A stretch of DNA of 37,354 nt from a virus. Taxonomy: Duplodnaviria > Caudoviricetes. Below the pieces are notes generated by a model, which had not been told where the DNA came from, did no database searches, and worked only from the letters and a program-made list of their open reading frames with translations. How positions within the stretch are numbered: position 1 is the first letter of the stretch; each line of letters starts with the position of its first letter. A program made the position numbers and the translations under genes. Positions 1 to 37,354 of this stretch are shown here, piece after piece. The stretch spans positions 1 to 37,354 of the IMG/VR virus record IMGVR_UViG_3300042940_000963; one strand, 5' to 3'.

Positions 1-819
1 GGCTTCACCCTTCGCGCCAGCGCCACGCGGCTCACTGGTGGCGTCGTCTCCGTCACCGACACCACCGCCAGCACGTCCACGACGACCGGAGCACTTGTCG
101 TTGGCTCCAACGTGGGCTTATCGGGGAACTCGGGCGGCGCGAATTGGTTTGGCGGCGAGCGGCTCATTTCGCAGATGAACCAAAACGCGCCTACTCGACT
201 TCAGGTGCGGAACGATACGAGCGGGACGGCTGCACAAGCTCAAGTTTCCGCAACGCTTGGCGACTTTACGACATATACGGCAATGGGTTCACTTTCTGCC
301 GGATTTACCACGTCGGGGCTATTTGCCGCAAACGCGGGCTACATTGCCAGCAATGCGACGGCAGGGCTAAACGTCTTCACGGTGGGCGCAACGTCGCTGA
401 CTCTTGGCACCAACGGCACAGCGGCACTCACCCTCGCCTCCAACGGCGCGGCGACGTTCTCAAACTCTGTCCGCTCCACCTCCGCCACCGCAGGCATCGG
501 CTACGCGACCGGCGCGGGCGGCGCAGTCACGCAGATCACGAGCCGCACCACGGGCGTCACGCTCAACACCGTTTCGGGCGCGATCACGCTTTTCACCGCC
601 GCAGGCAGCGCGACGTGGCAATCCTTCACCGTCACCAATTCCGCCGTGGCCGCGACGGACACGATCATCGTCAACCAGCGCAGCGGGACCGACCTTTACA
701 TGATGTCCGTTACCGCCGTGGGCGCGGGTTCCTTCCGCATCAGCTTTGCCACTACGGGCGGCACGACCTCGGAAGCCCCCGTGCTCAACTTCTCCGTTAT
801 CAAAGCTGTCTCCGCCTAA
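1..819 (+). CDS. C-terminal part of long fibre protein (5'-truncated; continues the 35102..end ORF)
   Basis: Frame 1 is open from base 1 ([32 protein letters not shown]...) to TAA at 819. It is Thr/Gly/Ala-rich, and bases 1-77 are identical to 36830-36906 in the same reading frame. Confidence 0.8.
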   Translation, partial: GFTLRASATRLTGGVVSVTDTTASTSTTTGALVVGSNVGLSGNSGGANWFGGERLISQMNQNAPTRLQVRNDTSGTAAQAQVSATLGDFTTYTAMGSLSAGFTTSGLFAANAGYIASNATAGLNVFTVGATSLTLGTNGTAALTLASNGAATFSNSVRSTSATAGIGYATGAGGAVTQITSRTTGVTLNTVSGAITLFTAAGSATWQSFTVTNSAVAATDTIIVNQRSGTDLYMMSVTAVGAGSFRISFATTGGTTSEAPVLNFSVIKAVSA

Positions 820-831
820 TTTTTTCCTACC

Positions 832-1083
832 ATGAATGACCCAATCGTCACCACCACGCTACAACGCATCCAGACTGACCCGCAGGGCGAGTCTCCTATC
901 GCCACTGCTTTTTTCGAGAAGAAAACCGTTATCGACGGGCAGGTGTTCGTGTCGCCTTGGACAACGGTTCAATGGCCGCTCCTAAGCGACAAAACCGTCA
1001 CCGTCGGCGGCAAGACTTACAGCTACGCCGAAGTCTCGGCTGCGGTTACGGCCATCGCGCATCAGGAACTCGCCGCTTCCTAA
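832..1083 (+). CDS. hypothetical protein, possible fibre assembly chaperone
   Basis: 83-aa ORF immediately after the fibre gene; function inferred from position only. Confidence 0.6.
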   Translation: MNDPIVTTTLQRIQTDPQGESPIATAFFEKKTVIDGQVFVSPWTTVQWPLLSDKTVTVGGKTYSYAEVSAAVTAIAHQELAAS

Positions 1084-1084
1084 C

Positions 1085-1231
1085 ATGAGCACTGAGCAAG
1101 CACTCCAAAACCTATACGCAGCCGCTCGCCTTGCACCATTACCCGCCGATCAGCACGATTTGCTACGCAAGTGCGCGGAGCAGCTTGCCGAGGCTTTAAA
1201 TCCAAAGGAAATGGTCGATAAACCCAAATGA
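1085..1231 (+). CDS. hypothetical 48-aa helical protein (MSTEQALQNLYAAARLAPLP...)
   Basis: Translated by hand. Fills the gap exactly and has an ATGA overlap with the next gene. Confidence 0.6.
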   Translation: MSTEQALQNLYAAARLAPLPADQHDLLRKCAEQLAEALNPKEMVDKPK

Positions 1232-1758
1232 GCGGGACGGCAGACGTTAATTGGCGCAGCTACGTTGGGCCGAATGACAACGGGCTGACGGTGAACGCGG
1301 CTGAATGGCAGGCACCGCTTGACCCCGAGAACTGGGACGACTTGGTGAAGTGTTCGAACTGCACCGGGCTTGTCATCAGCGGGCTGACGATTCCAGCCAG
1401 CCGCGAGGACTCGATTGATTGCGTGCGCGGCTCTAATTACACGGTGCAGAACTGCACGGTTCACGGCTCGGTTACGATCAAGGGCGCGATCAACGGTCTG
1501 ACGCTTTACGGCTCCGTCGTGAGCGGCACGATTGAGCTGGGGCAGTATGACAACTATTGGGAGCCGGGCCGCGCTCCGACGCAGAACGTTTCAATACTCG
1601 ACTGCACCTCGCCGGACGGCTCGCCGATTCGCGTCAAAGTCTGGGACGCCGAAGTGCCGTTCGTCCGAAATGCGAACGTGAAAATAACCAAAGTGCCGAA
1701 ATGGATTTGGTTCCCGTATTTTCTTTTCCGCCGTTTGACGAACGACTTGAGGGTGTAA
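1228..1758 (+). CDS. small parallel beta-helix-like protein
   Basis: Rung-like segments (EDSIDCVRGSNYTVQNCTV, VTIKGAINGLTLYGSVV) resemble pectate-lyase-like beta-helices. Aromatic/basic C-terminus. Confidence 0.55.
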   Translation: MSGTADVNWRSYVGPNDNGLTVNAAEWQAPLDPENWDDLVKCSNCTGLVISGLTIPASREDSIDCVRGSNYTVQNCTVHGSVTIKGAINGLTLYGSVVSGTIELGQYDNYWEPGRAPTQNVSILDCTSPDGSPIRVKVWDAEVPFVRNANVKITKVPKWIWFPYFLFRRLTNDLRV

Positions 1759-1760
1759 CC

Positions 1761-2168
1761 ATGTTTCCTCTCGCTGAAATTCTAGGCATCGGAACGAAGC
1801 TGATCGACAAGCTCATTCCTGACCCCGAAGCAAAGGCCAAGGCGCAGCTAGAACTGGCGACGATGGCGCAGAACGGCGAGCTGGCGAAGATGAACGCCGA
1901 TCTTGAGGCATACAAGACTGAGCAGAGCAACCTGACCGAGCGGCTCAAAGCGGACATGTCATCGGACTCGTGGATGTCCAAGAACGTGCGACCGCTAACG
2001 CTCGCGGCGATCCTCGTCGGATATTTCACTTTCGCGATGATGTCAGCCTTCGGGCACAACGCCAACGAGTCGTATGTCGCACTGCTCGGGCAGTGGGGCA
2101 TGCTCATCATGAGCTTTTACTTTGGCGGCAGGACGCTCGAAAAAATCATGGAGATGCGGAAAAAATGA
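1761..2168 (+). CDS. holin (GTA holin 3TM-like)
   Basis: MFPLAEILGIGTKLIDKLIPDPEAKAKAQLEL...DSWMSKNVRP...FYFGGRTLEK is the typical pattern. Start reassigned to ATG 1761. Confidence 0.8.
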   Translation: MFPLAEILGIGTKLIDKLIPDPEAKAKAQLELATMAQNGELAKMNADLEAYKTEQSNLTERLKADMSSDSWMSKNVRPLTLAAILVGYFTFAMMSAFGHNANESYVALLGQWGMLIMSFYFGGRTLEKIMEMRKK

Positions 2169-2326
2169 ACCCCACGCACGTCAAAGACCTCGCCACCGCT
2201 TCGACTCCCGTCGTCGCCTTTACCTCACTTTCGCAGGTCAACGACGTGGCGGCGCTCATCGGGACGTTGCTGGGCATCGCGTTTTTGCTTTGGCGCTGGA
2301 AGCGCGAGGCAAGCAAGGAGCCGTGA
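2165..2326 (+). CDS. small membrane protein (lysis-associated?)
   Basis: 53 aa with a hydrophobic helix VAALIGTLLGIAFLLW and a basic tail; ATGA overlap with the holin. Confidence 0.6.
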   Translation: MNPTHVKDLATASTPVVAFTSLSQVNDVAALIGTLLGIAFLLWRWKREASKEP

Positions 2327-2348
2327 TTTGACGGCCATCGCTTAGGCG

Positions 2349-3290
2349 ATGGAACCCGTCATTACATTTGCAGCGTCCGCAGGCGTCATTGACGCACAAG
2401 CCGGCATCATTCGCGGCGTCTCGCTGATCACCAAAGGGCCGGCGCTCGGGCACGGCGTGATGATTGACGACCTGACTTTGGAGCAGGTCAAAACCGCCGC
2501 CGAGCAATACGCGGGCGGGCTCAAGGTCAAACTCGACCACTCGGGCGGCGCTGGCGATATTGTGGGCTATATCGACGCGCTGAGAATCAGCGGCGAAAAG
2601 CTGCTCGGGGATTTGCACTTGCTGCAAAATTCGCCGCATCGCGCTTATATCTTGGAGATCGCCGAACGGATTCCAGACACGTTCGGGCTCTCAATCGCGT
2701 TCTCGGGTCCGTCCGAAAAGAGCGCGGACAAGCTCACGACTTTGCAACGGTGCTCGGAAATTTACTCGGTCGATCTCGTCAGCGAACCCGCTGCGAACCC
2801 GAACGGATTTTTTGCGCGCAAACTCAAACAATTTGAGAGCGACGCCAGCGAGTCGCCGGAAGCAGAAATCAAAATCGAAATTCCTATGAACGACGAAATG
2901 AAAAAGGCCATCGAAGGCATGATTCAGTCTGCCATGATGGGCATGACGGAAAAAGTCGCGAAGCTCGAAAGTGCTCTCGCTCCCAAAGAAGAAAAACCCG
3001 CCGCGATGAGCGCACAGAACGAAGTCGTGCAGCTCGCCGCCAACGCCGCCGCACTCGCAGCGGTCAAAGAATTTGCCAAGTCCTTTGGTGCGCCAGCCGC
3101 TCCGATTGCCTCGGCCGAAGCAGTCAAACCGGTCGCAAAGGTCGAGAAGTTTGAGGATGTCGTCGCCGCAAAAGCCGTTGAGCTAAAGGGCGACAAATCT
3201 TCGGCGATCACCTTCGCGATCAAAAATCATGCCGAACTCTACGCTGCCTATCGCGCACGCGTTCAAGCCGGCGAACTCGTCAAACTCTAA
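2349..3290 (+). CDS. prohead protease fused to scaffold
   Basis: GVSLITKGPALGH, KLDH, FGLSI and SVDLVSEPAANPNGFF protease-like motifs; Ala/Lys-rich helical C-terminal half; lies before the capsid genes. Confidence 0.8.
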   Translation: MEPVITFAASAGVIDAQAGIIRGVSLITKGPALGHGVMIDDLTLEQVKTAAEQYAGGLKVKLDHSGGAGDIVGYIDALRISGEKLLGDLHLLQNSPHRAYILEIAERIPDTFGLSIAFSGPSEKSADKLTTLQRCSEIYSVDLVSEPAANPNGFFARKLKQFESDASESPEAEIKIEIPMNDEMKKAIEGMIQSAMMGMTEKVAKLESALAPKEEKPAAMSAQNEVVQLAANAAALAAVKEFAKSFGAPAAPIASAEAVKPVAKVEKFEDVVAAKAVELKGDKSSAITFAIKNHAELYAAYRARVQAGELVKL

Positions 3291-3302
3291 TCCAAAACTA
3301 AA

Positions 3303-3653
3303 ATGGCCACTTCATTCAATCACACCGGCACTTTCTTGGCGAACTCGGCTATCACCGCGTTTCGTCTCGTGTCGATTTCCAACAACCGAGGCGTCGGTCT
3401 TGCAGCCACGGCTTCTCTGCCCGACGGCGTTGCAACGGTTGACGCCGCTTCCGGCGATCAAATCACCGTCGAATTCCTCGGCGGCACGACCATCAAAGCA
3501 ACCTTGCTCGCCGGTCCAGTGACCGTGGGGGATACTCTCTTCTCAAATGCCAACGGGAGCGTTTCCATTACAGGCACGATCACGGTCGGCAAATCTCTCA
3601 CCACCGCTTCGGACGCATCTACGATCATCGAGATGCTTCCCAAGAACATCTAA
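3303..3653 (+). CDS. capsid decoration/cement protein (DUF2190-like)
   Basis: 116 aa, small-residue beta-rich (AITAFRLV, GPVTVGDTL...ANG, VGKSLTTA); lies between scaffold and MCP. Confidence 0.7.
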   Translation: MATSFNHTGTFLANSAITAFRLVSISNNRGVGLAATASLPDGVATVDAASGDQITVEFLGGTTIKATLLAGPVTVGDTLFSNANGSVSITGTITVGKSLTTASDASTIIEMLPKNI

Positions 3654-3672
3654 CCATTAAGAACTAATTACC

Positions 3673-4638
3673 ATGTATTCAAATTCCGCAGCCATTTTCC
3701 GTGGCGACATCGCTGGCGTAGTTGAGCAGGCAAAAGACTGGGAGGCCGGTCTGATCGGCACCTCCGTCATGCCGATTCTCGACGTGCCAGTCCGCGCCGG
3801 CCAATACCCATCGTTCGTTCTCAAAGAGGGCCAACTCCTCAAGAGCGACATCAAGAACCGCGCTCCATACAGCGATTACGCTCGTGGCACCCGCGCGTTC
3901 ACTCAAGACACCTACACCGCTCTGGAATACGGCTACGAGGAGGCGGTTGACGATACCGTCACCCTCGACGTTGCCCGCTTCTTCGACGCCGAGGTGATGG
4001 CCGCCAAGCTCGCCAAGCGCAAACTCTTGCTCGCGCACGAGCTTCGCGTCGCCGCAAAAATCTTCGACAACGCCGCGTTCACCTCGACCAACTCCGGCAC
4101 CGCCTACACCGTCGCCAATTTGGCCACGTTCGACGTTGGTCAAGACGTGCAGGAAGCTCTCGACCGGATGCTTGCGCGTGGCGAGTCCACGACCAACACC
4201 CGCGTCGTCATCCCATACCCAGTATGGACCCGCGTCCGCGCTTCCACGAAATTCCAAAACCGTTTGCGCGGCACCGGTCTTTCGTCCGACACGATCTTGA
4301 ACGCCAGCACCCAAGCAGCCGCCGAAGTGTTCGGCGTCGCCGAGGTTCTGATCGGTCGCGCCTCCTACGACAGCGCACCCGAGGGCATCGCCTTCTCCGC
4401 CGCAAACGTCTGGGCCAACACCTACATTTGGGTCGGCTCGGTCACGCAGGCAGGAGCCGGCTATTTTGGAGGGGGAGCAGGCTTCACCTTGAGCTGGGCG
4501 GAGTACGGACCGGCAATCGGCGTCTCGACCTACCGCGAAGAGAAGATCAAGTCGAACATCGTTCGCGCCTCGCAATACACCGCCGAGAAGATCGTGAACT
4601 CGAACGCTGGTCAGCTTATCGCGACCCAGTATGCCTGA
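3673..4638 (+). CDS. major capsid protein (lambda gpE-like HK97 fold)
   Basis: 321 aa with strong codon bias, IGTSVMPILDV...RAP...LAHELRVA pattern, followed by a terminator. Confidence 0.85.
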   Translation: MYSNSAAIFRGDIAGVVEQAKDWEAGLIGTSVMPILDVPVRAGQYPSFVLKEGQLLKSDIKNRAPYSDYARGTRAFTQDTYTALEYGYEEAVDDTVTLDVARFFDAEVMAAKLAKRKLLLAHELRVAAKIFDNAAFTSTNSGTAYTVANLATFDVGQDVQEALDRMLARGESTTNTRVVIPYPVWTRVRASTKFQNRLRGTGLSSDTILNASTQAAAEVFGVAEVLIGRASYDSAPEGIAFSAANVWANTYIWVGSVTQAGAGYFGGGAGFTLSWAEYGPAIGVSTYREEKIKSNIVRASQYTAEKIVNSNAGQLIATQYA

Positions 4639-4660
4639 TCTTAACTAGGTTTGGAAAAAC

Positions 4661-4695
4661 AGCCTCACGCTTCACGGCGTGGGGCTTTTTGTTTT
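4661..4695 (+). terminator. intrinsic terminator after MCP
   Basis: AGCCTCACGC-TTCACG-GCGTGGGGCT followed by TTTTGTTTT. Confidence 0.85.
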
Positions 4696-4743
4696 GACCG
4701 GTCCGAGCGATCAGCAAGACCTGACGCACACAACACAACGATT

Positions 4744-6132
4744 ATGATACTTTCGCTTTGCGTAATTACCGGAAACGAGGCGGCACAAATCGGCGCGATG
4801 CTCGACAGCTTCGACGGCGTGATTGACGAGGTTTCACTCGTTCGCGCCATCGGCTCGCAGGAACCGGACGCGACCGAGCAAATCGTCCGCGACTGGTGCG
4901 CGGCGCACTCGGTCGGATTCATCTTCTCGGAATACAAGAACGGCGCGACGGCGCAGGCGTGGAAGCACGTCGATTCGTTTGCCCAAGCACGCAACCAAGC
5001 GTTCGCGCAGGCGTGCGGCGACTGGCTTATCTGGGCCGACTGCGACGACGTGATTGCGGACGCCGAAAAGCTAAGGGACCGGCTCGCGGAGCTATCCGAC
5101 GACGTGCTTATGGTCCGTTGTCCTTACGACGTGCGCGGAACGGGCAAGAAGCTCCACCGCGAACGCATCGTTCGGCGTAGCGCATTTGCAAGCGGGCGCA
5201 TCTGGCACCACGACGTGCACGAAAACTTGCTCCTGCTTCCGAACGACCGGCATTTTGACTGGGCGACGCCGGTTTGGCATCATCAGCCGATTGCGATCAA
5301 GCAGGACAACCGCAAGCGCAACCTCGCGATTCTCGGGCGCAGCGTGGCGGAGTCCGCCACCCAATACTTTTACATTCACCAAGAGCACTACTGCGCCGGC
5401 AACAAGGCCGCAGCCGAGCAGTTCGGACGCATCGCGCTGAGCTTCCCAAACCTCGACGATTCGTTCCGCTACGAGGTCGGGCTCAACCTTGCGCGGCTTG
5501 TCGCTTCTCGGCGCGAGGCGATGCAGTTCGCGATGTCGGCGCACGGTGTTTTCCCTTGGTGCCGCGAGGCAATCGCGTCGGTCATCCTCTTGGCGTTCGA
5601 GCGCAACGACGGCAAGCGGGCGAGCTTTTGGGCGTCGCGGATGCTGAGCCTTCCCGAGCCTACCGAGAAAGACCGACCGTGGACCCATGAGGTCAAATGG
5701 TATGGCTGGGCCGGGCACGACCTCGCGGCGCGGGCCTACCGCCTCGCCGGCCAACTGGACGACGCGGCGGCGTTGCAGCTCGTGTTTCACAAGCACACGG
5801 CACCGCGGATCCGGCTGACGCAAAAGACACTCGGCAACTCGACCAAATCGGTCGCCTTCCGCGACGCTTGGCTTTCGACAGCGGCGCAGCCGGAGCGCAT
5901 CGAACACCGCTTCCTCGTGCGTGCCGACGACGCCGAGACGATGGGAATGGCGAAGCAGTTCCTGCACGACGTGGGCGAGCCGAGAGACGCAGCCGAGCCG
6001 GGCACGATTTGCGTCGTGGCCGAGGACGGAATGGTGCCGCCTCACAACTGGGATGAGCGCGTGCTTGCAAGCGGCTGCACGCTGATCGACTCGGAGAACA
6101 TCGAACAAATTCTGGGAGCGAAAAAAGCATGA
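4744..6132 (+). CDS. GT2-family glycosyltransferase with TPR-like helical region
   Basis: LSLCVITGNE start, FAQARNQAF, DWLIWADCDD (DxD), RERI and VHE motifs as in GT2-TPR protein glycosyltransferases. Start placed at ATG 4744. Confidence 0.85.
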   Translation: MILSLCVITGNEAAQIGAMLDSFDGVIDEVSLVRAIGSQEPDATEQIVRDWCAAHSVGFIFSEYKNGATAQAWKHVDSFAQARNQAFAQACGDWLIWADCDDVIADAEKLRDRLAELSDDVLMVRCPYDVRGTGKKLHRERIVRRSAFASGRIWHHDVHENLLLLPNDRHFDWATPVWHHQPIAIKQDNRKRNLAILGRSVAESATQYFYIHQEHYCAGNKAAAEQFGRIALSFPNLDDSFRYEVGLNLARLVASRREAMQFAMSAHGVFPWCREAIASVILLAFERNDGKRASFWASRMLSLPEPTEKDRPWTHEVKWYGWAGHDLAARAYRLAGQLDDAAALQLVFHKHTAPRIRLTQKTLGNSTKSVAFRDAWLSTAAQPERIEHRFLVRADDAETMGMAKQFLHDVGEPRDAAEPGTICVVAEDGMVPPHNWDERVLASGCTLIDSENIEQILGAKKA

Positions 6133-6767
6133 TTCCCGAGCCGGCAATCGTCGTCTGCACGACCAACGCGCGATGTCTCGACGTGCTCAAGGCGTCGGTC
6201 AAAGCCTACGTGCCGCGCAACATTCGCACCTACTATTTCCACGGCGTCGGGGCGACGTTCGGCGAGGCTTACAACCACGCGGCGGGGATTGCGTTCAAGG
6301 AGCATGACGAGCTGGTTATCTGCAACGACGACATCGTTTTCACGCCGACGACATGGCGCGACCTTTTCGCGGATGTGAAGCTGATCAAAGAACATTGCGA
6401 GAACGTCGGCTACGTCGCAGCGCGGTCGGACTACGCACGAGGGGCGCAGAACATCCGCTGCGGCACCGGGCGCTTGGACTTCCTGCGGTTCGAGTCAGAG
6501 CGCAGCATCATCGAGACGCCGGTCATCGCTCCGATCTGCGCGTGGATTCACCGCGACGCATGGGTGGACTTCCCGCCGATCAACTGGTTCAGCGATGACG
6601 TGCAATGCGCCGACATGAAGCGCCGGCACTTCATCTCACGCGCCTACGTGCATCACGTCGGCTCTCAGACGTGCGGTTACGACGCTGCCAAGTGCAAGGC
6701 CGACGCCGAGCCGTGGCTGCGGGAGAACCGGCCGGCGCTGCACGCGCAGCACTTCGGCACGGTTTGA
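6129..6767 (+). CDS. GT2-like glycosyltransferase
   Basis: FGEAYN, LVICNDDI, WFSDD and YVHHVGSQT motifs. Confidence 0.8.
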   Translation: MIPEPAIVVCTTNARCLDVLKASVKAYVPRNIRTYYFHGVGATFGEAYNHAAGIAFKEHDELVICNDDIVFTPTTWRDLFADVKLIKEHCENVGYVAARSDYARGAQNIRCGTGRLDFLRFESERSIIETPVIAPICAWIHRDAWVDFPPINWFSDDVQCADMKRRHFISRAYVHHVGSQTCGYDAAKCKADAEPWLRENRPALHAQHFGTV

Positions 6768-6783
6768 CGATTCGCGCAATTGT

Positions 6784-7104
6784 ATGGCCGCCGTCCGAGA
6801 CTTCGACCCGACGCAGATCAACTCCGACTTCTCCGCGATATTGGAGCAGGCCGGCATTTCGTTTACGTATCAGGGCGCGGCGGTCACCGGCATCTGGTCA
6901 GCGGCGAGCAATGCGTTTGCCGACTTCGAGGACCAACGCCGCGACGACAGCAAGTTCACGATCTTCCTTTTGACGACAAGCGTCAGCGCCGTTCCGCAGG
7001 TCACGCAGACGCTTTCGCGGGCCGGCATCACCTACTACGTTGAGCGCGTGACGTTGGACGCCGAGGGCGCAGGATGTGAGCTGAGCGTTGCTAAGGTTAT
7101 ATGA
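6784..7104 (+). CDS. head-tail joining (FII-like) protein
   Basis: 106 aa, beta-rich; first gene of the neck block. Confidence 0.6.
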   Translation: MAAVRDFDPTQINSDFSAILEQAGISFTYQGAAVTGIWSAASNAFADFEDQRRDDSKFTIFLLTTSVSAVPQVTQTLSRAGITYYVERVTLDAEGAGCELSVAKVI

Positions 7105-8003
7105 TTTCGATCTTCTCAGACACCAAGAAGCTCGAATATGCGCTGGCGAGACTCGCCGACGCTGCGAAAGTCGATCTTGGTCTGGTCATTAAGCAGGAAG
7201 GCGCTTACGTCGCCCGAACGATTATGCAGATCACGCCTCCGACCGGCGACAAGATCGCAAACGGCGGGCAAATTCCTTTGGTCACGGGCGGTTCAATTAC
7301 CAAAACAAAAGCGGGCGGACTCAGCACGAACGCACGCAAGCAGGGCGAGAACGCAATTCTGGGTGACTTGTTCGGAGGTCGAAAACTAGCGAAAGAAAAA
7401 AGCATCGGTCTTTTTCAGAAGATCGGAAACTCAACGGAAGTTCCGCCACGCGACGGACAGAATGAAACGATGGGCGTGAACCTTGGCTGGGAGGGCTCGA
7501 AGAAAATCCGCATTTATCGCAAGTTCTGGCAACCGGGCGCATCCATCGCGCAGATGCGGGCGTTTCATCACGCGAACAGAAATGCACGCGGGAGGCCGAA
7601 ACAGGTCACGCGCAGCGCAATCGGTCGCTGGCAGGTGCAGGACCAAATGTGGGTCACGAATCAGGCGGCGGATGCCTATCTCAAATACGTTCAAAAAAAG
7701 GTCGGTCTCGGTAAGGCTGGATTTGCTGCGGCTGCAATGGCGTGCGGCGTTCGCGTGCCAGCTTGGATTCGTCGGCACATGGCAAAGGCTGGAACCGCTC
7801 AAGTGCAATTTGGGCAGAATCCTTTCGTGAGCGCACGGACCACCGGCAACAAGATTCCCGACCTACAGCGCGTGGTTGATTCGGCTCTTAAAATTCGCTA
7901 CAAGGTCACGCTCTCGAAATACCGCGCTGTTCTCGCCAACCGCGCCGTCAATCTTGGATTCGCAAAAGTAAAAGGCGGCATGGTCATACCCAAAGAAGCA
8001 TGA
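7101..8003 (+). CDS. neck/tail-completion protein
   Basis: Basic 300-aa protein between the head closure and tail terminator genes; called by synteny. Confidence 0.5.
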   Translation: MISIFSDTKKLEYALARLADAAKVDLGLVIKQEGAYVARTIMQITPPTGDKIANGGQIPLVTGGSITKTKAGGLSTNARKQGENAILGDLFGGRKLAKEKSIGLFQKIGNSTEVPPRDGQNETMGVNLGWEGSKKIRIYRKFWQPGASIAQMRAFHHANRNARGRPKQVTRSAIGRWQVQDQMWVTNQAADAYLKYVQKKVGLGKAGFAAAAMACGVRVPAWIRRHMAKAGTAQVQFGQNPFVSARTTGNKIPDLQRVVDSALKIRYKVTLSKYRAVLANRAVNLGFAKVKGGMVIPKEA

Positions 8004-8431
8004 GCACCCGAACAAACATCCGCAACGCCACCGCCAACGCCTTGACCGGCGCTCTCGTCGTTCCGACCGCGAACATCTTGCGCGGGCGCAACAACACGAT
8101 TGCAAGCGTCAGCTTTCCCTCCGCCGCCGTTTACGCGGTCAGCGAGCAGATCGAGGTCCGCACGCTCGGGCCGAGCAACCGCACGCAATACCGACAGCTC
8201 CAACTCGTCGTGGACTACTTCACCGCCGAAAGCGGCACCTACCTGATTGACGACCTTTTCGACACTGGCAGCGCAGCGGTCGAGGCCGCCGTTCTCGCCG
8301 ACGTTACGCTCGGCGGGCAGTGTCAGGACCTGCATTTGACGAGCGTCGAATATACGATTGAACCAGACGAGGACCGGCGCTTCGGCTCGGCTCGGCACAC
8401 TTTCAACTGCATCTATTTTTCAACCGACTAA
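8000..8431 (+). CDS. tail terminator protein
   Basis: RTNIRNA, FPSAAVY...E, VEAAVLADVTLGG pattern; precedes the tail tube gene. Confidence 0.7.
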   Translation: MSTRTNIRNATANALTGALVVPTANILRGRNNTIASVSFPSAAVYAVSEQIEVRTLGPSNRTQYRQLQLVVDYFTAESGTYLIDDLFDTGSAAVEAAVLADVTLGGQCQDLHLTSVEYTIEPDEDRRFGSARHTFNCIYFSTD

Positions 8432-8440
8432 CCTCATTTT

Positions 8441-8827
8441 ATGGCAACCAAACTTGGCCGCGACGGCCTAATCAAATTATCCAGCACCACCATCGGCGAG
8501 CTTCGCAACTACGCTCTGACCCACACCTCCGACACCGTAGAAGATTCGGTAATCGGCGACACCTACCGCACCCGGCTTGCTTCCATGAAAACTTGGAGCG
8601 CGTCGGGCGATCTTTACTGGGACGAAGGCGACGCCGGTCAGCTTCTGATCACCATCGGCAGCTCGGTCACGCTGAACCTTTATCCAGAAGGCGCGACGAC
8701 CGGCGACGTTTACTATTCCGGCGCCGCCATCGTGACCCAGTTTAATGTGAGCGCCAGCTTTGACGGCATCGTAGAAGGTCAAATTAGTTTCGAGGGAAAT
8801 GGAGTGCTTTCTGTGCTCACGGCTTAA
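8441..8827 (+). CDS. major tail tube protein
   Basis: IGELRNY, KTWSASGDLYWD, YSGAAIVT and ISFEGNG motifs. Confidence 0.8.
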   Translation: MATKLGRDGLIKLSSTTIGELRNYALTHTSDTVEDSVIGDTYRTRLASMKTWSASGDLYWDEGDAGQLLITIGSSVTLNLYPEGATTGDVYYSGAAIVTQFNVSASFDGIVEGQISFEGNGVLSVLTA

Positions 8828-8853
8828 TTTAGCAGGCAAAACACACCACACAC

Positions 8854-9177
8854 ATGGACGCAATTGACCTCGTCAGAGAACACTTCGCCTCACTCGGCAC
8901 GCGCAAAATCGACGTGCCGGAGTGGAAGCTCGTCGTGCACGCAACGCCGGTCACGCTCTCGGAAAAAAACCGGCTCTATCGTCGCAGCAAAGAGAACGAC
9001 ATGGAGCTGCTCGTAGACATCCTCATCATGAAAGCCACCGACGAGCACGGCGCGAAACTGTTTACGATTGAGCACAAGCCCACGCTGTTGAACAAGGCAG
9101 ACAGCAACGTCGTGGGCCGCGTCGCAAACGCCATTCTCGCGGACGACAGTCCGAAGGTGGACGACCTAAAAAACTGA
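8854..9177 (+). CDS. tail assembly chaperone (gpG-like)
   Basis: Lies between the tube and tape measure genes; ends at slippery A AAA AAC TGA. Confidence 0.8.
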   Translation: MDAIDLVREHFASLGTRKIDVPEWKLVVHATPVTLSEKNRLYRRSKENDMELLVDILIMKATDEHGAKLFTIEHKPTLLNKADSNVVGRVANAILADDSPKVDDLKN

Positions 9178-9326
9178 TCTACGGCGGGGAGGCGGCAGAC
9201 CTCCTCGCCGTTTACGCGCTCGCGGACCGTCTGCACAAATTTGCCCACGAAGTTCTCGCGATGCCAGCCGAGGAACTGAACGGCTGGCTGGCTTACATCG
9301 AACACCAAAACCGAATCTCCAAATAA
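9171..9326 (+). CDS. -1 frameshift extension of the tail chaperone (gpGT-like)
   Basis: The -1 frame reads KLIYGGEAADLLAVYALADRLHKFAHEVLAMPAEELNGWLAYIEHQNRISK* and stops just before the tape measure start. Confidence 0.8.
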   Translation, partial: KLIYGGEAADLLAVYALADRLHKFAHEVLAMPAEELNGWLAYIEHQNRISK

Positions 9327-9327
9327 C

Positions 9328-10743
9328 ATGGCCGAGGCATCATTTATTCTGCGGGCGGTGGATGCGACAAAGCAGGCTTTCGCGAGCGTGCAAAACTCGC
9401 TCGCGAAGTTGCAGCAAAGTTCTCAGACAGCGGCGGGCTTCATAAAAAAAGCCTTTGATCCGAGGGCTCTCGGCGCAGGCTTTGCGGCGGCGCTCGGTCT
9501 TTCGCTGACCTCAGTTATTGATTCCGTCATCACAAAATTGACCGAATTGGTTATGCGTGCGGAAAATGTCCGCAAGATTTTGAGAGAATCTCGACTTGAG
9601 TCGGAAGGCATTTTGGAAGCAGGTATTTTTGCAGCAATGGACCCGGTGCGCCAACTGGAAACCATCCAAGCAAAAATCATAAAAAACGCCGCAGAAATCG
9701 ACAAGCTGCGCAGCAACGTAAGAGAGGAAGTGGTTGCACTACCACAAGGCGGATCAGTGACCGTTCAGCTAGGCAGCGTCAAAGAAGCCGAAGAGCTTAA
9801 AAAACTGGAAGCAATGCGGGCATCGCTGGTCATCGCGAATGTTAATTTAATAAATCAAATCGAAAGAGACACGGCTGAAATCAAAACAAAATCAGACGAC
9901 GAATCACTCGACGCGCAAAAAAAGGTTAACGATCTTTTGCGGGAGTCTAGCAATCTCATGTTGAAAGGTCTTGAAGTTCCAAGGGATGATGCTTCCGCAA
10001 GGATTGAGGCAACAATCGAGCAGACTTTGGCGAACCGAGAGCTCGGCAAATCTTTAAGTGATTCCGTCATGACTCCGATGGAAAAATACATCGCTGCGCT
10101 GGAGCGCATCGATTTATTGCACGCCAAAAAAACCATCGATGACGAGACCATGATTCGTCTTACCGCAGAGGCCGGCGCAGCATTTGCAGCGACATCAGGA
10201 GATGTTGAGGACATAGCATCGCGCCTAAGTATGGTGAACGAAACGGCAAACAAAACGATTCCTGCAATGTCTCAACTCGCGCAAATGAGCAACGACGCTG
10301 GCAGCATGATCGCCCAAGGCTTCGAGGACGCGATCTTGAGCGGGCAAAAGCTCGGCGAGGTTGTCCGCTCACTCGGTCGCGATTTGCTCCGGCTAGTGTT
10401 CCAAAAAACAATTACCAACCCACTTGCTGAAGGAATATCTGCCGCATTGAGAATCCCATTCAAGGCAATGGGCGGACCAGTCAGCGGCGGCTCGCCCTAC
10501 GTAGTCGGCGAGCAAGGGCCGGAGCTGTTCGTTCCGCACGCGTCGGGCACCATCGTGCCGAATAACAAGATGGGCGGCGGCAGCGGTTCGGGTGGCGGCA
10601 GCGTGACGGTAAACTACAACATCGCAGCCGGCGTCTCGCGAGCTGAACTCGTGCCGATTCTCGACCAAGAGCGTCGCCGGCTAAAGGCCGAGATTCCCGA
10701 CATGGTTCGACGCGGCGGCGGCTACCGCGCAGCCTTCGCTTAA
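9328..10743 (+). CDS. tape measure protein
   Basis: LRAVDATKQAF N-terminus, long helical middle, C-terminal AMGGPV...YVVGEQGPELFVP motif. Confidence 0.9.
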   Translation: MAEASFILRAVDATKQAFASVQNSLAKLQQSSQTAAGFIKKAFDPRALGAGFAAALGLSLTSVIDSVITKLTELVMRAENVRKILRESRLESEGILEAGIFAAMDPVRQLETIQAKIIKNAAEIDKLRSNVREEVVALPQGGSVTVQLGSVKEAEELKKLEAMRASLVIANVNLINQIERDTAEIKTKSDDESLDAQKKVNDLLRESSNLMLKGLEVPRDDASARIEATIEQTLANRELGKSLSDSVMTPMEKYIAALERIDLLHAKKTIDDETMIRLTAEAGAAFAATSGDVEDIASRLSMVNETANKTIPAMSQLAQMSNDAGSMIAQGFEDAILSGQKLGEVVRSLGRDLLRLVFQKTITNPLAEGISAALRIPFKAMGGPVSGGSPYVVGEQGPELFVPHASGTIVPNNKMGGGSGSGGGSVTVNYNIAAGVSRAELVPILDQERRRLKAEIPDMVRRGGGYRAAFA

Positions 10744-10748
10744 TCGTC

Positions 10749-11330
10749 ATGGCTATCACCTACCCACTCACGCCGCCGAGTCCGTTTAACCTCTCGCGCT
10801 TGTCGCTAACGGGCGTCTCCGCGACCTCGCGCAACACGTCGCCGTTCACGCTGCAGACGCAGCAATACAACTGGCCGGGGCAAGCTTGGCTCGGCTCGGT
10901 CGATTGTCCGCCGATGAAGCGTGCGGACGCGGAGACCGTCATCGCGTTCCTCTTGGCGGCGCAGCGCGGCACGTTCTATTTCCAAGACTACGCCAACCCG
11001 ACGAACCGAGGCGGCGTCACCGGGACGCTCACGGTCACGACGGCAACCGCGAACGGGACCACGCTGACATTCGGCGGCGCAACCGGCTCGTTCGCCGTCG
11101 GCGATTGGCTGCAAATCGCGACCTCGCTCTACAAGGTCGTGCAGGTCAATTCCTCATCGAGCGTCGATCTTTTCCCGGCACTTCGCAAAAGCTACGCGGG
11201 CGGCACGGCCATCACCTACGCCAACGCGAAAGGGGTATTCCGCCTCGCGTCACCAAGCACCGAATGGTCAATCGGCGAGGCGAGTATTTACGGCGTCGGA
11301 TTCGCGATCATCGAAGACGTTGAATCATGA
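10749..11330 (+). CDS. distal tail protein
   Basis: SPFTLQTQQYNWPGQAW...FLLAAQRG pattern; follows the tape measure gene. Confidence 0.65.
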   Translation: MAITYPLTPPSPFNLSRLSLTGVSATSRNTSPFTLQTQQYNWPGQAWLGSVDCPPMKRADAETVIAFLLAAQRGTFYFQDYANPTNRGGVTGTLTVTTATANGTTLTFGGATGSFAVGDWLQIATSLYKVVQVNSSSSVDLFPALRKSYAGGTAITYANAKGVFRLASPSTEWSIGEASIYGVGFAIIEDVES

Positions 11331-11956
11331 GCATCACTACCGCAGGCCGGTCGCTCTCGGCCAACATGGTTACCGAGGTCAGCGCGTCGCAGCTCTCGCC
11401 GATCTTGCTCGCGTCGTTCTCGTTCTCAACGCCGCTCCGGCTTTGGAGCGGTTACGGCACGATTACCGTTGGCGCAGTGACCTACCAAGGCATCGGAACG
11501 CTTGGCACAATCTCGCCCGTTGAGGAGACGACCGACCTCGCGGCGCGTGGAATCAACTTCCAGCTCTCGGGCGTTCCTACCGCTTACGTCTCGATTGCGC
11601 TCACCGAAAACTACCAAGGGAAGGAGTGCAGCGTCCTTTTCGGCGCACTTGACGCAACCGGCGCAATCGTCGCCTCGCCGGTCACGATCTTCGCCGGCCG
11701 CATGGACGTGATGTCGGTCAACGACGACGGCCAAGAAGCGTCAATTATCATGAGCGCCGAAAATAAACTCGTGGACTTTCGCCGGCCGCGTGAGGTGCGC
11801 TACACGCACGAGGAACAGCAGAATCTTTTCTCTACGGATCTCGGCTTGGAATTCGTGAACGCGATTCAGGAAAAACAAATCTACTGGGGCAACGCGAAGC
11901 TCGCGGCACCGATTCGGGACGGCGGCGACGAGAGCGAGTCAACCTCCTACATGTGA
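11327..11956 (+). CDS. baseplate hub / minor tail protein
   Basis: LRLWSGYG, YQGIGTLG, IFAGRMD, RYTHEEQQ...DLGLEFV...IYWG pattern. Confidence 0.7.
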   Translation: MSITTAGRSLSANMVTEVSASQLSPILLASFSFSTPLRLWSGYGTITVGAVTYQGIGTLGTISPVEETTDLAARGINFQLSGVPTAYVSIALTENYQGKECSVLFGALDATGAIVASPVTIFAGRMDVMSVNDDGQEASIIMSAENKLVDFRRPREVRYTHEEQQNLFSTDLGLEFVNAIQEKQIYWGNAKLAAPIRDGGDESESTSYM

Positions 11957-12360
11957 TGCCAGCACGCCGCGACAACTGGCCGGACCTGCTCGCGCAATTT
12001 ATCGAGGTGCGACGCCATCAACCGTTCGAGTGGGGCTCGAATGATTGCTGCATGTTCGCGGCGGATTGGGTCGAGCTTTGCACGGGCGAGGATTACGCCA
12101 AAACGTGGCGCAATCGCTACTCGTCGGCATTTGGCGCGGTGCGCGTGCTGAACGAGGCAGGCGGCGTTGAGGCTCTGGTGGACGCGCTAGGGCTGCACCG
12201 CGTCGCGCCGCAGAAGGCCGGGCGTGGCGACATCGTAGCTCAGCAGGCCGGGCGCGGCGTGACGCTCGGGATTTGCCTCGGCGTGACAACGGCTTTTGTC
12301 GCGGAGGACGGGCTTGTTTTTGGGCCGCTTTCTAGCGTCGAAACTGCTTGGAGAATTTAA
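11953..12360 (+). CDS. NlpC/P60-like tail tip protein
   Basis: PFEWGSNDCCMFAADW and RGDIV motifs; occupies the lambda gpK position. Confidence 0.75.
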   Translation: MMPARRDNWPDLLAQFIEVRRHQPFEWGSNDCCMFAADWVELCTGEDYAKTWRNRYSSAFGAVRVLNEAGGVEALVDALGLHRVAPQKAGRGDIVAQQAGRGVTLGICLGVTTAFVAEDGLVFGPLSSVETAWRI

Positions 12361-12361
12361 C

Positions 12362-15300
12362 ATGCCACAAGCCATCGCAATCGCCATTCTCTCAAACGTC
12401 TCGTTTGCCACGGTCTCTGGTGCAATCCAAGCGGTCAAATTTTTGGCCGCAGTGATAAAGTTCGCCGCCGTCACCGCCGCGTCAATGGCCGCGACGAAAC
12501 TGCTTTCTCCGAAGATGCCGAGCTTCGCCGACTCGTCGCTTTCGGACCGCTCGCAGTTGGTCCGCAATCCAATCTCGGCGCGGACGATTGTTTACGGCAA
12601 AAGCCGCGTCAGCGGCACCATCGTTTACCTCAGCACGACGGGAACCAAAAACGAATACCTGCACATCGTCCTGACGCTCGCCGGCCACGAGGTCGAAGCC
12701 ATTGACGAGGTTTATTTCAACGACGAGCTGGTGCCGCTGACCGGCAACACGCCGACGGGATTCTACGCAGGAGTTGCCCGGGTGAACAAAAAGCGCGGCG
12801 TTCCCGGAGACACGGCCGACGCGGATTTGATCGCGGACACGGCAAGCCTGACCGATGGCAAATGGACCGCAAACCACACGCTCTCTGGCATCGCCTACCT
12901 TTACGTGCGTCTCACATGGGACGCCGAGAAATTCCCGAGCGGGATTCCCAACATCAGCGCCGTCATTCGCGGCAAGAAGGTGCTCGACCCGCGCACGGCG
13001 ACAACCGCCTATTCCGCAAACGCCGCGCTCTGCCTTCGCGACTACCTGACTGACACGTCGCTCGGCATGGGCATGACCGCCGCCGAGGTTGACGATACCG
13101 CGTTCGGCGTCGCTGCAACCATCTGCGAGGAACAGGTTCAAATCCTTCCGCTCTCGCCGACGGTTTACGAGAACCGCTACGAGGCCAACGGCGTGATTGT
13201 GACGAGCGCCAGCCCAGACGAGAACATCGGCAAGCTCCTAAGCGCAATGGGTGGCCTGATCGCCTACACGGGCGGGCGCATCGTTCCCTACGCGTCCGCC
13301 TACCGCATACCAACAGTGACGCTCACCGAGAAGCATTTCGTCGGGCCGCTCAACGTGCAGACGCGAACGAGTGCGCGGGACCGGGTGAACTCGGTCAAAG
13401 GCGTTTACGTGTCGGAGACGAACAACTGGCAGGTGACGGACTTCCCGACGATCAGCTCGGCCACCTACGTCACCGCCGACAACAGCAACGTCTTTTTCCG
13501 CGACGTTGTTCTCCCGTTCACGACTTCGCCTAGTTGCGCTCAACGGCTCGCCGTGCTGGAGCTGCGCCGCGCTCGGGAGGAAATCACGTTCTCGGCACGC
13601 TTCCGCCTCGAAGCGATGCAGGTCCGCGCCGGGGACACGGTCATGATTACCAACGAAAAGCTCGGCTGGTCGTCCAAGGTGTTCGAGGTGATGGAATGGA
13701 ACTTTGCGAGCGACGGCACGCCGCCGCAGGTGTTCGTGGACATGACGCTACGCGAAACCGCGTCCTCGGTTTACTCGTGGGCCGTCGGCGATCAAATCGC
13801 TGTGCCGGACTCGCCCAACACCACGTTGCCCGACCCGTTCACGCTCAGCGCACCGACGAGCCTTTCGCTCACGGCGGACGGGACGACTCAACTGGTGCAG
13901 GCTGACGGCACGATCTTGCCTCGGATTCGCGTCGGCTGGACGCCACCGGCTGCGGAGTTTATCCAAAGCGGCGGCTCGGTCGTCATCGAATACAAGCCAG
14001 CCGCAAGCACGACCTACCTGACTTGGAACACGGTTGAGGGCGAACAGACCGAGGACTTCATTTCGTCCGACGTGAAGATTGGCACGAACTACAACGTGCG
14101 GATTTACGGCGAGAGCTACTTCGGAATTTCGACAAGCTATCTCAGTGGCTCAATCACCGTCGCGCAGGACACGACGCCGCCGGCAACGCCAACCGGACTC
14201 AGCGCAGCCATCGGCACCGGCAAGGCCGTCTCGCTCGACTGGAACGACAACACCGAGCCGGACTTTTCGGAGTATGGCATTTACCGGAACGTCTCGGCAA
14301 TCACGCCGGCCAACGCGAACACGGACAAGATCGCGGAGGTGCGTGCGTCGCGGTTCGTGGACACCGACGTGACCATCGGGACCACGTATTACTATTGGCT
14401 CACCGCTTACGATTCAGTCGAGAACGTCAGCGGCTTTACGAGCTACGTTCAAGCCACGCCGTCCGTCATCACGGCTGGGCCGATTGACCCGACTGCGCCG
14501 GCTACGCCTAACGCGCCGACGCTGATCAGCACCACGTTCTATGAATCGAGTGACGGCACGAGCTTTGCGGGCGTTTCGCTCACGGCTCCACCATTGCCAT
14601 CCGGCGCGGTCGCGCTGGACGTGCTTTATCGTCGCACAGGAGCGAGCGATTTCATTATTGGAAACCAAATTACGTCTGTCATTTCCGTTGCGGTCAGCAT
14701 CGACGATCTTTCGGTCGGAGAGTCTTACCAATTTGCAGCGCGAGGGATTTCGTTTTCTGGAGCGTTGTCGCCGGTTTCTTCTCTGCTTAGTCAGACCGCT
14801 CCGAGTAACACGACGCCGCCGAGCACGTTGACGGGACTGACTCGGATCGCTGGCGATCAAGCTGACAAAGGTGCGGTGGTGCATCTCGGAAACGAGTATT
14901 ACACGGCAGTCGTGACGTGGACAAAACCAAGCGACCGCGACATTGCGAATTACCAATGGGTAATAACGACAATAAACACCGACGCAGAAGCGGATGCTAT
15001 TATTGCGTCAGGCGGGGGATTTCTGACTCGCGAAGAATACGCGCAAGCGGTCATCGGCACGCCAGCGGTTCAATATTTTCGCGTCCGAGCAATCAATCGC
15101 AGCGGCACCGCAGGAGCGTGGGCGGCTGCTGGCGACCTGTTCACATTCTACGCTCGGCAGCTCGGCGACGCCGCGACGCTCGACACTGGCACGACGGCAG
15201 GCACCGTCGCCGAAGGCAACGACACCCGCATCACCGGCGCAGCCCAGAAAGCCTCAAACCTCTCGGACGTTGCCAGCCCGTCCACGGCTCGCGCAAATCT

Positions 15301-15559
15301 CGGCATAAATCGTTTCTCGCACGTTGAAAACCTCACGGGCGGCGCACCAACCGAGACGTTCACCTTCACGCACTCGCTCGGCACGACACAAGACTACGTG
15401 CTCGCCGCGTGCGTCTCGCCGGTAAACGAGCTGTTAATCGCGCACGACTATTCGGCGGCGGGCAACAACTCGAACGACACGGTCTTTCACGTGGCGACCG
15501 TTGACGGCTCAAACATCTCCGCAGGCTTGCGGCGCTTTACGATTCATTTCGTGCAGTGA
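12362..15559 (+). CDS. tail tip / host specificity protein J-like with fibronectin type III domains
   Basis: RTIVYGKSRVSG, GIAYLYVRL, NAALCLRDYL motifs and FN3 repeats (DTTPPATPTGL, YYYWLTAYD). Start placed at ATG 12362. Confidence 0.9.
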   Translation: MPQAIAIAILSNVSFATVSGAIQAVKFLAAVIKFAAVTAASMAATKLLSPKMPSFADSSLSDRSQLVRNPISARTIVYGKSRVSGTIVYLSTTGTKNEYLHIVLTLAGHEVEAIDEVYFNDELVPLTGNTPTGFYAGVARVNKKRGVPGDTADADLIADTASLTDGKWTANHTLSGIAYLYVRLTWDAEKFPSGIPNISAVIRGKKVLDPRTATTAYSANAALCLRDYLTDTSLGMGMTAAEVDDTAFGVAATICEEQVQILPLSPTVYENRYEANGVIVTSASPDENIGKLLSAMGGLIAYTGGRIVPYASAYRIPTVTLTEKHFVGPLNVQTRTSARDRVNSVKGVYVSETNNWQVTDFPTISSATYVTADNSNVFFRDVVLPFTTSPSCAQRLAVLELRRAREEITFSARFRLEAMQVRAGDTVMITNEKLGWSSKVFEVMEWNFASDGTPPQVFVDMTLRETASSVYSWAVGDQIAVPDSPNTTLPDPFTLSAPTSLSLTADGTTQLVQADGTILPRIRVGWTPPAAEFIQSGGSVVIEYKPAASTTYLTWNTVEGEQTEDFISSDVKIGTNYNVRIYGESYFGISTSYLSGSITVAQDTTPPATPTGLSAAIGTGKAVSLDWNDNTEPDFSEYGIYRNVSAITPANANTDKIAEVRASRFVDTDVTIGTTYYYWLTAYDSVENVSGFTSYVQATPSVITAGPIDPTAPATPNAPTLISTTFYESSDGTSFAGVSLTAPPLPSGAVALDVLYRRTGASDFIIGNQITSVISVAVSIDDLSVGESYQFAARGISFSGALSPVSSLLSQTAPSNTTPPSTLTGLTRIAGDQADKGAVVHLGNEYYTAVVTWTKPSDRDIANYQWVITTINTDAEADAIIASGGGFLTREEYAQAVIGTPAVQYFRVRAINRSGTAGAWAAAGDLFTFYARQLGDAATLDTGTTAGTVAEGNDTRITGAAQKASNLSDVASPSTARANLGINRFSHVENLTGGAPTETFTFTHSLGTTQDYVLAACVSPVNELLIAHDYSAAGNNSNDTVFHVATVDGSNISAGLRRFTIHFVQ

Positions 15560-15590
15560 TTCCGCGCTGAGTCTGTTTTTTCTTCAGACG

Positions 15591-15610
15591 TAAGTCGTTG
15601 ATTATCAACG
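15591..15610 (-). promoter_or_regulatory. IHF-consensus site within a palindrome
   Basis: The minus strand of 15591-15603 reads AATCAACGACTTA, matching WATCAANNNNTTR. It overlaps the palindrome CGTTGAT-T-ATCAACG. Confidence 0.5.
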
Positions 15611-15647
15611 CTCACGGATTGCGTGCGATACTTCGCGCACATTTTTC

Positions 15648-15675
15648 TTCACATCGCGGGGCGGATGTGTAGATT
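15648..15675 (+). promoter_or_regulatory. putative early sigma70-like promoter
   Basis: TTCACA-16 nt-TAGATT at the head of the early gene block. Confidence 0.35.
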
Positions 15676-15716
15676 TTTCGCATCGGAGGGAATTAACCCG
15701 ACGACAAAAACAAAAC

Positions 15717-15908
15717 ATGAAAAACAAAACGACCCAGATCAAAAGCCTCGAAGCCTTGAAAGCCGCTGCACCAGAAGGAACACGATTCATTCACACCGCG
15801 AGCGTGATGGATGACTCGGGAACGGGCCAATTCTGCGGATTCTACGCCACGCCGGAGCAAGAGCGCGAATACAACGACGGAATGGCTCGGATGGCCGAGA
15901 TGGGCTGA
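15717..15908 (+). CDS. hypothetical early protein
   Basis: 63-aa ORF after an A-rich leader. Confidence 0.6.
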   Translation: MKNKTTQIKSLEALKAAAPEGTRFIHTASVMDDSGTGQFCGFYATPEQEREYNDGMARMAEMG

Positions 15909-15930
15909 GCAAACCCACCACCGCAAACCA

Positions 15931-15961
15931 CCCCGCTACCTCTTCAGAGGCGCGGGGTTTT
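15931..15961 (+). terminator. terminator-like hairpin
   Basis: CCCCGC..CCTCT-TC-AGAGG..GCGGGG followed by TTTT. Confidence 0.6.
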
Positions 15962-16008
15962 CCGGTGCCAGCCGAAGCGATTTAACGCCGAAGCGCGCAA
16001 TCAACCAC

Positions 16009-16275
16009 ATGAAAATCAGCATCGACAGCGTTCAATCAGTCAGCATCCGCAACGAGTATCTCGCAGCTCATTGCAATCACGCCGAATTCTTCGGGACGTT
16101 CCGCCACCCAGACCACTCTGAAAATCAGGACTGGTGCATCAGCCTTTACAGCGTCTGCGACGAACTGGTGTTTGCCACCAACGGCGATGCAGTCTGGGAG
16201 GTCTCAAACTGCAACGACTTTGCGGCGCTCGTCTCAGAATACGGAATCAACATCGAGGAGGCGCTCGCAGAATGA
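16009..16275 (+). CDS. hypothetical acidic protein
   Basis: MKISIDSVQ... starting at ATG 16009; overlaps the next start. Confidence 0.6.
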   Translation: MKISIDSVQSVSIRNEYLAAHCNHAEFFGTFRHPDHSENQDWCISLYSVCDELVFATNGDAVWEVSNCNDFAALVSEYGINIEEALAE

Positions 16276-16436
16276 ACACCACCGAAGCACTCACCCAAGC
16301 ACTGATCCTCGCGATCACCGCGCCCGACCAAGCACGCGCTGATCGCGCAATCGCTCTCGCCGAAAGCATCGGCGCGGGCTGCACGGCGAAGCAGATTGCA
16401 GCGGCCAAGCGCAACGCCTCGAAGCTCACCAAATGA
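16272..16436 (+). CDS. hypothetical 54-aa protein (MNTTEALTQALILAITAP...)
   Basis: ATGA overlaps at both ends. Confidence 0.6.
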   Translation: MNTTEALTQALILAITAPDQARADRAIALAESIGAGCTAKQIAAAKRNASKLTK

Positions 16437-16813
16437 AATCCGCACTACTAATCCTCGCGCTCGCGGCCACCGCGCACGCAGCGCCACCCGCCTCATTCTT
16501 CCGCGCTCTGCACGTAGTCGAGACCTCCGGCCGCACCGGGCCAATCCTCGGCGACGGTGGCAAGGCGCTCGGGCCGCTCCAGATTCACCGCGCCTACCAC
16601 GCGGACAGTCGCGTTGCCGGCGACTACTCACGCGTTGCCGATCTCGACTACTCGAAACGCGTCGCAACCGCCTATCTCAAGCGTCACGCTCCGGCAGCGT
16701 GGAAGGCGGGCGATGTCGAGACGCTCGCACGCGTGCACAACGGCGGACCCAAAGGCCACCTCAAGCAGGCGACCAAGGGCTACGCAGCGAAGGTCAAGGC
16801 GCTTTCCCGATGA
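16433..16813 (+). CDS. secreted lysozyme-like protein
   Basis: Signal peptide MKSALLILALAATAHA; ALHVVETSG (catalytic Glu), GPLQI and ARVHNGGP lysozyme-superfamily motifs. Confidence 0.75.
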   Translation: MKSALLILALAATAHAAPPASFFRALHVVETSGRTGPILGDGGKALGPLQIHRAYHADSRVAGDYSRVADLDYSKRVATAYLKRHAPAAWKAGDVETLARVHNGGPKGHLKQATKGYAAKVKALSR

Positions 16814-17007
16814 GCCGAAAGACCAAACCCGAATACAAGACGCGCATCGTCGCGGCGATCAACGCTGACGAGGGAATCAAAGGCGTCGCCTGCGAGCTGG
16901 GAATCTCGACCGGGTACGCATACAAGATCGCGCAAGACTTGGGCTACCTCGCCCGGCTCGTGAACGCTGAGGAAATTAAACTCTTGAAACAACACAGGAC
17001 AAAATGA
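16810..17007 (+). CDS. HTH DNA-binding protein
   Basis: IKGVACELGISTGYAYKIA helix-turn-helix. Confidence 0.7.
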   Translation: MSRKTKPEYKTRIVAAINADEGIKGVACELGISTGYAYKIAQDLGYLARLVNAEEIKLLKQHRTK

Positions 17008-17294
17008 ACCCACCCGACCAACCGACGCCACGAACCGACGCAGCGGTCAAGCTGACCGTCGCCGCAGGTCACAACACCGTTTGTCCAAACTTCGCTCGCA
17101 CCCTCGAACGCGAACTCACCGCCGAGCGCGAAAAGGTGCGCGTGCTGCGGGAGCACGGCATTGAGGCTCTTATGGTCGCACGCTCTTGGCAAATGGTATG
17201 GGGCGACAAGCTATCGCCCGACTCGGTGGCGATCTTCACCAAACACGAACAGGCATTTCTCGCAGGTCTCGCCGCGACGGAGGCAAAAACATGA
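17004..17294 (+). CDS. hypothetical protein with PTPRTDA...LEREL motif
   Basis: Coupled ORF; the motif is shared with the next gene. Confidence 0.6.
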   Translation: MNPPDQPTPRTDAAVKLTVAAGHNTVCPNFARTLERELTAEREKVRVLREHGIEALMVARSWQMVWGDKLSPDSVAIFTKHEQAFLAGLAATEAKT

Positions 17295-17917
17295 ACCCAC
17301 TCGACCAACCCACGCCCTACGCAGGCGCACCTGAATGGCCGAAGCCTTTTGCGGGCACGCCCACCGGCATTATCGGAGAGACTTGCAGCCAACCGCTGCA
17401 CGATCTTGTGCATCGCACGCCCACCCTCTCGCCGACGCCGAGGACGGATGCAGCCTACTTCGCGAACGGCGCAACCATGTATTCGCTCGCCGGTGAGATG
17501 AAGCTTATTGAACGCGAACTCGCCGAAACCGAACGCCTGCGATTTGGTGCCGATGCGGATCGACGCCGGTTGCGTTGCGAACTCGCCGCCGCGAAAGCGG
17601 AGTGCGAGAGGTTGAAATTTCTTGCTGGCCCTTCCGCCATGAGCGACGATTCAATTGTTTCAGCTTACGCCGAACTCGCCCGCCTCCGCGCCGAGGTAAA
17701 GGCGGCAAGGCTTCGCGGGGATGTATTGCAAGCCGAAGTAGATCGCTGGACCAAGTGGCACAGCGATCAACCTTGGTTAGCAGAGATTTACGGCTACCAA
17801 AAGCAACTCGCCCGCGCCGAGAAAGCCGAGGCGGAACGCGACCGGGCGGACGCCGAAGTTGCTGAGTTAAAAAAACTGCTTTTGGAGTTTGGGCAATTGC
17901 CATCAACGCAGCCATGA
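17291..17917 (+). CDS. coiled-coil protein with PTPRTDA...IEREL motif
   Basis: Start placed at ATG 17291; paralogous N-terminus MNPLDQPTP. Confidence 0.6.
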   Translation: MNPLDQPTPYAGAPEWPKPFAGTPTGIIGETCSQPLHDLVHRTPTLSPTPRTDAAYFANGATMYSLAGEMKLIERELAETERLRFGADADRRRLRCELAAAKAECERLKFLAGPSAMSDDSIVSAYAELARLRAEVKAARLRGDVLQAEVDRWTKWHSDQPWLAEIYGYQKQLARAEKAEAERDRADAEVAELKKLLLEFGQLPSTQP

Positions 17918-17935
17918 AAGGCACGATCTAATTTT

Positions 17936-18340
17936 ATGACCACCGAACAACACCTCGAACTATTAACCGAGCTTCGCGCCATTCGCGCCGCTCTCGAAAA
18001 GCCGAAGCCGATGCTCAGCCTGACGGCTGCGACCGCACCGACCGCGACGCCGGACACTCTGCCACTCCCGGCGATTGCAATCGCGGACGCGGGCAGCGTG
18101 CAGGTCCACTTCGGCAAAAACGCTGGCGTGCCACTCTCGGCACTCAGTGACAAACAGCTCCTCTGGTATGGAGCCGACCGACCAGAGCAGCTCAAGAAGG
18201 ACGGCACGCCGTTCGCTCCACGCGAGGCCGACGTGCTGCTCAAGAACGCGTGCCGCACCTTGTGGCATCAGCGCAAGAGCGGCGCTCCAATAGTGCCAGC
18301 TACTCAGCCGGCAGACGACGGCGAGAACGTGCCGTTCTAA
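17936..18340 (+). CDS. hypothetical protein with FGKxxG motif and SSB-like acidic tail
   Basis: VHFGKNAGVPLSAL...LLWY; C-terminus DDGENVPF. Confidence 0.65.
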   Translation: MTTEQHLELLTELRAIRAALEKPKPMLSLTAATAPTATPDTLPLPAIAIADAGSVQVHFGKNAGVPLSALSDKQLLWYGADRPEQLKKDGTPFAPREADVLLKNACRTLWHQRKSGAPIVPATQPADDGENVPF

Positions 18341-18487
18341 AACTTCTCGGCGGTTCCGAGCATAAACCCAACCCTACGACGCCGCTGGTGGCGGTGCGAA
18401 AATACGCCAGCAACTATTTCCCAAAAGGAAAACCCTCCGGCCAACGACGACCGGAGGGCAACACACGAAACACACACACGATACAAC

Positions 18488-19132
18488 ATGGACACCAACG
18501 TAAAATCAGAGATCGCGGTCGCAGAGACCGCCACGAAAGCACCGATTCAGTTCGGCTCAAACGGAGTGCAGCTCCAATCAATCGACGAGGCTTTCCGCTT
18601 CGCTCGGGCCGTAGTCGCATCGGGCTGGGCACCGAAAGGAATGGAAAAGCCCGAGTCGGTCATGATCGCGATTCAGTTCGGCATGGAGATCGGACTGACG
18701 CCAATGGCTGCGCTGCAAAACATGGCCGTGATTAACGGTCGCCCGGCGATCTACGGCGACGCCGCGCTCGCGCTAGTCCGCTCCAGCGGTCAGCTCGTGA
18801 GCTACAAGGAAACCGAGGTCGGCGAGCCGGGCAAGGACTCGCACGGCTTCACCGTGACGGTGCAGCGCCGGGGATTCGATGCAGCATCGGAGACGTTTAC
18901 GATGGCCGACGCAAAGGCCGCAAAGCTCTGGGGCAAGGCCGGACCGTGGACGGACTACCCGAAGCGCATGATGAAATTCCGAGCACGCGGTTTCCTGCTG
19001 CGTGACCAATTTGGCGACATTCTCAAGGGACTGCGGACCGCCGAGGAAGCGCGGGACATGCCAGCAGAGATCAACGTCACGCCGCTGGCCGACAAGCTCG
19101 CGGGCGGACTGAGCGAGGCAATCAACCAATGA
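18488..19132 (+). CDS. RecT/Red-beta-like single-strand annealing protein
   Basis: GMEIGLTPMAALQNMAVINGRP and WTDYPKRMMKFRARGFLLRDQFGDIL motifs. Confidence 0.85.
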   Translation: MDTNVKSEIAVAETATKAPIQFGSNGVQLQSIDEAFRFARAVVASGWAPKGMEKPESVMIAIQFGMEIGLTPMAALQNMAVINGRPAIYGDAALALVRSSGQLVSYKETEVGEPGKDSHGFTVTVQRRGFDAASETFTMADAKAAKLWGKAGPWTDYPKRMMKFRARGFLLRDQFGDILKGLRTAEEARDMPAEINVTPLADKLAGGLSEAINQ

Positions 19133-19347
19133 GAAAAATACCCGAGAGACAAACAGGCGTGCCGACGCGTCGCAAGGACGTGCACCTCGAAATCGCAAAG
19201 CCGAAGCGCCGTCAGGTCACAGACGAAACCACGCACAGCCGGAACAAACTCGGCATCGCGGTGGACAGTCGCGGGCGCTTCATCGGGCGGCGCGATATCG
19301 AAAAGGGCGCGGCACATTTCTGGAACTCACGAAGGAAACTAACATGA
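19129..19347 (+). CDS. hypothetical basic protein
   Basis: Translationally coupled 72-aa ORF. Confidence 0.55.
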   Translation: MRKIPERQTGVPTRRKDVHLEIAKPKRRQVTDETTHSRNKLGIAVDSRGRFIGRRDIEKGAAHFWNSRRKLT

Positions 19348-19640
19348 ACAACGACAACGAAATCAAAGCAGAAGCTATCATCAACGCAGCTACGGAGCAG
19401 TTCCGAAGCCTGCTCGAAACCAATTTCCGAAGCATCGCCAAGGCGGCGCAGGACGGATTCACCGACGACGAGGACCAGACCGAGCCGAAGGCCAAAGCCA
19501 CGTTCTCGGTCGAATGGGACGCGCTCGCAATGGCTCCCACGGTCAGCGTGAAAGTCGGCTGGTCGGTCCGGTTCAAGGACGAGAGCGAGACGGAGATTGA
19601 CCCACTGCAATCGAAGCTGGGGCTGGAGGTGCAATCATGA
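19344..19640 (+). CDS. hypothetical acidic protein
   Basis: Translationally coupled 98-aa ORF. Confidence 0.6.
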   Translation: MNNDNEIKAEAIINAATEQFRSLLETNFRSIAKAAQDGFTDDEDQTEPKAKATFSVEWDALAMAPTVSVKVGWSVRFKDESETEIDPLQSKLGLEVQS

Positions 19641-19864
19641 GCGCACCAATCAACGACGGAGGGCCGGCGTTTCCATCGGTTGGCGAAGGATTCGGGAATC
19701 CTAGTTATTCGGCCCCCGGCATGACCCTGCGCGACTGGTTCGCGGGGCAGGCGTTGGCTGGTGCATTAGCTGACCCTACCTGCGATCTCTCTCCAATCGA
19801 GTTAGCTAAAAAAATTTATGAATTTGCCGACGCAATGCTGGCCGCACGGGAGGGTAAACAATGA
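19637..19864 (+). CDS. conserved phage protein (DGGPAFP...GMTLRDWFA family)
   Basis: Widespread phage motif INDGGPAFP / GMTLRDWFAGQAL / ADAMLAAR. Confidence 0.75.
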   Translation: MSAPINDGGPAFPSVGEGFGNPSYSAPGMTLRDWFAGQALAGALADPTCDLSPIELAKKIYEFADAMLAAREGKQ

Positions 19865-20688
19865 GCGAGACCATCGAAGCCTACCACGCCAACCCGGCAA
19901 TCAGTCACTCGAAGCTGGAGTGCTACCGTCGCAGGCCGGCGCTCTACTTCAAGAAATATGTCGCCAAGACGTTGCCTCAGCCGGAAGAGACGGGCGCGTT
20001 TCGCCTCGGCTCGGCGGTGCACTGCGCGATCTTGGAAGAAAAGGAATTCGCCAAGCGCTACATTCTGAAACCAGACTGCGACCGCAGAACCAAAGAAGGC
20101 AAAATCCAGTTCGCTGAGTTCTCGGCACAGCACGCGGACAAGACCTTGCTCGACGCCGACGAGATGGCGCAGGTCGTGGCGATGCGCGAGGCGGTGGCGG
20201 CGCATCCAATCGCGTCGCGGCTACTCGCGGAAGGAACGCCGGAAATGACTTGGCGCAAATTGCAGCCAAACGCTTTGGGCGCTCTGCAATGTCGGACGGA
20301 CCATTTCAACCCGTGCGGCTGCGACATCAGCGAGTTTCACCCTTACGCGCTGGACGTGAAGACGGTCGAGAGCCTCGACAGCGACGCGTTCCGCAACTTC
20401 GAGCGGGCTGCGTTCTCCTACGGTTACCACCGGCAGGCGGGATTCTATCTGCCACTGATCAACGAAATCTTGGGCTATCCGGTTTCACGGATGTATTACG
20501 TCGCCGTCGAAAAGGTCGAGCCGTTCGGCGTCGCGGTTTACAAGCTGAGCGACGAAGCGATTGCGCGAGGGCAGGACGAGAACATCGCGGACCTCGTGCG
20601 GCTCAAGCGCAGCCTTGAAACGAACGAGTGGCCGAACATCGAGCCGACGATTCACGAACTGAAACTGCCGGCGTGGTATCTGAAATGA
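19861..20688 (+). CDS. RecE/exonuclease VIII-like PD-(D/E)XK nuclease
   Basis: ISHSKL, LGSAVHCAILE, CRTD, DVKT and YGYHRQAGFY motifs; partner of the RecT-like gene. Confidence 0.85.
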   Translation: MSETIEAYHANPAISHSKLECYRRRPALYFKKYVAKTLPQPEETGAFRLGSAVHCAILEEKEFAKRYILKPDCDRRTKEGKIQFAEFSAQHADKTLLDADEMAQVVAMREAVAAHPIASRLLAEGTPEMTWRKLQPNALGALQCRTDHFNPCGCDISEFHPYALDVKTVESLDSDAFRNFERAAFSYGYHRQAGFYLPLINEILGYPVSRMYYVAVEKVEPFGVAVYKLSDEAIARGQDENIADLVRLKRSLETNEWPNIEPTIHELKLPAWYLK

Positions 20689-20852
20689 AATCCAACCTTA
20701 AATATAACTGGCGCATAACGCTCAGCGCACCGGGGCACTCCATCAGCGCAGTAAAGTTCTGCACGCTCGAACAGGCTTTGATCACGGCGGACGAACTTGA
20801 AACCGAAGTGGATTGGCTCGTGACCCTTGTCGGCATCACCCGCGAAACATGA
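20685..20852 (+). CDS. hypothetical 55-aa protein
   Basis: MKSNLKYNW..., ATGA overlaps at both ends. Confidence 0.5.
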   Translation: MKSNLKYNWRITLSAPGHSISAVKFCTLEQALITADELETEVDWLVTLVGITRET

Positions 20853-21079
20853 AAGAACTATTTATCATCACCGTTGCGACCTCAGTCTGCACTAGCGCAA
20901 TTTGCTTTTGGCTCGGGCACGCGCTCGGTAAACGCCGAGGCCGCGACGAGCAATGGGTCGAGAACTACCTAGCAAACGAACGCAAAACACAGGCCGGCCG
21001 AGACAAGCTCGGACGGTTCAAAAAACGAAAGGCACAATATGGTAAGATCAAAATTACAGCACCAAAAAACGAATCATGA
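20849..21079 (+). CDS. small membrane-anchored basic protein
   Basis: N-terminal hydrophobic helix and RDKLGRF motif. Confidence 0.5.
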   Translation: MKELFIITVATSVCTSAICFWLGHALGKRRGRDEQWVENYLANERKTQAGRDKLGRFKKRKAQYGKIKITAPKNES

Positions 21080-21254
21080 GATCGACCGGCGACTGCTCGA
21101 AATGCAGTCACCGAGCGAGATCGTCCGAAACCTGCGCGGCGCCACGCTGAGCAATGTCCACGCACGGGCGCGGCGAATGAGATTGGCGCTGCATCGCATC
21201 ACGCAGGCTGAGCGGGACCATCTGCTCGTCAGGCGGAAGGGGAGGGCGACATGA
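21039..21254 (+). CDS. putative HTH protein
   Basis: SPSEIVRNLRGATLSNVHARARRMRL resembles an HTH. Confidence 0.5.
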   Translation: MVRSKLQHQKTNHEIDRRLLEMQSPSEIVRNLRGATLSNVHARARRMRLALHRITQAERDHLLVRRKGRAT

Positions 21255-21709
21255 ACACCTTCATTTACGGCGACCCGAAGGGCCAACCTCGAGCGCGAGC
21301 CTTCGCCCGCAAGATGGGCGCAAAGCACGTTGCGCGGATGTATGACTCGGACGTGGCGGACGCGTGGAAGCGGGCGGTGGACCTCGGGATTGAGCGCGAG
21401 CTAAAGGCGGCGGGGGCACTGGATCCGGTCGGAGCGTTCCACTGCCGGCTCACGTTTTTCTTCCGCCGTCCGAAGTCGCACTACGGTAAGGGCGGGCACG
21501 TTAAGGCGAGCGCACCCGTTTGCCACGTCAGCAAACCAGATGCCGACAATCTCGCTAAGCTCGTGCTCGACCGCATTACGCGCGGCGGGCGGATTTGGCG
21601 GGATGATTCGCAGGTCGCACTGCTACGCGTTGACAAGTTCTGGGCGATCACCGACGCGAGGATTGGGGTCTATGTGAGCGTTGAGCGATTCGGGGTGGGC
21701 GAGGCTTGA
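21251..21709 (+). CDS. rusA: RusA-family Holliday junction resolvase
   Basis: PKGQPRAR, KPDADNLAKLVLD and WRDDSQV motifs. Confidence 0.9.
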   Translation: MNTFIYGDPKGQPRARAFARKMGAKHVARMYDSDVADAWKRAVDLGIERELKAAGALDPVGAFHCRLTFFFRRPKSHYGKGGHVKASAPVCHVSKPDADNLAKLVLDRITRGGRIWRDDSQVALLRVDKFWAITDARIGVYVSVERFGVGEA

Positions 21710-21738
21710 CGCGGGGAGCCGATGGGATAAACAACAAC

Positions 21739-21845
21739 TAGGCCGTAGAAAGCCTATGACATGAGACCAAAAACTTACATCCGTCAGTCTGCGCGAGGCG
21801 TGTTTCATCGCCAATTTCTACCGCGTGGGCTGGCGGATGTTTTTT
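21739..21845 (+). promoter_or_regulatory. structured leader/attenuator with potential pseudoknot
   Basis: Hairpin TAGGC/GCCTA with loop CGTAGAAA; 19-bp stem 21777-21795/21822-21840 followed by a T-tract; TTTCTAC (21815-21821) complements GTAGAAA (21745-21751). Confidence 0.7.
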
Positions 21846-21850
21846 GATTT

Positions 21851-22651
21851 ATGAAACCTCCAGCATTTCAATTTTACCCTGACGACTTCTTAGGCGGTGT
21901 CGCCGACATGACACAAGCCGAGGTCGGGGCTTACATCCTGCTCCTTTGCTCGCAATGGGGACGGGGAGCAATACCTCCAGACCCTGATCGGGCCGCGCTG
22001 ATTGCCAAGGGTCCGGTCTCATCGCACGTGCTTGCAAAATTCCCCGACGGACAAAATCCAAGACTCGAAGCGGTTCGCATCGAGCAAGACAACTACCGAC
22101 GTTTACAGCGCGAAAAAGGTTTGGCATCAGGTGAGGCTCGTCGCAAGCGAGTCACAACCGTGGTTCAACCGCCGTTCAACCACGGTTCAACCGCGGTTCA
22201 ACCGGAAGCGCAACCGAAGGTGAACTCTCCTTCTCCTTCTCCACCTCCTAATCATACCCCCTTACCCCCTAAAGGGGGAGAAGAGCCTTCGGAACTCAAT
22301 TTGTCGCTTCATTCACAAACGACTCCGCCTCCGCCGCCCAAGGCGAAGGCTGAAGTTCAGCTTCGCGCCGAACGCATCATGGGTCGTCGCGAATCAACGC
22401 CGCTGACCAGCGGAGAGTCGCGAGCCTACGCAAAAAACCGCGCAGCTATCGAGGCAACGAACGAAGATGACTGGAGGCTGTTAGAACGCTTTTACGCTGC
22501 GCCACAGACCGAGACCTACGCGAGGAAAGACTTGGCGACCTTGCTCAACAACTGGAACGGCGAGATTGACCGAGCGAAGAAGTGGCAAATCGAAGCCGGC
22601 AAGAAATCCAAACCCACCTTCACCCATGAAAGCATCATTGACCGCTCCTGA
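21851..22651 (+). CDS. replication initiator (DUF1376/YdaU-like)
   Basis: PAFQFYPDDFL...EVGAYILLLCSQW N-terminus; internal iterons; upstream of the helicase. Confidence 0.85.
   Translation: MKPPAFQFYPDDFLGGVADMTQAEVGAYILLLCSQWGRGAIPPDPDRAALIAKGPVSSHVLAKFPDGQNPRLEAVRIEQDNYRRLQREKGLASGEARRKRVTTVVQPPFNHGSTAVQPEAQPKVNSPSPSPPPNHTPLPPKGGEEPSELNLSLHSQTTPPPPPKAKAEVQLRAERIMGRRESTPLTSGESRAYAKNRAAIEATNEDDWRLLERFYAAPQTETYARKDLATLLNNWNGEIDRAKKWQIEAGKKSKPTFTHESIIDRS
22155..22216 (+). repeat. 11-bp iterons, probable replication origin
   Basis: CAACC at 22155, 22166, 22177, 22188 and 22199 (period 11, core GTTCAACC), plus one at 22211. Confidence 0.75.
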
Positions 22652-23954
22652 CCCATCGCCCGCAGAGCGCCGGCTGATCGCGGCGTGCATGGCCGGCGGC
22701 GTGCAGACCGTGGCCGCTGCAGTCAACCACGGCATCAGCGCCGAGACCTTCGCGGACCCGATGCTCGGAATTATCTGGCAGGCGCTCGTGCAGACCGCGA
22801 CCGAGGACAAGGACACGCACGTTTTCAAAGTCGGCCGACGCGCTTTTGGTTCGGCCATCGATGCCGAGAGCATGGGCCAACTGGCGGAGATCGCCGCGCT
22901 TGAGCCGACATCGATCTTTGCGAAGCAGCTCACCATCGAAGTCATCGACGCGAACAAGCGCCGCAAGGCCGTTACCAAGCTCGCTCAAGCGCTCGGCGCA
23001 GTCACTCCACGCGAGGGCGGCGAGTGGGAAGAGGACTGGTCGGCCGCACGCAAAGCGATTCACGAAGCCGAGCTGGCGGTTTCGATCCAAGGCGCGACCA
23101 AGAGCCTTTCGGCAATCGTGGACGAATACATCCACGACGAGATCCACGGCCGCGAGGCCGGGGTCGTCGGGACTGGATTGCCGCACTGCGACGAGTATTT
23201 CGGGAAGATCCGAGGCGGCGAGGTTTGCGTGATTGCAGGCCGGCCGGGCGTCGGGAAGACGGCGCTCGCGATCCAGATGGCCGACTCAGTTGTGCGAGGC
23301 GGCGGCAAGGCTATGATCGTTTCACTTGAGATGCAGGCGCGGGATTTGGTCGGCCGGCTTGCGAAGCAAAGACTAGGGCGAAGCGCGGGCATCGTCCGAG
23401 GCTGCACAGCGGCCGAGTATCAATCGGCGAAGACATCGTGGATTGCCTCAGCGCAAAAGATGAAAGCGGACGAGAAGCGGCTGCACATCTTTGAGGTGCG
23501 TCAGGTCAAGTCCGTCTCGGACATCGAGGACCGGGTGGCGATGCTCAAGGCTGCGGACGCATTGCCGAACGTGGTCGTCATCGACTACCTGCAACTGCTC
23601 CACGCCGAGGACTCACGCGCACCACGCGAGCAACAGGTGGCGCTCATGTCGCGCCGGATAAAGCTCATGGCGTTGAATTTCAACGTGGCCGTGATTCTGC
23701 TCTCGCAACTTAACCGGGACGCCGAGAAAGACGGCAGCCGGCCGAAGCTCTCAGGTTTGCGCGAGTCAGGCGCAATCGAGCAGGACGCAGATCGGGTGTG
23801 GCTGCTCTATCCTGACCCTGACGTGATGGCAGTTCCTGACGCGCCGACGGTGCAGGTCGTCATTGACCAAGCGAAGAACCGCAACGGCGCGGGCGGCATC
23901 GCCAAGGTGGTCGAGTTCTTCAAACCCAGCTTTTCATTCCACAAAAAACTATGA
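22626..23954 (+). CDS. dnaB: replicative DnaB-like helicase
   Basis: AGRPGVGKT, SLEM, IDYLQL, LSQLNR, LRESGAIEQDAD and KNRNG motifs. Confidence 0.95.
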   Translation: MKASLTAPDPSPAERRLIAACMAGGVQTVAAAVNHGISAETFADPMLGIIWQALVQTATEDKDTHVFKVGRRAFGSAIDAESMGQLAEIAALEPTSIFAKQLTIEVIDANKRRKAVTKLAQALGAVTPREGGEWEEDWSAARKAIHEAELAVSIQGATKSLSAIVDEYIHDEIHGREAGVVGTGLPHCDEYFGKIRGGEVCVIAGRPGVGKTALAIQMADSVVRGGGKAMIVSLEMQARDLVGRLAKQRLGRSAGIVRGCTAAEYQSAKTSWIASAQKMKADEKRLHIFEVRQVKSVSDIEDRVAMLKAADALPNVVVIDYLQLLHAEDSRAPREQQVALMSRRIKLMALNFNVAVILLSQLNRDAEKDGSRPKLSGLRESGAIEQDADRVWLLYPDPDVMAVPDAPTVQVVIDQAKNRNGAGGIAKVVEFFKPSFSFHKKL

Positions 23955-24151
23955 GGCTCTACGACGAAAAAAATCGGCTGCACGCGGAGAACGGACCGGC
24001 AGTCACGAACCCAGACGGCTCGTGCGTGTGGTATCATCACGGCAAGATTCACCGGCTTGACGGACCGGCGGTGCGGCTCGTCTTCGCTGACGGGCGCATC
24101 GAAGAGCAGTTTTGGATCAACGGGACCGAGATCGTCGCGCCGCAACTTTAA
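23951..24151 (+). CDS. small HRxDGPA-repeat protein
   Basis: LHAENGPAV...WYHHGKIHRLDGPAV...FWING. Confidence 0.7.
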   Translation: MRLYDEKNRLHAENGPAVTNPDGSCVWYHHGKIHRLDGPAVRLVFADGRIEEQFWINGTEIVAPQL

Positions 24152-24153
24152 CC

Positions 24154-24315
24154 ATGAAACAAACCAAAGAAGAAATCGAAGCGCAGATAATTGCGCTGCT
24201 CAAGCGGAGGACTGAGGGTCAGCGCATTGTGCGATCACTGACGCAGGCGCTCGAATCTCTTGAAAAGGAACTCAAGGAGCTTTTGCAACAACTCGCCAAA
24301 CATTCTGAACCATGA
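24154..24315 (+). CDS. coiled-coil hypothetical protein
   Basis: MKQTKEEIEAQ..., heptad pattern. Confidence 0.55.
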   Translation: MKQTKEEIEAQIIALLKRRTEGQRIVRSLTQALESLEKELKELLQQLAKHSEP

Positions 24316-24878
24316 AAAACACAAACGACCAACTAACGACGGCACTCGAACACGCAACGCGGGTGCCGTGCGACATCAACGAACATCTGCCTTTGCTCTC
24401 GCTACTCGCGGCGCAATGCCAGCAAGTGACCGAATTCGGCGTGCGGACCGGGTGCAGCACGCTCGCGTTTCTGCACGGGCTGCGAACGAAACGGGCGACG
24501 CTGCGAAGCTACGACATCAACGACCAGTTCGGCGTGTTTAAGACGATGCGCCCGTACACGACGACGGATTGGGTGTTTTCGATCTGCTCCACGCTGGCAA
24601 TCTCGCAGATTGAGCCGACCGACCTGCTATTCGTGGACACGCTGCACCGCTACGACCAAGTGCGGCAGGAGCTGGCAATTCATGGCGACGCGGCACGGCG
24701 CTGGATTGTGTTTCATGACACCGAGACGTTCGGGACCGTGGGCGATGACGGCGGCGAGGGCATCAATCGGGCGATTGACGAGTGGCTGGTGGTGGAGCCG
24801 CAGTGGCGCGTCGTTTACCGCACGCACCGAAACAACGGGTTGACCGTGATTGAGCGCGAGGCAGAAACGCGTTCGTGA
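24312..24878 (+). CDS. class I SAM-dependent methyltransferase (Methyltransf_24-like)
   Basis: VTEFGVRTGCST, DLLFVDTLHRY, IVFHDT and NNGLTV motifs. Confidence 0.8.
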   Translation: MKNTNDQLTTALEHATRVPCDINEHLPLLSLLAAQCQQVTEFGVRTGCSTLAFLHGLRTKRATLRSYDINDQFGVFKTMRPYTTTDWVFSICSTLAISQIEPTDLLFVDTLHRYDQVRQELAIHGDAARRWIVFHDTETFGTVGDDGGEGINRAIDEWLVVEPQWRVVYRTHRNNGLTVIEREAETRS

Positions 24879-24919
24879 TTGACTCGCAGCGCAATCCGTC
24901 AAAAGCGATGGGGCAACAC

Positions 24920-25192
24920 ATGACGACGACCCAAACACACGATCAGGACCAACGAGAACTTGAGGCTTTGCGCTTCTCTGCACGGGCGGCGCGAGCAATC
25001 ACGACGCTGGAGATGCAGCGGAAAACGATCACGCGCGAATATGGCGAGCGCATCAAAAAGATTCGGGCGCTGATTCTGATTCTGCAACAGCGCGAGAGCA
25101 TCGGGCAGCTCGGCATACAGGGGATTGACGCCGTTGAGATTTCACCCGAACTGCGGAAGCTGATTCACAACCCGGTCGGTGACCTGACGTGA
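24920..25192 (+). CDS. hypothetical coiled-coil protein
   Basis: Start uncertain (24908 or 24920); coupled to the next gene. Confidence 0.55.
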   Translation: MTTTQTHDQDQRELEALRFSARAARAITTLEMQRKTITREYGERIKKIRALILILQQRESIGQLGIQGIDAVEISPELRKLIHNPVGDLT

Positions 25193-25599
25193 TTACCGCG
25201 ACATACGACCGCGCTGCGACCTTCGAGGCGTCTTATGACGGCGCTCGGTCGGACGCGGGACGGCTTTCGGCGGAGATCATGGAAAGGCTGGTCGAGCTGC
25301 ACGAGCTGAGGATGACGAGCGCGGCCGACCTATGCCGCAGGCTGGGGACGTTGGCGGACCTTTCGCCGACGATGTTTCTTGTGACGCTGCGGTTGGGGTC
25401 GGGCGATGTGTCGGCGGTCAGGCAGTCGTTCGGCGAGATGGCGAAGAACAGAGGTAAGACGCGCCAATTTTTCCATTGGGAATGGCAGCAGGAGATCGAG
25501 AAGGTGCGAATCGTGTTCCCGGAGCTTGCTCAGCTCATGACCGACTACCGGCAGGCGACGGACGAGGCGGATAGGCCAGAACGGGAGGGGCGGGAGTGA
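25189..25599 (+). CDS. hypothetical protein, candidate late regulator
   Basis: SFGEMAKNRGKTRQFFHWE is HTH-like; last early gene before the packaging module. Confidence 0.45.
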   Translation: MITATYDRAATFEASYDGARSDAGRLSAEIMERLVELHELRMTSAADLCRRLGTLADLSPTMFLVTLRLGSGDVSAVRQSFGEMAKNRGKTRQFFHWEWQQEIEKVRIVFPELAQLMTDYRQATDEADRPEREGRE

Positions 25600-25715
25600 A
25601 ACCGCGGTTTGCAGCGTGCTCAGGATGCCGCGCCAAACGCCGTTTAAGGCCGATTTTAGGCGATTTGACGGCTTTTGAGGGTCAAGACACAGGGGGAGGG
25701 GGCGCGGGGGAGGTA

Positions 25716-25758
25716 GGAGACTTCTAGGGGGGCTGGAGGGGCGCGGGTTAGATGACCT
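25716..25758 (+). other. candidate lambda-like cos site
   Basis: GGAGACT begins 30 bp before the quasi-palindromic 12-mer GGTTAGATGACC (25746-25757); lies upstream of the gpA-type terminase module. Confidence 0.45.
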
Positions 25759-25800
25759 AGAGCAAAAAATCCCATTTCGTTTTTCGAGCCAATTTGACAC

Positions 25801-26283
25801 ATGAAACTAACAACGACCAAAATCACCGAGCTCTCGCTCGACCCGTCCAACGTCCGCAAACATTCGCGCCGAAATCTCGACGCGATCAAAGCCAGCCTGC
25901 GCAAATTCGGCCAACAAAAGCCAATCGTCGTAGACGCGAAAGGGATCGTCCTCGCCGGCAACGGCACGTTGACCGCAGCGCAGGAACTCGGCTGGACCGA
26001 GATCCAGATCGTGCGGACGGAACTTGCGGGCGTTGAGGCCACGGCGTTTGCGATCGCGGACAATCGGACGGCGGAGCTGGCAGAGTGGGATGATAATCTA
26101 GGGGACGTGCTGAAGTCCCTGCAAGACGAGGACGTTGATTTAACTGATCTTGGCTACTCAGCAGAAGACATTGCGAAAATGCAGACGCCTGACTTTGCAG
26201 CCGGAACCGTGGATGACCAAGGAAAGCTCGATGAGAAATCACCGATTGAATGTCCGCATTGCCATAAGTCTTTTACGCCGTGA
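25801..26283 (+). CDS. ParB/Srx N-terminal domain protein with C-terminal Zn-ribbon-like tail
   Basis: NVRKH, SLRKFGQQKPIVVD, LAGNG, IADNRTAE; ends IECPHCHKSF. Confidence 0.85.
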   Translation: MKLTTTKITELSLDPSNVRKHSRRNLDAIKASLRKFGQQKPIVVDAKGIVLAGNGTLTAAQELGWTEIQIVRTELAGVEATAFAIADNRTAELAEWDDNLGDVLKSLQDEDVDLTDLGYSAEDIAKMQTPDFAAGTVDDQGKLDEKSPIECPHCHKSFTP

Positions 26284-26942
26284 AAACAGAGCTGAAAATT
26301 GATTGGGCGACGCATGAATCGGCAAAGTATGCAGTTGAAAATTGGCATTACAGTGAATGCCTCCCAGCCGGTAAACTCGTGAAGGTTGGCGCATGGGAAT
26401 CAGGAAAGTTTATCGGCTGCGTAATTTTCGGAAGAGGCGCTAATAACAATATGGCAAAACCCTACGGGCTGACGCAGCTTGAATGTTGTGAGCTCGTCAG
26501 AATCGCGCTTACAAAACACCTCTCACCAGTCTCACGGATTGCGGCGCTTGCGATGCGATTTCTTAAATCACAATCGTCAGGATTGAAACTCATTGTTAGC
26601 TATGCCGACCCAGAACAAGGACACCACGGCGGAATCTATCAGGCAGGGAATTGGATTTATTGCGGAAGGTCACAGGCGCAACAGGAGGTCATTTACAAGG
26701 GCGAGGTGATGCACAAGCGGACGGCAAATGCGCTTTTTGGAACAATTAAAGGAATGCAGAAGTCTGCTATTTTTTGGAAGCATAAGTATCTAATGCCGCT
26801 TGACGCCGAGATGCGCGCCAAGATTCTCCCTCTCGCAAAGCCTTATCCAAAACGCGCCGGAGGTGACACCACGGACACGCCAGTCTTCCAGACTGGAGAG
26901 GGCGGCTCGACACCGACCCCGGCGCTCCAATCTTCTGAATGA
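26280..26942 (+). CDS. mom: Mom-family (GNAT-fold) DNA adenine modification enzyme
   Basis: NWHYS, ELVRIAL and IVSYADPEQGHHGGIYQAGNWIYCG motifs characteristic of Mu Mom homologues. Confidence 0.8.
   Translation: MKTELKIDWATHESAKYAVENWHYSECLPAGKLVKVGAWESGKFIGCVIFGRGANNNMAKPYGLTQLECCELVRIALTKHLSPVSRIAALAMRFLKSQSSGLKLIVSYADPEQGHHGGIYQAGNWIYCGRSQAQQEVIYKGEVMHKRTANALFGTIKGMQKSAIFWKHKYLMPLDAEMRAKILPLAKPYPKRAGGDTTDTPVFQTGEGGSTPTPALQSSE
26854..26929 (+). tRNA. non-canonical tRNA-Gly(TCC)-like element inside the mom 3' end
   Basis: 76 nt. Acceptor GCGCCGG/CCGGCGC, then T and CCA; D-stem GTG/CAC; anticodon stem CCAGT/ACTGG with loop CTTCCAG; T-arm GGCGG-CTCGACA-CCG(A)CC. Confidence 0.8.
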
Positions 26943-27568
26943 GCGACGCCGCGCAATCACCGAGCGAAATCCTCGCCCGCCGCAACGTCCAAAACATCGC
27001 GGTCAAGCTCAAGGCCGGCAAGACGCTGACGACCTCGGAGCGGAAGGCGCTCAACGAGTTTCAGGCCGAGCAGACGGGCGGCTGGGTGAAAGACCTGAGC
27101 GCACTGGCGAAGGAGCTGGGGATGTCTCGGCAGGGCATTTACGATGTCCGCAATCGCTTTGCGGACGCGCCGAAAAAGCACGAGGACGGCAAGCGCGAGA
27201 ACCTGACGGCGTGGCAAGCGTTTTGCGCCGAACACCTGATTGGCAAGGACACGGCGACCAAGAATCTCGCCGACCTCAAAGCCGAACTCATGCGCGAGCA
27301 AATCCGTCTCGCCCGGTCCAAGAACGAGCGCGAGGCCGGCGACGTGATTGATCGGGAGGTGGTCGAGGCGATGCTCGTGACGCTCGGCCAAAAGCTCGAC
27401 CTGCTGCTGCGGCTCAAGCTGACGATCGAACTCGGACCTCGTGGCGTCGGGATGAACGCGGCAGAGCTGAACGTCGAGGGCGGCGCGATCTTGTCGGAGA
27501 TCCGCGAAGTCGTGAACGCGAATATCGCGACGTTCGAGGCCGAGGCGCTGGACCGGTCGAGGGAGTGA
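26939..27568 (+). CDS. terminase small subunit (Nu1-like)
   Basis: HTH LSALAKELGMSRQGI, coiled coil LKAELMREQIRLARSKNE, AGDVIDREVV. Confidence 0.75.
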   Translation: MSDAAQSPSEILARRNVQNIAVKLKAGKTLTTSERKALNEFQAEQTGGWVKDLSALAKELGMSRQGIYDVRNRFADAPKKHEDGKRENLTAWQAFCAEHLIGKDTATKNLADLKAELMREQIRLARSKNEREAGDVIDREVVEAMLVTLGQKLDLLLRLKLTIELGPRGVGMNAAELNVEGGAILSEIREVVNANIATFEAEALDRSRE

Positions 27569-27589
27569 AGCGATTGTTTGAAATAGTGC

Positions 27590-27617
27590 TTGCAATCAAT
27601 CAAACGGTGGGCATCGT
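27590..27617 (+). promoter_or_regulatory. putative promoter of inserted cassette
   Basis: TTGCAA-16 nt-CATCGT ending 7 nt before ATG 27625 (leaderless geometry). Confidence 0.35.
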
Positions 27618-27624
27618 CTAGCGC

Positions 27625-27789
27625 ATGAACTCAACACAAACGGAACAAATCAAAGCGCGCGCCAAATTTCTTAAACTAGAAAAGGCTGCGCACGATGCTG
27701 ATTATGCTCGGCGCTGCGCGGCGGCTCGCGAAATTGCGCTCGCGAAGATTGCGGCGCTTCAAGCAATCGAAGCCGCGCGCGCTAAATAA
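27625..27789 (+). CDS. 54-aa Ala-rich helical protein
   Basis: Translated by hand: MNSTQTEQIKARAKFLKLEKAAHDADYARRC...ARAK*. Confidence 0.55.
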   Translation: MNSTQTEQIKARAKFLKLEKAAHDADYARRCAAAREIALAKIAALQAIEAARAK

Positions 27790-27799
27790 AACCCAACCC

Positions 27800-27827
27800 G
27801 CCCCGAAGAAACTAAGGGGCTCTTTTT
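27800..27827 (+). terminator. terminator-like hairpin
   Basis: GCCCC-11 nt-GGGGC followed by TCTTTTT. Confidence 0.45.
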
Positions 27828-27831
27828 ACCC

Positions 27832-28152
27832 ATGAAACTTACCAAAAACGACGCGGAAGAAGTCGCGCACAAGCTCGGGGTTTTGGCAGATTCGCCAGAC
27901 TTGCAAGATGATTACGGTCTTACTCAAAGCCAAGCCGATCAACTGCGAGCCAGCGTCCCGCTGTCTGGCGGTCCGTGGATAATTCCGTTGTGGGGAATGG
28001 ACGCGGTGCGCGGAGAGATGGCAGACCATTGCGTTGTGCTTTCCGGCATTGCTTCCGACGCTCGCTCGAATCGTGAGTTTGGGCAAGCGTTGCGAATTTC
28101 CAAGCAAGCAAAGCGGCTTAACGCTATTTTTTCAACCGAGGGCGAAGCATGA
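27832..28152 (+). CDS. hypothetical protein
   Basis: 106-aa ORF coupled to the next gene. Confidence 0.6.
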   Translation: MKLTKNDAEEVAHKLGVLADSPDLQDDYGLTQSQADQLRASVPLSGGPWIIPLWGMDAVRGEMADHCVVLSGIASDARSNREFGQALRISKQAKRLNAIFSTEGEA

Positions 28153-28328
28153 CCGCCGGCGGCAAACGCACCGGCGCAGGCCGCAAGCCGCTCGCGCCTG
28201 ACCAACGCTCCGTCGGCGTGACGGTGCGCCTCCGTCCGCAAGTCGCGGCGCGGTTTCGCGATTTATGTAAACGGGCGGGCGTGAGCCAGTCGTGGGCGTT
28301 CACAGCGTGGATTAACCAATCGAGGTAG
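28149..28328 (+). CDS. ribbon-helix-helix DNA-binding protein
   Basis: MTAGGKRTGAGRKPLAPDQRSVGVTVRLRPQVAARFRDLCKRAGVSQSW...: GGKRxGAGRK motif, then a strand and two helices. Confidence 0.7.
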   Translation: MTAGGKRTGAGRKPLAPDQRSVGVTVRLRPQVAARFRDLCKRAGVSQSWAFTAWINQSR

Positions 28329-28330
28329 CT

Positions 28331-30121
28331 TTGACCGCCTCCGACGCACTCCTCACCACGCTGCGCCTTCCGCAGCCCGACCGCTCGCCAATCTACGAAT
28401 GGGCGCGGAAGCATATCGTCCTGCCGGAGAGCTACGCGACGCCGGGACCGTTCAACGTGAAAATCTCGCCGTGGCTAATTCCGATCTTTGACGCGTTGCA
28501 GAATCCACTCGTGAGGCGCGTGCACTTCCGCAAGGCCGTGCAGATCGGCGGCACGCTCGTCGCTGACATCTGGGTGCCGTGGCTGATCTGCAACGACGCT
28601 GGGCCGATCAGCTGGACGATGCAGACGGACGAAATGATTGACCGTCACGCGAAGTCACGGCTGAACCCGATCTTCGAGTCGTGCAAGCCGGTCGCCGCGA
28701 TGCTTCCGCGAGTCGGGCCGCACCGGACGACGACCGAAATCTACTTCGGCGGCTTCTTTTTTCTGCTCAACCCGGCCAACCTTTCCAGCCAACAGTCGCA
28801 GTCCATCCGCTATAAAATAAATGACGAGATTTGGCTGCCGAAGTGGCAGGAGGTTTACGGTCACGCCGTCGCCCGCGTCAGTCGCTTTGAGGAGGTCGGG
28901 CGCTCCAAGATTTACAACACGAGCCAAGCGCCGATTATGGACCTTGAGACCGGCAACGTGGAAGACACGAGCTTCCGCCAAGGCACCCAGCAGGAATGGA
29001 GCACCGAGTGTCCGGCGTGCCACAAGGTTCACCCGCTTGCCTTCGCGCTGGACAAGAACGAGGAGACCGGGCTGCGGGGCGGCGTGGTCTGGGATGCAGC
29101 GGCGCGGCGCGATGACGAGACGTGGGACGTTGCGCGAGCCGTCGAGTCCTGCCGATTCCGTTGTCCGCATTGCGGCCACGAGTCACCGGACACCGACACG
29201 ACGCGGACCGGCTGGAAGCGGGCCGGGCGGTTCGTTTCGCTGAACGAGGCTGCGCCGGCGGAGATCCAGAGCTTCCGCGTCGAGTCGCTTGTCAGCCGGC
29301 CGATGCGGCTTCTGGTCGAAGAATTCTGCGAGGCGGACAACCATTTCGTGCGCCAAGGTGACGACAAAATGAAGATCGAGTTTCGCACGAAGCGCGAGGC
29401 GCGGCCGTGGATTGTCGAGAAGAAGGTCGTCAACCTCTTCGTGCAGGCGAGCGACTACACCGTCGCTCAGTTCTCCAACGGCGAGGCAATCGACGGCGAG
29501 GTGATTCGCTTCATGGCCGTGGACCGTCAGCAAGACCACTGGTGGGTCGAAATCGGCGCTTTCAGCTCGGCGACCGGTCCGACCTACCGGCAGCTCTATT
29601 TCGGGCGCGTCGAGACGCGGGACCAACTCCGGCAGTTGCAGCACCGTTACAAGGTGCAGGACGCGTGCGTTGCCCAAGATCGCGGCTACCGACCCGCCGA
29701 CGTTGACCGGGATTGCGCGGACTTCGGCTGGCGAGGGATGCGCGGATACGCTCGCAAGACTTGGACGATGCGAGACGAGGCAAGCGACAAGCTGATCAAC
29801 TTCCCGTTCAGCGAACCACGAGTGAGCGACTACCGGGGCGGAGACGTGTTTTATTACGACTGGTCTGGCGACTATTTCAAAGACCTGCTTGCGAACGCGC
29901 TGGAAGCCAAGGGCGACCTGAAATGGCTTTTGCCGAAGGACGTGAATCCGCTCTACCTCGAACACCTCAAGGGCGAGTCAAAGGTTGAGATTCGCACCGG
30001 CGTTTGGGAGTGGCGCGAGGTGAAAAGCAACGCGCCGAATCACGGTCTCGACACCTCGGCGATGCTGCTCTGCATGGCGACGATTGCGAACGTGATTCGC
30101 TACGCAGCTCCGAAGGAATAA
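28331..30121 (+). CDS. terminase large subunit, lambda gpA family
   Basis: IYEWA, deviant Walker A KAVQIGGT, Walker B YKINDE, CPAC/CPHC, MAVDRQ, NHGLD. Confidence 0.9.
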   Translation: MTASDALLTTLRLPQPDRSPIYEWARKHIVLPESYATPGPFNVKISPWLIPIFDALQNPLVRRVHFRKAVQIGGTLVADIWVPWLICNDAGPISWTMQTDEMIDRHAKSRLNPIFESCKPVAAMLPRVGPHRTTTEIYFGGFFFLLNPANLSSQQSQSIRYKINDEIWLPKWQEVYGHAVARVSRFEEVGRSKIYNTSQAPIMDLETGNVEDTSFRQGTQQEWSTECPACHKVHPLAFALDKNEETGLRGGVVWDAAARRDDETWDVARAVESCRFRCPHCGHESPDTDTTRTGWKRAGRFVSLNEAAPAEIQSFRVESLVSRPMRLLVEEFCEADNHFVRQGDDKMKIEFRTKREARPWIVEKKVVNLFVQASDYTVAQFSNGEAIDGEVIRFMAVDRQQDHWWVEIGAFSSATGPTYRQLYFGRVETRDQLRQLQHRYKVQDACVAQDRGYRPADVDRDCADFGWRGMRGYARKTWTMRDEASDKLINFPFSEPRVSDYRGGDVFYYDWSGDYFKDLLANALEAKGDLKWLLPKDVNPLYLEHLKGESKVEIRTGVWEWREVKSNAPNHGLDTSAMLLCMATIANVIRYAAPKE

Positions 30122-30148
30122 GGCCGGTTTGACGTTTCGAGCCTTGGT

Positions 30149-30385
30149 ATGCTCGACAACCCATTTCTCGGACTGGACACCGCGACGCTTACCGCGCTCA
30201 AGACCAAGACGATTGACGCGATTCAAGCCGTGCTCCTGAACCAAAGCTACTCGCTCAACGGCAAGAGCGTGAGCCGGGCAGACCTGACCGCGCTCAACAA
30301 CATGCTCGGCAACTTGCAAGACGCCTTGACCGACGCAGCCGGAACGTCAACCGATACGACCTTCGTGAGCTTCAACGGAAACTGA
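30149..30385 (+). CDS. head completion protein (gpW-like)
   Basis: QSYSLNGKSVSRADL; lies between TerL and portal. Confidence 0.75.
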   Translation: MLDNPFLGLDTATLTALKTKTIDAIQAVLLNQSYSLNGKSVSRADLTALNNMLGNLQDALTDAAGTSTDTTFVSFNGN

Positions 30386-30386
30386 C

Positions 30387-32555
30387 ATGAGCACCGACTT
30401 TTTCGACGCGTCAAAACTGGTCGCAAATAAACCGTGGATTGACCGGGCGTTGGAGAACATCGCGCCGACGTGGGCGCTCAAGCGTTTGGAGGCACGCGTC
30501 GCGAAGTCGCTTTTCGAGTATAACGCGGCGCGGACTAATCGCCTTTACACGCCCAAGCAATACACCCAGCCGGCCGAGAGTTCGCAGAATCAGCGGGACC
30601 GGGTGGTCATGATGTATGAGGCTCGCGACCTCGTGGACAACTTCCCCGAGGCGCGGGAAATTTCGCGCAAGTTCGGACTCTACCTGACGCCGCACGAGTA
30701 TTCTCCGACGACCGGGGACCGCGATTACAACCGCGTGATTGACGACTATTTCCACGCGTGGTGCAAAAACTGCGACGTGACGAACCGGCACAGCTTCAAA
30801 AAGCTCGTGCAGCTCGCAGCCGAGGAACGACCGATTGACGGCGATTGCGGCTTTGTGATTCGGCGCAGCGGCGAGGGTTTGAAACTGCAACTGGTGCCGG
30901 CGACGCGCATCGGCAATCCGAACGAGTCAGCCGTCGCCTCGAACAATTACTTTCAAGGCGTCGTGACGAACGACTTCGGTCAGCCAGTGGCTTACCGGAT
31001 TTTCCGCGTGGACCGGAACGGCGTTTATTTCGGCGCGGAGGACATTCCGGCGAATCAGTTTTGCCACTACTTTGACCCGTTCCGCGTTGACCAATACCGG
31101 GGCGTGACGGACCTGCACAGCGCAATCCAGACGGCGCGGATGCTGCACGAAATCTTGCAGGCGGAAAAGGCGGGCGTTCGCTTCTCGTCGCAGCAGGCGG
31201 CGCTGATCTTCAACGACCGAGGCGTCGCGAACCCGCGCAACCTTTTCCAGCCAAACCCTGCGGCGAACTTGCCGAGCGGCCAGACGCAAAAGAACGAGCT
31301 GACCGAGGTCGGCATGATTCGATATTTCCAGAACAGCGACCGCGTGGAAGTCATGCCGTCGCGTCCGTCGCAGGCTTTCACCGGATTTGTGCAGCACCTC
31401 ATGCACGAGATCGCGCTAGGCGTTGGCGTGCCGGAAGGCGTGCTGTTCGGCACGCAGGAATACAAAGGGCCGAGCGTCCGCGCAGAGTTCGCTGCGGCTG
31501 ATCGAGTGTTCACGAACAAGCAGGGCGTGCTGACCGACAAGGTTCTCGACCCGATCAAGGACGCCGTGATTCTCGACGCCATCGCACGCGGCGAGATTCC
31601 GCCGCCTCCGCTTCTCGCGGGCGAAACAATGGTTCAAGCACTGCGCCGAGCGACCAAGGGCGAGTGGCGCTTCCCGGCGAAGCTCAGCATCGATGTCGGC
31701 CGCGAGAGCGCCGCGAACATGAACGAGAACCGGCAGGGCGCGAAGTCGCTGCAAGAGATCGCGGCCGAGGAAGGCACCGACGCTTTCTCGCGGCTCGAAC
31801 AGATCGCAATCGAGGCCGGTTTCGTGAAGGAACTCGCGGTCAAATACGGCGTGCCAGAGACGGCTATTCGCCTCACGACGACCTCACTCCCGAGCACGCC
31901 AGCGGCCGCAGCCGCAGCAGGCGATGCGGTGGGCGCAAGCGCAGCCGAGGCGCAGGCGGCGAGCGTCGCGGCGGCACCCGCTGCAATCGAGCCGGTTCAA
32001 CAAGTGCAGAACGACGCAAATCTCGTCACGATCAACTTCGCGACCGACTCCTACATTCCGACAAACGCGATGGCGGAAAACGCTCGCCGCGCTCTCGACG
32101 TCCGCGAGCAAAAGCCAATTTCACAGCGCGGCATGACGAGTATCGGCATCGCTCGCGCTCGCGACCTCATGAACAAACGGCCAATGTCCGAGGACACCGT
32201 TCGCCGGATGAAGGCATTTTTCGACCGCCACCAAGCCGACAAGCAGGGCGAGACGTGGAAGGACCAAGGCAAGGGCTGGCAGGCGTGGCACGGCTGGGGA
32301 GGCGACGAGGGCTATTCGTGGGCGACGGCCATCGTTGAGCGTTTGAACAAGCAAGAAGTGCCGAAGGAACTTAACGCTGAACCGTTCGTGATTCGTGAGG
32401 CTCTGCTCAAAAACAAGGACGCCGCCGAGGTGTTTAAGACATTCTGCAAGACCGCTTCGCCGACGCTCGAAGAAATCGACAAGCAGCAACGCGTGGTTAA
32501 AATCTACCGCAAAGTTTCGGAGATTTTTGAGACGTTGAAAAATCGCACCAACTAA
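30387..32555 (+). CDS. portal protein, lambda family, with C-terminal extra domain
   Basis: ARDLVDN, DGDC, DQYRGVT, IALGVGVP motifs; Ala-rich linker then an additional domain. Confidence 0.9.
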   Translation: MSTDFFDASKLVANKPWIDRALENIAPTWALKRLEARVAKSLFEYNAARTNRLYTPKQYTQPAESSQNQRDRVVMMYEARDLVDNFPEAREISRKFGLYLTPHEYSPTTGDRDYNRVIDDYFHAWCKNCDVTNRHSFKKLVQLAAEERPIDGDCGFVIRRSGEGLKLQLVPATRIGNPNESAVASNNYFQGVVTNDFGQPVAYRIFRVDRNGVYFGAEDIPANQFCHYFDPFRVDQYRGVTDLHSAIQTARMLHEILQAEKAGVRFSSQQAALIFNDRGVANPRNLFQPNPAANLPSGQTQKNELTEVGMIRYFQNSDRVEVMPSRPSQAFTGFVQHLMHEIALGVGVPEGVLFGTQEYKGPSVRAEFAAADRVFTNKQGVLTDKVLDPIKDAVILDAIARGEIPPPPLLAGETMVQALRRATKGEWRFPAKLSIDVGRESAANMNENRQGAKSLQEIAAEEGTDAFSRLEQIAIEAGFVKELAVKYGVPETAIRLTTTSLPSTPAAAAAAGDAVGASAAEAQAASVAAAPAAIEPVQQVQNDANLVTINFATDSYIPTNAMAENARRALDVREQKPISQRGMTSIGIARARDLMNKRPMSEDTVRRMKAFFDRHQADKQGETWKDQGKGWQAWHGWGGDEGYSWATAIVERLNKQEVPKELNAEPFVIREALLKNKDAAEVFKTFCKTASPTLEEIDKQQRVVKIYRKVSEIFETLKNRTN

Positions 32556-32556
32556 G

Positions 32557-32955
32557 ATGAGCACAAAGACCGACCACGAAGAACAGTTGGGCGCGATTAT
32601 ACTCCATCACGCCGAGGAATTGCAGCGCATGGCGGCGGAGATTCCCCAGCTTCGCACGGCGCTGGCCGTCGCCGAGCACGAACGCAAATCGCTGGCCGAT
32701 TCTCCGAGCATGGTTTCAGCCGTTGCGAACCTCGCGCAAATCATCACCGCGTTGCAGGGAATTTTGGCGAAACCGCCGCAAGCCCCCGAGATCAACGTGA
32801 CCATTCCCGAAATCAAACTGCCAGACGCGCCAACTGCGCCGGCAATCGTTTTCCCGGAATGGCCGAAGCCAGAAAGCAAATCGCGCATCGTTTTTCGCAT
32901 CACGAAACGCGACGGACTTGGCCGGATGGCCGAAGCCGTTGCCGAGCTGGAATAA
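32557..32955 (+). CDS. hypothetical protein (coiled coil + Pro-rich)
   Basis: PEINVTIPEIKLP and FRITKRDGLGR; follows the portal gene. Confidence 0.65.
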   Translation: MSTKTDHEEQLGAIILHHAEELQRMAAEIPQLRTALAVAEHERKSLADSPSMVSAVANLAQIITALQGILAKPPQAPEINVTIPEIKLPDAPTAPAIVFPEWPKPESKSRIVFRITKRDGLGRMAEAVAELE

Positions 32956-32972
32956 TTTAACACACAAAAAAA

Positions 32973-34733
32973 ATGGCCGACAACGTAGGATATACACCGG
33001 GCGAAGGCGCAAGCGTCGCAGCCGACAACATCGGCGGGCATCTCTTTCAGCGCGTGAAACTCGCGCTCGGCGCGGACGGAGTGAACGACGGCGACGTCAG
33101 CGCAGCAAATCCGGTTCCGGTTACGGGCGCGGTCACGGTGGGAAATTTCCCGGCGCAGACCGGGCTGACCGACGCGCAACTTCGGGCGAGCGCGGTTCCC
33201 GTTTCTGGAACGGTCACCGCCAACACTGGATTGTCGCAACCGCTAACCGACGCTCAGCTTCGCGCCGCAGCGGTGCCGGTAAGCGCGGCAAGTCTCCCAC
33301 TCCCGACCGGCGCAGCTACGGCGGCGTTGCAGCCGGACGTGATGACAACGCATCCGACCTTCGGCAGTCGCGGCTCCGTCGTGCGTCAGGCTCCGGCTGA
33401 TATTTGGTCGGTCGGTTTTGCTGACAGCGGATCTGGCTTGCTTGCATCCGAATTCACGCAGCGGCGTCTCGGCACAGGCATGGGCGTGACGCAGGCGAGC
33501 AGCAACTTGCTGGTGACAACCGGCACCACCGCGAACAGTGAATTTCTGGCGCGAAGCACGACCGCGTTCAAGGGCGCGTTCACGGCTCGCCACAAAACGA
33601 TTCTTTCGCAGCGCATCGCGCAAAATAACTTTGCCGTGATGATGGCGGACATGATCGGCGAGGGCTTGGCCTGCACGATCAACAGCGCGACCTCAATCAC
33701 CGTCACAAAAGCGGCGCACGGATTTACGACGGTCAACGTCGGACAGTTTATGATGGTGGGCGCGATTACCGGCGCGAACGGCGTGCCGAATCGCTACGCC
33801 ATCGCGTCCATCCCATCGGTGGACACGATCAACTTTACGGTCGCGGGCTGGCCAGCGTCTGGAAGCTGCACGGTGGATTTATTCGGCTGGAACTACCTCT
33901 GGACGCAATATTCCGGCACGACTGCGACCAACGCCAGCATTGACGCGCAGCGGCGCGGGTGGAACTCGGGCCTGACGACGGCAACGATTAACACGACCGC
34001 CGCGCCGGGGCACGTGATGCAAACTTACGCGGACGGGCGAAATGTCGCTTGGTCGGACGCGCTAGTCGCCAGCGCAACGACGCCAACCGTAACGACTCGC
34101 GGCAGTCGCGTTGAATCTCTGCCGGACGACGACGTGAACCTTTACGTCTATTTGTGGAGCTACAACGGCACGAGCGCACCCGCGAGCACGACGACGTGGA
34201 CGCTCGGCTTTATCGCCGTTGAGGACAACGTGAACGTGCCGACGTATATCGCTGGCGTTCGTCCAAATGGCAATGCGGCTCCGTTGCCGGTGGCGGTGCA
34301 AGGCACAGTCGCAACGTCATTCACCCAACCGGCGCTGGTCGCAGGCTCGGCTCTAATCGGAGACGTGGGCATCCAATACCGTGGCAGCGCGACGGGCGCG
34401 GCCACGCTCACCAACGTCAACAGCCCGGCCACCCCAGTCGCGCAGCAGCTCAAATCCGGCGCAGGCAGATTGCTCGGCATCCTCGTGACTAACACCTCTG
34501 CCTCAACGCGGTGGCTCAAAATTTTTAATCTAGCTTCCGCCTCGGTCACCCCCGGCACGACGGCGGCAACGACGGAAATCGGCATTGGCGCGGGCCGCAC
34601 AATTAACTGGTCGCTTGAGGGCGGTGCGGGCTTTGCGACAGGCATCACGATTATGGTCACGGGCGGGCAGGGTCTGACCAACAACACTGGAATCACCCTC
34701 GGCGACGTAACCGGCTTTACTTCTCACGCTTAA
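32973..34733 (+). CDS. virion structural/fibre-like protein
   Basis: QRVKLALGADG...VSAANPVPV N-terminus, duplicated LTDAQLRA.AVPVS, Thr/Gly-rich beta domains. Confidence 0.7.
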   Translation: MADNVGYTPGEGASVAADNIGGHLFQRVKLALGADGVNDGDVSAANPVPVTGAVTVGNFPAQTGLTDAQLRASAVPVSGTVTANTGLSQPLTDAQLRAAAVPVSAASLPLPTGAATAALQPDVMTTHPTFGSRGSVVRQAPADIWSVGFADSGSGLLASEFTQRRLGTGMGVTQASSNLLVTTGTTANSEFLARSTTAFKGAFTARHKTILSQRIAQNNFAVMMADMIGEGLACTINSATSITVTKAAHGFTTVNVGQFMMVGAITGANGVPNRYAIASIPSVDTINFTVAGWPASGSCTVDLFGWNYLWTQYSGTTATNASIDAQRRGWNSGLTTATINTTAAPGHVMQTYADGRNVAWSDALVASATTPTVTTRGSRVESLPDDDVNLYVYLWSYNGTSAPASTTTWTLGFIAVEDNVNVPTYIAGVRPNGNAAPLPVAVQGTVATSFTQPALVAGSALIGDVGIQYRGSATGAATLTNVNSPATPVAQQLKSGAGRLLGILVTNTSASTRWLKIFNLASASVTPGTTAATTEIGIGAGRTINWSLEGGAGFATGITIMVTGGQGLTNNTGITLGDVTGFTSHA

Positions 34734-34737
34734 TCAA

Positions 34738-34905
34738 ATGACCGTTTCAAAACTCATTCAGCTTGCACAGCGCCGCATTGCTCGACTGGAGCAAGATCGC
34801 GTTAGTGCCGACCTCACCGGAGACACCGACGCGATGGAGCGGATTGATTCCGAAATCGCAGAAACGCAGACAACGCTTAATCAACTGCAAACGCTCTCGG
34901 AATAA
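34738..34905 (+). CDS. 55-aa coiled-coil protein
   Basis: Translated by hand: MTVSKLIQLAQRRIARLEQDRV...TTLNQLQTLSE*. Confidence 0.65.
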   Translation: MTVSKLIQLAQRRIARLEQDRVSADLTGDTDAMERIDSEIAETQTTLNQLQTLSE

Positions 34906-34908
34906 ACG

Positions 34909-35097
34909 ATGCTGCTGACGCTGCTCAGTTTCCAAGGCACGCCGCCACCGCCGCCGCCGCCGACACCGGACGAGTCGGACGTAATTATCGGCACCACGAG
35001 AGAGCGGCGCGTCCGAAAAATTGACGAAGAGGACTTAGAGACGCTCGAAATTTTTGCCACCACGCTTTTGATCTACCACCGCAACGGCCAACTCTGA
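34909..35097 (+). CDS. small poly-Pro protein
   Basis: [22 protein letters not shown]...; tightly packed between neighbours. Confidence 0.55.
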
Positions 35098-35101
35098 CAC
35101 C

Positions 35102-37354
35102 ATGCAAGACCCACAACAGCAAATCAACAGCCTCATCGAGATGGCCGTCACGCAAAAGGCGGAACTCAAGCAGATCCTCGAATTTTTCCCAATCTTGCGC
35201 GACCACTTGTCCGGCGAGATCGAGCGCAGCCTTGAAGAGATCGAACCGGCGATTCGCTCGGAGCTGGAAATCTTTATCGCGGCGCGAGCGACCGACGCAC
35301 AGACCAAGATCAGCTCGGAGCTTTCCGCCAAAATCGACGCCATCACTCGCAGCCTAGAATCAACGACGGCGGCGCGTTATTCCGTGCTCATGGCCGAGCG
35401 CGAGAACAACGCTTCGCTTCTGACGCAGGCCGAGGCGCGAATCGCAGAGGCGGCGTCCGCTTTGCCGAGCGCGGTCAAGGAAATCGTCACCGACGAACTC
35501 TCACGCTTTCCGCGTGCCGGCGAAATCGATCAACTGCGGAAGGAATTTGCCGAGCCGAAGGGCCTGAACCCTCGCGGCAAGTGGACGCCGAACGACACCT
35601 ATCAAAAGTTGGACCTCGTGACGTTCAACGGCGATTCGTTCGTGTCGAACATCAACGACAACCGCGAAAGACCGGGCCGGAACGCGGAGAACTGGACGCT
35701 GAACGCCGCACGCGGCAACAGTGGCGGCGGCGGCGGCATTACTACGCTGACCGATCTTCTGCCGATCCCAACGAGCGGGCAAATCCTCGGCAGCGAAGGG
35801 CCGAGCTACGTGCCGAAGAACTTAGTGGCCGGCAGTAACATCACGATTACCGAGACGCCGACGACGATCACGATTACCGGCGACGAGGGACAAATCGAGT
35901 TGCAGGACGGAACCGAGGCAGCGCCGTCCCTCTTCTTCGTCAGCGATACCAACACCGGTATGTATCGCCCGGCAGCTGACACGGTGGGAATCGTTGGCGG
36001 CGGCAACGACGTGGTGCGGCTGACTGGCGTGGCGAGCGCGACGGATTACATTGAGGTCAAGAACGGAATCGGCGTTGCCACTCCGCTCCACATTCTCGCC
36101 GAGGGCGCGAGCACGAATATCGGCGTGCATTTGCAGCCAAAGGGCAGCGGACTTTTCACGATCAGCGACGGCACCGATTTTAACAAAGGCATACGCTTTC
36201 GCAGCTCGTCCAGCGCCGCAAGCGCAGTGACTTTGATTGACGCCGTTTCGACAGCCGGCCGCGTCGTCACTCTTCCCGACGCAACCGACACGCTCGTGGG
36301 ACGTGCGACCACGGACACGCTGACGAACAAGACCCTGACGAGTCCGACGATGACCGCGCCGGTGCTTGGCACACCGTCCAGCGGCACGCTGACGAGCTGC
36401 ACGGGCCTACCGCTCACGACGGGCGTGACCGGCACGCTACCAGTCGCCAACGGCGGCACAGGCGTGACCACCTCGACGGGCAGCGGCGCAAACGTGCTCT
36501 CTACGTCACCGACGCTCACGACGCCAATCTCGGCGTCTCTCACCTCGCCATCCGCCACCGACCTCACCCTCGCGGGCGGCAGCTCGGGGGCGAGTTTGGT
36601 GTTGTTTCAAGGCGCGAACGGCGCGGTAGGTATCGCATCAAACGGCACTGGTTCTGTTAATATCACCCCCGGTGCATCTGGCTCGGTCAATATCAACAGC
36701 GCAAGCGGCGTTGGCAAACTTGCGGTCCGCACTGGCACCGATGAAAACGCGCATTTCCGCACCGCCACGGCCATCGGCGGAACCGGCGTGGGGCTGGATA
36801 TGCTCAACAACGCCAACGGCGCAACGGTAGGCTTCACCCTTCGCGCCAGCGCCACGCGGCTCACTGGTGGCGTCGTCTCCGTCACCGACACCACCGCCAG
36901 CACGTCTACGACCACCGGGAGCCTTATCAACGCGGGCGGCTTCGGCAATGCGGGCGCGGCGTTTATCGGGGGCGCGGCGACGTTTGCGGCGCGGATTGGC
37001 ATCAATGGCGCACCCGCGAACAACGCTGCCGCAAACCTTGGCGGGATCATCCCAAATATCGGCGGGGACACAAACGGCGTTGGCTACTTATCGGCGGGGA
37101 CGTATCCCGCATCATTTACGGCTGGTGCGCACTCGTTTTACTCACTCCCGGCAAGCACCGCGTCGGCCTATACGCTTACGAATATGTCAGGCTTTTACGC
37201 CGCTGCCCCGACGAAGGGCGCAGGCTCGACGATCACGAATCTTTACGGAGTTTATGTCGAAGCTCTAACGGCAGGCACCAATAATTGGGCCTTCCGCAGC
37301 GTGGGAGCGGGTTTGGTTCAGATTGGCGACACCACCGCCAGCACATCCACCACG
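35102..37354 (+). CDS. long fibre protein, 3'-truncated
   Basis: ATG 35102 ([11 protein letters not shown]...) with no stop found before the window end, hence absent from the ORF track. Helical N-terminus, NPRGKW...YQKLDLV module, DGTEAAPSL and [12 protein letters not shown] fibre motifs. Confidence 0.85.
36830..36906 (+). repeat. 77-bp exact direct repeat of bases 1-77
   Basis: Base-by-base identity, diverging after ...CAGCACGTC. Confidence 0.95.

Follow-up and report, generated by a model that had tools for sequence, protein, structure and literature searches.

A mom-linked, tRNA-Gly-like RNA family in phages as a candidate glycyl carrier for DNA hypermodification

The 3′ coding end of a phage Mom-family gene carries a 76-nt non-canonical tRNA-Gly-like RNA, one member of a structured RNA family tied to Mom that comparative sequence analysis strongly supports as real. 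We propose, with a probability of roughly 0.7 judged from sequence, that this RNA serves as a dedicated non-ribosomal glycyl donor for Mom-catalysed adenine hypermodification. At only slightly better than even odds, we would extend this to a widespread phage class in which a DNA-modifying aminoacyl transferase and an orthogonal, ribosome-blind glycyl carrier are written into a single DNA stretch, with D-armless forms, a bulged T stem acting as EF-Tu antideterminant and excision setting the enzyme-to-carrier ratio.

The stretch of DNA analysed (the window, 37,354 nt) is a complete-looking tailed-phage record according to profile searches. Its parB-like, mom, terS-like, terL and portal genes follow each other in the order of a packaging-operon start (Table 1), and the terS-like ATG overlaps the mom stop codon 9 nt past the CCA. 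A promoter and terminator scan gave signals at chance level. Three small ORFs lie between terS and terL (27600–28330), one of which was scanned and had no family match. Elsewhere, the window encodes a GT2 glycosyltransferase (4651–6132, behind the major head gene) and a Methyltransf_24 protein (24312–24878, behind the helicase gene).

A preliminary description, made from the sequence alone, had named the ORF a Mom-like DNA modification gene. Family profiles and structure search agreed: it matched phrog_1384, scored 147 bits against PF25680 (curated cut-off 27.1), and its AlphaFold model (pLDDT 86.8), compared with the PDB, found Mu Mom as best match (8bv8, E 6e-12, TM 0.69–0.74) with the same GNAT fold. 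The folded core spans residues 1–191 and ends at PYPK, as Mu Mom likewise does, and is followed by a disordered tail (residues 192–220, mostly encoded by the RNA element; pLDDT below 50 for residues 195–220 in the predicted model). Six residues reported important in Mu (H58, Y59, R111, S124, D149 and Y159) align with H23, Y24, R74, S85, D110 and Y120, while W48, R151 and W181 of Mu are not conserved in the alignment. The Mu-essential R151 aligns with E112, is an arginine in just two of the 23 family members aligned, and may be specific to Mu. The ORF is thus assigned to the Mom-family GNATs, formation of 6-NcmdA from Gly-tRNA being putative in this homologue.

Table 1. Genes and RNA features around mom in the window
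Feature	Position	Strand	Basis or remark
ParB-like gene	25801..26283	+	overlaps mom start; phrog_620 E 1e-38; PF02195 below cut-off
Mom-family GNAT DNA-modification gene, 220 aa	26280..26942	+	PF25680 E 6e-43; phrog_1384 E 7e-54
Terminase small subunit-like gene	26939..27568	+	phrog_57 E 3.5e-5
76-nt non-canonical tRNA-Gly(UCC)-like RNA with encoded CCA	26854..26929	+	base-by-base check, covariation, RNAalifold
Acceptor stem, 5′ strand GCGCCGG (G1 C2 G3)	26854..26860	+	pairs with CCGGCGC 26919–26925; U73 26926; CCA 26927–26929
D arm, 3 bp plus A13-A22 mismatch	26863..26878	+	missing from 68–70-nt relatives
Anticodon arm, TCC 26887–26889, extra C32-G38 pair	26880..26896	+	covariation, RNAalifold
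T arm GGCGG/CCG-A-CC, bulged A 26916	26901..26918	+	bulge between equivalents of pairs 50-64 and 51-63

Base-by-base inspection of the window copy recovered what had been described at the outset: a perfect 7-bp acceptor stem, U73, CCA and a TCC anticodon flanked by U33 and A37, sense and in frame, together with the GlyRS identity elements G1-C72, C2-G71, G3-C70, U73 and C35/C36. G1 falls on the second position of the Arg codon directly after PYPK. The anticodon stem consists of 26880–84 and 26892–96, the variable loop has 4 nt and positions 8 and 9 are A and G. The copy departs from the tRNA canon by its 3-bp D stem, by A8 in place of U8, by a Watson-Crick C32-G38 pair, by a T loop with CUC where TTC is usual, and by an A that bulges from the T stem. 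Set against canonical tRNA-Gly, it has the cloverleaf, G1-C72, C2-G71, U73, C35, C36 and CCA, and lacks U8, the TTC T loop and an uninterrupted 5-bp T stem. Owing to this non-canonical cloverleaf, neither ARAGORN with default settings nor Rfam (including RF00005) called the element, and relaxed ARAGORN caught only some relatives along with many false matches. With a covariance model (R1), whose training set included the window copy, the element was the only significant match in the window. Taken alone, the window copy does not have the cloverleaf as its minimum free energy fold (z -1.9; cloverleaf 7.8 kcal/mol above the minimum), and its acceptor pair probability was 0.69 in a short context and 0.02–0.04 in longer mRNA contexts. 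Since single-sequence folding prefers another structure, the case rests on comparison.

The element was present at all 80 close Mom loci (the best 80 of 320 relatives, found with a protein query that included the tail, a possible bias), nine of which matched only up to residue 194. In a second Mom subfamily, about 25% identical and collected by a core-only protein search, 78 of 80 loci (best 80 of 135) carried it, 52 by a parser and 26 by covariance model; the parser found 0/80 in reversed-sequence controls. The elements fall into three structural classes, a full 76-nt cloverleaf and two D-armless forms of 68–70 nt with an extended anticodon helix. Paired cells amounted to 96.4% in the 76-nt class (53 copies) and to 99.8% and 97.1% in the two D-armless classes, with two-sided changes in 13, 11 and 10 of 21 pairs, respectively. 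Among 500 shuffles, none reached the covariation score in any of the three classes or the pairing score in the 76-nt class, and slid controls scored far lower, bearing in mind that related sequences can outscore shuffles without real structure. The acceptor stem was 100% paired in 53 sequences, with compensatory changes at four of its seven pairs. From the same 53 copies, RNAalifold recovered the cloverleaf, the T-stem bulge and a covarying 32-38 pair independently; the 76-nt cloverleaf first described was therefore found unprompted, whereas its non-canonical shape had escaped that description.

Of the 98 distinct elements that the parser extracted from the loci collected by protein search, 97 keep the bulged A, together with compensatory stem variants, and it also occurs in the 4-bp T stems of antisense copies; T stems of the Arthrobacter and Pan3 copies lack it. 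CCA is encoded in 87 of the 98 and missing from 11. G1-C72, C2-G71, U73, C35/C36 and G10-C25 were kept and G3-C70 mostly so, counts that are partly circular since the parser demanded GCG/CGC/U, although none of the 80 close loci was missed by it. The wobble base was A, U, C or G in 81, 73, 12 and 0 of 166 classified elements (41 more were unclassified); ACC, otherwise a rare anticodon, is thus the commonest and GCC (G34) is absent from this set. The covariance check on Mom homologues suggested at the outset accordingly turned out positive: stems covary, NCC and U73 are fixed and CCA is mostly encoded.

These patterns bear on whether the element could be no more than the remnant of an integration site in tRNA-Gly, or a recombination hotspot, devoid of RNA function. 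Mom cores have indeed been swapped near the G1 junction: L015 and the contig of run X10 (loose end at 26852) carry different cores on the same element and terS. Nevertheless, compensatory changes in all stems, a bulge conserved across differing stem contexts, and the presence of whole elements, not 3′ halves, that are unlike host-type tRNA-Gly make such a relic scarcely credible. An attP relic in particular was rejected, being disfavoured by covariation.

We then asked at which level selection operates. Across 61 distinct loci, U73 is the second base of a codon 47 times, the third 12 times and the first twice, and in two of these loci a stop codon interrupts the element. Among the 35 copies of 76 nt that are in frame, four-fold-degenerate codons of the element are frozen (GGC, CCG and ACC, 35/35 each; GCG, 32/32) where the PYP codons of the same copies vary freely. 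Compensatory stems, use of three reading frames, internal stops, frozen codons and the disordered tail together indicate that, at the sequence level, the RNA and not the tail peptide is under selection. Peptide-level selection on the tail was ruled out by the codon and frame evidence. Similarly, a conserved alternative mRNA fold was ruled out, as codons upstream vary and no conserved alternative pairing was found. In one locus with a stop codon within the element (L054, 2150–2818), the next gene encodes a QueE-like radical SAM protein, which suggests a second DNA-modification pathway.

Linkage to mom was also apparent when starting from the RNA. A 29-nt T-arm/acceptor pattern returned at least 120 loci, about 1,700 IMG/VR stretches being estimated. 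Among the first 80, mom lay within 900 bp of 65 of 67 full-flank matches, versus 0/61 full-flank loci (0/80 overall) for a control pattern of canonical tRNA-Gly-type 3′ ends. In one of the two exceptions (L168), the mom N-terminus is apparently fused to the 3′ half of an element, which appears to reflect an internal mom deletion between parB and terS. The RNA is upstream of mom or within its 5′ end in 10 of the first 80 pattern loci, antisense in 17 of 80 second-subfamily loci (best 80 of 135; these copies are closely related among themselves) and outside the mom ORF in L081; fully downstream copies also occur. Four loci (L125, L184, L484 and L487) have two different D-armless elements in tandem behind one mom gene. 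The location in the 3′ coding end first reported hence holds for the window and the 3′ class; relatives can be 5′, antisense or external, and the element is optional across Mom genes. Such varied placement (5′, external, antisense, tandem) favours a trans-acting RNA.

Gene order nevertheless leaves room for an action in cis. Out of 59 loci, 54 have the next start no more than 21 nt from the CCA and 44 have it coupled to the mom stop; the downstream gene encodes a terminase subunit in 29 of 40. As the element overlaps the mom stop region or the mom start, it might govern how much Mom and terminase are made, as a tRNA mimic or a processing site, through an RNase P cut that yields a nonstop mom mRNA and uncouples terS, or through binding of Mom or GlyRS with feedback on the same mRNA. 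We consider this unlikely as the main function: copies that are antisense, wholly downstream or in tandem could not work in this way, the conservation of C35/C36 and CCA speaks for charging, for which a free 3′ end is needed, and with upstream codons varying no conserved alternative pairing was found. A cis effect may instead be a side effect of the carrier role.

A related scheme dispenses with excision: the whole mom mRNA, cut back to CCA, would receive glycine at its own 3′ end in the manner of plant-virus tRNA-like structures and hand it in cis to newly made Mom. The stop codon beyond CCA and the G1 abutting the core end would suit it in the 3′ class, yet trimming to CCA would delete that stop codon and the scheme is inapplicable to 5′, antisense and downstream copies, so that we hold it very improbable. 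A tRNA fold within a longer transcript is also found in mascRNA and in plant-virus 3′ tRNA-like structures, in a eukaryotic, non-coding context; to our knowledge neither supplies an amino acid to an enzyme encoded by the same sequence.

The reading as a trans-acting glycyl donor is in line with the features that the family keeps and loses. Compared with 89 canonical tRNA-Gly from the control loci, the 76-nt elements seldom have U8 (2/53 versus 86/89), and U33 (24/53 versus 85/89) and the D-loop GG (22/53 versus 85/89) are depleted, whereas a Watson-Crick 32-38 pair is nearly general (50/53 versus 30/89; 23/23 and 21/21 in the D-armless classes). The T-loop triplet is TTC in only 15 of 98 elements and TGC in 27. 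GlyRS contacts G1-C72, C2-G71, G3-C70, U73 and C35/C36, and charges minihelices (PMC9908026; PMC9976931). EF-Tu reads T-stem pairs 49-65, 50-64 and 51-63, which set affinity (PMC3239215), and the bulged A, sited among these pairs, would be expected from its position to hinder EF-Tu. U73 is described as protecting EF-Tu-free Gly-tRNA against DTD (PMC6097841).

Loss of translation features weighs against decoding, and hence against a counter-defence or homeostasis RNA that would act as a decoy for tRNA-Gly nucleases or acetyltransferase toxins, or top up a Gly-tRNA pool drained by Mom. Phage tRNAs have been proposed to counter host tRNA attack (PMC7824862), and a top-up would fit the link to a Gly-tRNA-consuming enzyme. 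The prevalence of ACC, the presence of no other tRNA in the window or in four of five relatives checked, and a linkage to mom that a decoy does not need make these roles quite unlikely.

The donor reading gains from work on Mu Mom, which moves glycine from Gly-tRNAGly-CCA onto dA, accepts any of the three tRNAGly isoacceptors of E. coli but not Gly-tRNAAla (PMC13219725); Gly-tRNA as Mom co-substrate, mentioned in the preliminary description, is thereby verified for Mu. Window Mom shares family, fold, most catalytic residues and core end with it; in contrast, Mu Mom draws on the tRNAGly of its host, Mu itself lacks an RNA of this kind, and R151 is not conserved here. A second precedent comes from staphylococci, where EF-Tu sequesters Gly-tRNA from FmhB and EF-Tu-avoiding tRNAGly have evolved: these NP1-3 tRNAs, which serve FmhB, FemA and FemB, combine GlyRS charging with EF-Tu avoidance and supply an aminoacyl-tRNA-dependent GNAT-fold transferase (PMC7826273). 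Like them, the window element has a non-TTC T-loop triplet (CTC) and, through C32-G38, a 6-bp anticodon stem. They differ in being stand-alone chromosomal genes with a weak A49-U65/U50-A64/A51-U63 T stem, a full D arm and peptidoglycan as acceptor, whereas the phage element is mobile, overlaps the coding sequence of its partner Mom, can be D-armless and has a G-C-rich bulged T stem. By analogy, the phage element would work like the staphylococcal non-proteinogenic tRNAGly, without being a member of that group.

We envisage the following sequence of events. The RNA would be excised from the late transcript, likely by an RNase P-type 5′ cut and 3′ trimming, and charged by host GlyRS through G1-C72, C2-G71, G3-C70, U73, C35 and C36. 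The T-stem bulge, the 32-38 pair, loss of U8 and U33 and, where it applies, loss of the D arm would block use by EF-Tu and the ribosome, U73 would shield the charged RNA from DTD, and a free donor pool would thus be available during late DNA synthesis to Mom, which would take glycine from it. In the 3′ class, the 5′ cut would spare the Mom core codons up to PYPK and remove the stop codon; each transcript would therefore yield either protein or carrier RNA. Excision would also make the mom message nonstop, uncouple terS and perhaps limit Mom dose, which cannot be the core role because antisense and external copies exist.

Several observations count against the carrier role. Host tRNAGly isoacceptors suffice for Mu Mom, and the element is absent from many mom loci; the unfavourable folding energy of the window copy, the elements that do not encode CCA, the unbulged T stems, the cellular copies away from mom and E112 in place of R151 weigh in the same direction. 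In a non-random sample of 23 cultured-phage mom loci, a Gly-tRNA-like gene lies next to mom in five (B2_17, Zartrosa, Wyborn, Pan3 and Appa, the last near-canonical and antisense) and 18 have no element, including phiEf11, whose Mom is 52% identical to the window core. It was not found in Mu and 45 Mu-like loci, and whole-record R1 searches of phiEf11, Mu, VSiP, JD024 and Riggi were empty, with no positive control alongside. Its absence from Mu, Mu-like and most sampled cultured loci means that it is not required. In a rough Mom tree, used only qualitatively as its labels carry classifier errors (e.g. L062, L494, L084, L485), full and D-armless RNAs are interspersed over both main subfamilies, and 5′ forms are spread over three or more lineages. 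In L119, a subfamily-2 Mom is accompanied by an element with 87% identity.

Among GTDB genomes, 26 of 80 pattern matches had the full acceptor stem, 16 of these lying by mom; the 54 without it were treated as chance. About six real-looking cellular copies have no mom within 1.2 kb, and two of these incomplete genomes gave no Mom match. Bulged-T-stem tRNA-Gly-like genes of this kind in bacterial MAGs (L359, L360, L375, L398 and L411, no mom within 1.2 kb) are possibly orphans or partners of other transferases.

One instance of the association is on record. The passages of McMurdie 2011 that concern it (PMC3146451) report a 76-bp tRNA-Gly-like pseudo-tRNA in the first 150 bp of mom in the Dehalococcoides ssrA island, employed as a primer target and given no function there. 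Both it and the window element are 76 nt long, tRNA-Gly-like, with an NCC-type anticodon, and lie inside mom after parB; the former is at the mom 5′ end in an ssrA island, the latter at the 3′ end in a phage. In the McMurdie legend the anticodon reads DCC, so that G would be permitted. The bulged-T-stem form is also found in a Dehalococcoidales MAG (locus L361), inside a mom frame of 269 aa. Our literature search met no paper proposing a glycyl-carrier role for a mom-linked RNA, and the two Mom mechanism papers (one being PMC13219725) do not mention phage-encoded carriers in the sections searched. Co-occurrence thus appears known from this single case, and the breadth of the family, its 3′, antisense and D-armless forms, the bulge and the donor reading appear unpublished in the literature covered.

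If the proposal is true, many phages solve the competition between Mom and EF-Tu for Gly-tRNA with a dedicated carrier, the range of non-proteinogenic tRNAs widens from the staphylococcal cell wall to the DNA chemistry of viruses, and the 2011 Dehalococcoides pseudo-tRNA acquires a function. The family, which escapes standard annotators, would also provide a naturally occurring EF-Tu antideterminant, as well as GlyRS substrates reduced to a D-armless minimum. Direct testing is feasible in cultured carriers, namely Arthrobacter phages Zartrosa and Wyborn, Salinibacter B2_17 and Pseudanabaena Pan3.

Three further loci deserve mention. In cyanophage S-SSM7 (L587, 1098–2070), mom comes right after a cluster of canonical tRNA genes (Ile, Thr, Arg, Leu) that has no Gly member. 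L105 carries an antisense element (558–631, minus strand) beside a divergent GNAT gene (PF00583; 17–553, plus strand) missed by the Mom profile. Finally, L028 has tandem mom genes (662–1393 and 1409–2104) with different cores, identical flanks and identical RNA elements, either a real duplication or an assembly artefact.
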